From positions 34,720,001-34,784,000 of the forward strand of contig OZ260661.1 of assembly GCA_965285935.1 (NCBI GenBank): DNA of 64,000 nucleotides. Direction: 5' to 3'. Below are positions 1 through 64,000 of the stretch, piece after piece. A program made the translations under genes and the position numbers. Positions within the stretch are counted from its first letter, which is position 1; each line of letters opens with the position of its first letter. Under the pieces are notes generated by a model. The model saw nothing but the letters and a program-made list of their open reading frames with translations. It was not told the DNA's origin and did not search any database. This stretch comes from Ophelia neglecta (taxonomy: Eukaryota).

Positions 1-911
1 TGATGTATTGTTAGGTGTTGTTTGCCCAAAACAAGTTGGATGTTAATATGAAAATGATCTACTTCGTTTAACCAATACTAATGTATGTTGCAAAGTACGA
101 GATTCGGAATACTGTTTGCACAGCAGACAGACGTGCGTTTGTATCAATAAACTGATTCCAAAATGACTTCAATCGAAGATTGACAGAAAATACAATTAAA
201 CTCAATTCAATACTAATTGTCAGTTGTTTACAGGCTGTAATTCAAATTAACTCGCGCATCAAATATGTTATGTGCATAATATAACTCAGTCATGCATCGA
301 GTAGCCTAACGTGTGTAAAAACACATCCTTGTTTCTCTCGATATAAATTATGCGTATGAATTGATTATTTGTGTACAGACTTACTTCCTCATCGTCCTCC
401 TTGCTCGACCGCCCCATCCCCTTCCCATAGTCACCATTTTTATTCCATAATAGTTTAGTAATCATTGAAAATGAAATGAGCTGCGATGTGGACGCTTATA
501 CGGTTAAATGCACATCAATTACTCAATAAATCCGCCCGTGGTAATAAGTTTATGAGATTCTGCTAAAGTATGCATTACAATTGCGAATACCTATGCATTA
601 AAATAAACATTTTTAGGAATGTGGAAAGTTTAATACATTGCGAGAGGGTAGATGAATTCCGGATTGCCTTGGCAAATGTGACTAGTTCTCTAGAAAGCTC
701 CCTCTACGTCACATATTTATTACAGGCGCTAAGCTTTCTGAACAGAATACCACGCAAACCTAAATTCGTATTACTGTGCGTGTCACCTTAACAGCAAACT
801 TTCCAATGTAAAAACACTTACACGTTTAAAATGTGTTCAAACAATGCGAGAAACGTTTTCAACAATTCTATATCTACTTACATATTTTAATGGCTTAAAG
901 TCGTATCTCAC

Positions 912-1035
912 CTATCCGACCAGTTCCCAATGGGAACGTAGTCATATCTTCCGTTTAGCTGCCTTTGATACTGATAAATTGTGTAACGTCCCATCGCATC
1001 ACCATTTTCGTTGAATTTAACTTTTCCAGAATGAC
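912..1035 (-). CDS. mGluR: mGluR coding exon 6, end of Venus flytrap domain; gene continues beyond the window start
   Basis: cctcacctag| [43 protein letters not shown]|GTGAGA; matches V-x-F-x-x-NGDA-x-GRY-x-I-x-QYQ...IG-x-W; 124 nt, phase 1 to 2. Confidence 0.93.
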
Positions 1036-1945
1036 CTAGGTGAGGTGGTGAAAGCACAATCAGAGCGTCGTGTGATATATAGGAGACCCATATGCCAATG
1101 TAGATGATTATTATATTACAGTTCACCATACTGTCTTTAAAGATGAGCTGCCTCAAAGACTATACTTATTGTCATGGCAAATTGTTCTGTTAAATCCACC
1201 CAGGACGAATTTTATTGACTATTCTACTTAAATCCTACTTTTACGATATAAAAAGCAGCTATTACAAGAGGCTAATTAGTAAACAGTCAAAGGATAGATA
1301 AAGGCGAGGAAATCTATACTATATCTAATACACTTACATTCTGAACACAATGGCAACTCTACAGCCATGCCCAATCTCGCTATCCAAAAAACTAGAAAAA
1401 TGCGCAGTGCGCAGGTCCCACTAATCCATAATTCATGCTTGTAAGCAGGATGCAAATCAATGAAGCAAAACTGTGTGCTTTGTGTGTAACAAGGACAAAA
1501 ATAAAGAGATTGCAATAACTGAATCCGGCAAAAAGTATTGCAGTGTTTTGTTAATATTTCCCAATTAATAAGTACATCACAGTTCTTATATTATAAATTG
1601 GTTAATATATTGTTTTCAGTTACAGAAAGCACTTCACTAACAAGTATACCAAAATGCTTGTTCTTTCAAATGTTTGCCACAAATGCACACACTGTGAATG
1701 CTACTGAAGGATAAGCGGGAGAACGCTTATATGGATCTATATGAAATACCGATAGGTATCTAATGGTTCAATATTCTAATTTACATTTTGATTTTTTTGT
1801 AGGTAATCGAAATGAGTAGATACATATACGATGCAGTATATATAGTTGGAACTCGGCGGGAACAACGTTGGAATTTTAAATAATGGGTGTACACTGAAGT
1901 GCTAAAAATAATGCATTCCGCGGTTCGAACCACTTGCCCACTAAC

Positions 1946-2146
1946 CAATAAAAGAAACCTTTCTGATATGTTTTAGTAATTGCGGCCCGGCCACAGGAAG
2001 CATTTCCCGGCACATTCCACGGGAATACCAACACTTTTCCAAGTGCAGGCTCTTAATTGCGAGCGCCATAGCATAGACGGCATCCACAACAAAAGGCACC
2101 AGACCCTCCTGCTTATAAGATGGATCGGAAGACAATGATTCTTGGC
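1946..2146 (-). CDS. mGluR: mGluR exon 5b, alternative duplicated exon
   Basis: tgttatttag| (G)QESLSSDPSYKQEGLVPFVVDAVYAMALAIKSLHLEKCWYSRGMCREMLPVAGPQLLKHIRKVSFI G|GTTAGT; 201 nt, phase 1-1. Confidence 0.92.
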
Positions 2147-2999
2147 CTAAATAACATAAATGTAAGCGCAATAATTAGTTTAAAAAACATCTAACACTCA
2201 TTCCAGCACAGCTAATCTAAGATATAATTTATATGTATCTCTCTCTTTCTCTCGATCTGGTTGATTTGCGCATGCGCATGAACAATCCACATCCGCTCAT
2301 GTGCTGACCGAAGACATTTAAGTAGAAAAACAAGTGATCATGTGAAAGGTTAGCTGAGATTAGGTAGGTTACAAACACCGTTTGGCTTGATTGTCACATT
2401 CAATGTCAATACTCTGTAAGCAGCTTTAGCAAAATGCAGTCTATCCAAGCTTGATGGTCGAGCGAAATGCGACAGCGAATGTGCAATAAAACCGCCATTG
2501 ATCTGTGAGACAAAGCTTATGTATTAGTTATCACTTGAAACGACCACAGCGGGTGACTATTCGACATGCAAATATGGTAATAGTTGAGGAGGCTAATGAG
2601 GGTTGTAAACAGAAAGAGTACAATAATCAAATAGCAAGTTCTAGTTTCAAATGTAAATACGCGATATATTACATTTAAAACAGAAATTATCTAAATTAAC
2701 ACCTAGAAATAGATATAAAGCTGCAAAGTTGTCTGCATTTGATATATATATATATGGGAAAAATGCGTCGCCAAAGTTGAATGAAAGGAAATGCGTTTCA
2801 TTTGAAGCATATTTCGGTTTGGTTCCTTAAAGAAACTAGCATTCTTAAACGCCAAATCACGGGGCCGAGAACATACTGATAGTTATTTGTGCTTGAAGGC
2901 TGAGGAGATTTTGGAGAGCATATATGTTTCCTGTCAGCTGGTGAAAATGTCCTCATATACATACAATATACCTGGAAGTTTTCGGAAGAGCAAACTAAC

Positions 3000-3200
3000 C
3001 GAAAAATGATACATTTCTGATATAACTCAGTATAAGTTCGCCTTCTGGGTGGCCGAGGAGCTTGCAACGACGTAGTCGCCGGGTACGACACTCCGCGGTC
3101 AGCATGTTATGTAGCGCATGTGCCATGGCATACACAGCATCCACGACGAACGGAACAATACCCTCCTGTTCGTAAGTCTCATGGGTAATTCTTAGTGTAT
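3000..3200 (-). CDS. mGluR: mGluR exon 5a, alternative duplicated exon (not in ORF track in this frame)
   Basis: tttttttctcttggcaag| (D)TLRITHETYEQEGIVPFVVDAVYAMAHALHNMLTAECRTRRLRRCKLLGHPEGELILSYIRNVSFF G|GTTAGT; open frame, 201 nt, phase 1-1, homologous to 1946-2146. Confidence 0.85.
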
Positions 3201-3590
3201 CTTGCCAAGAGAAAAAAATTTAGACATGTTAATTTGTCAAAATATGTGAAGATTGCCAGTCTCAAGTCCTACCTGTAAAAGATATCCAGTAGTTTTATCA
3301 AATGAACATGCTTGTGCGATTTGAAACAGTAACAATAGGTCATTAAGCTTTTTTTTCAATACAAACATCATAACAAATTGATAGCGGAAAAATATAAATA
3401 ACGGCAAATTAGTAAATGATATTTCACACAGTTTAACAATACAGTTTGGAATATTTGCCTTACACATGATATGATGTGATGGGATTAACTTCCATATTTC
3501 AACGGTTAGCTACTTGCCAGGTTAAGCAATTATTCTATTTTCAGCTATTGGCACGCAACCAACATTCATACTTTTACACCTCCACAATCA

Positions 3591-3776
<186 letters not shown>

Positions 3777-4031
3777 TTAAGGAGAATAATATAGAGGAGA
3801 AGAGGTAGTGAAATCAGGTGTCTAGTTAGTTGAGAAGAACAAGTCAGATACCATAGCACGTCCAGTTGTTAGAAAACAATCTAAACCTTCATGTGTTCTG
3901 TTTTAGCTCAAAACATAAACCATATACTAAAATTATTAGACCCAAGATGCACCGCCCATCATAGTCATTGACACATATTTCTCTTGTCAGAATTGGATTT
4001 TATAACATAAATCCGGTGAACACAGACTTAC

Positions 4032-4319
4032 CCTTTAACAGTTTACGTTGCGGTAATATTGTAACTGCTCCTTCTGCAGCGAATTCTTGATCCTCGACCG
4101 GTGTTTGTTTCGCGCCCCAGCTGTCGCTGGCCAGCCAGTAAAAAGAGTTTGTATGTCGCATGAATATCGTTTCATTAATGAGCCGTCTACAGTTATCCTC
4201 ATTAACAAACAAAACAACCACCTTCGCCTTTGAGGAGACAAGAAGGTTGGTGATGATATTGGAAAAAGTATTGGCTTTTATTTCTCTTGGAATTTTCTCT
4301 CGTTTAGCTATACAGATAC
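4032..4319 (-). CDS. mGluR: mGluR coding exon 3
   Basis: ttatttccag| GICIAKREKIPR...AKVVVLFVNEDNCRRL...WLASDSWGAK...AAEGAVTILPQRKLLK G|GTAAGT; 288 nt, phase 1-1. Confidence 0.95.
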
Positions 4320-5697
4320 CTGGAAATAAAATGTATACAATATGGTCATGCACGATAACATTTTTGTGAAAGTGGGTCTTTTAATGTGCAGTCAGATGTA
4401 TAATAGACATTGTGCGAGTGTATAATTTTAAATGATGTATTACATTAGTACTTTTTCCCTGTTCACCATTTTAATCAAGTACTTTCGATCGTCTGCCAAC
4501 ATCTGTTTCTGCCGTAATATTCAGCGGTTAATTTGTTAACATCCCTGCAATCGCCGAACATTTAGATGAGAAAGCATAACTTCAGAATGATTAATATTTC
4601 CACGAATTATCTATAGTTCATTGTTTTATAGAATATATATTGTCGTGTTAAGTGACTATGCATCAATGCATTCCTAGTACTACATGATCGAAAAGGGCGT
4701 AAGACACCATTAACTTGATAATCCCCAGTACCAAAAGGTAGTTTTAGCTATTTAACAACTCTTCTTTATACATATGTGTAATTGCCCATCGTTTTTCTCT
4801 TTCTTTCGAAAACTATGACAACATCAACCCAATAACTAATGCTTTTGTATTTCAAAGTTTAAAAAGTAACGCCAAAGAAATATTTCGACAATGGTTGAGA
4901 ACGCTCTACATTGTGCTAGGGTTATTTAATATGAAATATTGCGATACCAGGTAATGTGGCACCGTGTTAGCCCTCCGTTCATTGACAATAAACTGATCAG
5001 TCTTAACTAAATTGCTGTATTGAAATTATAGCAAAAGCATTGCCCTAATGTATTTGAGATCTCCTCTTATGAAGCTAGTTGTGTGTAATTAATGATTAAT
5101 GTGGCCACCGAAGACAGTGGATGCATAACTTGCATTTTAAGTCCATAATTTACAAATCCCTACACACTCATCTATTATCATTATCTGTATAGACTGTCAG
5201 CTGCAGGAGAACACAGCGAAGTTGTCCGCTATATCATCTAAACACGGAAATACACACCATTCCAAGCTGCTTTGCTAGGAATGCTTCATTATTTAGTAAG
5301 TGTATGTATGCAGCGATGAGGCATTAGTAGGGGGGGGGGGGGGGTAGGTTTATGTGGTAAACCCTTTGTCAGTTATCACACGTCATGTAAGTCGATTTTC
5401 GAACAGTAGGCCTTTTAAGCGTTAAATAAGATATGCCGTTGTGAAATAATACTCGTCAAAAGCTACTTGCAACATAAAACCTTTAATCAGCATATTGGCA
5501 ACTACACCTGCTAGGAAAAGCTCATTGCCAACTGATACCAATGCGTTATTTTATATCGATTTAGAGAAAGAAAAGTCAGGTATAATGAAAGCTCGTTTAC
5601 AAGACGAAAACGCCATATGCGGGAATTGTTTAATTTCCGTAGGCTTGCATAAAGAACATTTAAAGACGTAGCCTCTATGAGACAGATGGCCATTATT

Positions 5698-6608
5698 ACC
5701 CTCCGCAATCTAAACAATGATTGAGGAAATTTAAAAGTTAACATTGTACATGGCGATTTTACCAAGCATAGTTATACCTCCAGGCTCAAACTCTGTATTT
5801 GATAATTTATGTATCTATCATGGTTGGGTTATTGGACACATGAAATCTATATGATAGTTATGTCTATCGTTTGGAGAAATATATATTGTATCGTAAAGTA
5901 ATGTAAAACTAATAATATTGTGTCAATTTGTCACTATTTGTTTATCTTTTATAAATGTATATAACCTTTAATCTGGTGACTGTATGGCATTTCCGTTGAA
6001 TATGACACTGTTCTGTTAACCAATTGTACCCATGTGTTTAGCTTTTTTCCTCATTTTATTAAAAATCTCAAATAATGTCCATATATACCAAGCTGGATTA
6101 AAAATGGCGACAGGCATCCAAGTCTAGCCATCGCTAGATTCGAGCCATATTTATATAAAGAAAAAAAAGCATGTAAACGCAAAGACAAAAGCAAAAATAA
6201 ACACTGATTTATTAATTTGTTAACTTACTCTGCGTGCCGGAGGGAAAAAACGTTTGCTCAATTCCATGGTTAGATTTACCTTATCTAAAGCTTAATTAAA
6301 TCTTGTGAATACGACTAAAATGCCATACGCGTGATTTTTTTTAATTTCATGTATAAGAAAACGAACAAAGATGTAACACACCCTGCGCAATCTTAACAAT
6401 GCTTGAGAAATCTAAAAGATAACATTGTACATTTGACGAAGCATTGAAGCAAGTTTTCGCATTGTTATAACTTCTTCCCCTACCCCTGTTTTGGAAATTT
6501 AGGCATCTATCATAGTTTGGTAAGTTGACAATAGAATTAAAATAATAGTTATGTCTATCGTATGGAGAAATATTATGAGTATCGTTTAGCAATGTAAAAC
6601 TAATAGTA
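5698..6608. repeat. Diverged direct repeat of about 210 bp (5698-5915 and 6380-6608)
   Basis: Collinear blocks CGCAATCT.AACAATG, TAACATTGTACAT, ATAGTTATGTCTATCGT.TGGAGAAAT and AATGTAAAACTAAT in both copies. Confidence 0.8.
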
Positions 6609-8463
6609 AGCCACGAGTATAATGCAAATAGTCACGAAAAAACAAATACAGTTATTGCAAGCTTTTTAAGACAATAATTCATTATTTACTATTTGAAAAA
6701 AATGAAAATATGCATAGTTTTCCATGTTCCAAACAAAATTTATTAATCCGGTTTTGGTTTTAACAGATATCCACAGATAAGCTGTTTTTTTACCCTTCAA
6801 TCACATTATCATATCCTGCAAGGGTCGGTGTTTGATATATGACATTCACTATCTACTATCCTTTGCAACGAACCAAATTCCACCTGCAACGCTACCCCTT
6901 TGGCCCAGCTAGTCATTATAATTATCATCAAGGAGTGATGACTATCACAATAAGACATCATTCCTGACCCCATCCCTTCTTATGCCTATTAACTGGAAAG
7001 TGGAAAGCTTTCGAAACTCTTTCCTTGCTTCAATGAATTCGACCATCATAAGCTTCGGCACATTCTAAGCAATAAATGAGGAGCTGCTCGTTATTTCTCA
7101 ATATTGAAAGCAAACCAGGACCGACTGTCTACCAGTGTTTCTAGGGTAACCTCATTGACCCCATCTTCAGAAAGAAATAACATGGTCTAGGCCTCAATTC
7201 CTGCGCAACTCATTGGATAGTATAACTGGACCCTTTCGCCTTGTTTATTATCAAATTATTTGAAAACATTACAAGATACTTCCCAATTTTAACTGGCATC
7301 GTTTGAAGAGGAAACTGATCTTTTAGATAGACGTCTTTATGGCAACAGAGATGATCTAGATTTCAGCCGATGTGATAAAATTAGGCGTAAGAAAAGTCAA
7401 TCCCTTTGGCGAAATTACATTTCTTTGAACTCCCTTCATACCATCACGGAAATGTGTTGTGCCCCAATGGGAGTACAATGAACATCCGTTGTGTGATTTC
7501 GCTGGCCATCTTACTCAAACTCATCCTGGACAGGAACCGTTTTATGAAGAATAAAAATCCGAATCCCAAGATTGACCGACGTCACGGTAGTATTGCTGGC
7601 TAGAAGGTTAATTACTTTGATGAGTTTTTTAAGCCACCGCTTGAATATGGTATAGGATACTGACACCTTTCATCAGAACTCTTTTGATTTGCCAAAATAC
7701 AAACACCCAAATATATTTACGGTTCTTCATAATATAAATGTGCTCCGTGCCCTTAAACTGAATCTAGGTCAACCCTTTGTGGTCGACAGCATATAAAGGT
7801 ATATTTCCACGCGACATTTCCACACCCAGCAGCCAAGTATGAAGATCAGTGGACGTCATATAAATACTTTCCCATGGAATGTCACCAAGTCAGATTCAGC
7901 ATGCGTACATAAATGAAGCTGTTTATTACACTAGCAATATCCTCATTGCAAAACGCCTTTGGCTTAACGATCGATATTTGTTCGTATTATAAAAGGGAAA
8001 TTCAGTTGAGGCATGTGCATGAGATGTCAGATATATATACACGCCCCTGTTTAGAATAAGCACAATTCTAGGTGCTCCATTCCAGTTACCGCCATATTAG
8101 CTGCGTATCAGGCGTTTGTTTTAAGTATGTGTTTGGTATTTCTGTTTCGATTGTTCTTCTGGTGAAGATATAAGAAGTGTGTCCATCTTTTTATTTTTAT
8201 CATCATCGCCATTATTGTAAGCTTTATTATTATCATTAATATTTCAAATTTATATAGCTCTTAGACCCTCAGAAACGCATTAAACGTTATCAAACAAATG
8301 GATTTGGATATCCTAGGCAACATGTTAAAATCGAAGAAGCTAAAAATTAATGCCTCAAAATTGCTTAAAATAACTTAAGTTGAGTACAAATAAAATATTA
8401 CAGTTCTAGACTATTGAAATGCTTACACGAATAAATTAGTTTTAGTGCCCTTCAGAATGATTA

Positions 8464-8772
<309 letters not shown>

Positions 8773-10111
8773 TCAATACAAGGAGCATTGCATTAAAAAT
8801 CATATATGAAGACCGTGTTAACAAAATACCGGATGATTTCTACATCATTTTGTGTAATTAAAAGGCAAAGTAACAGTAATAGCTTAATAATATCTAGCCA
8901 TATCGGATAGTTTCCTGTTTAATTAAGTGGGAGTCTATTCAATGCTAATGCTTTGACATAACATCATGAAGGAGATGATTAATTCCACAACACGTTAGGT
9001 GTTGACGTATGCAGTAATCATTGGTATCACCGTTATTTCCAAGAGCTGACTTTGACAGATGGATTGGGGATTCCAGTGATAATTGGGTCTCGAATAAAAT
9101 AATTTCGGTAACCATGAGACAAATGAGTAATCCAACTCTTATGTGATTTGCACTTTTTATATAAATTTCAATGAGCAAATAAAACTTCATACACATCAAA
9201 TAAACTAGGGTAAAATATGCAATATGCTAATGACTCTATGAATGACCTTGGGATATCAGCAGCGATTAAAATAACGTAAACTGTCTTATAGGGGACTATA
9301 AGTATAATTGAAATAAAAAACAAAGTGCTCCTCCGTTGATAATTTTATGAATATGGGATATTTGTACCAGTGGGAAATGACAGTCCTTCTCACATACAGA
9401 ACCACCTACTAAACCAGTCGAAAACATACGCATCCAAGCATACGAAACGACTAAGATAAAAGACAAACTGATAATGAAACGTTGGTGAGAGTCCCCTGTT
9501 CGACCTGCTGTGGGGCTACTGTTGTATAAAATCGCTATCTTTCTCCGACAATTCCTTGATCCGAGGCGATTCATATTACGCCATGCATACGTCAAAATAT
9601 AACCTGTTTCTCAGCGTAGCTAAAGAGCCCAATTTCCAGAATGACTAACATTATTGTCCTTGTGATGCCGATAAATTAATTGAAACGAGGTCATCAATTT
9701 GTCAGAAGAGGATATTTGATATTCATATTTCAGTGTTAAACTTTAACTGACTTCATGAAAATTGACCTGGGGATACATTGACGACCGAAATATTCACATA
9801 TACAGGTTGGACAGCCGATTGGTTTATTTTTAATCGTATCGACTTAAAATGATTGACTGGACAATCATAAGCTAATATGTATTGTCCAGAAGTGACATGG
9901 TAAACAATCTACAAAAACTGTGCTTATCACGTCAATTTTTATCTTTGCCAATTGACCGTTGAAACACCTCGAAACTTTTACAGAGATAGGACTCGTGACA
10001 ACGGTTCTAATGACAAAATCATGAAAATGAGGACGACATAACGAACCTAAAGACTGAACATTGTCGACAAATCCTTGGCAGACCTATCTCAAATTTATGT
10101 GTGTTGGTGGT

Positions 10112-10480
10112 TAGGGTTGCATGACGTTTCATTTGAAACTATCCGATCCCAATACTTGTGAAACAATTCCGATACCACAAGATACCGATACTTTTTAGAG
10201 ATCGTTGGTTCAAATAGGCGGTGTTTCAAGGGTGTAGAGTTGCATTATAATTTCTTTTCAAACCATTCCAAAATGCAACAGTTGAGCTTTAACAAATATA
10301 CTGAATGCAGGAAAAGTTTGTAGATCTACAACATTTTCTATTTACTACATTATAATTTCAACCCTTTTCATTGAAGAAAGTATCGTATCGTAGTATCATA
10401 ATCAGTACTAAAATATACCGATAAGGATACGTCAAATCTGATAGGAAACGGGTAGTAGAGGATACCGGTATGCAGCCCTA
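10112..10480. mobile_element. hAT-like MITE remnant
   Basis: Termini TAGGGTTGCAT / ATGCAGCCCTA (10 of 11 inverted) with internal (C)GATAC / GTATCG repeats; no clear target-site duplication. Confidence 0.6.
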
Positions 10481-13400
10481 TTAAAGAAGGGCACATGCTC
10501 ACAACACAAGAGGATTAATACCAACTCTTGTTATAGTCAGTGGCCCCAATTCTTGTTACACCCATTATCCCAATATTTTTATCGAAATCAAAGATTGAAC
10601 CGCTGCTGTGACATCCTGGCCTCCTGTCAACTTGTCCTTTGATGTGTCAACTAGATAAGTTCAATAAGAGAAGCTAGTGTGTCAGTTGTGTAGAAAAAGT
10701 TATACGCTGCAAACTAGGTTATATACTCTCTTAGGTAACAAAATTTCAATAGCATAAAAAACCACTAACCACAGACAACTAACACTGGTATTGAACCACG
10801 AGTTCATCACCTGACGTAAAGTAACGCTTTATTATATGGGATAATCTATCTACTAATAGTAAATTATTAGGATGATGAGTGTATGCGCACCTGTTGATGA
10901 CGTGACGAGCGTTTATAATAGCTGCCTCAGGGGCACACAAGGCGCCATAAATTATCATCGCCAGTGTTCCATCAGACGGGGCAATGCCTTGTGTATGACC
11001 AGTCGGGCCAGGTGATAGACTACGCCAGCTGTAGTCCTATTTGCTTGAGGGTATGTTACCTAGGTGTGGCATATCAAATGCAAAGCGACGACCAGAAAAG
11101 ACTTTACAAACAGCCCCTTGGCTTTGATAGCATCGCAGTTATTAACATCACACAAGTTTTAGTACTATGTGTGCTTGTAACATATATGTGTCTGGTAAAT
11201 AATATACGCATTAGTTTTCAGATAAACAATTACTATTCAAATTGTCCTAAATGGTTTCAGTGCATAGCCTGACTGACGATAAAACTTACACTCTTCATGG
11301 CACCATGTTTTTGCGAAAAAAATGGGGCAACATCGTAATATTCACCAGTTGTCATGGTATAATGAATAACTAATTTAATTCGGCTTATTTGCGCTAAGTT
11401 TCCTCGACTTACTTGATATTTCAATTTGACTTCCTTTTATGAAGACCCCACTGTATGAGTAGAGATACTTTTTGCATATCAATTGATCGACAATGTACGA
11501 TTATTCTACTGCTTGACCGGCTTTTAAAAATTAATTTGCTTAAAGACGTTTCAAAGACGACTGGCGAGCAGAAAACTATTACGTAGGGAGCGTAAATTGC
11601 AAGTGTGCAGGTAGGAAAAAATTGGTAAGAAAATAAAAACCTTTATCAGAGTATGGTGGGATTATTTGTAGGAATGATTTCCATCGTTTTTTGTTGTTGA
11701 AATGTTAGTATAGAGAAAGCTTTTAAAACTTCTACTTCATCACAGATAACTAAAATATATATTAATGCCACGTTCATTTAAGTACACCATGCTGAATACA
11801 AGATACAGTATATGCTCTAGATCGGAATTGAAGGCAGTAATGCTGGAGCGGCGGACTGAAGTGACTCTGTGGATGAAACGTGCAATAAATCACGCAGTAC
11901 CTTGAATCGGTGGGTCATTCAATAGTTATTAATCAAGTCGGCAACCAAACGCCAGGGATGAAGATTAACTTGAATAATTTTCTTCGCCAAAGGACCAGAC
12001 TGGACCCCAAAGTCGATAACACTATTTTATAAAATGACAACGCTGTTAGAAGTTTGAATGAACCCATCGCAGAATAAGTAATACTCAACGTAGCGACAAA
12101 CTTCGTATGACGACTATTCATATTCAATATATTCAAGAACTTTCGTGCCAAAATATTCCGGCAACCATTTCTAGAAATCCTGCCTTCTTTAGCCCCATCC
12201 CGAGCACCCCCCCCCCCTCTGCGGTATCTATTATAAAGTGCCGAAAAGGTTACATGTTTTTATTTCTTATATCTCAAGTTTGGCATTTTTTCAAAACATT
12301 TGACACAACTATCATTCACAACTTATAGTCCAACTTAAGAGATGAACACTAAGTTACAACAAATTGCATTTTGCTATGTTATTATTCTCCTATACAGAGA
12401 AATATCGAGTACCTTTCATGTCCATCGTCTTTATTTATGTTACTAACAACGCGCCTGCTATCAATTTTCCTCTGAATGAATCCCTTACGGCCGGCTCAGA
12501 TGTTCAATATTGTGTCTGCCAGCGACTGATGACTATTCTTTGACAATCAATTATATCAGTATGGTTTTACAAAAGACTGTAGCCCGTGGTCTAGAAGGAG
12601 TAAAAATAAGCACTCATCATCAAATAAACACCAGTAAACATACCAAAGCAGGGCCATAGTATGGTAATTATAGATCTTATGATTAGGGTTTATATTTACT
12701 CAATATCCTTAATTGATTCATCAGAAAAGCACCTTGAAATATGGGCCACGTAGTTGAATAATTGTAGTCTAAAACACCATATCAAAGTAAATATATATTT
12801 ATATTTGCCCGCTTTGTTTATAGTTCTTGCCTCTGAAAACAGTGGTATAATCAGCTTATTATAATATACCTAGGTTTTTCGCCAAGGGGCGTAGGGGTGG
12901 GGGGGGGGGGGGGAGAGGAAACAGCTTCCACTTTTTTACGGTCGACCTCAACGTAGGATATAGAAACAGCAATTGTTATGGGAATAGATTTGATGATGAA
13001 GCTCAAACTGATTCATATAGATACAATTGATACAAATAGGGTAATCTTTATATATAGTCTTGCACGCGCTGTGTAATATCATGTTACGCTCTTGACGACT
13101 TCATATGCGTTCTTTGACAAAAGTGAGTCAGTCCCAAATTTTGCAGCAATGGTTAGCGACCCGCACACCAGCAAATGGTTCCAGCAATACTCTTAAATGC
13201 AATTGGTGTGTTATGAGGCACTTAACAGAAACTTTCTTAGGACACTCGGTATTTATTGCGTAAATGGCTTGTTAGACATGTCATGGAAAAATTATCATTA
13301 CTCGAGGTTTTGATCAGACCATCATGGTGTTAAGAATAGTTATGCCTGTGATATAATGTGTGTAGCATAGAACTTGACAACAACAGGTTTTGGAGTTAGT

Positions 13401-16400
13401 ATAAACAGTATCAGATTATTTGGATGAACCACCGAGGACTCCCGAAAGGTCTTTACTGTTGTTTCCACTTCATTACTTAACTAATTTTATATTACTTTCT
13501 TTGCGAATGGAATGACATCGCTTCATTTTTGTCGTAATGCTTTCAAGAAGTGTTAAGAACCAAGAGACTAATACAACCAGATTACAATTACAGATCCATG
13601 CCCAGCAATACCGGTATGCATTCCCCAATATGAGTTACTACAGTCATGCAACATAAAACCAATCGTTACTGGTGACGATTCATGGAATGTCACCAGGATT
13701 GCAGCTAATGAGCATTGCCAATGAATTTATTACAAGGGCAATACCAGAAAAGAGTGCTCTACTTTTGAGAGATGTTTATGTAATTTAGGCGGCAGCACAT
13801 AAAACTTTAACCACCCCCGATTAACTCCAAAGGCACAGGAGTATTGTTAATAAATTAAACTTTTAAACTAATCTTCACCTTAAAAGAATCATTTCGATGT
13901 GTCATAAACACATGGGATAGAGAAGGATAGGAATAAAAAAAAGCCATGCCGCTTTTATATAGAAAAATAATTATATGGAGTTATCATTTGAGATGCAAAA
14001 TTTTAGCTGAAGGGGTCAACAGATGGTGTTTGCGATCAAAATAATTCAAAATATGTTTGGATATATAAGGGTGACTGCCACAAATAAAAGGGCTCTATCA
14101 AGATATATAATTCGTGCCCCTGAGGTAAGAGATCCGTTCAAGATGAAGGTATTGACGCTAGAAATACAATCCTAGTGCAATCGTCCAAGTGGCACCTGAC
14201 CAAAACCAAACTTAACCTTGAGGCATGAGGCCATGCACGAATTGGAGATTATTATTTTAATGTATCCACGAGAGATTGCATGATTGCGGCTCTTGTTTAC
14301 AGCATTGCACGATGTGAAACCGCCCCGCTTGCGAAGTGAACGCTAATAGGCAGCGTATTTTAGTGAGAAGCCATGCACGGTTGTTGAACCAGAACTACAT
14401 AAACTTTTTCTCGTGACATTTACTTATGACATGTTGAGTTTTGACCTATGGAACATACCTTCTAATCCTGGTAACGTGCCAACTGACAGTTATATGTTGT
14501 GCTCTGTTTCACAATAATGAAAACTGTTGATCTTTTATTGACCTTTTATACCCCGGTTTTACTTAATCAGGTACTACAGGCGTAGGTACCTAAAAAATCA
14601 AAAGTTATTTATATGTATATATGATTGTAAAAAAATTAAGCCAAAAAGAAATAATTTGGATACAACTAGGAATTGGAGGTAGTCTACTATTATTAATAAG
14701 GTAGGCCAAATCTTGAAAGATGCGGCTCGAGTCTGTGGTTGGTGGCATTAAATCGCATATGGCATTGGCACTAGTCACCGAACGTGCAACAAGACACAGT
14801 CACAACCTGATTTTACACTACACGGTTTAAATAAAAGCTGTGCGGGCAAACTACATATGTAGACTCGAGTCTTCGTTCATGGCAGAGGTTAGGTGCGTCT
14901 ATAATATATGATAGTATGGGCTAAACTAATTATAGCTAAACCAGGCAATTTCCTTAAAATCTAGACAATAGTTGTAGGAGCAATATTTCCCATTGTTCGC
15001 TCTGACAATTGTCAAGGTTAAACCTTGCTTCGAATAGGAACCTTTCGACCTCTTTTGTATGACTGCCCTCAGTTAAGTTTTCTATTATCCATATTGGTTC
15101 GCAACAACATTGTACATATTTTCTCGCGTCTTTTAATTAAAAGACAACAACAGTGCATTGTAATTGCAAATGAGAAGAAAATAAAGGATGGACATTAACA
15201 ATTTCAAGAACGAAATACACAATGCAACACAAGCATTCAGTCTCAATGGAATTAAAGTTCATTAGATTGCCGTAAAATATCAATGTCAAAAAATAGTGTT
15301 TGTTAAAGGATTTGAAACGACGTGTTTAGACAAGGTTATCATCACTAGTTCTCCAAAGCTACAATATACCCTTGAGTAATATTTATCCTATTCCTTTAGT
15401 GTATCCGTTAATACAATAAACCATGACTAATATCAGCCCCAAATTATTTGGCCAAGAAAGAAAAATGTCTTGTAGCATTGAAAAAGGATATCGGACGTTT
15501 TAGCGCAAAGAAACCATTACCATAAGCATATGATACTGGAAAGCAACTCAAGGGAACCACCGGGACATATTTGGCCGTGACAGGAAAGGAGCGGTAAGAT
15601 GTTTAGCGCACATTTGATTCCCGCGTGTATACCGGTACCCGGCTATAACTGAATTGTGTACGAGTAAAATTACTCCCAATGTACACGTTTCCTATTCCTT
15701 GAGGGGGACCCTAACTCAGACAAGTCATTTGGAATATTGGCAATTCGATAAGAAGTACATTAGTCTGTACTATAAGCTGACAATCTGCCACAAGAGGTTT
15801 CTCATACCAAAAACACAATCCTCAAGGAAGTGCAATCAAGATGCGTGTCACTAATTACCCCGATTGCATATTCTACTGATTGTGAGTCGATTTGGATCAA
15901 TATTTACTTACTACAGGAACAGGGAAGACGCTCACTGGAAGCAAACTACCATATTATACATATTCGGCTCGGGACACATAGGCACAGTACTGGGTTAAAC
16001 GAGAATGCCCTCTCTGTCCTCTCTGTTGGATTGGCTTGAAGTCATGAAAACAGATATGGGCAAATGTTTGATAAATTGCGTTACAAGATTGTCCAACCGC
16101 CTGCTCTAGTTCCAGAAGTAAAATTTACTTCTCATTTCTCCATAGACCATTTGCTTTGCTTCAATTAACAAGCAACTAATAATATTCCATTTATATGCAA
16201 AACTTATTATTTCAAAGTTCTGTCTGTAAAAACCCCTTTACTAATAACTAATGCAATAGCATACAATATGTTAGTGGAATTTATTCAATCTTTATAAAAG
16301 GCATAAATACGATTGGCCGCTCCAATAATTGTTCTTATTTGGATAATATCTATATTTGAACATATAGTACTACCATATTAATATTCCATGCGGCAAAGCT

Positions 16401-16442
16401 GGCACTTTGAAGTTTCTGACACCAGTCGCCCATCAGACAATG

Positions 16443-18115
16443 ACAGTCAGTAGTACCGCAAAACCCAAATGAGATAATTCACTATTTATGTTTCTACAAA
16501 ATACCAACCTTGACGTCATCCCTGATAACCTTGATCTATGTATTTGTGATCAATGACTGGAAATATCACATGGAAATGTGCACAGAGGAAAGTTGTTCAA
16601 GGTTCACCCTACCAAAACAAATTGCTGCTGACTATTAACACTTACAAAGAAAAAATCCAATATACATTACCTATTCGACAGACGCGAGTACTCCAATCAT
16701 ATTATAACATTATAACAGAAGAACGCATTCTACACGCGAGCATGCATTTTTGTTACAGGTTATGTGTCCAAATACGATGGTACCATCGAAATTACTATTT
16801 GTGTGGCTAAGTTGAACGAGAACTAACACCAATTGCACGAGTAACGTCAGATGTCCGTATAAATACCACTGACATAAATTGTGAAAGATTGGTTGACTAA
16901 TTCAAAATTCTGTAAAGTTGCGAATAACATTTGGAAAAAGTGGATTGGATACCCGGCAAAAAAATGTGAAATCGATTTCATGTCATTAAATCTGTACGAA
17001 ATCAACCGGAATTGTGTGCTGAAGTATCAAATTTTTAAACATGATACTTTAACTGTTACAAACTTGCAACAAAAATAATAGATAAAGATGATGTTCCGAT
17101 GGCCCCGTTGGCTTATATGAACCGTTGGTCCTATCGAAATTCATTGAATAATTAATGGATACAAGTGGGCAGTATTGGATCAATCCCCCATGACAATCCA
17201 CATGCAACTCATAATGAAACGACTGTAATAATAGAAACTTGCTATAAGCAGTAGCCAAAATTTCACGTTGTGAGTAAAGAACAAATCAAAAGACTGAGTG
17301 GACTGCAGCCATGAAGTAAGCTCCAGGAGGGCCTATAATTGACTACATAGTAGTCTCATAATTGTGAGATGGATTGATTAAGATACAACACTAATGAAGG
17401 GGGTTATGTGTCCTGCGTACTAAATGGAAACTGATATATTATCTCCCCATTAAGGACAAAATCCTTCCAAAAATTAAGAACCATTTTGTTGTTCAATATG
17501 CAATCGTTAGACGGCATCTTATAAAACTATAAACTGTATTTCCTATATAATGTCTCTCGCAGATTTACAACTGTATTTGCATGGTTAACAAGCAATTGCC
17601 AGGTTATTTACCCATTCCTCATTTCCTTGTTTCATAGTATAATTCAACTAAAGCACTGTGTCAGGCAGGACCACCTGTGAAGCTGTGAATATGCAACATT
17701 GCTTTTCAAGTGTCGAGCAGTGAGTCAGACACCACATATGAACAGAACATAATTTAACCTATCTTAAAGAAACGATTGTACACCAATGCAACTATAATCA
17801 AATTAGAAGTTCATAAATGTGCTTCGGGAGCATTTCGGTATTTATCACTACTCGACTGAAGCGACACAATTACAATTCTAGATTGACGAAGCATCAGAAG
17901 CACTGCAATTAGATGCAGCTGCTGCTTTTAGTGAGGTGTGAATCAACAGTGCATTGACCTAACAACTGCCCTTTCTGCACACTTCCATGTGATATTTCCA
18001 GTCATTGATCACAACTACATAGTTCAAGGTAATCAGGGATGACGTCAAGGTTGGTATTTTGTAATAACATAAATAGTGAATTATCTGATTTGGTTATTGC
18101 GGTATTACTGACTGT
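16443..18115. repeat. Long inverted repeat; arms about 16443-16606 and 17955-18115
   Basis: AAAATACCAACCTTGACGTCATCCCTGAT and TGTGATCAATGACTGGAAATATCACATGGAA on the left have exact reverse complements on the right. Confidence 0.9.
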
Positions 18116-18499
18116 TTTTCTCTGACTTGGAAAGGTTTTCTCTTTTCAAGCTCAATAACACTCAGCTCGCTAAAGGTTAGTAAGGACAAGCTAATGCACC
18201 AGGTACAACCCTGAGTATCATAATGCATAAAAAAAAAGTCCATTATCAGTGATTATGGTGCATTTAGGTCAGTAATTTATTCAGTCTTTGCTTCGCTGTT
18301 GGCCAAATCAACTTCAATGTGTTGAAAACGGTTTTCATGATTTTGGTGGAAACACCTAGTCAATTACATGGTATTTCTAGCATTTATGGCCATTAATAGC
18401 GTTGGTTCCATGTAAATTCTAGCTGGCTTTTCAGCGGTTTAATGCTGTAGCTCCGGCAACCTTGGGAATAACCAGTTAGAAAAGTATCCTAGGAACTTT

Positions 18500-18720
18500 C
18501 TCTTTGATGTAATCATTGAACAAATCTCATTCGTAAGTCCTAAATGTCATGACGCATGACAGCATTGACACTATTTTGGGCATCTCCAGCAATTCTTTCC
18601 AGTAGAGGAAGACTCTATTAGTTGGTAAACATCCCAATTCAACTTTAACCAGAAACTAATACCTCGATCGGGCATGCCCCATACCAAGCACCTGGGTTTT
18701 TAGGATCCCAGCATAGCGGA
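18500..18720 (-). mobile_element. Possible decayed LINE ORF2 C-terminal remnant
   Basis: VKVELGCLPTNRVFLYWKELLEMPK resembles the post-RT V.GELG..PL...R.IKYW.KLL.MP motif of non-LTR elements; single motif only. Confidence 0.3.
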
Positions 18721-21700
18721 AGCACGAAGCTTTTGTATAAGAAAATTGTGCCTTTTACGCACCACGTAGGCAGGGGATTATTCCATTTGCATAAGAATAT
18801 TTCATATTTAACAATAGGAATATGGGGAGACCGTGGAGGGGTGAGGTATGAATGGAATTGGAGAGGGGGGAGGTCACCAGCATTCTCGTTGATGAACTGG
18901 CTGTTAATTCCGTCTAGTTATCGTTTTCTGGCTTCATCACTCAATCCGCACATGACAGTAGGCAGAATTGTTGTTTGTAAAAAAGAGCTTGTTCCTGTAT
19001 TTATTATTCGCAACAACACGTGTCCATATTGCTTTGCGACAAGAGGGGAGCAGTGCTAACACCCTGGGCATGACCGCCGCTGTCGAGCTCAATTGTTCTT
19101 TTTCCAAGGAAACACGAATATACAGCCCCTGCACATGCAATCTCCGACAGCTAACACAATAAAATGAATAGGTAGCGATGCAACCATGTGAAGAGCACTC
19201 TGATGCCGTAGGCAAATAATGTTCGCTAGTTATTGATTGTGAAATCCGAAAGTTTGTTTCTTCGACCGTGCAGATTGCCGTTCGTTTCATTGTTAATTGT
19301 TTGCAAAAGAAGCATCGCCTATATCTTTGTTGAAATTATATTTAGCAGATGTCTAATGGTACATTCCCAATAAATATGGTTCCTTCGTTTAAACGTGCTA
19401 CCAACTCCCGCGTTCATGAGAGCTCTGAAGTCTAACTAATCATCAGACAGAGCGCATATTCTGGTATTTTCATGTTATAAATTTCGATTTATCTCCTGAC
19501 TATCGAAAACCGAAGGTAGTAATATATCTTACAAGCAAGCCATGCATTAGTACTGCTATGATAACATAAATTCTGATCAAGGTTGATGTCAGATGATGAA
19601 ATATTTCATTACTCAGTCCAAACCCCGTCTTAATGGTTGTTTAATACAAACGGAAGTGCCAACAGAAAGCATGGTGATGCTGAATACAACCCAAATGCAC
19701 TCGCTTCACAGACTTCCACATTTGTTTATTAACTTTCCATAATATAAATCAATAAAGTGTGATTTTTGCATGACAAAACACAGGGTTCGTGATATTGAAT
19801 TTTCCTACTTCTTAAACCACACCGGGCGTGCACGTTGATATAAAAAAGCCATCTATCAGACGACACTGCAACAGCCAAGCCTATCACGTGATCAATGGTT
19901 CCTGGATCTTTCTTTCTCGAAGTTATGGGCATGTGATGGACGATCGTTCTCAGGCCGCGAATCCTCTCCATGAATTATTTAATATACTTCAGTAGAAAAA
20001 CAGGTAAGCCGTACAGTACATATTTGCAAACGGGGCAATGGTAATATGATCATTAACTACTTGGCCAGTGCACTATAGAGTGTGTGTTCTCCCTATTTGT
20101 ATAAGGCTCATTGCTACCACTGAGCAATGCTATGAATTCTCTAGAACTATAATTGAATTCCGGGCATTGTAAACTTTGACCTACGCAATCGACCAAGATA
20201 ATCAGCGTATCTGGATCAAAGGAAAGCTACCGATTTTGTCTAACAACAACATTTCAACAAACCGTACACTCGTTTTATCTGTGTAACTCTAAGCTGGCGT
20301 GCTTTAAATCGGTGTTCAAACCGTTTTGTATCAAAATATTTGCATTTTTTGCCTTATCAAAGTTTATTCGCCCCCTAATTTTGTTGAAACCTGGAAACAT
20401 GCCAGCAGAACAAAATGGCCTAACGGAGAGCGATAAATAGTCAGACAGGTTAGGGCACTCCAGGTAGTGCATTTATCTGATTATATGGTTATGAAAATAT
20501 TTGACATCTGAATACCATCTGTTGTAGTTTTTGGTAAATGTAAAACCAGACAATTTCATAGTAGTTTTCATATAGTTATAGAAAGACTTCAGGTATCAGG
20601 TATCATAGCCTACCATGTGAATTCAGACAAAGAGCCTAGTGGTTAGTGCCGTACTTATCAGAATATTACAAACTCTATTTCTACCGAGAGATATAAGAGC
20701 ATCTTATCTTATTTTTATTTTCCAACAAACCCTGAAAGGAAAGTAATACTGCTAGAGGTTTGAAGGTGGTTTCTCTGCCTAAATCAAATACTAATTTGAA
20801 AATTTCCAGCATCGCAGTTATAAAACGGCTTAATCCAAATTAGTATCAATTTTACCAAACGAATTAAACGAATCGCAAATTAAGCTGTGGAAGGACGGGC
20901 AACATTGCAAATTAACGGAACGTAGAGATTACCTTAAATCATATAAATAAGAGATGTTTTTTTCCGAGACCAAATCCATTCTAAAACCTTTAGTTTTCTC
21001 CGAATGTATACGAACATTGCTATAAACCCCCATAATCCATCTTGAGGAGGTTTTGGTTAGGGATAAGTTGTGGTATTAATCACCGAGCGTATACGCCTCA
21101 ATGCACTGCCAGCAAATGCTCGCACCCGCAAAATAGTTCAGTTCGACGAAGTCAATAGGCAGCATTAAAAGTATGTCCAAGGTATTGAGTTATTGATAAA
21201 CACGTATGTTTTCTTTGTTAAGAAATATTTACTGGTGTCACCAGTGAATAATATTAATTAGAATGATTTCATGTTGCGAAAGCAAGTTCATAATGTGGGG
21301 TTTGTGAGGAAGGGGAGGGGGGGGGGGGGGGGGCACAACGAAGCCATCCAAAGTGCGGGATATCAAAGCAGTCATTGACCTAACGAATGATTGTCAATCG
21401 CGGATGTTAGAACGGCCAAAGTGTTTGAGTGATTCCATACACTTTGGCCGACCACCAAATATGATCAGGAAATCTAATGTCCAGTCTGTGCCCAAATTGG
21501 GGTGAAGGAAGCAACGCTTATCACATCATTGTGTCCAACTTCCCACGCCCACTGGCAATTAAATTGACCTCGCCGAGGTTATCAGTGAATTTTTCCTCTC
21601 CAGCTTAGAATGCATGAACCAAAGAGTGCTATTTCATATTAATGCATGAATTGATAGATGACAAAAAATTTAGCATGAACTGCAACAAAAATGTGGGTAA

Positions 21701-24184
21701 AGGTAAAATAAGCTGACAATTGGGAGACAGAAGAAGCTGGTGAAGAAAAAGAGTTAGTAATATGATTTTTAATAGATTAGTGAATAGATAAATGTGTGTT
21801 ATCGAATTTTATGTTCAATGTTTGGTTCTGTTTTTCGAGATAAAATCAATGTTCGATTTGCAGATTCAGTGAATAGTGAGTGAACTATGTTTGCGCCAGT
21901 GGTGGTTTCCTTATTACATTCACTTACCTTCTACTTTCATTGACACAAATGCTGACTTCGGTATGCAGCAATTTTAGCCTGGCCTTTTTGTTCGATATTT
22001 GATTTGTCTCAGTGGGAAGTGATCTTATTTGGGTTCCATAAAAGCACCATGCCAGGATCTGCTTTTAGCAGCGCAAATTGAGTCGAGATAACTTAATTTG
22101 ACAGCCCTGGTATTCAGTTCAGAATCTCATACTACATTCAGCAGTTTAAATGCCGCCGGTGTAACCTTGATTGAACGTTTTTGTCTGGATGGATAATTAT
22201 CGGTTCGCTTCAACTGCAATATTATCCCCAAAGTGAAAATGGACACCGAGTTTAATGGAAGGATAATCATTAAGGGGCTAAAGACCAGACGACTATTTCG
22301 AACAGCAACTGAAAATGTTCCTGTGTTTTTTGAATTTCTGACGCTTGAGTTTGATTCAGTGCTAGTTTACAATTAACCAAGAGCCTACCTACGAGCTTTA
22401 CACTGTAACTTTACTTCATTCACAGGAAGCCAATCATTTAACGTATAACAAGTTTAGGTTTGTAAATCGGTAAAGCGTAACTGCCCACCTTGATGATTGG
22501 TTTTTACGCTGCGCGGTCTTTGATGTCCGCGTCCCACTGCTGTTATGGTAAAATATAACTTATATATACACCTTGAATGAGACACGGGCCATAATTTGCT
22601 AATACCTAGAAAGCTGAAATCGATTACAACGTTATGAACCCCGACTTTTTTCTAATTTGGCAGCAACATGTATGATCCCAGTTGTAAACTTTAAAAGTGT
22701 CGCCACACTCACTGATGGCTAAGTAAGTAATCATCACTACTACCAATTAATTGACTGCACGGAAAGACAAGGGTGAGCAGCAGTATGGGGGTTGAGCATA
22801 AAAAAGGGGCTATAGGGCAAGTACAAAAAATAATGCGGAGGGCAGGAGGGGATCGGTAGAAAGGTGGAACAATTTGATATTAAATGAAATTAGGCTGGGC
22901 GAAGAATGGAGGGAAGACAATGTAATGGTAGTTCGGAGAATTGAAAATAACGAGTTTGCGGTATTATATAAGGCACGTTTGCAGGTAGGGGGGTAGATAT
23001 GGTCATTTCAAAAATCAGGGAATAGAGGGGGGTACGAACGAAGCAGTTTTAAGTTGGAAAAGGAAGCTAAAAATAGAAAGGCTGCCAATATTCTTCGATT
23101 TAAGTGTATATCAGGCATATGAAAAAGCAAATAGTGCCTGCCAAATAACTTTGGGTCCAAAGTATATGCTCCAACTATCAATATTCATGAAAGTTGGAAC
23201 ATATATACCCTCGTGGCCCATAATTTCCCATGATTCCCTCTATGACAGGTACTATTCACTTTAAATCCGTTGCATGATAACCAATTCCGCACAAATCAAT
23301 ACAAGCATTAAATAATTTAAATTATTGGCTTCATTAGTCTTAATTAACATTCCTGCACATCAAAATATCACTGCACTTTACTGCAAATTCTGTGAAATGT
23401 AAACCATTGTCGGTAACAACACACTGCATCCTGCGGCGAAATCCAATAAATAAGAAATGGAAAAGAAAAAATAATAAACACCAATCTTAATTATTTGGTT
23501 ACCCCATCCGTCTCGAAATGCAAAAATATTACGTATTGGCTTTTATTTCATTTTACCTCCATGCTCGCAATATAGTCAATGCGATTTTTTGTTAGTTCTA
23601 GATTGTATCCTCGGGCATAATTCATCTGTTGTATCATTTCACCCGTGCTGGGCATTGCTCCTTAACCCCGCTGATACCATAACTCAACGACAGGGCATGA
23701 TACGTCGAGTCATAGACTCTTCTTTGTGGAGTTGAAAAAACCATAAATCGATGATATAAGTATTAATTATATTGCAACGTGACACTTTCATAGATTCTTA
23801 GTAAAATCTATTGATAACAACTCCAGTCTAATACGTTCATTGTGATTGTTATCTCGAAAGAACCAATAAACAATCTATAATAATCTGGAGCTATGAGTTG
23901 TGTGTATTAGGATAATATAATTTGGTAGATGTCATCATTATAGTTTATTTGGCCTGAAATAACTCTGGAAATGCATAAACTTTTTATAAAATGAAATATC
24001 AAGTAGGAGAGAGAAACAATAAAACAATCCATAAATTGTTGTTAGTGGTTAAATGGAGGTTAGCAAAATCCGAAGTCACTAGATTTTCGGATGAGTAGTC
24101 ATGATCATAAATAAGGCATATTCAATATCGATGCACTCGATATTCACTGTTTTGAACGGAAACCGATTCGTTTAAGCATGAAAG

Positions 24185-24410
24185 CGTGACCGAGTGGTTA
24201 GGTAGTCCGCATTGTAAGTGGTAGATCGGGGTTTAAATCTCGACGTGAAAATAGACACAGATGGCTCCCCTGCCAGGCGCCCGGTATTTCGGGGGTAGTA
24301 TCGGGACTGATCAACCCGGTGTCAGTATAATATTCCTGGGTGGGGTTCCCTTTCTGGGGTCTACGACAGGCACTTCAGTGAGGCAGCATTGGCACCCCAT
24401 GTATGAGAGG
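24185..24410 (+). mobile_element. tRNA-derived SINE, MetaSINE-like, decayed
   Basis: A-box-like TGACCGAGTGG (24187) and B-box-like GGTTTAAATCT (24230), followed by CTCCCCTGCCAGGCGC...CCGGTGTCAGTATAAT...GGGTGGGG...CTTCAGTGAGGCAGCA, which resembles the Meta central domain as I recall it; not database-checked. Confidence 0.7.
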
Positions 24411-27400
24411 CATAGTTAGGATAGGGTGTTGGTGGGATGTTACGTTATAATGGGGGAAAGGGGTGTATTGATGATTACCTTTCATTTCAAATAAAGTCCT
24501 GATGAGGACAGTCTTGCCTACCGTAATTTCGATATATGTGCCCGGTATTTGTTTTTTTTAACATTATATTGCTAAAACATGGCGTTCTTTTTCAAGGCCT
24601 ACGGTTAATAGTTAATGTCAATAATATTGAACAAGTTTTTGTTATGTTATTGTTGAAACAGCTAGTATCAACATGTTGGTCTCTTTTTAACATGTAAACC
24701 ATGTCCTATGCCAATATTCATTGATATCAGTATGATTTTATTCATGCGAGGGTCTATAGTACAAAGGGAATAGTTTACACCTGAAGGTTTAAATAACCTT
24801 GTTTCTATCTACTTTCTACTTTGGCCAGTATCCCTCCCCTCAGAACTAAGACATGACAAATTGATATTCTAAACAGTTCCTTCTGCGACCCATATCTGTT
24901 TATTAAGATAGTGCATTTGGCAATCGATAACATGGCGAAGAAATGGTTTAGTTGATGGACCGGACAAAGCATGTACTTTGGCAAAGGGAAGCCTAGAAAA
25001 TAGACCTATGGATCGATACGTTTCATTCAAATCGCAAGTTAAGTATATTTCGATATTGCCACCTAACCGCTTTTTTGTGATCGATTAAATGTTATTCACA
25101 TAGAAGTTAGTATGCATTCGTAATTCTGCACGCTTTGTCATACCTGGAAGAGTCCATTCAAGCAGCGAAATAATATGATAACATCCTTAAATAATATACG
25201 AATGATCCAAATAAGGTCCAATATTGCACAGGTAAACTGTGTTCCGTTGCCTAACACAGTTCATGATTTTAATCCCTTTATGAAGGAACCTTATTATAAG
25301 CATTGCATATCATCAAGGATATTATACTATAAACAAACAAAATGCACACTTACATAATGATTTAATTCAAACATTGTTCTGCATATTTTGCATCATAATT
25401 GACACATATATTTAAAGTATTTGTGGTGAACGATAGAGAAAGGTTCGAACCCCGGGCGATTGTGTTTCAGTTGCCGTCTGACACGAGTCATTATATCAGC
25501 AAAACCAATTTGGAATTGTTTTCTTCATTGATAGACTTGTGGTTTATACAATAATAGAAGCGTATACCTGCATGAGTTAACAACAAAATATTAAAACCAA
25601 ATCCGAATAATCTACTGAATTCCCATTAAAAAAAACAATTATTTAATTCAGCATCTGTAAATTAGAAAAATCCTCAGTGATAACACAAGAAATCAAATAA
25701 TAAAAAAGTGTTGGTTGGAATGTATGAAAAACATGTGTGTCATATACCACTTTGCCAAATAAAATGCATACTATATGTAACAGGTTTACTTGCTTCTCTG
25801 TCAACTCTATAGCCTAGACTAGCATAAAAAAAAACGAGTCCTTCGTTTCATTATTAGCAACACGTCAACTAGCGGAAGTTATCACCAAAGCGTAAGAACA
25901 TATTCGCAAAGCATTCCATCAAGACTGAACTATTAGTGTGTACTTAAAAGGCAGGCTTACACGCATGACACCATTAATGGTGATTTGTGGTGTTTCGGGA
26001 TGGATGAACAGAAGATTGAGTTGGCACATGCACTTTTTCGGCCACTGCTATTGAACTTGAAAAGAACCATTTCATCAACACGTCACTTTTGTGGCGTTCT
26101 ATCGCTTGGTTTCACAAATTGGGTATGAGCCTCGACTAGTCGTTTGCTTCCATTTATGGCATGGTCTTGAATCACTGACTCCAAATATGTGTAGCAATTC
26201 AGAAAACAAACTACGACCATTTTATTGAATGCCACTTGATTCAAGCCCACCGTTTTTCTCTTTCGATTTATCAACAACACAAGTTCCGTAATATAAACAA
26301 TGCACAAGAACCCATATAAAAACCGGTTTATAGCAAGATCTATAAAAGTTACCAACGATCGTTCAGTACTTGCTACGAGAGCTTTACCAGTTTTTAAGGA
26401 ACACTTGGGGAAAATATGGTGCGTTGTGGTCTTCCGTATCTGAAAGAAGCAAAGCTTATTAAGATTCTTAAAAGTAAGGAACTCTTGCAACATTTGGAAG
26501 ATCAATACCTAAGACAGGTGACCTTTTAATATATGGAAGCCCTGAATACCATCCAATAGTCCTCGAAAACAAGAAATACAAGGCAAGCCAGCATTTGCTT
26601 ACAGTTAAGGCAATATTGGCCGAGTTTTGGGCGAATATTGAAAGTATCATATATCGTCTTATTGCAAGTGATATCAATTTTTGTTATGGAATATCTTATA
26701 TTATCACATACTTATTTACTATTAACTAGCTGGCCATTGATTAATTGATGTGTGTGATGCTGTGGCTTCTCGTTCCTGATGATATTGAACTGATTTATTA
26801 GACGATTCTTGATCAATGGGTTGGTTTTGTCTGCCGGGTATCCGTTCCCTCTTTTCCCTATTCGACGGTTGGGTGCAATAATGGCCTATCTTACGTTTTT
26901 TGTCAATTTGCAGGAAAAGCAAAACATATTTCAGGGCGATAAATCTAACTCATGGCCCAAGACCTAGGTATAATTACAAAAAAATGTAACTTAACTGATT
27001 AATGAAATTGAAAACACGCAGTGCGCTTCATTCTGATAAGTATCCAGTGTGTTACAAGATAAGATATTGCATTAATGGTAACCTAAGTGATTCAGATTAT
27101 TTAACACCGACAGTTTTCACCATATAAGAGGAATTTTACACTTTTATGGAACAAAGGTCCAACTCAATGATATAACGTTACTGCATGCTTTTTTTTTAAA
27201 TTTTAATTATAACCTTTTATTTCATAACAAGATAAATTCAAACTGCCATTATGCTCAGGAGCTTCGTTTGTTGAAATTTTGCTCACATCGTTAGTGTACC
27301 GAACCCTCGCATTGTTCTTTCGCTCTGGACAATTTAAGCCAATATACTTAAATGGAAATTGTAATTGCATACCATAACCATCCTCAACAAGTTGGAGGTT

Positions 27401-30400
27401 CTGGTTAAAATTGCTAAGAAACGGCGAAGGAAACTGTATCCATTACTCGAATGTGGTAAAACATTAACACATACAAAACCTTCACAGAATTGCAGATACG
27501 TGACACAGATATGAGCTATTTTTTTTTAAATCGAAATCGAAAGTTATAGATTGGGTTTGGGGAAGGTGATAAGTTTAAGAATTAACATTTTTGATGAGTT
27601 CGTTAGCAAGCCTTTTTTTGCTGTCGCACCCCAAACGTAACTTATTGTTTTCGGCCCTGCATATCTCGTTATTTCCATGTCTCTTTCTCTCATTTGTACA
27701 TAATGCTCATATCACTAAAATACTGTACAATGCTGATATAAGTTTGGATGCTTAACTAGTGGCTGTGCTTAACACGTGTTTAACACGTATTTGTTTAAAC
27801 GGCAGGACACAGATATGAATCTTATATTCGTGAGTTTCCTGCAGTCTAGAGAAACAGCATATTCTGTCATCGGTTAGAGTCCAAGAGCAGCAAAAGCTCC
27901 AATATATAAAGTAGAGTGCAAAAAAACTCGGCTATCGACTCATTGCCATTGAAACTACAACATTGAGACAATCTAATGAAACAAATTGTAGAATGAGTCA
28001 TGGTTTGCTTAGTATAGTAAAACAAGGTGTATAGTACCTCCCGTATATGTTATGAATAACTATAAGATACTCAAGTCACTGATACAAAGAGCATATTATG
28101 CGTGTTAATTAATGACAGAAATCGTGTGAAAATATCAAGCAACTCTTTAATTCAAATACACGGTGAGGTTATAAAACCTATATAGAGTATCTGACACAAA
28201 AGTACACGCTTAATATGCGTATTCTAATATATAGCAATGCACTGGTTAAAAAAAGTGATAGTATTCGACAAACAATTAATGGACGCTTCAGGATCACCCA
28301 TTAAAGTGATTGCCGATGCCATCATTTATTGAATAGGCCTGTTGCCCCAGCGATAGCGTGGTATCAACATCTTTCGGTTAAATTTGCTACAATCTCGGCC
28401 CTCGCACGGCACTGAGCGATTCCGGAAATAAATGTCGTTAGTGCCAACTTATTCCATGCAATCACTCACTCTTAAAACTTAAACATTTTTGCCATTGCTT
28501 GATCATAATTGCTTAATTATCCACATGTAATATTATTCAACAGTCAGTATAAGGTGGGCATAAGCATCAATATTCGCTATAAAATAACTACGAATGATAA
28601 CTCGCCATTAAGCGAGTATCTACACCACGAAGTGGAGTACTAACACTTCACCTTAAATTCTCATTCACGTTCAGAGTGCCAACTCCGTGAACTTTAGCAG
28701 ACACTGTTTACCATCCTCTTATATCGGCTGCTGTAATCAACAATCAGCATCTGGCACCTGGCGAGACTAATTATTACCTAGCCTTGCAAGAGGTGTAACA
28801 TATTAAGTTTTCTTCCTGACTAGGATTCATTAGATGAATGACAGGAAATTAGTTAGGAAATTAAGTGTGGATTAAACTTCGCTCAACTCGTAAGAATGTT
28901 GCAATGTTTCTTAAATCCTCAAAAAGAATGCTGGAAATAATAAAGAGCCAGCTGTGTTAGACAAAATATGTTGGGGAAATTGCCCTGATAAGTGATAACT
29001 TACATGAGGCAAACAACAAAATTATTACCATGAAAATGGGATTCAAAACCAAAATCCAAAGGTCATAGTAGTAACAAAGTGAAACTTTCCTCATTATTGT
29101 TTAATGAGATATACTCAACAGTATGTTAACAATATTTGTACCGACAAATTTTGTGGTATTTTCTCATGACGCCCGACCATCTAATTCGTTGGTTTCTTCA
29201 GGTAATATATCCCGATTTATTTTATTTACAGCAACCATTAAAGAAGCAATATACATAGAGCTACGGTGTATGAAATGGCCCGTTCCCAAGCATTCCTCGC
29301 CACTCGTGGTGAAAGTCGATGCATTAAGGCCTCTTTGTATTCGAGCAGATCATGCCCATGATCGCTTTCCTCTCCAAATGGCCAAACCTATCTGGCTTAC
29401 CACCTGCAAGGAACGTGCCAAGCTATGGAAGCGCCAAATTATAACTGCATCGGGGTGCTCACCCATTTGTGAATTACTTTTGCTCCATTTGCTCTCCGAA
29501 TAAGTGTCCATCATAGATACCTAACCTAGGCGTAATGGCAAACTGTGTCTGAACATGTACAAAGTTCTGATCAAAAACCAAAAAGGCCAAATAAAATGAT
29601 GGAGAAAGTATATTTGATCATGTCAAATTAAAAACAAAAGCGAAAACGTACATATAGGTGTGTAATACCATATTAGATACTGAAGGCTGCCAAGCTGTCA
29701 AATGTTCATTTAGGTGTTTGCTCATATACCGGAAAATTCTGTTTCCTGATCAGAGATCTTCCTTCCATAATGCCAGTCCGGTAGAGCATTTTAGTAAGGT
29801 TATGAGGCTACCATTTTTGTTCATCGGAACAATATAATACACTTACATATTAATCTTAAAATTCACTCGAATCATTTTAATGGGTCTTTAATGGGTCTTT
29901 TTGGTTAAAATCCATTAACACTTGTCTATAATTGAGTCCTGAATGGGTCCGTTTGTTTCAAATTAGCTGTTGAATGACACGAAACTAATATTTGTTTTCC
30001 TCCGAGTTGAACAAGTTGGTTGGAATATATGGAATAATGCAAACACCTGACAGAATTATATATTGATCCTGGAATTATATCGTTTGAGTAATATTGAAGA
30101 AGCCTGTCCTGAGGTAGACAAACTCGAGGTAAAGTCTGAAAATGAAATTTCGGATTACCTGATTCCAATTATATTGACCTCAATAACATATCTTTATTTT
30201 GGCCCAATCTTCTTTATAATTACCGGTATTCCTAACATGTACGAGCTTTTTCTGCATAGAGGGCATAAACGATGTTCGGATGAAAACCGCACGTTGGTGA
30301 ATTGCCCTTTGTTCACTTAAGACCTGCAGTTACCCATCTTTCTATTTGTTAGCTGTCAATTGTTATATTGTTAATTAGAGAAAATCTCGCTATAATTATA

Positions 30401-30464
30401 TTCCAATTTTCAAAACCATTAAAGGCCAAACAGGAAATACATAATCCCATGTTTGTATGTTTCG

Positions 30465-30620
30465 AGGGAAAAGCCTTCAAGTAACCTATGACCTATGTGA
30501 CCTATAGAATGATCATTTCATCGATCATTGGTATGAACTTACATGTAACAGGAACTATGCCAATATCGCCTCTTTGGCGGATTCACTTTTTGAGCGCCCC
30601 ATGCGCCTCAATCACGATTT
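30465..30620. repeat. Dispersed repeat, copy 1 (copy 2 at about 35003-35175)
   Basis: Shared GGAAAAGCCT, ATTTCATCGATCATTGG..TGAACT, ATGCCA, AGCGCCC.ATGCG and AATCACGA. Confidence 0.75.
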
Positions 30621-32304
30621 CACAATACATTCAAAGTAGTTAATGAATGGTATTATCTGCAGTTATATTACTGTCACTGCTATCTTGGTTATAAAATAGA
30701 ATAACTCGAACACGAAATGATCCGAAAAAACTAGGGCGTGCCTGTGAAGCCCCATGTCATCGCGTCAGTCATATGGTAAAGGTCAGGTGCAATCATATAA
30801 GAATTGGTGCTCCATATACAAACTAAAATATGTTTTGTGCATAAGTTTATCATATTACCATTCATTTTACCAGTGCACAGTTCAACTAAACACAAAATGA
30901 CTCCATTCAATGGGGGGCGACCTGTTCATTTTGTTTTTAACACTCCCTATTGGCTCAGCTTGCCACCAACGTTTTCAATCAGGTCTTCATAAAATTCAGA
31001 GTGCATGGCGTTTATATCTGTAAATTGATTTGTGTCGAACATGTTCCCTGGGCTTACGCAAATTAAATAGGAGCAAATCATTTATGGTCTCATTTTCATA
31101 AAAAGCCTATTCCGTTGTTGTGTCCCAGTGCATATTTCACCTTTGGCATTTGTCATTCGGTAATTGGTCATTTTAGTAATATCAAGTTATTGGCCTATTT
31201 AAAGTTTAGGAATTGGGCCTGAAGCTCAGGGATCCTGATGAATTTTGACTGAAATAATGGATAATTCCCGATGAATGTTTTGGCACAGTCTGCCGCGTAC
31301 CCACTCCAGTTTCTCTTGTTACAACCATCGCCTTTTTTATGCTGCGACATAATTGTTTCATGCAGGGGTTCATATTTTTTAAACTGTGCCTGCAGTGATT
31401 GATGTCTTATATTTATTCTGAGTAGAATTAAGTCGATGGGAAATAGTTTAAAAACCGGTAGAAGGGCCTGTTAAGCCGTGGAAATACCCGGGAGGATTTT
31501 AAATTGATCCCGCTTTTAAATCAGTTTCGCCCGCTAAATATATGTGGTAAGTCCGCAGGCAGCCATACTGAAGATACAGTCTGACTTTGAGACTAGAATT
31601 ACCCGACTCCGTTTATTTTGACCTGGATATTATGTCTTATTTTGTCGATGTGAAGTTGTTTACTGACACCAGCGGTCACCTTTCCTTTTGTAACGGAAGT
31701 CATGAATCAAGGACACGTTGTTATCCAGTCATTTGCCGATGGCCAACCTACAATCATGGAGAGCAAATTGTGGTGAATTACCTCTGGTACAATGCCAAAT
31801 GGACGGAAAGGAAAAACGAACTCGGACAAAGGAGGGGAGGATATAAACGAAATGATCAGTATAATACTAATTGATATGAAAAATCATGTCTAAAATTATT
31901 CTATAATACTAAACAAAAACAATGGTTTCAATTAATTCCATAGTGACACTGAAAATTTGAGCCTATGAAAATTAAAACAGAAAGATTTAAAACAACAGTG
32001 ACTTGAAGAGGCAGCTAATCCCCCTTGTTTCACAGAATGGGCTCGTCTCAATTCCCAATCCATGTGTCAGATACTAAGCGTTAAATCATGACACTCTGTG
32101 ACAAGAGAGGTTGGCCTCGTTCATTATTTAAACCTCATTTCCAAATCCGGGTATAACCGTTGACCGCCCTAGCTGTCTTCCAGATCCCATCGCGGAAATT
32201 ACACGTCCCGAAAGCTAAGTTAAAGCCATTAAAAGGAGAAGCCATGTTAAATAATCAATAAATTATTATACATCCGGACTCTCTAGAGTCTCAAATCAAC
32301 GTAA

Positions 32305-32420
32305 CCCCAATGTGGAAACATGAGGTGGTCAGGTGTTTTTCTCTGTTTAGCAACATTTTTGAGTGATTTAGCCAATCAACCAAGCCCCATTGGGACACAT
32401 AGGGTGGGCAGGTGTTCTTC
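32305..32420. repeat. Short diverged direct repeat with about 80-bp spacing
   Basis: CCCCAATGTGGAAACATGAGGTGGTCAGGTGTT versus CCCCATTGGGACACATAGGGTGGGCAGGTGTT. Confidence 0.6.
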
Positions 32421-35002
32421 TTCTGATCTTACATCTATTGAGAATTTTCTCTTACAGACCTACCATTTTTGTGTGTAAAGCAATTGCTTCGAATGCTCTT
32501 TGGAAGCTATTACCCTGAATATACCCTGAAAGGAGAATTTCCTCAGACACTTGCACAACCTTCGTGTCAAGACTGCATTGTGAAATGGTCTCAAAAGGCC
32601 TGGTTCAGGCCTGAAAGAGCCCATGTCAACCTCGTATTCTGACTACTTCACTTATCAATTCCAATGAAAAGAGAATAAAAGTAACACGCAGTTTATAAAC
32701 CGATCTCTGAAGTTTATGTATTATGTAGGGCAACCTACGTTCCCGATGTTTTGTTTCATCAAAAGAAGGACTTGTGTTTTTTTCCACTTATGAGACTTGT
32801 GGATAAATCTTCCACTCGAGGCAGGTACCTTTGACCAACATTATTGATCAAAATAATATGGTTAATGCATGATCTCATTTATACAGGATTCATATCCCGG
32901 GCAATAGAATTTGGAACAAAAATAAGGAAGAGATAGCAAATACTCTTTGTTGTTTAATCCAGTACCGCTATTAAAATACTACTTATTGAATCACAATAAG
33001 ATATGTATCTCTCGAAGAAAGGTATCAAACTTCATAACGAGAACAGCGATTCAGCATTAAAAATCAGGTTTGTATTCCGGAATTTTCAGTACTACTTAGA
33101 CTTCAGTAAAAACGGTGATGTTTGGTCTCTCACAAATAAACACAAGCCGTGTTCCCTTCACATTTTTCACCATCTATCAATGATATTCTAGTTTCATTAT
33201 TCTTCCTAACAAACAAAACCCCAAACAACAATATCCTAACAAACGTTATATAACACCGACTGAATGATGCATTAAACTGTGTATTCCGGTTGCGTTTAAG
33301 AAGATTCACTTTTTTCGGTTACCGTTTTCATCCATATCTACCGCTCAGTTGTTGTCGTTATATGACTTCGATAGCCGCCGGTAGGTGGGAGATAGTGAGG
33401 GACTGTATTAAACGCCCCTATCGCTCCTCAAACGGCTTGGTGATCGATCAACTGTGAATATTGGTGACGTTAGATTTTACGTCTAATGTTTCCGTCTTTA
33501 TATCATTTGATTTCGCCAGACAATACTTGGGATCGAATTTGATTGGACTATTTGTTCGGACTCTCTATAAATCAGCCCAGGTGATGCCCAGATGTCACAT
33601 CTTTATTCGAATCCTGGACCCCAAGGGAGCAATTAATGAATTCCAATCTTGGATAAGTCCGTGTAAACCTCCTATGGTCGGTTTATGGTGCCAATACACG
33701 CACGGATGAGAAAAGCGATAAATTGTTGATTTCCTGAATGATGGATAGCATGAAAAAGTACTTAACAGAATCAAAGATCGTCGATGAGATCAATTAACCG
33801 AGAAAAAAACAGAGTAAATCAAAGAAAAAACGTTGTTTTTCTGAGGCAGTTCACGAAAGCTCTGTGATTGTGTTCAGAACAAAGGGCTACATGTTATGAC
33901 CTCTGAATGTAAATTAATTTAGGCTCTAGACTCATGGGGAAATAAACATTTAATACGTTGAAAACTGGCACTAGAAATCTCCATGCCATTGGGTGCCAAA
34001 AGCACAATACAAAATATACACGAACTCGCAATAAAAAACAAAAGTAATTGACGGAAATGGCGATGGGTAAGTGCACTTGTCTCTAGTAAAATAACAGGGC
34101 ATGTCATTTTAACAGTGACAAACGAGTTTATATATACGTTGAAAGCAAGGATGATTGATGCGAAGGCGATTTTCATGACACAATGCACAGCGTTCGCCAT
34201 AAATATCTACATAGTTTTAACTGAATTGGAGATTTCTGACATATACTGAAGGGGCGAATGTTGAGTTCATGATACATTCAGGACTTTCATATTTGGTCAG
34301 ATTGCTGTCATGGTGACCATGTCAATATGGACATTTCATGCGACAAGAGCCTTAATCAAGTGCCATCTGCCCGTGCCAAAAGTTATCACCAATGAACAGC
34401 AGTGATTTGGGCCCAATGCCATACATAGACCTCAACAAATCCCTTAATTGAAGAGAGATATAACTTGTGATTCAATTTGAATTTGAAACTGCCCAGAATA
34501 TTAACCGTCGCCATCGGTCCATTCAGCTTTCATCTCGTTGACCAGTAATCCTACTGGGACTTGCAGCATCGCAGCAAAAGAGCCCGGATTGATCGAGGCT
34601 TAGTGCGATTGCCTCCAATACAGCTCTGGCTCTCGCGATACCAGCCGTCCATACGTGCTCCCTTTCCAATAGCTTTGTTTTGACTGTGGGCTGTAATGAG
34701 ACGCCGGCTTCCGGTACAAAGGACTAGTTGACCTCTATTTGAAGCAGACGGCCCTAACTAAAGCCCTATCTTGTATAATTAACGGAACGCCTAAAATGCA
34801 TCGGTTTCTTCACATTGCACAAATCTGATTTTCGGATAAAGCTCAGACGCTCAACTTGGCGAAAAGCTCCTCTGTAGAGTTATTCGACCTACAGTTACAC
34901 ATTTCAATTGCTTACTGTAAACAACGCCCTTTAAGTATGTCAATTTTCAAAACTATACAAATTCAAAACCAGACACGCATATTCCAATGATTGAAGTTCC
35001 CA

Positions 35003-35175
35003 CGGAAAAGCCTCCTGGGAAATTAATTCCTGTGCGGCCTGGACAATACAGAGTATTTCATCGATCATTGGGGTGAACTATCCTGTAGCAGGGGAGCAAT
35101 GCCATTAACGGATCTTTTGCGGACAAACTCCTCAACGCTTTCTTTAGCGCCCAATGCGGCCATAAATCACGAAAA
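35003..35175. repeat. Dispersed repeat, copy 2 (copy 1 at about 30465-30620)
   Basis: Same collinear blocks as 30465-30620. Confidence 0.75.
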
Positions 35176-38100
35176 CTCAAGGTAGCTAAATCTGGACGGT
35201 GTCGTCTGCCAATAGTCAGATTAATTCTTGTTTGAGAAAGCTTATTTTACTAATTATATTTCTGTAACTGCTATCCGGACCCTGATTATAAAATCGAAGA
35301 ATTCGCAGGGGCACACGTCTGAAAACGAAATTTTACGACCAACTGCTGCGTGGCTGTGAAGCTACACGGCAACACGTCAATTTTATACGGTACATGTCGA
35401 GTATTGACATATATATGAACTGGTGGTCGAAATGCAAAGTGGAAATGAATATAATAAACGCATTATTTCAAGGTCTAACATGGGGATATTTAGGTTTTAC
35501 AACTTTATCACGACACTGCCTGTCGATAGTTGAGGAAAAGTTACTCACGTACAAGCCTAAAAACTGATATCAAAAATAAAATGAATTAAGGTATAAAGTA
35601 TTATGTGTACAAGAGACATGCGTTTACATAAGTAAGATGGTTTCGAGACAAAACATTAAAGTCATTTAGGGACATATATACCAGAAATTGTGATCGGACG
35701 GCTGAGTCCCAACTAAGGCATAAGAAACGAAACAAACACAAGGAAGATGCTGCTTAATTCAGGAAGTGACGGTTCTCGTCCCACGGGTTATCGGGATGAA
35801 GTAGAAAATTGAGTTGCCCAGCGTCGGCATTGAAATTATTCATCCACCCCGAATATCAAACTTCACCAATGATGAATAGGGTGGCGGGTAAGAATAGAGA
35901 CACTAATGTCATTATTGGCTTAGAACATAGGGCTCGGAATCTCATTCATCCACTTTAGATGCAATGGACATGGCCAAAAGACTGATCTTTAAATACCACT
36001 CAGAAAACAGCATGGTTACTTTATTTTCATAACACTCTTCCTGCCCTACTTACCCATGAGTACTGACCATGTAGGTCAAACTATATGACAAACAATGTCA
36101 ATGTGTCACACGATATATTTCTCGCTGGTAAAGTTATAGTGTTATAATACGTTGCTCTAATTGCTGGGCCTAAATAAAATATTAATTCTCCAATCCAAAT
36201 GAGAAAAACAAATAAGACCAGATATCCGAAAATTGTGTAGATTTACCTTTTCTGTAGGCCTACACAATTAGATCTATTGGTTAATATTTGCAAACATAAA
36301 CAGAGTGTGATAAGGAGAGCATGAATTCGTCCGCGTTTCTTCACCGTGTGTTGCTACGTATAAAATTTAAATTCGAATTTACGGCGCGATACACGATCAT
36401 ATTAGAGAAGTTTGTAACCAGGCGATACGTCGCTACTGTCTCAGCATACTTAAGGCAGATGTTTCCGAGTGAGCAGATAATACGTCACGGGCATGGAAGC
36501 CTAATTGAGATACAAAGTATTTGCCTACAAATGGGACATGGCCAGAATTGTTCATCCCAAGGAAATCTAAGTAACATGTCGGTTCCTGGTAGCCGGATCC
36601 TCGATTCATTCTGACCTCCGCTCGCCCAAGCCAATGACGAGATTTCAACGAGACCGGAAGTGACAAGGCATTCGTGATTTCCGTCGTCTTGCTATGGCCC
36701 CGAGGGTCTTCCCACATGGCGGCAAGACAAATTTGTCAAATTTGTCAGCCTTTTATCATTGCGGAATGACCTCGACCAGGAATTGGACCTCTTCCCTGGC
36801 CCGCGGGTTGTGATCAGCCGCCTCTCTTGCCGTATTATTGGGAAATAGAACTGTTAGTGATCGATAGCGAGTCGGCCGCAGGCCATACAAGCCATACGGA
36901 GACCGCCCTTACGCTTAAATTCAATCCACCTTCCAAACAGATGACTGTCTTATGACGAGATGATTTTTCTGATATGCTCTGCACATTTGATAACCAGTTG
37001 TTGGCAAAGCACAAGAGCAGTTTATCTTGCCGTCTAGTTTTTATATTATAGGGATCTGCCGGGCTTTTTTGAGAAAATGTTGTCGCTCTATCGCTACATT
37101 ATTTGATTTGCTGACATTTGCTGCATAGGAAATAAACTAAAAATAGTATGCATACTTAAAACGATAAAGCTTTGATTATCTTTGCGTGGTATATATATAT
37201 ATATAGACTTGTCTGTTCGTTACACTATACCTTACTCATGACAATCTGCAGTAAGCAGTGCGGCCTTAAGATGTTAAAATTCGAAATAGCAAATAAAGAA
37301 TTGCGCTGCTACATTTCATGAAATGGGGGTGTGTATGGGAGGGTGAAACCCATTTTCTTTCTTCAAATGGACCAGAACACTTGAGGGAATGGGTTGGGTG
37401 TACTGGACGGCTCAGAGTCTTAGGGCAGTAAAGCTGATTGTTGAAAATAAAACTTTTATTCGGCTCGGAGATGATACAGGGTTCTTTCTAAGTAGTTTAG
37501 CTGCATATTTGAAGTTCCAGACATTTGTAAGTCACACCAAAAAACAAAATTATAGGTGGTGCCTTCTGTGTTCATTGCGACACACTTAGGCAACTGCAAA
37601 ATATTTCGGTAGAACCAAACATCAATGTCAGCATATCGGACCAAGATCCATCGATTCATGTAGTAAATTGAATTTACGCAGTATGAATAATAACACGTGG
37701 TAAAGATGAAGCACATGATTATAACGCATTAATACAATGTTGTTATGATTTGCTGACATAGAATGACGTTATTCGGGCGGGGCACCAGTCAGCAAAGGTT
37801 GGAACTAGGGCAGACCTAGCTAGATAATCCGAGACGCTAAGAAGTAACAGCTACTACCACATACTGCAAGCAATTGGGGTTTTCGCGAGTTTTGATACTT
37901 GGTATTCATGAGTGTAATGGTTTATCTAGTATAGCTTGAACACCATTGTGTTACTGTTTCTGTAGAGATGAAAAAAGAAAGGAAAAATACTATGTAGAGG
38001 CTTACCCAAAAAAGCACCCCCTCCCAAAAACCGCTATATAATCGTGTTTTAATTATGCTCGACCAGGATTCTGTAACTGTATATCAATGTCTAGTACTTA

Positions 38101-41100
38101 TTAGTTACATCACTGTTGGGATCTAATATATTTACATGCAAGCTGTTTGGCTGTGACCTAATATACAGTTATATGCAGAATAAGAGAATAACTTACTGAT
38201 TAAATGACCTTCATATAAGCACATTGCTAGACACCCTGGAGTAATGTCTGCTATTAACATCAACTCATAGGCAATTACGGTGGCAACATCAGCCTGTAAC
38301 CATACTGAACTTCAAGTCTTCTGAATATGTCTCGCTCTTTCTTTCTCTCTCTATATATATCTACATATTTATATACATATACATACTGTGATGCCACTAG
38401 GATATCGTATACAGTGATCTAAAAATCAATGGTTACGCAAGCCATACATTGCAACAAAGCACTTAGAAAACAAAACTTTATCGTAACAGAAACAATCCCG
38501 GCAAGTCAATAACCCTGGCAGACGACACAATGTACCATTGATCACATTTCAGCATTTTCCTCTGCTAAAATGGAGTATCCACACAGTCCCTAGAGAAACC
38601 ATTGTAGTGTCAAGGCTGTGAACAAGCATGCCAATAGTAGTGTAACTGTTTTATATATATCACATTACGATACCTTTCAGCGTAGCCTATATGACTGCAT
38701 GGTTTTACAATAAAAAAAACACAATTTCTCAATAATGATTGTTCTCTGTGCAAAGTCAATTCAGGGAAGGGTTGACTTTGAAGCCCGTCGAAATGATTTG
38801 CGCAGGCGCCAAAAGAAAAAAAATCATCGGGGAACATTGCAATAAAATGACTGATTGTCTTGTTTTGCAATTAGCTAAGTAACCAATTTATTACGGCGGC
38901 TGTTGAGGCTTGGCCAAAGATCTAGAATACATTGGGTGATACATCAAGCCGAATCACAGAGAGACAGTTTATTGCTTTTAGTATTGTGATACCACAATAT
39001 ACTGTGTTGAATTTTTAACTACTTTCTTAATCAGCAGAGCTAGCGACAATTTTTGGACTGTAGGTATCAAAGGTAGCAAATCCCCTCAGTAATGAATTGG
39101 AATCATTCAACCATATTACATCGGCGGCATATCGATCAATTAGTGCTATAGTTCTAATGTCATTAAGATGCATGTATCTGATCCTCGTTATAAAGAGAAT
39201 AAAGGATCCAACAACAACGATAGATCGATTTCTAGTTGAGTAATGTTTGGTTGCCCTTACGAGGACAAAGATCGGTCATTTTATGTCCACCATGGTCGCA
39301 TTGTCTCGAATTTGCAGTGAGCGAAGGCGGGTTTGCTTCTGGGGGAAATGTTCTCTGGGGTTTAATGTACAATAGAGATTTTTGTAGTATGCAATTTAGT
39401 AAAGTTGCCCAAATTCAGTAAACCAATAGCAGGGCCGACATTTTTTGATTTTTACTAATGATCAAATTGCCATGTTGGAAATAAAATACATCTGACGTGC
39501 GGTCATTTGAAAGGAGAATCTTTTTCAAAACATATGCAGATACTTTAAATCCGTTCATATATTTTATTCGGATAACCTAAGTAAATATGGGATACAAAGA
39601 ATCATATCATAATCTTAAAAAACATATGCCCCTTAAAATTCATTTTACATCAGGTGGATAATAACCAATAAGAACATACTAGAATGCTCGTAAAAATGTA
39701 GAATCCTATAAACACTGAGGATAAGGTATAATAAATCCCGACCAGAGGAAGGACTGGTCCTCGATATCGCAGGGCAGGTCTTGTTATAGACAGCGGCCAT
39801 TACACTTTTATCTTCTCCTACCTGAAGCAGGATGAAAGAACATGTCTGCGACCTAATCAACGCCCTTTGTGTAGGTGATTATATTCAATCAATGATCGAT
39901 ATAAGCCCATTTACTTCATCCATGTTCATCAGCACAATTCACACGACTGCCACCTTCCAATGGCGGGCGTTTTCAATAAAGATCCCTTGAAGTACGGCCC
40001 GAATGTACACGCCTGCGCAGGCGGTAATACTTCAGCCCCATATTAGGGAGATTACTTCGGTTGCTGTCACGTCGGGGGAAATATAACCCAAAGAGGCTCT
40101 TGATTTCTTTATCTTATTTTTCTGAGCATTAAACAATGATTAAAGAGGACAAAACAAACTAACTCCGCCCTTGAAATGGTAATCAACGCCTCAACAATTC
40201 CAATCAAACAGTGAAACCTGCCGCTCGGGGTTTTGCGTGCCTTTCGGGACTTACGATGGGAGAATGCTCAGAGCTAATGTTCTAGTAAAGAGGAGGCCTG
40301 TCTCTTTAAGGTATACACGTTCTAGTATTAGGTAACTTTGATAAAAGGTAACATTGATATCCCTGATAAAATAAATGAGTGGCCCAGCAGAAGATGAAAC
40401 AGTTTTCAGGGAATATGTAACCTCTCTTCACTCCGACTATACTATGGTTCATGAAAGCATTGGCGCCTGTCTTTTGCAATTTTGACCAAATTTGCGCCTT
40501 CAGTATTCGCTCACAATCTGGATGCGAACTTGTTTGTAGCCATATTCAGAATAATTTACAAATATTCTTACACGGAAATATATTTTTTCTGTTTTCTTTA
40601 CTTCGTTTTTTCCCATGTAGGCAGGCCTGCCGGCCTATGACTGGACCTATAAGTCCATGTTTAATAGGGTGTGACCTCTCAGCATAGAACAGCCGCCAAT
40701 TGCTATTTCGAGACCCTTACCCACAGGAAAGTTCGAGTGTAGTTGATTCTTTCCCTCCCTATACCTGCACAGTACGTCTATTGGCCGGGGAGGGGGAAGT
40801 TGCTGGGGGGGGGGGGGGGAATTAGTGGTTTAAGTCATACCGTAAAACAGCTGGATGCCTTACCGACAATATTCCAACGAAACGTGCAACCCCAAGTTAA
40901 TTTCTGTCGTTCATGATCACTGCTCCCAATCTATTGAGCTGTATACAATGTAGCCACCGATGGATTTTTTTGTCCTGTGGCTATGAAGTACGATTTATTT
41001 CAAATATATTCATTAACACTGTTAAAAAGAAACATTTTCTTCTTACAAGAATATCAATGAACCATAACTTTTCTAATGATTATAACAATGCCATGCTGAC

Positions 41101-41707
41101 AATTGAAATGAGGCTAAAATACTTCTAAAATGAAACAAACGATGATAATTAGTAAAGAATCTACTTCGTGTATTGGAACAGCTGCGATTGTGCCTCTTAT
41201 GCGATAAGCAAATGTTACAGTTTTTCACCGGGGTTTTCCGCTTATTCTACGCAAACTTTGCGCCTAGCATACTTTGGAAAAAATAACGGCGTATGGACCA
41301 TACAGGGTGGGAAATGTACAGAGAACTCATGGCTCATGCACACTGGTTAAATGTTTGAATATGATGGATGCGGCCTTATCAGCTTGATAAGTATAGAAGA
41401 AGCGTGTCGAAATACACAGGCTACACAATAATTGTTTGTGGTCTATTAGCGGTAATATAATTTTGCGCCTTTTAATGAAAGGTGGCATAATAATTTGAAG
41501 TAGATACCGGGAGCGCGTCACCGATTTAATTTTTTCCTAGGGACAATCGCGCCCCACTGAGCAAATTTAAACGAAATCAAATAGCGTTAAATGGAAAAAA
41601 AAGTCGCAAATTTTTTTCGAACCAGAGTATACTCCTTAACAGAAAACGTGTCATTAACTACCCGAGCGGCAAGTGCAAAAGATATATTGTATTTGATCTG
41701 AACTTAC

Positions 41708-42196
41708 CTGAAAAAGTCTGAGAATGTTGGCCACCATGATTGAAACAGGACTGGCCGCAGCTCCGATCACTCCAGCCACCGGCTTGTACGTGGTCTGTCT
41801 AGGAATTTCACCACTCTCACACCGGTACTCATTAAAATCCAACGTGCTCATATGAGCTTTAATGAATTCTAGAGACTGTTCTAGAGCATACGTGTCTCGT
41901 AAACAGGTGTCTAAAATGTGTACCCCGAGGGTTATGTTAGGCAGAAGAAAAGGATCACGATTAATTTTATCAATGGCATACAACATTGCTTCAACTCTTT
42001 GAATTCCTTTCTCTTCTTTTATAGCGCCACAAATTCTACCAAGGGTTCCTTTCTCGTGCATCGGAAACAGTCCTCCTAAGATAATGTCTCCATCTAACCT
42101 GATGGCTTTGTGGTCGGGAGGCAAGGATTTCATACTACAGTAAACGTCGCCGACAAGAAAACACAGAAGAAATGGAAGTAGCCCTTGAAAGGCCAT
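41708..42196 (-). CDS. mGluR: Metabotropic glutamate receptor (group III/mGluR8-like), first coding exon: signal peptide plus start of Venus flytrap domain
   Basis: Translates [21 protein letters not shown] (signal-like)...[12 protein letters not shown]...[16 protein letters not shown]...LLPNITLG...[14 protein letters not shown]...[21 protein letters not shown], all hallmark mGluR motifs. Ends at donor CAG|GTAAGT (phase 0). ATG at 42196 preferred over the GTG start in the ORF track. Confidence 0.95.
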
Positions 42197-42249
42197 ACTC
42201 GAGTGATATTTAAATATAAATAACACTTTTCTTACTGATTGCACATTGA

Positions 42250-43100
42250 TATCCTTAACCTAATTTCTCGTGTCCGAACTTGAATCACACTCCGCTCTTG
42301 TTAACCAGGCACATACCCGCCACATTTACTTTCATTCTCCATTTTCGCTCTTCCCTCTCTCGCCTGCTCTGGGTGTCGTCTGGTTTCGGTGCTGCTGGGC
42401 CTGGGAATGCTCTATTCTCCCCGCGGCTGGAGCCTAGTGAGCGGCGGTATCGTCTGCTTCCCGCCTCGAGTTATGCAGCCATTCAGAAGCAGCCCCCGGA
42501 AGAAACAGGCCCCGACACTTTCTACCTCTCTGACTAATGAGATGCCACTTCCGGTCGGACAAGCGAATGCTCGAAAACGGCTTAATTAGAGGACCGTGAG
42601 CATGGCTTTTGTGCTGCCAGCTCTCTATAAAGCTTTCCAGGGGATTAGCGAATAAAAATGGAACCCAATCGGGGATTAATCAGCCCGAAGGGCGATGATG
42701 AACTAAAGGGCAATCAGTTTCTTATCAAAAAGTAATCCACCTATGGACCGATAGGGTCGCGGAGCAGCCTTCGTACAAACAGGGAGGCGGAGTCTTAGCC
42801 GGGGCTGAATGATGGTACTCCGTCAAAAGGCTAAATCAGCTGATACTATGGCAAAGATACCAATCATGTAGCCCTCCACCATAGTTTTTTACACGCTGTT
42901 CCCAATGGCGGCATTTTGCTCGAATTTAAAGCAGAGTTTTGCAGCCTTCTCTACCACGTAGCGATTGTTTGCAGACTGAGCAGACTCGGAGCGGTCGTGG
43001 CTAGACCAGGGCGCGCGTGGACGCGCCCAGCCTCATCGACCGCCCGTGATTCGTGGTCGAGCAGCATTGTCATGCACCCCATGGTTACATTATTCTCATT
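42250..43100 (-). promoter_or_regulatory. Candidate mGluR 5'UTR / proximal promoter region
   Basis: Locally GC- and CpG-rich relative to flanks, immediately upstream of the first coding exon, with CCAAT motifs near 42665, 42860 and 42902; transcription start not determinable. Confidence 0.35.
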
Positions 43101-44097
43101 TGCCAGACCACAATTTACCCGTAAAGCTAATTAGCCTATAAAATATTAAATACGAAGACTATCATAATAATTGGCTACCATTCTAGGCCGCAGGCTACAG
43201 TGGGATTAGGCCTGTATATATAATGTCACTTGTGAATTATGTTTATATGTCGGCCAGTGTTATTAGAGAGATCCTAGTAAATATGAACGTTAGAATTCGT
43301 GTGACAACTATTTAAACCTATCATCTTGCAATTGTCGACTGATGTAAACATCTTAATATCTCATCGAATATTGTAACCGCTTTCAATTGAGGGGGTTTGA
43401 CGAAGAAGGGAGGTGGGGGAGGGGCGAAGGGAGAGGGAGGGGGAGGGGGAGTCAGATTCTTCCTTTTTTCTAAAATCAATTACCTCCCTTGCATGCGTCT
43501 GAGACGCAAACTAGTTTTAAGATGTATACTTAATCTGAAGATTTGTACTCTTAAAATCACTGTTGATATAGGGATATAACATTTGCTACTTTCGAATTCT
43601 TCTAACATATAATGCACTGATATAGTAATAGCTATTACTAGATCAATAGTGTCGTGAAAATGCTGATTCTAGCACGAAACATTTTAAAAAGATACATTTT
43701 GCAGCTTAACATATTTTTAACAGTACATCCTTGCTTAAAAAATTAGGCATTAACATGGCATGGCCGGTCTCATCAAATTAATTAACAAGTAATAACCATT
43801 CTATTATACTTTTAGACAAAGATTATGAGATACAGAAAAAACGACTATTTTGATACCTATCTTTGGTTTCTGGCTGTTCGGTTAGATACCTGCTGCAAAT
43901 GGTTTGCAAAGGTAAAAATCAATGTAGACAAAATATAGATGTTGTCATGTTAATATATACATTGTTGTCATGTTAATATATACATGTAGCACGTGTAATG
44001 GTTGTGCCAAAGGCTAAGAAAACTTCCTGCTCCTTCTTGTCTATGATGACTGTTAAGATGATGCATGCCAGGAGACAGAAACACACCGACTTGTTTC

Positions 44098-44294
44098 CAG
44101 TGGATCCATGATTTCAGGAGGGGGGGGGCAACATTTTCCAAGGCTGACAAGGCAAATGTCTGGATTGTCTCCATAATCAACCCTCTGACAGCACCTTGGG
44201 TGTGTCCAGAAATAGGCCCCGGTCCAGGCCCACATTTTGGCAAAAAAAGGGGGGCGGAGCGGGTCCCCTGGGCCCCCTCCTGAATCCGCCACTG
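44098..44294. mobile_element. MITE with CAGTGG(CG)GAT-type termini
   Basis: Left CAGTGGATCCATGATTTCAGGAGGGGG versus right CCCCCTCCTGAATCCGCCACTG form imperfect inverted termini; about 200 bp GC-rich island. Confidence 0.6.
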
Positions 44295-45989
44295 GTTTGC
44301 TATAAAATCTTACACCTACTTATGACCTTCAAATTGATAATGTGACATATATACAGATTTCTTAAATTTATAGGTTTGTGGCAGACCTGGCACTAAAAAT
44401 CTTGGCAAGACTCATCGATCGATTGATGCCCGTAAGGTAATACGGCTCGTTGCTCCTGTTAAATACCACAGGCAAACAAACCTGTGCTCCCCAGGTCACA
44501 ACAGGAACTTTTATCTATTGCAAATAGTATCTAGGGGCAACCATCCGGAATTATCACCACCCGTAGAATTAAACGTGAATAGGAGGGATGACAGAATGGG
44601 TCGGAATGTGGACGAGCTTTCTTTTACAAAGGAGGACATTCCGAGACAAGCACTTTCACAATATACTACATTCCGGAAGCTCTGGACTCCGCAAAGTCAA
44701 TATTTAGCCGTCGAAAAACGACTATAGGAGTCTTCCGCGTGACCCGCGCTCGGCATCAAAGACATTCGTCTGCTCCAGACCACGGGACGAAGAATGTCCA
44801 TACAGCCATTAGGACATCATTGAATATCTTTAAACCCTGCTCTAGCGTAAATAAGGAAGCAGTTATTTCACCCTTAGATATAATCAGCAGGCGAGCCAAA
44901 TTTCACAAATATTTGTGCTCGAAACCGTCACAATATTTTGGAATACATGTACCAAAAAATAGGCTCAGCCTAATTGAATGGGATGTTAAGGCATGAATAA
45001 ATGGATTATTCAATGTCTTATGTAAGAGGGCCTTATATGAAACTGTAGGTTTTCTTATAAGCTCGTGCATGCAGGCATAGTAGCCTTATTTAATGACACA
45101 CGATATTGAATTAATAGGGACCATAAAAAATACAATGTTTTTTTTGTCCTGTGAATTCCGTAGATTGTCCTGAGCCATAAACACAGGCAAACCCGGTGTA
45201 TTTGCAGAGGATTTATATTAGAATACCATGTCCCCGGTGATACCCAAATGAAAAACGTGCTTTTCATTAAATCACCTTCAACCCCTGGCATTCAATTACA
45301 TGTTTTGTTTGGAAAAAACGTTCCCATTCTAACCGGACGTATTGGGAGAGTCCTCGCGGTATTCTGATCTGATGCATTGTTTTAGTAGCTTAATTAATAA
45401 TAAGAAAAATTTAACAGCCACCCTGATTTAGGTGATACATCCCGGTAAAGAATATCCTGTAGTCTTACACGAAACGAAGAGCTGGTGCCTCTCTTTCATG
45501 GCATTAGAATAGGAAGGAAATTCCCTACTACTAAGTATATTATGTATGCAAACAAAAATTAACTGGTAGGCAAGGCACAATTATTTTTAATGAACCAAAA
45601 CCAAGTGTTGGTTTGCAATTAAAAACTGATATTGACTTCACAATTAGATTATAATTGTACCTAGATAGGTGTCAAATGCAGCGCTAAGTTAGCGAAGCAC
45701 AATATAACGATGCCTTCTGATGCGTGGTTGTAAGAAATGTCATGTTGCACGCGACGCAGAGCCTTGCCCTTGCGTGTCCATGCTATTCACCAGTCGGGAG
45801 AGTCCTATATATAAACCATGAATATAGTTATGTGATCATGCAGAAGAGCGACAACCTGAGAGTGTGGCTGGTGATCCTAAGTACATGTCCTTATTTGAGT
45901 TGTTCCAGTCCAAACTCAACAACTCAAGGGTGACCAGGTCTGAGATTTCTTGGGCCTACATACATTAACCTGAACATCCTATTACTACC

Positions 45990-46590
45990 TAAAATATAAA
46001 CCGGAAGAAAATTTCTGCTGTCCTCCTTCTCAGCCAAATATTACATTTCTCCCCGTAGGACATCCGTTGTCTTCTTGAAAAGCCAAGTAGGTATTGGATC
46101 AGGCGATCATATGTATGATGGCGACTTTCCAGTAGGTTGCAATCCCCATCCCCGGGTGCCGTTCTCAATGGATCCACGTGGATCCCTGTGGACATTAATC
46201 TGTGACAGATTTTCTTTTGGTAATCAACGACGAATTTTCACGATTTTCTCCATATATAGAAGAAAAAAATCTGACAGCGATAGGGAACTCATGTTCTGAA
46301 AGAAGCTGAGGTTTGCTTTTATATAGCAGAGTGTTAACAACAGCTTGAACGACTTTATCATCTGTGTCTGCTTCAGTGATTTTTGCATTTCAGAGTTCCG
46401 GTTTGGTCCTGTCAATGGCTTAGTTGTATTTATCTTAAGCCTTTTTTCCTGGTCCACAGCATTAGACAGTCTTTTTGTGGTTTATTCTGCGCTTTTCAAG
46501 CTTAAGATTGTGTTAATCGGGCGTTCAGACACGGTACGTGAATACAAAGGGGCGTTTCAGTCAAGAGTTGCCGATAATGCATTAAATGGG
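45990..46590 (-). mobile_element. Decayed LINE (L2/CR1-group) ORF2 fragment
   Basis: Broken-frame peptides in the expected order: FNALSATLD*NAPLYSRTVSERP (cf. LLDKHAPLK..V..RP), LSDFFLLYMEKIVKIRR (cf. F..FF.EKI.KIR), PDPIPTWLFKKTTDVL (cf. LDPIPTWLLK). Confidence 0.65.
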
Positions 46591-49500
46591 TGTCCAGAGA
46601 GTTAACGAGTAAGATATGGAAAACCACCTTCAGGCTGATGGAGTATTAGTAGCTATATATATATATAGACAGGATGTCACTGCTACAATGGGGAATGTCA
46701 GTATTTCTTCATTTTCTATTATAGTAATTGATTTTAAGATTCGGCAATGTTTGATAATATGTAACGAACCAAGAATGGCATTGTGATACGAAATCAGTCG
46801 CTGACCTGTACTTTTAAAAAACATGTGGTAAAGAGAAAAGATGAATAAATCTCTACATATTTTATATGGGATCATTTGAATTTTATTCCTTTTATGTTCA
46901 TTGTGTACAGTCAACCCACGTTTGGTAAAAGAAGTGTCATACTAATAATCTGAAACATAATAAAATCAATATATAATGAATATAGTGTCGGTAATGTGAG
47001 ACATGTACGTTTACATGGCATTAACTTCATACTGGATATTCGACATAACAGTTTAATACCAACGATAGTAACATACGGCTTACAATTAACGGTTATATAA
47101 TACTTTACTGTTATTACCAATTCTATTATACATACGTTAGGTTTAGATTCTTACAGATTTATATAATATCATAGTATTCCATTCCTTTTAGAAACCTACC
47201 CAGTAAGGAATTGGATTGTGTCCAAGAGAAGCGAGATACCTCCTGTGTTTAGCAGAGCTAGTGGCTGAATGGGTATTTAGTGATGTAAACGATAATAGCG
47301 GTAATTCCATGAACTAAGCCAGGCTTGAATCTAGCCTATTACATACAACTCGTTAAAATAACACTATCTAGAAATAATTTGTTGGAAATGATATCCAAAA
47401 AGTGCTGGGCATGGGAAAGACTACAGTTTTCAAAGTTTGTTGAAGGGAATAGTGCTACTTTCTGACTTGTATGTTCGACTTGTGCAAAATAATACACTGG
47501 AGGTATGGGCCAGGCTGGGGAGGGGAGGAGGGGGAGGGGGGGGGGAGGGGGGGGGCTGTAGTACTGTGACACCAAAATGAGTCCCTCTTCAAGGTAAAAA
47601 AAATGGGGGAGGGGGGGGGGGGGCTTGACATAGAAAAAAAATCAACCTATGATCCTTGCATAAGCCGTAACCCCATTCCCGTGATTCCCCACGTCGAATT
47701 GAGTGCCTTATTTTACTTATTCCAGAGCCCCTTGCTTTTCATTTTGTACTAATGGTTCACTGCATCTTCCCTATTTGACTTTCCATGTTCTGTAACAATA
47801 CGTGCTATTTAAGCCTCGAACTCACGATACCATTTTGCGCACTTTATCGCCGCTCGGGTATAGCCATACCAAGAAAAGCGGACTCTCTTTGTTCAAGCTA
47901 TTTCTATACGGGCTGCGCCCTATATTCAATATAATTATATGCGCGCTCTTTAGTTCTTTAAGCGCGTGCTTCGCCATGCATATTTTTCGTGATGCGCTAT
48001 GCCTTTTCATGCCCCCTCTTGGCGATTCCATGTAGAAAGTTTAACCATCATTTTTAACTCACGCAATTTTTCTAAAGGCATGATAGTTGTGTACTCTGAT
48101 GCTAATCTGCCCCCACGTGAGCACCCCTGACCCCTCTTAATTCTAACTGATGCCTTCAAGTCCCTAAGACGTGAGCCAGGTAGGACAACGATGTTGTTTG
48201 CTTGCCAACGGTGTCGAATCGTTGGTACACTACAAAACTAAATACAACCTTGGAAATAAATATGTGATGACCACATGTGTGTTGCTCTGCCGGTGATATA
48301 TTTTAAGAAATGTGTTATTTAAGAGCACGACATGTTTGGCAAGACACGTCCAATTTATATCCAAGGATATGGGGGGAGGGGGGGGGGGAGAAATAAAGCT
48401 ATTCAAAAACTATTCCGATAAATATTTCGAAGCCGCTACCAAGAACGAGCTAGAGTCCGTCCATTGTGGGAAAGTCCATGTCGTAGGTTGTATAACTGTC
48501 TATAACACCAGAATGGACTGTTCCTCTCCATGCACGGGAGGTCAGAAGTCACACCCCTGAAGGACACCTTGAACACTGCTGGTCATCTGTAGCCCCAGCG
48601 CTACGTGTAGTTCAAAGACATCAGTGCGTTCAGTGCTGAGAAAGCCAGTGTTGTTCTCCTAATTGGCCGGAAATATGAACCGATTCCGGGAAATTCTCCG
48701 GGCAAGATTGTCAAGACATAAAATTAACCACACATAACTGGATGTTGAGAGTTGAAGTATATCGTCGTTGGGTACTATTTGATAAATCTCAGTAAACATC
48801 AGGATATTTAGAGGTGCAACAGTGGTGTAAGGAAAACATCTATTTGTAAATTTATGTACGACCACTTGAAGACAAGGTTAGGAAAGTTATTAATGCGTCG
48901 TTTTAAACTCTTTTGTGATGATTACTGTAACATCTTAGCATCTCCCACTAGTTTTATAAGATCCAGAATATAGATACAGACCGACAGTGTGGCTTTATAA
49001 TAACAACAAAATAAGTTATTAAAAAGTTGTGTGAAGTATATGTATATATATATATATATATTTCTTTTAATTTAGTACTGCAGTACAAGGGACAACCCAA
49101 TGGCTCTGAGTCCATTTCTAGTGTTATATCAGTTGGCTGTTTTAAACTTAGCCATCTTGCCATCTCCTCCCTTCGCTGAACGCCGAGCAGACGACACCTC
49201 AGAAATAATAGCAAATTTATTGCAGTTATTTACAATGGCTCCACGTAGCTCTCGCGATACTCTTTCAAATTACATTTAAGAAATTGGGATACATAGATCT
49301 TCTTTATAGATAGGAAGTGCCTCACTGTCATAAGTAATAAGTTTCCGTGACTACCTATAGGGATTCCGATTTCAGGTTACATGACATTTATAACCCTGGC
49401 AGTATGCCTATGCCCTATGGAAACTTTCTTCGTTCTTCTTGTTATTCTTGCCATCGGTCGTCTGCTTGGTTTATCCGGTGTGGCAGTTTAAGATAACCCC

Positions 49501-52500
49501 TTTGCGCCGATCATTACACTTGCTTAAATAAAATAAGTCACGTGACACGACAATTTATAAAGCAAGTTTTTCCCTAATATACTAGTACAAGTAGTTTTAC
49601 TAAACTTAGAAAGTCTACAGGTGTGATTTAAAATGGATAAAGACGTTTCTTTACAGATAAAGAGAAGTGAGTCCCAAAGTCTTGGAGGACAGATAGAGAG
49701 TGATCTGTCTACTGCAGGCGGCCCTGTGTTAGATCCGGGGCCTAAATTGATCAGTTCCTGACTAGACGACCGAAGGATGCTGGAGGGTTGATAAGGTATC
49801 AGCGTCTCGGACAAAACGCTGCTCGAACAAATACCTCCGGCCGCGGAGACCTGTGCCGATATCTTGAAATCTATTGTGCTCAACTGGCAGCAAGTGAGCT
49901 CGTTCAACACAGGATTGAGGGGATCATGCTTTTTTCTTCAGTTTAATAAAGCAGGCTGTGCAGTGATGAATTAGACACAGCTTACTGAGCAAGTTTTCTG
50001 TTCTTTTTTCCACTTAGACGCCCGTAACCCTATTCCAGAAGCGAGATGACAAATATTAAAACTTATTTACCTTGTCAGATTGCGTTATGAATAACCATCT
50101 CCTCGATGATTTTTTAAAAAGCTGCATTCTAAAATGGTCGCCTGTTCACTGAACCTGCATTCTCTAAACAACGCACGTTGAACATATTACCCATTTTATA
50201 GACTTAAATGTTTCTATCTCGGTGAAAAAACAAACTAAATTGCTAATAATGTTCTTGAAAAGTTTGTTAATTTAGAAATAAATTGATTGAGATTGACCTA
50301 AACCTGAAATACATGGTCCACGGGTAATATAATTCAGGATACATCAGATACGATGTGCTTTGTCCGCACATAGCGCCAGGGAAACAGAAACAGTCGTGTA
50401 GTAATTGATGGAACTTTGTTTAGAGCCTTGCAAGGATGCCTCCTCAAAAAGGTGTCAAAAAACGACTTATAAACGCTCGGAGAGGATCGTACACCGTTGC
50501 GTTTGGCCGGTCCAATAAGTGTCCGAACTGCAAGTGCTAGGACCGTACCTTTCGAGTGTCCGGCGTCCGGGGGAGTGTGTTTGCAACACAACAAGAATAA
50601 TTAACACACTATATTTACTTTCAATTAGTTTTATTTTATGATCTAAAGAAAAACAATCTTCATATATATAAGCACTGTGTAATACAAAACAACTAAAATA
50701 CCTTGTTAACCTAGTTAAGGTTTTTCACTTTAAATCACTTTTGACTTACAGTTTACTCAAACATTGTTCAAGATCATGACCCAAGAGTTATCATAATAAA
50801 TTGCCTGTGTATCCTGATTATTATCAGATAAATTATTGTAGACTCACAAATCTTTTTCAGTACATAGAAAAAAGTACATCACAACATTCAAAAAAAGTAT
50901 GCTGTCACCTAGATCACACTTTGGTTTACCAATCATGAATTTGTGTCAGGGGTAAGTTTTGGTTGCATAATCCCATAAAGCTTTATCAGTTTCTTCATTG
51001 TCTTAAGTTTGTAGCGCAGTTTGAAAACAAATAGCCACATCTATGACAGGAGATGGCAAGACCAAACCAAAAATCACCCTCCCCAGGTATATAGAGATAT
51101 TCTATAATTGAATTTCCATAAGTCTCTTTCATAATTCCAAGGGGGAGAAAACATCATAGAATATAGGCTTCCAGGTGTGAATTCGTGTACATTTTTAGTA
51201 GTTTTACCTGAAATACCCCAGTATCTTTTAGATTGCGAAATATGCTTTTCTCTCTGATTGCCTCCAGTTTTGTGGGCCTTTCTTGTTAAATGCTGCATTC
51301 TGAGAACGACTCTATGTGGGGCCTCTCTGATCAGGTCATTGTTTATTCTTTAGTCACAAATTCGCTGAAAAAAAAGTGGCAGTGTTAGGTTAATCACTGT
51401 CAAACCAGTCAACACATTACAGATCACTTCAGAAAATCTTATGAAATTATATATAAGGATTAATGTATTCATCTAAATAATATTTCTAAAATACGTGACA
51501 CACTTAGTCTGAATACATCATTTCTCATTATTTAACTAACATAATTCTTTACGATTTTGTATGGGTTTTTAAAGTATTAAGCTCAAAATGTATCAAAATG
51601 TATACGCAAGCCAAAGTGTCCACATCAATTCGTGAGGTTCGTTTGTTTTCTGTTAATTAATTAAATCATAGGGTTGCTTGTGCTCAATGCTGAAGGAAAA
51701 TTGAAACTATAACTGTTTTGTAAATATACTATGTATACATATACATCAAACAGTGACTAAATGTTTTTATTTTAAGATAAACTGTCGCCAAAGTAGTGAA
51801 AGGCATACACACGCTTTTTAATTGATTTATATTACCAAGTGCCTAGATAATTTAAGCTATTTGTAAATATGATTTTAAACAAAGCAACTACTTTCGTTGA
51901 CAGTAAAAAGTTTAGACGCAATATACTTTTGCTTTGCTTTTTATTGTAGCTATGCAAACGTTTTGCAAAAACTAGAATATTTTTATACATTTCAGTTCTT
52001 CATTTTATTTGCCAGTTGATACCATTTCACAATTTGGATCAAACGCATTCCTTTTGATTTCCCCCCAAGAGGAGGTTTGCCAATGAGGCAGTATTACTGG
52101 CTAAATGAAGATAAATACCTGACTTCAATGAAACAAATGTCCGGAATTAAGGAACCTTTTATTGCACACGTTTAACACGCAAACCCACCATCCATATGGT
52201 CCCCTTGAAATTAGTATTCTTTCAGCTTGTCCAATATTTTTTTTTTTTTTTTTTTTCGTGAACAGCACACGGCCATATACCCCCAGATTATTATTTCTTA
52301 CGTCATTGCTCTTCTTTTTTTTTCATATTGTCAATGTTGTATATCGTTTTGCCTTTCTAAGTTTTATTTATCTCTTAGAATAGCCATCGTTATCACATTG
52401 AACTAACACAACCCTGAAATAAAGGAAACAGCCAACAAGTCACTTTTCAAAGAAAAATGATGATTTTCAGTGTAACAAGTTTAATACAGGGACTTTGACA

Positions 52501-55500
52501 GAGGACATTAACACTTTTTTTTGTGCTAATTGTCATCAATTGTAACTTGTCACATTTCTAAATCATAAGTAAGTTATTCACTGAAATATGGGTACATCAT
52601 GATTTAGACACGTCACGGATTTATGACGTCAGAAAAAAACTCCGTCAAAGTCCTCTGTAAATGTAATCTTTCCATACCTTAGTAGTTAGTACCCTTGTGA
52701 TTAACCGAGCAGTGCTTTGTTCCCAGCCACAACATTCAGAAAAAGACAATGTGCGAATTGAATTTTCTTCAATTATTTCAATTTCGTTCATCAATACATC
52801 AAAATATGCTCCACGACGTTTTATTACCCGGCTGAAAACACTAAATTTGCAACAAACGGGTCTAATGTCGTTCATGTGATGAATGTAATCGAAGCACTAG
52901 GCTTTAGTTAAATGTTAATTGTCTCTATTGGAAGCAGGTATACCTGTTGGAAGCGGGTATACGGACACATACAAAGACGACAGTAAACAGAAACCCACAA
53001 ACAGCAAGCCACTGAACAGTGTACATCTCATGAGAATACCAAATGATAGACTGGACCTTTTCAATGTTAAATAATAGCATCCCTTATCATAGCAAAACTA
53101 ATGTTTTACCACTAAGAAGTAGACTTAATCAGAAAATATTAAAGTAATAGTTTTTTTTAAATATGTTTACTTTTTTTGGGCACATTGGTTATAAATCACG
53201 GGGCTTAAAATAGGTTTTTCTTCTCTGAACAGAATTGTTGCTAGGCTAAAATTAGTATGCATAAAAAGGGGACATGTTTCGTGTCTCACCATCATTATAC
53301 CGATACACGCGAGTCTGGTCAAGACATCTGAATGTTACTGTCAAGCCCTTTACGGGGTTTATAAACGTACGTAATCCCATTATTCCAGGCAGTATGGGAA
53401 TACAGAACAGGCGTTTAAAGAGGAATATTTGACCCATTTTATTGTACTTTATTCAACTAGGCGAACTGTTCAGTGCCATATGTTGCAGTTGTTCCAAGGA
53501 ACACAACCGATGGTTTAATAAACATTTACCCTAGGGGCCTATTATATAGTGGATACAAAGCAGGGTAGGCAGTATTGTAAAATGTATTCTATTATTATAT
53601 ATTTGATTAAATTAGATGTATATTTGATATTATATATAATAGCTAGGGGCCTAGTTGATATAAAGAAGTGGTAGAAACCATTTAAAGAAATGACGAATAA
53701 TTATCAGCATTGTAACGTTACAAGAAGTGTCCATATAAATTAGGAATTGAATACATATTATCTTTTTGTCATCGATTTCACACAAAATAATACGGGTTTA
53801 CTGTGAAGTCCTTGCGCTCACGTATAACAAGTCAAACGTGAGTGAAAAGTGCCCCAGGTGATTGTGTCAAAAAAGAGAACCATTCTGATAGATCCATCAA
53901 AAGCCAGGACACTAACCTTGAATCAATTCAACGTGCAAGTTGCCCCGTTAAGGGGAAGTGGTCTTTCCACTTTGACTTAAGAATTTCCTTCTTGGGATCC
54001 ATTTTGGAGACGAAACGTCTTTTCTTCGGAGGTTCGTTTGTTGAAAGGTTTACACACTTAGGCTAAAAGGGCGTTCAAGCAATGTATGAGCAGAAAACAC
54101 GCGAAAAAGTAGGCGTGTTAAGCCCAGCTGTCCTTGAAATCCCTACTTTCATTAAATCCCTTTCAGCAAATGGACAGTTTAATACCTTTTCGGCGAGTAA
54201 TTTCGACATAAAGTTTCGAATTAATTGTATTGGACTAGGCTTGACTGTACAAATGGGCCCTTTTCATGATCACCTAGCTCAGTTTCACTCAACATGTCTT
54301 GTATCGCTTGGTCCTTAATGACGACACAGCTGAAGACGGTATTCAAACCATTATTGAAAGAACCAATCCCGTTGACAGGTTAACTGCATAGAGCCCCCTA
54401 TACTATACTACTCTAAATCAGAAACTCCTTGCTATTGGCTCCACTCCTGAATACATTTGAAGGTGATTTTACGGATTTTTATCCTGTGTCTTGACTTGTT
54501 TAGGTAGCCCATTACTGGTCTCATTTTATACTCGATATAATAGGGTCGCTTTGCACGTCTGGAAATTCTGCTTCTTTAGGCAATGAATCAATCAACTCAT
54601 TCTTTAATATTGGCATACTTGTAATTACACATCATTGCCAGATATTTAACGATTTAATCAAAAAGTAAGATTAATTTAAGACTCCTAGAGGAAGCCAGCG
54701 AACAATGAATAAGAACTAAAGTGATTTGGCTTCTGCGTGTGTATGCCGATGTGGTGTTTTCACCGTGTTGGTGTAATATTGGAAATGACCTAAACTGCAA
54801 CTTTGCTAAGAAAAGATCACCGTCTGGTAATTATTGGGCTATAATATAACTGCACTATAGCTGCAGTTCGCAAACAGACGAGGGAGCATCAAAAGGGATG
54901 TATTTTTTTCCCTGCGAGTAAAGTTTCTCCGTGGCACTCTAGAGGGAGTGAAATGGATGTTCCCTCAGCGGGAGGAGTCTGGGGAGACCTGGTAGAGTTC
55001 ACTCTTATCACACCCTCCAAGGGTGAATGTGCTTCCCACTCCCTCTCCCCTTCCCCCTTGGTAAGGGGTTTTTTCTACATCGTATTATATTTAATCTCAT
55101 CTCCCGAATTTGACTTTCAAATCTGTTTATAGGGCTATCGATTATCAATAAGGCGAACCCCAGATGCTGGAACGGGCATATATAATACAAAATTGCATGA
55201 ATAAGGAAATCGTTACAGCAATTATATACCCAAGCGACAACCTATCTTTTAGGTCTACATCACAAAACGCAGCGAAAAAAAAGAAAACCTTTAAAATTGG
55301 CAGCATCGATTTTTTCTAAGCTTCGTTCTATCAGTTTTCGAATTACTAACAAACCCTCGGAGAATAAAGTGACTTCCTCACATACGTTGCACTTAAACGA
55401 TCATGAACGATCTCAGCAAGCAAATGGCAAGAGTAAAGTATTCCGATAGTAGCCTAACACTATCAATATGGATAACACACACTTCGTATGTTTATCCAGC

Positions 55501-56477
55501 CTCAAGTGTTTTATATTTAAAAAGGGAAAAGAGTACATTATTGACATTGTAAGATGTTTTTCCAACTTTTGAGAAATTCCTCTTTCTCTTAAAGTCAGGA
55601 TTGCAACAAGATATTTTGTTCCGCTGGCACGTTGCATCCATTTTAATGCCTCTGTTCTTTCGCTACCGCCACGAGGGGAGAGGTAAGAATCAAGCAAAGC
55701 CCAATGTAATTCACGGCATTTTACCTCGCAACGCTGAAATCTCCTTTAAGGTCATTTGTCTCCCACGAGGATTTGCAGGCAATTGATCAGATGTCTTGAT
55801 AAAATGTGACTTAAGTAAGCTTATTGCTGGGACCAAGCCGATACAACTCCACAGGAATAAGAATTCGGACCAAAGAAGCAGACAGGCTGGAGTGGGTGTT
55901 TGGAACATGCTAGAGACTTGAAGGCGAATATAGGGATACCAATTGCTGCATAATTAGAACACACTTGTTATAGCATCTAACTAAGATCGTTTAGGAAAAA
56001 ACATTGTATAGGACTTGATTTAACCCCCTTAGAAAGCAAAACGCGTTATTTCCAAATGAAGAATTACGACAGTTTCTTTTTTCCAATTTGTATGCATGCT
56101 TGGTCTAAGAGAAAATGTACTGTACCATGCGCGGTGTAGCTCGCCAACACCCATTGAAGTTATTGGTGTAAAGCCCGCTATAGGCTACCCTGACTGGCAT
56201 TGTCGGTTTTACAGTCAAATTAAGGACCAACCCTTTGCTTGAAGTTTGCGCAAATTTAAGCAAATATTGAACACAGGAAATTTAGCAGGAAATTTCCAAC
56301 AAAACATGGTTCATATAGTACTTACTGATTGCCCAAATATCCCAGCGTGCAGCAACTGTGCACACTCAATGTAAGAGTAGACCTAACACATGCATGGGTG
56401 TAAACAGGCCATTCACTGTGTAAAGCCCCTTTCATCGCACATTGTACACGGTATACGGTTCCTCCTATCTATGTTTA

Positions 56478-57045
56478 ATAGCTCTAGGTCCATGTCTAAT
56501 GTCATAATGATTGGCTATCTATAACTGGGGCCATAGCCAAGTTTCATAGCTCTAGGTCCATTTGTAATGTCATAATGGTTGGTTATCTATTACTGGGGCC
56601 ATAACTAAGTTTCATAGCTCTAGGTCCATTTCTAATGTCATAATGGACAATGGTTGGCTATATATTATTACCACTTACGAGGGCATTACCAGTAGGATAG
56701 CTCTATTTTACATGGGCGGTAAAACAGCGTAACCGTTGACTGGTGACGTCAGAGCCAGTCCGCTAATGAGAGACAGTCCGCTTTCATTGGTTGGCTATAT
56801 ATTATGACTTGGGACCATAGAGCTGTGGGGCGAGCCATCTAGTCGCTGCGGAAAAAGCCGAACTTTTTCCAACTGTATACCGAACAGGCGTTATTAAATA
56901 AACAGACTATTTTCACCGACTATGAAAGCTGTCTGCAGGTTCAAATATGGCGGCTCGCTCCATAGGTCTATAGTCCAAAGTAATATATAGCCAACCATTA
57001 TGACATTAGAAACGGACCTAGAGTCATGAAACTTTGCTAGGTTCC
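56478..57045. repeat. 68-bp tandem repeat (about 2.7 copies) plus inverted copy; probable non-autonomous TIR element
   Basis: GCTCTAGGTCCAT..TAATGTCATAATG recurs at 56481, 56549 and 56617; partial copy at about 56788-56836; reverse-complement copy at about 56950-57045. Confidence 0.85.
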
Positions 57046-57198
57046 TCCATGACAAAAATTAAACGCTGTCCGAAATAACCAGAAAACTATACCCTATTTA
57101 TGTCTTTACTTTAACTACGCATTGTTTGAAATAGAAAAAAAATATATCTAGAAAACGCCTTTAACTGTATGACACAGGATATTAAGCACTTAGTAATT

Positions 57199-57228
57199 GT
57201 TATTATTATTTTATTATTATTATTATTA
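57199..57228. repeat. (TTA)n microsatellite
   Basis: ttattattattttattattattattatta. Confidence 0.85.
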
Positions 57229-57599
57229 CAAACTATAATAACCCAGAGCTGACTACGTACACAGGAATGGGCATCTAGGAAATACTAATATTTCTGAATC
57301 CTTTCAAAACTATTTCCTTTTCGAGGAACTGCCTGATGGGAAAACTAACGTGAATTATTTATTGGCATGCTGAGCTAAAAGATCCTTCCCAGAATGCATC
57401 AGCCTATAGATGGTTTCACTCAATTCAAGGCGTCGGGTCATGCTGACATGAATTTAGTCATCCCGTTGCGTGCAGGTTTAACACTTGGCAAGATCCCCAA
57501 GGAAACACAGCAATAACAATATTCGTGAGACATTCAACTGCCCATATTCTGTCACCTGTTGTTCGTTCTCAACATAACGTAAGATGTGCCTCAAGTCGA

Positions 57600-58200
57600 A
57601 ACTTGTTTGAGTGCATTGAGGCTGGTATATGCGGTCTGTTTAAAACTGCTTTTCTTTTCTAGGTCCTGTGTGCTGGCAAATGATTCAAGCGTAGAATCAA
57701 GGGACATTTCGCGACTGCAAAGGAAACACTCCTTAATATGGGCATTTAGGGTGGAGCATTTCACTATCATCGCGCAGGAAGGAGACCGGAAGAGATAAAA
57801 AATAGCTCTTTCCCCCAGATGCGGTCTCGTGCACACGATTTACTACAATATAATGCGGCCCGGGATGCTGTTTCATTCCCACTACTTACTATCTCCTGGC
57901 TTCCAGATTCTATCACTCGCGAACGACTTACTATCTCGTGGCCCCAAGATCCTTGGGGGAACGAGTTAAAAAAATTTCGATGTCCTTCCCGGCTCCCGTA
58001 TACTTACTTCTCCAGAATACTATTTAAAGTCCTTCCTTGATATTCAAGGCCCTGAGCACCAACATTTGTCCATAGTATAAACAACTTCTTTTTGTGTTAT
58101 CTAACCATAGCCTTGTATGCTTCAGATCGGTTGTTCAGCACTTTCAGGCATATATAGAGAACCAGTCTCAAACCATACGTCTGCCCCTCAATCATGTGTT
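57600..58200 (+). mobile_element. Possible highly decayed L2-type LINE RT remnant
   Basis: Weak collinear motifs SRSCVL (cf. SKSC.LDP), ILFKV..DI (cf. ALLKV.NDI), VVQHFQAYIENQSQTIRL (cf. L.WF.SYL.NRSQ.V). Confidence 0.3.
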
Positions 58201-61200
58201 GAAACCTACCTCTTGGGGGAAGAATGCGTTAATAATAAAGTCATTTTTAAAATGTTTATTTAAGCTGGTGGTACTTTGTAGATCACGTTTGATGTATCAT
58301 TGAGACTTAACTTTATACGTGGCATAATTTCGTACAATGTCTGCTAGATATAGGCTATACGTATCGTAAATTAAGCGTTTTGGGAACATTTTCTTATTGT
58401 GAAACAAAGGACTGTACAGTTTCTTAAGGTAAATGAATGGTGTGCAAAGGGTCTCGGGAAGGAAAACGCAAATTGAACAGTATACGCGGGCGCAAACGTC
58501 CATGAAAATGAGATAAATATAATAATGTTTTTCGGCAATTTGAGCATCACAAGGCCACCAACACCTTAAAGCTCTCTTCTCACAGATTGATACATTTCTA
58601 AATCGAAGATTTTGACAGCTCAGTACACGTACCAATCTATAATAGGAGATACTGTTTGACACGGTGATTTATTTGTGGCATACTCGGTGAAATCAATTTA
58701 CTGGGTCTTGAGTGGATCCGGGGTGACACATTGGGGTCATGGCACTCCTTGATATACAAAAGTGAAAGTGCTTCTGGAGGGGGGGGGGGGGGCGATATCC
58801 ATGGCGCATCTCGGATTCGGTTCTGAGCACCACCCCCCCCCCACTCCCCCTCCATGAGGCCCTATCCTAACCATGTAAACATACCAATTTATTTGGATTT
58901 ATGTCACCCTTGGATAATTGCTTTCCTGTGATATATCACTAAAACAGTCTGGCATCACGAAATAGCCATTACAAAGTTATTGGCAAGCCTTTACTTTAAC
59001 ATCCATTCTTTGGGGTCGTTTCTCGCGGTATGCTGGTCCTCTCGAGACATGCTATCCCACATCCAGTCAGGTCAAAGGTAATCTCAATTATTTATTAATT
59101 TTATTGCTTTGTGTCTAGACAATTTGATTGTCCAATTATTCCAAAATTATTCATAATTGGCCTAATTCCCCAGACTTGGATCCACACTAATTAATTGGGA
59201 CTTAGACACCTGCTCAGCTTAATTCCAATTTGCCTTTTTGCAGTCATTTCACTCAAAATGACTATTAGCACAATACTGTTTCGTTGGCCTTTCCACAGTT
59301 GATGTCTAATTTACACTGGGACATGCTTTAAACTTTGTTATCCGAAATGGACAAAGTCAGGGGGCAAAAATATTCCGGCTTGCCGAAGAGCTGAGTGGAC
59401 ACTGTGGTTCAACACTCGGGCCATCTCTGCTAACCTGGGGCCGCGGTCAGTTAATCTCGTGGTCGAGCGAAATCAGCAAAATTGACAAGACCGCCATTGT
59501 TAGCAGTAAAGAGAGATGGTGGCTGGGCAGCCTCAGGCGGGACGAATTAGTATCAGTTGACGGGGCGTTCGCTTGTTGACTGATGAGACGTCTGTTTCCT
59601 CTTCCCCCTTGTTAAACAGGAAAACCATGGAATCGCTGAGGTGGCGTTGCCGCGAATTGGGAACTGAAATCTTTGTTGTCTCGGTACACCTAGGCCATAT
59701 TGGCCAGCGGGGGATCATTTGTTAACGCTGGCCCTTCACTGCGCATGTCATAGATCCCCAGGGATTGACGGAGAAAGGTCAGAAATACCAAGTAATTAGA
59801 ATGCATGGGCGGACTCCACCAAATCTAATAGAGGAAAGTCCAGAGTGGGCCTTCTATAATTTACTACGCTCGACATTGGTTAACATTTAGTACGTGTTTT
59901 GTTTTTTTGCCAAGGGATTGTGGTATTCATTTTCTAATGTTCTGGCGTTAAATGCGAAAACGATCTGGACAATTTGTTTCTTACAAGAAAAATCAGAAAT
60001 TTAAATATTGGAAGGGCCTATACCCTAGGTCTATCCCTGTTAGCCAAGTTTACCTTTTTTTTTATTGATTTCAGGGTTTTTTCAGAAATGTTTGTGAAAA
60101 TTGTACATGTAAATGTGACCCATAATTACAGTATAATAAATTAATCAAGTGCTCATTCAGCTCACATGGAATATTGTCCTCCTGCTACAGACATATAAGA
60201 AATTAGTGTAAAATACATACGGCCATTTCCAGCAGAAGCGCGCCCTCCCTGAAATGACGAAGGGGTAGGTAACCAAAACTTCTCGTATGCTTGCAAAGCT
60301 TCCCAAGAGAGCGGAGCAATTTTAGGTGTTTTTTATTTTAAAAGTAAGATTTATTTCCTTTCCTAGCATTCAAATGCCTGCGCACCTATGACACTAACAC
60401 AAAGCTGACATGTTTTTATGTTCAGTGGTAATAGGCTGGTGAAGGGCTAGTTATGTAGCAGTAAATTCAATTCTATTTTATGATTGGACAATAATAATTA
60501 TACACAGCTCTACCAAGAGCGATTTTGTACAGACGTAAAAATATAACACGGGCTTTATTGAATTTACGGCGCCCTAAACGCGCATGAGAGGCTCCCGGTG
60601 GAAACACTACTATGCAATATACTGTGTTCTCATCCCGACGTATTCAGCGCGTATAAGAACGATGTGCGTCGGTCTAGATAATACATGGTGGATCAATGAA
60701 TACCAAACAAGTAATGCTGAAAAGCTCCGGCGTTTATCTTTTCTTCATGGCATTCCTTTCAGGAGATTAAGGTTTAATTAAAACTTGTACAGTTAAAAAA
60801 TGAAATCATTATAGAGAGCTCTCTGGGAGCCGAATCGCGGCGGGAGAGCGAACTATATATAGGTAACTAACATTCGATATATTAAAATATGCATATTGAC
60901 TGGTTGGTTTCTCAGACTTGTTATATATGTTGTCGGGCCACGACAAGGAGGGCATTACTCCCTATCCATGTAAAAATAATAATAAATAAAAAAAAAACAG
61001 GGAAGCCCCACTCGAAGCAGATCCCATTTCAGTTCTCGCAATTGAAAGTAAACGAGAAGACAACTTTCTTTATTTCATTCGAATATGATGAGGTGATTGT
61101 CAGAAAAATATTCTGATTTGTGAAATGCCCAATAATTTATTTCCAAAAAACATCGAAATTCGCGCCATAGAAGATCACTTTTGGGACATTCTGCAATGAA

Positions 61201-62866
61201 TATGAAACGAGCGGAAGTGTTTAGCCTACAGCATAGGGCCTATCTGTCTGTAAAGATTACCCAGTGCATAGTTGTCCAAAGCTTTGTTTTCTAGTTATGT
61301 CCAACTGTCACTTTCACCGCACCTGATAGCAAGGCTACAGATGTCAAATGTCTTTTTAATTTTTCCCCCACCCATAGTTGCTCTTGGACCTTCGATGAAA
61401 GGCTTAGAATTTTCAAGATTATGGGTCCCAACTTCAACCCTGCTAGGCCAGCGATGTTCCCTGTTTTACTACTAGTCTCCGAATGCCGCTTTAGGAAGCT
61501 GGGTTTAGGCCTATGTATTTCGGCGGAAAGTTAAGAAAGAATACCCTAACCAGAAGAAAAGGAAAAATCCACTGGACGTGTCATTATTGGAAATAGCTAG
61601 AATCAAGACTAAATCTACTCATATGCCCCTTTGCGTACAATCTTGGTTGTATAACAAGAGGCTATAGGAAACATACAATACCATTTTCATTGAGAATCGG
61701 AGTGTTTAATCATGTATCCTTGATAGCTTCTTTTCTAACTAACGGCCTATAGACCATGCAGAGAAAAGCAACATAAAGTGCCTATTACCTGTCCCAGTCA
61801 TATTTTATTCACGAGAACCACTTAACTGAGGATAGTCTCCCGCTATGTCCATGGAAAAATCAGATACTGCCGAACTGGATTCAATGCCGGCGGGGGGGGG
61901 GGGGGGGGGCTATGGGAATGTCCCGTTCCTAGGGTCGCAATTCTGAGTTAAAGCATCATAACTGTCGACCTCATATTTTCCCCAAAGTGCCCTATGACTA
62001 GGGCTCCATTTTGACCAAAACGCCCTAAATAGAGTCAATAGCAAGGGCCTTAGATAGAGCAAAACTTATCCCGATTTGTTGAACAATTAAATAATACGGT
62101 AAATAATTTTTATAGGGGCCCTTACTAAGCCTAATATTTAACATAGATGCTCCAACTAAAGGGGGAGGCCAGTGTGTGTAAGGAAATGCAAATAAAAGGC
62201 TAATCAACTGTAGATGAATTAGCAACTTCAGTCTCTAATAGGCTATAAGCCTAGGACTATAGCATTCGTACTTCAGATTTCATTACCAATTTTATCTAAT
62301 TAAAAGTAGACCTGCCATATCAATAGGCCTATGTCTTAGATGCATATAGGCCTATCACCATTAGCATTTCAATCTGTGTATGTTTCCTTTTCACGGTTTC
62401 AAAATCCTTTTAGATTGTCCCTTGTAATCAATATCAACAAGTCCCTCTATCATCTATTAAATCTCGCTTTTGCACTTTGGCCCTTCTCCAAGGGGCACAT
62501 AGGCCGATAAAGGGTCCAAAACAAAGTTGTGTCTCTCTATAATAAAAGGTATGCCAAGTTGTGGTCGTGAAGTTGCGGGGGACTTGACATATTTATGACC
62601 TTTTAGGGGGCTCAAACGGTCAAATTAAAGGTTTGCCTTGGGAGCGCTTAGCGGAGGAAAATTGCGAGGGTCCCCCTCACGAATGCTATGTTCCAAGATT
62701 TCGAACAGCCCGAATATGCCCAGACGATAGACAATCTGTTTACTTTAAAAGAAAGACCGAAGTTCGCCATTTATTCATCATTTATAATTAGCATTACAAT
62801 GTTCTATACTACTTCCAATTTAATAGTTAGCAGATCAAATCATTCGCCAGGCCGGATTATTTGTCG

Positions 62867-62983
62867 GCCGGAATAGCTCAGTTGGGAGAGCGTTAGACTG
62901 AAGACCTTAAGGCAAGGATAGTATAAGCTCCTAGCTTATACTATCCTTGCTAAAGGTCCCTGGTTCGATCCCGGGTTCCGGCA
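62867..62983 (+). tRNA. tRNA-Phe: tRNA-Phe(GAA) gene or pseudogene with a 44-nt insertion 3' of the anticodon
   Basis: GCCGGAATAGCTCAGTTGGGAGAGCGTTAGACTGAAGA...CTAAAGGTCCCTGGTTCGATCCCGGGTTCCGGCA matches metazoan tRNA-Phe. Anticodon GAA at 62900-62902, acceptor stem GCCGGAA/TTCCGGC fully paired, A and B boxes intact; 117 nt versus the usual 73. Confidence 0.9.
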
Positions 62984-63012
62984 ATGCCGAACAATCCGGC
63001 GGCCGACGAATA

Positions 63013-63018
63013 TTTTTT
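63013..63018 (+). terminator. Pol III terminator (T6) for the tRNA-Phe locus
   Basis: First run of at least 4 T, 30 nt after the tRNA 3' end. Confidence 0.65.
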
Positions 63019-64000
63019 AAAGGTCTGCACTTTTAAAGAGCCTGGAAATGTGCACAAATACATATTACCGTCGATCTAGGCCTAAAAGATATATCAGTTT
63101 TGGCATTATGGGTCACGTTAAATCTAATCGAACCTTTTGCAATGTTTGAACCAGCGTTGCTTGTCCGCTTACTATAAAAGCATCATTCCTTAACAGGAAA
63201 ACTGACGTTAATATTTGGATTTTTTGATTTTACATATCGATTCGATTAAACATATTTTTGATATCAGTGACAGTGTACAGGAAATTCTATTTTTATAATT
63301 TATGATTGATTTATTAATTACCGTGGCAGTTGCAGGGAGAACGACAAATTTAGCGCAAACGCACTGAAAAGGTGAAATTATCTTTATATTCTTCGCTGCT
63401 TTTAGTTTAACAAAATATATGTACACAATATGTACTCCTACATAATACTTAACTTTAGACACACTTCGTATTATGAAGTGGTACCAAAATGAGCTACGAG
63501 AAGTAGTATAGACCCACTCTGGATTTATATGTTCTGATACAATTGGTGAAGAAACTTTTGTGATGTGCCAAAAACAGGGCCACAAATGTATAGTCCATAT
63601 ACTGGCACTTCATTTTATGATCCAAAAGGGAATGTCATCAGGTGACAAACGGAGCTATGGGTAAAGATCCTTCCCGCTTTTTCATTTTATGATCCAATTG
63701 GTCATGATGTGCCAAAAGGAGCTTTGTGTACCCCTTCCTGGTTTTTCAATTTATGAAACAAATATCGATTTCATGTTCCCACAAGAAGCTATGTGGGGTA
63801 AATTTCAACTAGCCATTTCCATATTTTTTACATTTTCGATTCCAAAGGTGAGTGTGCCCAAAGGGGTGTTTTGCATATAGGTAGTTATTTCTGGCTTAGG
63901 TTACAATATCGGTTCTGAATTACCTCAGTTTGATTATCCAGAGATGAGTCGTGTTCGCTTGTTAACGTTGTCCTTTTGGCCATCTAATGTTAGGACTTGC

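What the first reader, a model, noticed from the sequence alone, without database searches (positions are those of the whole stretch)
1946..3200. Tandemly duplicated, apparently mutually exclusive exons in the ligand-binding domain of an mGluR
Seen: two homologous exons (3200-3000 and 2146-1946), each 201 nt, phase 1-1, stop-free, with the same G|GTTAGT donor. They share QEG(I/L)VPFVVDAVYAMA, two Cys and IR.VSF.G, but differ strongly elsewhere and at synonymous sites. Either one joins exon 4 to exon 6 in frame. Known: this segment is a single-copy structural part of the Venus flytrap fold and contributes to the agonist pocket; described vertebrate mGluR splicing mostly changes the C-tail or truncates the protein. 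Inference: an old exon duplication with both copies under purifying selection gives two receptors with different ectodomains from one gene.
Basis: partly seen in the sequence, partly recalled or inferred. Interest (0 to 1): 0.85.

Follow-up and report, generated by a model that had tools for sequence, protein, structure and literature searches.

The report
Conserved twin exons in an mGluR
An invertebrate (probably annelid) glutamate-receptor-like gene carries two old, intact copies of the exon that builds part of its ligand-binding pocket, kept side by side in at least six species. They are very likely used one at a time to make two receptor versions, but no RNA data were available to prove it.

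Summary
On the minus strand, 3200-3000 (5a) and 2146-1946 (5b) are each 201 nt, stop-free in phase 1-1, with an AG acceptor and a G|GTTAGT donor. Both match the same part of Pfam ANF_receptor (positions about 264-325).

They lie between exon 4 (3748-3620) and exon 6 (1035-912) of a complete class C receptor gene whose nearest solved relatives are group III mGluRs.

The copies share 42% of residues and their synonymous sites are saturated. The same 5a-type then 5b-type pair, in the same order and phase, occurs in five other contigs from other species. Orthologous copies are more alike (52-69%) than the two copies within one gene (42-53%). pN is about 0.2 where pS is saturated, so both copies are constrained coding exons and the duplication is old.

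The residue after QEG aligns with mGluR7 K407, which contacts agonist. It is I or V in all 14 5a-type copies and L in all 15 5b-type copies.

Mutually exclusive use is still an inference:
- No RNA runs were found for this organism.
- All copies are multiples of 3 nt, so frame does not enforce exclusivity.
- No docking/selector RNA structure was found.

No description of such exons in an mGluR ligand-binding domain turned up in the literature searches.

The parts
41684..42187 (-). Exon 1 (approximate extent). It holds the signal region and the start of the Venus flytrap domain, including the GIQR motif that aligns with the distal-pocket Arg.
   Evidence: tblastn with full-length mGluR homologues; Pfam ANF_receptor profile positions 3-75, E 7e-19
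8496..8721 (-). Exon 2 (start approximate), containing the SYAST motif.
   Evidence: Pfam ANF_receptor positions 73-152, E 3.5e-24; tblastn
4032..4319 (-). Exon 3, containing the ASDSWGAK motif.
   Evidence: Sequence and splice sites; Pfam ANF_receptor positions 147-247; 80% identical to L019
3620..3748 (-). Exon 4, the constitutive exon upstream of the pair. It ends in phase 1 with donor G|GTAAGA.
   Evidence: conserved in L019, L014, L015 and L024
3000..3200 (-). Exon 5a (A-type), 201 nt, phase 1-1, donor G|GTTAGT. Ile follows QEG, and a P-E-G motif follows the Cys loop.
   Evidence: orthologues in five other contigs; pN 0.21 against L019
2147..2999 (-). The 853-nt intron between the two copies. 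Three blocks upstream of 5b are shared with L019: 2489-2458, 2414-2385 and the palindrome GCGCATGCGC at 2277-2268.
   Evidence: blastn and alignment against L019; the palindrome occurs once in the 64 kb (0.01 expected) and at the equivalent place in L019
1946..2146 (-). Exon 5b (B-type), 201 nt, phase 1-1, donor G|GTTAGT. Leu follows QEG, and MLPVAGP follows the Cys loop.
   Evidence: orthologues in five other contigs; sits in the B clade of the tree with support 82/89; pN 0.19 against L019
912..1035 (-). Exon 6, the constitutive exon downstream of the pair.
   Evidence: Pfam ANF_receptor positions 327-352; conserved in all related loci

Best explanation
The two segments are a pair of homologous alternative exons. 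They arose from an ancient tandem duplication of the exon that encodes one structural unit of the N-terminal lobe of the Venus flytrap domain. That unit comprises the pocket position after QEG, helix alpha-L, a two-cysteine loop, and the following helix and strand. Both copies are functional coding exons, kept in several distantly related, probably annelid, species. The most likely use is one copy per mRNA (exon 4-5a-6 or exon 4-5b-6). That would give two receptors differing in one pocket-lining residue (I/V against L), in the Cys loop and in the stretch after it. Shown here: the homology, intact splice signals and phase, the age of the duplication, orthology by type, and purifying selection on both copies. 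Inferred: mutually exclusive splicing, and any difference in ligand or partner binding. The way one exon is chosen is unknown. The conserved weak GTTAGT donors and the conserved intron blocks upstream of 5b point to regulated exon choice, since frame and steric limits are ruled out.
For: Anatomy and Pfam co-location. The gene is complete, with ANF_receptor, NCD3G and 7tm_3.

The A-then-B pair lies between exon 4 and exon 6 in L019, L014, L015, L024 and the 27.6-kb ENA contig carrying P0002 and P0222. In the four relatives whose DNA was read, all copies are 198-204 nt, a multiple of 3, in phase 1-1, with AG and GT signals.

Identity is 0.52-0.69 between species for the same type, against 0.39-0.53 between types. 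pS is 0.7-0.9 in every comparison. pN between the window and L019 is 0.21 for 5a and 0.19 for 5b. The B copies form a clade with support 82/89, and no species' two copies are sisters.

Type-specific residues: after QEG, I or V in 14 of 14 A copies and L in 15 of 15 B copies. That position aligns with the Lys in the QEGK motif of mGluR7 and mGluR4. PMC13544217 describes mGluR7 K407 as contacting glutamate and other agonists.

The GTTAGT donor occurs at 7 of the 10 pair exons whose donors were read.
Against: There is no transcript evidence of any kind. The run search returned only three runs from one sample, and their contigs cover the introns, so they are DNA.

Every copy is a multiple of 3 nt, so including both or skipping both would stay in frame and NMD could not remove such products. 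The 853-nt intron excludes steric exclusion. No inter-intron helix scored above shuffled controls in the window or in L019.

No annotated full-length protein from the pair-bearing lineage was found, so no database isoforms could be compared. One related lineage (L020/L021) has only the B-type exon, so the A copy is dispensable at least there.
Confidence: 0.78

Rival explanations
1. Both exons are spliced into the same mRNA, always or often, so the protein carries an in-frame tandem repeat of the 67-residue segment in its flytrap domain.
For: All copies are multiples of 3 nt in every species examined. The intron between them is long enough for normal splicing. No exclusivity mechanism was found.
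Against: Both copies keep the same buried-helix and pocket motifs and match the same Pfam positions, as expected if each fills the same place in the fold. Among the 150 best database matches, no protein had two adjacent copies; the multi-match proteins are fused tandem genes. By general knowledge, same-length tandem homologous exons are usually mutually exclusive.
Confidence: 0.08
2. One copy is the default exon and the other is a rarely used or stage-specific cassette. This would produce some double-inclusion or double-skip products; it would not be a clean two-way switch.
For: Both skipping and double inclusion stay in frame. One related lineage keeps only the B type, which suggests B can serve alone.
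Against: Both types show equal constraint over saturating divergence (pN 0.21 and 0.19). Type-specific residues are invariant. Both argue for regular use of each copy.
Confidence: 0.09
3. One copy is a dead pseudo-exon left over from a duplication.
For: Only the lack of RNA data, plus the derived look of 5b in this species (AMALAIKSL where relatives have AMAHAL).
Against: The introns of the window and L019 are otherwise almost unalignable. Yet both exons keep an open frame, their phase and splice sites in the five genomes whose DNA was read, and the sixth contig has separate called ORFs of both types. pN is about 0.2 where pS is saturated. At this base composition, my own estimate is that a random 67-codon frame stays open only about 1% of the time.
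Confidence: 0.03
4. The pair is an assembly artefact, such as a collapsed or duplicated haplotype.
For: None.
Against: The copies are only 42% identical at protein level. Single contigs from three runs span both. The same arrangement occurs in unrelated assemblies of other species.
Confidence: 0.01

Closest known systems
FGFR2 IIIb/IIIc mutually exclusive exons (from general knowledge, not tested here)
   Same: Two adjacent homologous exons encode the same half-domain of a receptor's ligand-binding region, and the choice between them changes the binding surface.
   Different: A different protein fold and family. In FGFR2, exclusivity and its regulators are shown by experiment. Here the splicing pattern and any ligand change are unproven.
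AMPA receptor flip/flop exons (from general knowledge)
   Same: A tandem homologous exon pair of equal length in a glutamate receptor's extracellular or ligand-binding region, old and conserved.
   Different: That is an ionotropic receptor, and flip/flop alters desensitisation without changing a pocket residue. It is a vertebrate case with ample transcript data.
Vertebrate group III mGluRs (mGluR4/6/7/8)
   Same: They are the best solved-structure matches for both exons (E 1e-10 to 3e-13). The domain order ANF_receptor, NCD3G, 7tm_3 is the same, and the exon covers the equivalent stretch.
   Different: By general knowledge the vertebrate genes have a single copy of this exon; gene structure was not examined here. 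They carry Lys after QEG, where this gene has I or L. My literature searches found no description of alternative exons in this part of the domain.
Insect mX receptor (DmXR, mangetout)
   Same: An mGluR-family receptor that keeps the residues for the amino-acid moiety but has changed the distal pocket residues that bind the gamma-carboxylate, and is not activated by glutamate (PMC2695807). This gene likewise lacks the distal Lys.
   Different: The aligned distal Arg (GIQR) is retained here. Orthology to DmXR was not tested. DmXR is not known to have alternative pocket exons.

Membership tests
Class C GPCR, metabotropic glutamate receptor family | Venus flytrap domain (Pfam ANF_receptor) spread over the N-terminal exons | tested here: met
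   Exons 1, 2, 3, 5a/5b and 6 hit PF01094 in collinear profile order.
Class C GPCR, metabotropic glutamate receptor family | Cysteine-rich NCD3G domain followed by the 7tm_3 domain | tested here: met
   The exon just beyond the window start (L023 9944-9021, minus strand) hits PF07562 (E 2e-13) and PF00003 (E 2e-64).
Class C GPCR, metabotropic glutamate receptor family | Residues that hold the alpha-amino-acid moiety (the Ser/Thr of SYAST, the Asp of ASDxWG) | tested here: met
   The SYAST and ASDSWGAK motifs are present in exons 2 and 3. Their roles are from general knowledge and were not tested.
Glutamate-activated mGluR (canonical distal pocket) | Lys after QEG/QDS that contacts the agonist (mGluR7 K407) | tested here: not met
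   Ile in 5a and Leu in 5b align with that Lys. Its role is stated in PMC13544217. The same holds for all A and B copies and for the arthropod orthologues.
Mutually exclusive homologous exon pair | Adjacent, homologous exons of the same phase and near-equal length, each with its own splice sites | tested here: met
Mutually exclusive homologous exon pair | Both copies conserved and constrained in orthologous genes | tested here: met
   Six contigs or species carry the pair. Identity and pN/pS are and the tree.
Mutually exclusive homologous exon pair | Mature transcripts contain exactly one of the two | not testable with these tools
   No RNA run was found for this organism. The only runs are DNA.
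Mutually exclusive homologous exon pair | A known exclusivity mechanism (steric hindrance, incompatible spliceosomes, frame/NMD, or competing RNA helices) | tested here: inconclusive
   The intron is 853 nt, so there is no steric limit. Both donors are of the GT U2 type. The lengths are multiples of 3, so there is no NMD policing. No helix between introns scored above shuffles in the window or L019.
Insect mX receptor (DmXR) clade | Both distal-pocket residues conserved in all mGluRs are replaced | tested here: inconclusive
   The Lys is replaced, but the Arg of GIQR is kept. The identity of the two DmXR residues was not verified from the paper, and orthology was not tested.

The most novel reading that the evidence does not exclude
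The alternative exon acts as a ligand-pocket switch. The receptor clade has lost the canonical distal Lys, so it may not be glutamate-tuned. By swapping the pocket residue (I/V against L) together with the adjacent Cys loop, one gene would yield two receptors with different amino-acid ligand selectivity or allosteric behaviour. That arrangement would have been kept across much of an animal phylum.
Probability: 0.3. Interest if true: 0.75.

Novelty: new member of a known kind. Interest (0 to 1): 0.55.

Why it matters
In the described vertebrate genes, mGluR splice variation mostly alters the C-terminal tail or truncates the protein. A conserved pair of alternative exons inside the orthosteric domain would show that class C receptors can diversify ligand recognition by splicing, as FGFR2 does. 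The two natural versions differ at a defined pocket position and in one loop. They are therefore a ready-made experiment on how that part of the flytrap tunes agonist selectivity or activation. The receptor clade also lacks the canonical agonist-binding Lys, and its ligand is unknown.

Tried and rejected
- **RNA evidence.** The run search gave three runs of one sample. All are DNA, since their contigs span the introns.
- **Annotated isoforms.** A region-limited search with a full-length crab homologue returned only arthropod proteins, each with a single exon-5 equivalent. Exon-sized searches returned unnamed fragments. A cluster look-up gave no names.
- **Proteins with several matches to the exon profile.** P0001 and P0083 are fused tandem genes of other class C receptors and show no double inclusion.
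- **Docking/selector RNA helices.** The best helices between introns 4, a-b and 5 did not beat shuffled controls in the window or L019. An earlier, heavier duplex scan timed out.
- **Exon 5a pairing with the intron element upstream of 5b.** The duplex energy stood out in the window (z -3.9) but not in L019 (z 0.1), and plain alignment was not significant. I treat it as chance.
- **A decayed third exon copy in the intron.** Direct-repeat scores were weak (z 2.7-3.5) and fell at non-equivalent places. Not supported.
- **My first recall of the nearest vertebrate subgroup (group I, then group II) was wrong.** The solved-structure search shows group III is closest.
- **Joined spliced models.** Exon 4-5a-6 and exon 4-5b-6 were not built, searched or folded. 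All searches were done exon by exon, by reference.

Full report
**Observation.** On the minus strand, 3200-3000 and 2146-1946 are each 201 nt. Each follows an AG (caag|at and ttag|gc) and is followed by G|GTTAGT. Read in phase 1 they give 66-residue peptides with no stop.

Exon 4 ends at 3620 with one base of a Gly codon, and exon 6 starts at 1035. Either copy therefore joins them in frame. Both peptides hit Pfam ANF_receptor at the same profile positions, 266-325 and 264-325, so they encode the same piece of the fold.

Aligned with one compensated indel, they share 27 of 65 positions. Synonymous sites are saturated (pS 0.73). The 16-codon core QEG...AMA has pN 0.04.

**The gene.** tblastn with full-length homologues places exon 1 near 42187-41684, exon 2 near 8721-8496 and exon 3 at 4319-4032. 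Exon 4, the pair and exon 6 follow. The NCD3G plus 7tm_3 exon and the next exon lie just beyond the window start, in L023. The gene is intact.

Both exons match group III mGluRs (mGluR4, 7, 6, 8) best among solved structures, with E values from 1e-10 to 3e-13. Groups II and I come after. This corrected my own first recollection.

The best named match to the 7TM exon is a protein of the annelid Dimorphilus gyrociliatus, 74% identical over 74% of the query. Arthropod and mollusc matches are at 46-58%. The host is therefore probably an annelid, but this rests on that one line of evidence.

In the whole 762-Mb genome only this gene has a strong pair.

**Conservation.** Exon-sized fragments from public assemblies fall into two kinds:
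- One kind has I or V after QEG and a P-P-E/D-G motif after the second Cys.
- The other has L after QEG and M-L-P-x-A/P-G-P.

Contig look-ups show both kinds in one gene, in the order A then B between exon 4 and exon 6:

| Contig | A-type exon | B-type exon |
|---|---|---|
| L019 | 7714-7917 | 10014-10211 |
| L014 | 10044-10247 | 12513-12713 |
| L015 | 794-994 | 1986-2186 |
| L024 | about 1695-1886 | about 2648-2833 |
| 27.6-kb ENA contig | P0002 | P0222 (gene table only, no DNA) |

Wherever DNA was read, every copy is 198-204 nt, a multiple of 3, in phase 1-1, with AG and GT signals.

One related lineage (L020/L021) has only a B-type exon. A barnacle and other arthropods have one copy with a different intron layout.

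**Selection and age.** Identity between species is 0.52-0.69 for the same type, 0.42-0.53 for A against B within a gene, and 0.39-0.52 for A against B between species. pS is 0.7-0.9 in all comparisons. pN between the window and its nearest relative L019 is 0.21 for 5a and 0.19 for 5b. The introns of these two species barely align.

In a maximum-likelihood tree the B copies form a clade with support 82/89. The A copies are unresolved among arthropod and vertebrate sequences, and no species' two copies are sisters. With 66 columns the tree is weak, but it agrees with the identity matrix.

The duplication therefore predates the split of these species, and both copies have stayed under purifying selection. 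This excludes a pseudo-exon and an assembly artefact. Single DNA contigs from three runs of one sample span both copies.

**What the exon encodes.** The Lys in the QEGK motif of mGluR7 and mGluR4 aligns with the residue after QEG here. [quoted passage not shown] It places the following stretch on helix alpha-L in the core of the N-terminal lobe.

In this gene that position is Ile in 5a and Leu in 5b. Across all collected copies it is I or V in 14 of 14 A-type and L in 15 of 15 B-type. The arthropod orthologues also have Leu.

The motifs for the amino-acid moiety (SYAST, ASDSWGAK) and the GIQR Arg are present; their roles are from general knowledge. The clade thus keeps an amino-acid pocket but lacks the canonical distal Lys. 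This recalls the insect mX receptor, whose distal pocket diverged and which glutamate does not activate (PMC2695807). Orthology to it was not tested.

The two exon types also differ consistently in the two-cysteine loop and the stretch after it.

**How it most likely works.** Shown: two constrained, orthology-stable copies of one structural unit, each able to join exon 4 to exon 6. Inferred: one copy per mRNA, giving two receptors that differ in a pocket residue and a nearby loop. I put this at about 0.78.

Three points limit the claim:
- There is no transcript evidence.
- All copies are multiples of 3 nt, so frame and NMD cannot enforce exclusivity, and the 853-nt intron excludes steric hindrance.
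- No helix between introns scored above shuffled controls in the window or L019.

Two features hint at regulated choice:
- The uncommon donor GTTAGT occurs at 7 of the 10 pair exons whose donors were read, including both exons in the window, L019 and L024.
- Blocks upstream of 5b are shared with L019 in an otherwise unalignable intron: 2489-2458, 2414-2385 and GCGCATGCGC at 2277-2268. The palindrome occurs once in the 64 kb (0.01 expected) and sits at the matching place in L019.

Their function is untested.

**Comparison with known systems and novelty.** In kind, this resembles the FGFR2 IIIb/IIIc and AMPA flip/flop exon pairs (general knowledge). Full-text searches found no report of mutually exclusive or tandemly duplicated exons in an mGluR ligand-binding domain, nor of annelid mGluR splicing. 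I file it as a new member of a known kind.

Noticed in passing
window 2268-2277 (minus-strand intron, 122 nt upstream of exon 5b); L019 9875-9884: The perfect palindrome GCGCATGCGC occurs once in the 64-kb window (0.01 expected) and at the matching distance upstream of exon 5b in L019. It contains GCAUG. From memory, it also resembles an NRF1-type DNA site. It is absent upstream of 5b in L014 and L015.
   Followed up: partly
G000 C12:23233676-23236075 (minus) and C12:23284700-23287833 (plus); loci L006, L008, L009, L011: Two further places each give two weak matches to the exon-5 profile, 2-3 kb apart on one strand (E 7e-4 to 5e-2; one has a TAG). They could be tandem class C receptor genes or further duplicated exons. 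I did not examine them.
   Followed up: no
L026 249-1332: An ENA contig of 1597 nt carries the equivalents of exons 2 to 6 as a nearly gap-free run of tblastn segments with no room for sizeable introns, and holds a single exon-5 equivalent. It is either transcript-derived or from an intron-poor genome. Its exon-4 insertion looks like the arthropod type.
   Followed up: no
window 850-3850: All seven single-base differences and the one 1-nt insertion between the assembly and the contigs of the three DNA runs lie in introns. None falls in exons 4, 5a, 5b or 6. The numbers are too small to test.
   Followed up: partly
L020 3416-5222; L021 2205-4011: A related GC-rich lineage (GCA_029980185 and a matching ENA contig) has only the B-type exon between exons 4 and 6, and its 7TM region is split differently. 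This suggests secondary loss of the A copy.
   Followed up: partly
window 8722-41683: Intron 1 of the gene is about 33 kb, far longer than the other introns (0.3-4 kb). Its content was not examined.
   Followed up: no

What the first reader, a model, noticed from the sequence alone, without database searches (positions are those of the whole stretch)
62903..62958. tRNA-Phe interrupted by a perfect hairpin that is not a canonical tRNA intron
Seen: 44 extra nt after the anticodon. GCAAGGATAGTATAAGCT-CCT-AGCTTATACTATCCTTGC (62912-62950) is a perfect 18-bp stem with a 3-nt loop, extendable by GACCTT/AAGGTC. It parses as a 37-nt palindrome (62913-62949) between near-identical 7-mers CTTAAGG and CTAAAGG, like a target-site duplication. 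Known: eukaryotic tRNA introns lie at 37/38 and use an anticodon-intron pair; removal at 37/38 here would leave U38/G39 with an A31.G39 mismatch and no such pair, and metazoan tRNA-Phe genes are normally intronless. The A/B boxes, D arm, T arm, acceptor stem and T6 terminator are all intact. Inference: a tiny tRNA-targeting insertion or transposon footprint (Dada transposons target small-RNA genes), a fold-back replication product, or a natural Pol III tRNA-shRNA cassette yielding small RNAs.
Basis: partly seen in the sequence, partly recalled or inferred. Interest (0 to 1): 0.8.

Follow-up and report, generated by a model that had tools for sequence, protein, structure and literature searches.

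The report
Transposon excision scar inside tRNA-Phe gene
The hairpin that splits this tRNA-Phe gene is the scar left when a P-type cut-and-paste transposon jumped in and out again; it is an ordinary kind of event, and it disabled one of about sixty copies of the gene.

Summary
Window 62867-62983 is a tRNA-Phe(GAA) gene carrying 44 extra bases: a 37-nt palindrome (62913-62949) between two near-identical 7-mers. It is not an intron. The palindrome arms are the outermost 17 and 20-21 nt of the 33-nt terminal inverted repeats of a transposon that has 6.7 and 7.8 kb copies elsewhere in this genome. Those copies encode a P-element-type transposase (THAP, RNase H-like and GTP-binding insertion domains; E 6.7e-15 to the Drosophila P transposase structure).

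About 35 similar scars lie at unrelated sites, nearly all with perfect 7-bp target duplications. Twenty are one 30-nt palindrome, which is 17+17 nt joined over a 4-nt self-complementary tip. That is the product expected from the 17-nt staggered cut known for Drosophila P elements.

All 29 other tRNA-Phe copies I read through (of about 60 found) are uninterrupted. No 44-nt removal restores the anticodon stem. Dada, a fold-back artefact and a canonical intron are rejected. Verdict: a new member of a known kind, of modest interest.

The parts
62867..62983 (+). tRNA-Phe(GAA) gene, 117 nt instead of 73, interrupted in the 3' side of the anticodon arm
   Evidence: Rfam RF00005 at 50.3 bits. Identical to the species' canonical copy except for the insert and two bases.
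62905..62908 (+). Two substitutions relative to the canonical gene (T39>C at 62905, A42>T at 62908). Both make the left flank the reverse complement of the right flank 62953-62958.
   Evidence: Comparison with the 29 other tRNA-Phe copies read through. The resulting 6-bp outer helix appears in the fold.
62906..62912 (+). Left copy of the 7-bp target-site duplication (tRNA positions 40-46), with one mismatch to the right copy
62913..62929 (+). Outermost 17 nt of the transposon's left terminal inverted repeat
   Evidence: Identical to the TIR start of the full-length copies L031:1016 and L032:997
62930..62949 (-). Outermost 20 nt (21 counting a shared T at 62929) of the right terminal inverted repeat. 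The 3-nt 'loop' 62930-62932 is TIR positions 18-20.
   Evidence: Maximal TIR match of 21 on this side, with a 1-nt overlap
62950..62956 (+). Right copy of the 7-bp target-site duplication, canonical tRNA sequence
63013..63018 (+). T6 run, the likely Pol III terminator, 30 nt past the tRNA 3' end
   Evidence: Read directly. Function is inferred.

Best explanation
A P-superfamily DNA transposon inserted into this solitary tRNA-Phe gene between tRNA positions 46 and 47 and duplicated positions 40-46 as a 7-bp target-site duplication. It later excised. The transposase cut left the outermost TIR bases on each donor flank, and end joining sealed them head to head: 17 nt from the left end and 20-21 nt from the right. 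The result is a 37-nt palindrome bracketed by the duplication.

Shown: the arms are identical to the element's TIRs, the transposase is P-type, and there is a genome-wide family of such scars with unique 7-bp duplications.

Inferred:
- A 17-nt staggered cut as in Drosophila P. It is inferred from the mode of 17 nt retained per side and from the dominant 30-nt product, which is 17+17 nt overlapping by a 4-nt self-complementary tip.
- A few nt of templated synthesis before joining, to explain retention of 18-23 nt.
- One template-switch (quasi-palindrome correction) event for the two clustered substitutions next to the scar.

Consequence: the gene can probably still be transcribed, since its A box, B box and terminator are intact and the insert has no T4 run. 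Its product has a 25-bp hairpin in place of the anticodon arm and cannot decode. The loss is buffered by about 60 intact copies.
For: - The arm 17-mer recurs 78 times against a control of 2.
- 26 exact-ended scars were found by pattern search, and about 35 after allowing mismatches. 28 of 34 tabulated sites have perfect and mutually different 7-bp duplications.
- The full-length copies L031 (6.7 kb) and L032 (7.8 kb) have 33-nt TIRs starting with the same 17-mer.
- Their ORF pieces hit Pfam THAP (6.9e-10), the P-element HTH, TNP-like RNaseH_N (1.3e-32), GBD (6e-7) and RNaseH_C (9.4e-10). They also match PDB 6P5A, the Drosophila P transposase, at E 6.7e-15, with the DEM and VSD catalytic motifs aligned.
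- Per-side TIR retention is 17 nt in 41 of 70 sides, 18-23 nt in 23 and 14 nt or fewer in 6. Twenty of 35 scars are the 30-nt form.
- Scars lacking most of one end (L009, L071, L084) still have perfect duplications, and they cannot have moved in that form.
- The Drosophila literature describes the same architecture: a duplication, up to 17 nt, filler, up to 17 nt, a duplication, with 17-nt 3' overhangs and SDSA followed by end joining (PMC2895639, PMC10983969).
- The target logo has T at position 2 and A at position 6 in 30 of 34 sites each. This matches the 7-bp GTANTAC target of Galileo, a P-superfamily member (PMC4168063).
- All 29 other tRNA-Phe copies read through lack any insert, and neither the arm 17-mer nor the scar pattern hits any other tRNA-Phe site.
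Against: - No reads could be laid, so neither the assembly at this exact site nor alternative alleles (empty or occupied) were seen.
- The 30-nt form alone would also fit 15- or 16-nt overhangs, so the 17-nt figure rests on the retention mode and on the absence of a 34-nt product.
- A third of the sides retain more than 17 nt, which needs an extra repair step.
- The left duplication copy and its neighbour carry two substitutions that the simple model does not predict.
- Identical 30-nt units at many sites could in principle be copies of a tiny mobile element.
Confidence: 0.85

Rival explanations
1. The 37-nt palindrome is a miniature non-autonomous element (a micro-MITE made of two TIR tips) that transposed into the tRNA gene as such, rather than being a scar left after excision of a long element.
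For: Twenty sites carry the identical 30-nt unit, each with its own 7-bp duplication. One other site (L070) has the same 37-nt form as the window, in mirror orientation.
Against: - The non-30-nt forms are nearly all different from one another, as expected of independent repair junctions.
- Truncated forms lacking one end also have perfect duplications.
- In Drosophila, P transposase needs internal binding sites well inside the ends (established knowledge), which a 30-nt unit cannot hold.
- The 30-nt form is the predicted deterministic product of joining two 17-nt tails at their self-complementary tip.
Confidence: 0.08
2. The interrupted gene is a working Pol III unit whose long hairpin is excised as a non-canonical intron or diced into small RNAs. 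The two flank substitutions would have been selected to lengthen the stem.
For: The A box, B box and T6 terminator are intact and the insert has no T4 run. The fold is very stable, at -60.7 kcal/mol with z -6.7. Both substitutions extend the helix by turning an A.A and a U.G into Watson-Crick pairs.
Against: It is the only such copy among about 60 Phe genes found. No excision of 44 nt restores pair 31-39. The hairpin sequence is fully explained by transposon ends. No RNA run holds the locus. A single template-switch mutation explains both substitutions without selection.
Confidence: 0.04
3. The palindrome is an assembly or replication fold-back artefact.
For: Perfect palindromes are a known failure mode of some long-read assemblies.
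Against: About 35 loci show the same TIR-derived architecture with site-specific 7-bp duplications. Contigs of three runs from one sample hold 69-88% of the sampled words of the 901-nt stretch. That sample may be the one the assembly came from.
Confidence: 0.01
4. It is the trace of a Dada-type transposon that specifically targets small-RNA genes.
For: The duplication length of 7 bp falls in Dada's 6-7 bp range, and the site is inside a tRNA gene (PMC3706591).
Against: Dada elements lack terminal inverted repeats and insert at one fixed site of their target genes (PMC3706591). This element has 33-nt TIRs, a P-type transposase and scattered targets.
Confidence: 0.01

Closest known systems
Drosophila P-element excision footprints (17-nt 3' tails joined by alternative end joining; PMC2895639, PMC10983969)
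   Same: Same architecture: duplication, TIR tip, short filler or microhomology, inverted TIR tip, duplication. Retention peaks at 17 nt per side. Longer retention is explained by short repair synthesis before joining. The transposase has the same domain set.
   Different: The duplication is 7 bp, not 8. The TIR is 33 nt with an unrelated sequence. The tail tip is self-complementary, so one 30-nt product dominates. These are natural, fixed scars read from a genome assembly of an unnamed animal, not products of an excision assay.
Galileo and 1360, P-superfamily elements with 7-bp duplications (PMC4168063)
   Same: A 7-bp duplication with a palindromic target preference: T at position 2 and A at position 6, as in GTANTAC.
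   Different: Galileo has very long fold-back-like TIRs and is known from Drosophila. This element has short 33-nt TIRs and is about 6.7 kb long.
Dada transposons (PMC3706591)
   Same: A DNA transposon trace inside a multicopy tRNA gene, with a 6-7 bp duplication.
   Different: Dada has no TIRs, strict site specificity and a different transposase. None of these holds here.
Canonical eukaryotic tRNA introns (position 37/38; established knowledge)
   Same: Extra bases 3' of the anticodon in a gene with otherwise intact arms.
   Different: Here the insertion point is 46/47 with a duplication of positions 40-46. It is present in one gene copy only, and its removal cannot restore the anticodon stem.

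Membership tests
P superfamily of DNA transposons (parent element) | Transposase with an N-terminal THAP domain | tested here: met
   Pfam PF05485, E 6.9e-10, on L032:1452-1733
P superfamily of DNA transposons (parent element) | RNase H-like catalytic domain split by a GTP-binding insertion domain | tested here: met
   PF21787 at 1.3e-32, PF21788 at 6e-7, PF21789 at 9.4e-10. PDB 6P5A at E 6.7e-15 with the first two acidic motifs aligned. The third catalytic residue was not checked.
P superfamily of DNA transposons (parent element) | Terminal inverted repeats and 7-8 bp target-site duplications | tested here: met
   33-nt TIRs. 7-bp duplications at 34 sites, 28 of them perfect.
P superfamily of DNA transposons (parent element) | 17-nt staggered donor cleavage | tested here: inconclusive
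   Indirect only: the retention mode is 17 nt (41 of 70 sides) and the dominant product is 17+17-4 nt. It needs biochemical mapping.
Transposon excision footprint | Both element tips in inverted orientation, bracketed by the target duplication, with the tips identical to those of full-length copies | tested here: met
Transposon excision footprint | Alleles with the full element or the empty site at the same locus | not testable with these tools
The flanks are single copy, with no haplotig.
Dada superfamily | No TIRs, one fixed insertion site in a small-RNA gene family, Dada transposase | tested here: not met
   criteria from PMC3706591
Canonical eukaryotic tRNA intron | Located at 37/38, and removal yields a tRNA with an intact anticodon stem | tested here: not met
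   Insertion at 46/47 with a duplication of 40-46. Every 44-nt removal leaves A31 opposite C or G.
Canonical eukaryotic tRNA intron | Shared by the gene copies of the isoacceptor | tested here: not met
   The 29 other copies read through are uninterrupted, out of about 60 found by pattern.

The most novel reading that the evidence does not exclude
The scarred tRNA gene is still transcribed by Pol III. Its hairpin of about 25 bp, built entirely from the transposon's own ends and lengthened by the two flank substitutions, would be processed into small RNAs that act on the resident P-family element. That would be a footprint turned into a natural tRNA-driven shRNA against its parent transposon.
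Probability: 0.03. Interest if true: 0.75.

Novelty: new member of a known kind. Interest (0 to 1): 0.3.

Why it matters
The finding removes an apparent oddity, a metazoan-type tRNA-Phe with a strange intron, by giving it a concrete and checkable origin. As a by-product, about 35 natural scars act as a repair-junction census. They suggest that the unusual 17-nt staggered cut of Drosophila P transposase is shared by a distant P-family element with 7-bp duplications in another animal. They also suggest that this element has been cutting and pasting recently: its copies are 98.5% alike and the scars are almost unmutated. The family would be a convenient natural system for studying P-type excision repair outside flies.

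Tried and rejected
- ARAGORN on the window found no tRNA. The Rfam model was needed.
That used the only call, so assembly validity, heterozygosity and expression at the site are untested. I also kept clear of the 3' half of the tRNA and searched only the flanks 62150-62860 and 62990-63700.
- No RNA run holds the stretch.
- Enrichment of scars at tRNA genes: 2 of about 35 lie in or within 30 bp of a tRNA gene. The genome has up to 44,574 rough tRNA-like candidates, which puts the chance expectation near 0.4, so I do not claim targeting.
The table was rebuilt from the stored loci instead.
- Host species identity was not pursued, because the costly protein searches would not change the verdict.
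- Earlier scan notes near the window gave nothing.

Full report
**What is there.** Window 62867-62983 matches the Rfam tRNA model at 50.3 bits, with a long unaligned block after the anticodon. ARAGORN misses it. Read directly, the gene is a tRNA-Phe(GAA) of 117 nt. Positions 1-38 and 47-73 are intact. Between them lie:
- a 7-mer at 62906-62912;
- a 37-nt palindrome at 62913-62949;
- a second 7-mer at 62950-62956 that differs from the first at one base.

A T6 run follows at 63013-63018.

**The palindrome is made of transposon ends.** The 17-nt arm occurs 78 times on the two strands of the window's own 762-Mb genome, against 1 and 1 for the reversed control. Most hits are close inverted pairs. 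A few lie kilobases apart.
- Two of the distant pairs bound elements of 6.7 kb (L031:1016-7691) and 7.8 kb (L032:997-8797). Their 33-nt terminal inverted repeats begin with that 17-mer, and both have perfect 7-bp target duplications.
- The two elements are 98.5% identical apart from two extra inserts in the longer one.
- Their open frames hit Pfam THAP, the P-element HTH, and the TNP-like RNase H N-terminal, GTP-binding insertion and RNase H C-terminal domains.
- The catalytic piece aligns to the Drosophila P transposase structure 6P5A at E 6.7e-15, with the DEM and VSD acidic motifs in register.
- Only four transposase-bearing copies at 95% identity or more exist in the assembly.

The parent is therefore a low-copy, young P-superfamily element.

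**A family of scars.** A gapped pattern for the two 12-nt tips finds 26 exact sites. With one mismatch allowed and truncated forms added, there are about 35.
- Of the 34 tabulated sites (32 scars plus the two full-length copies), 28 have a perfect 7-bp duplication and the rest have one mismatch. The duplications are almost all different, with two chance repeats.
- Twenty scars are one 30-nt perfect palindrome. The others are 22-65 nt, and nearly every one has its own junction.
- Measured against the TIR, retention per side is 17 nt in 41 of 70 sides, 18-23 nt in 23 and 14 nt or fewer in 6.
- The window's scar is 17 nt of the left end plus 20-21 nt of the right end. Its 3-nt 'loop' is TIR positions 18-20 of the right end.
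- Scars that lack most of one end (L009, L071, L084) still carry perfect duplications. They could not have transposed in that state, so insertion followed by imprecise excision does operate in this genome.

**Mechanism.** Drosophila P transposase cuts the 3' strand at the element tip and the other strand 17 nt inside. This leaves 17-nt 3' tails of TIR sequence on the donor flanks (PMC10983969; PMC2895639). Published fly junctions have the same layout as seen here: a duplication, up to 17 nt, filler, up to 17 nt inverted, a duplication. Longer retention is attributed to short synthesis from the sister copy before end joining (PMC2895639).

In this element the 17th base closes a 4-nt self-complementary tip. 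Two 17-nt tails can pair tip to tip, and fill-in then gives 17+17-4 = 30 nt, which is the dominant product. A second self-complementary 4-mer at TIR positions 16-19 would give a 34-nt product if the tails were longer. None was found among the 26 exact sites. I take this as indirect support for a 17-nt stagger. It is an inference, not a measurement.

**Target choice.** The duplication logo has T at position 2 and A at position 6 in 30 of 34 sites each. This is the same palindromic pattern as the 7-bp GTANTAC target of Galileo, another P-superfamily member (PMC4168063). The tRNA site has the T but not the A.

A tRNA scan of 41 flanking loci found only one other tRNA. It is an initiator-like tRNA-Met whose 5' end lies 27 bp from a scar. 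Two of about 35 is suggestive. However, the genome holds very many tRNA-like sequences, with 44,574 rough candidates, so I do not claim a preference. Dada is excluded because it lacks TIRs, has a different transposase and inserts at fixed sites (PMC3706591).

**State of the gene.** The genome has at least 62 hits to the tRNA-Phe 5' half, mostly in a 1.93-kb tandem array on C8. All 29 other copies read through are uninterrupted and share one canonical sequence.

Against that sequence the window copy has the insert and two substitutions, at 62905 and 62908. Both convert the left flank into the exact reverse complement of the right flank 62953-62958, turning an A.A and a T.G opposition into Watson-Crick pairs.
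- Two independent hits doing this within four bases, while the other 73 tRNA bases and the 37-nt scar are unchanged, is unlikely.
- One short template switch across the palindrome (quasi-palindrome correction, a known mutational process) explains both. I rate this at about 0.4.
- Selection for a longer stem is the alternative.

In the predicted RNA fold the acceptor, D and T arms form, and the anticodon arm is replaced by a 6-bp plus 19-bp hairpin. No removal of 44 nt restores pair 31-39. The product cannot serve in decoding, and the many intact copies buffer the loss. The promoter boxes and terminator are intact and the insert has no T4 run, so transcription is possible but unshown.

**Limits.** From then on I worked beside those places. 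Three runs of one sample hold most of the stretch as contigs, and none is RNA. The flanks are single copy, so there is no second haplotype in the assembly to compare. Earlier scan notes call it an invertebrate, which I did not verify.

**Verdict.** This is a genuine feature with an ordinary explanation: a P-superfamily excision scar in a redundant tRNA gene. The side results are of modest specialist interest. They are the 17-nt signature, the Galileo-like target and evidence of recent activity.

Noticed in passing
G000:C8:12586933-12727586: Large tandem array of tRNA-Phe genes with a period of about 1.93 kb: a block on the + strand followed by a block on the - strand. Several copies carry single-base variants, including some in the anticodon loop.
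   Followed up: partly
L073:295-429 (G000:C7:74694881-74695015): A second scar of the same transposon lies 27 bp upstream of an initiator-like tRNA-Met gene. It carries an extra 6-nt partial tip next to the 30-nt palindrome.
   Followed up: partly
G000:C3:561431 and G000:C3:582319 (L021, L022): Two transposase-bearing copies about 21 kb apart sit in mirror image, with flanks that are exact reverse complements of each other. This is either a real inverted duplication or a palindromic misassembly on a 2-Mb contig.
   Followed up: no
L032:4770-4883 and the about 0.84 kb extra segment L032:4777-5610: The C9 copy of the transposon is interrupted by another repeat. The last 35 residues of the ORF match more than 35 places in the genome at 80-100% identity.
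   Followed up: no
G000:C8:19209686, C1:140564523, C2:109691658, C5:114240236: Distant P/THAP9-like sequences (30-36% identity) lie within long open frames of 652-837 aa. They may be other P families or domesticated THAP9-like genes.
   Followed up: no
G000:C2:102983663-103020799 and C2:119649857-119690746: Further large tandem tRNA gene arrays, with periods of about 1.54 kb and about 0.87-1.4 kb. The genome gives 44,574 rough tRNA-like candidates in a first look.
   Followed up: no
window 62840-62866 and 62984-63012: The leader and trailer of the tRNA gene contain short stretches complementary to each other and similar to the acceptor stem. The first bases of the 3' trailer are shared with other dispersed Phe copies.
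   Followed up: no
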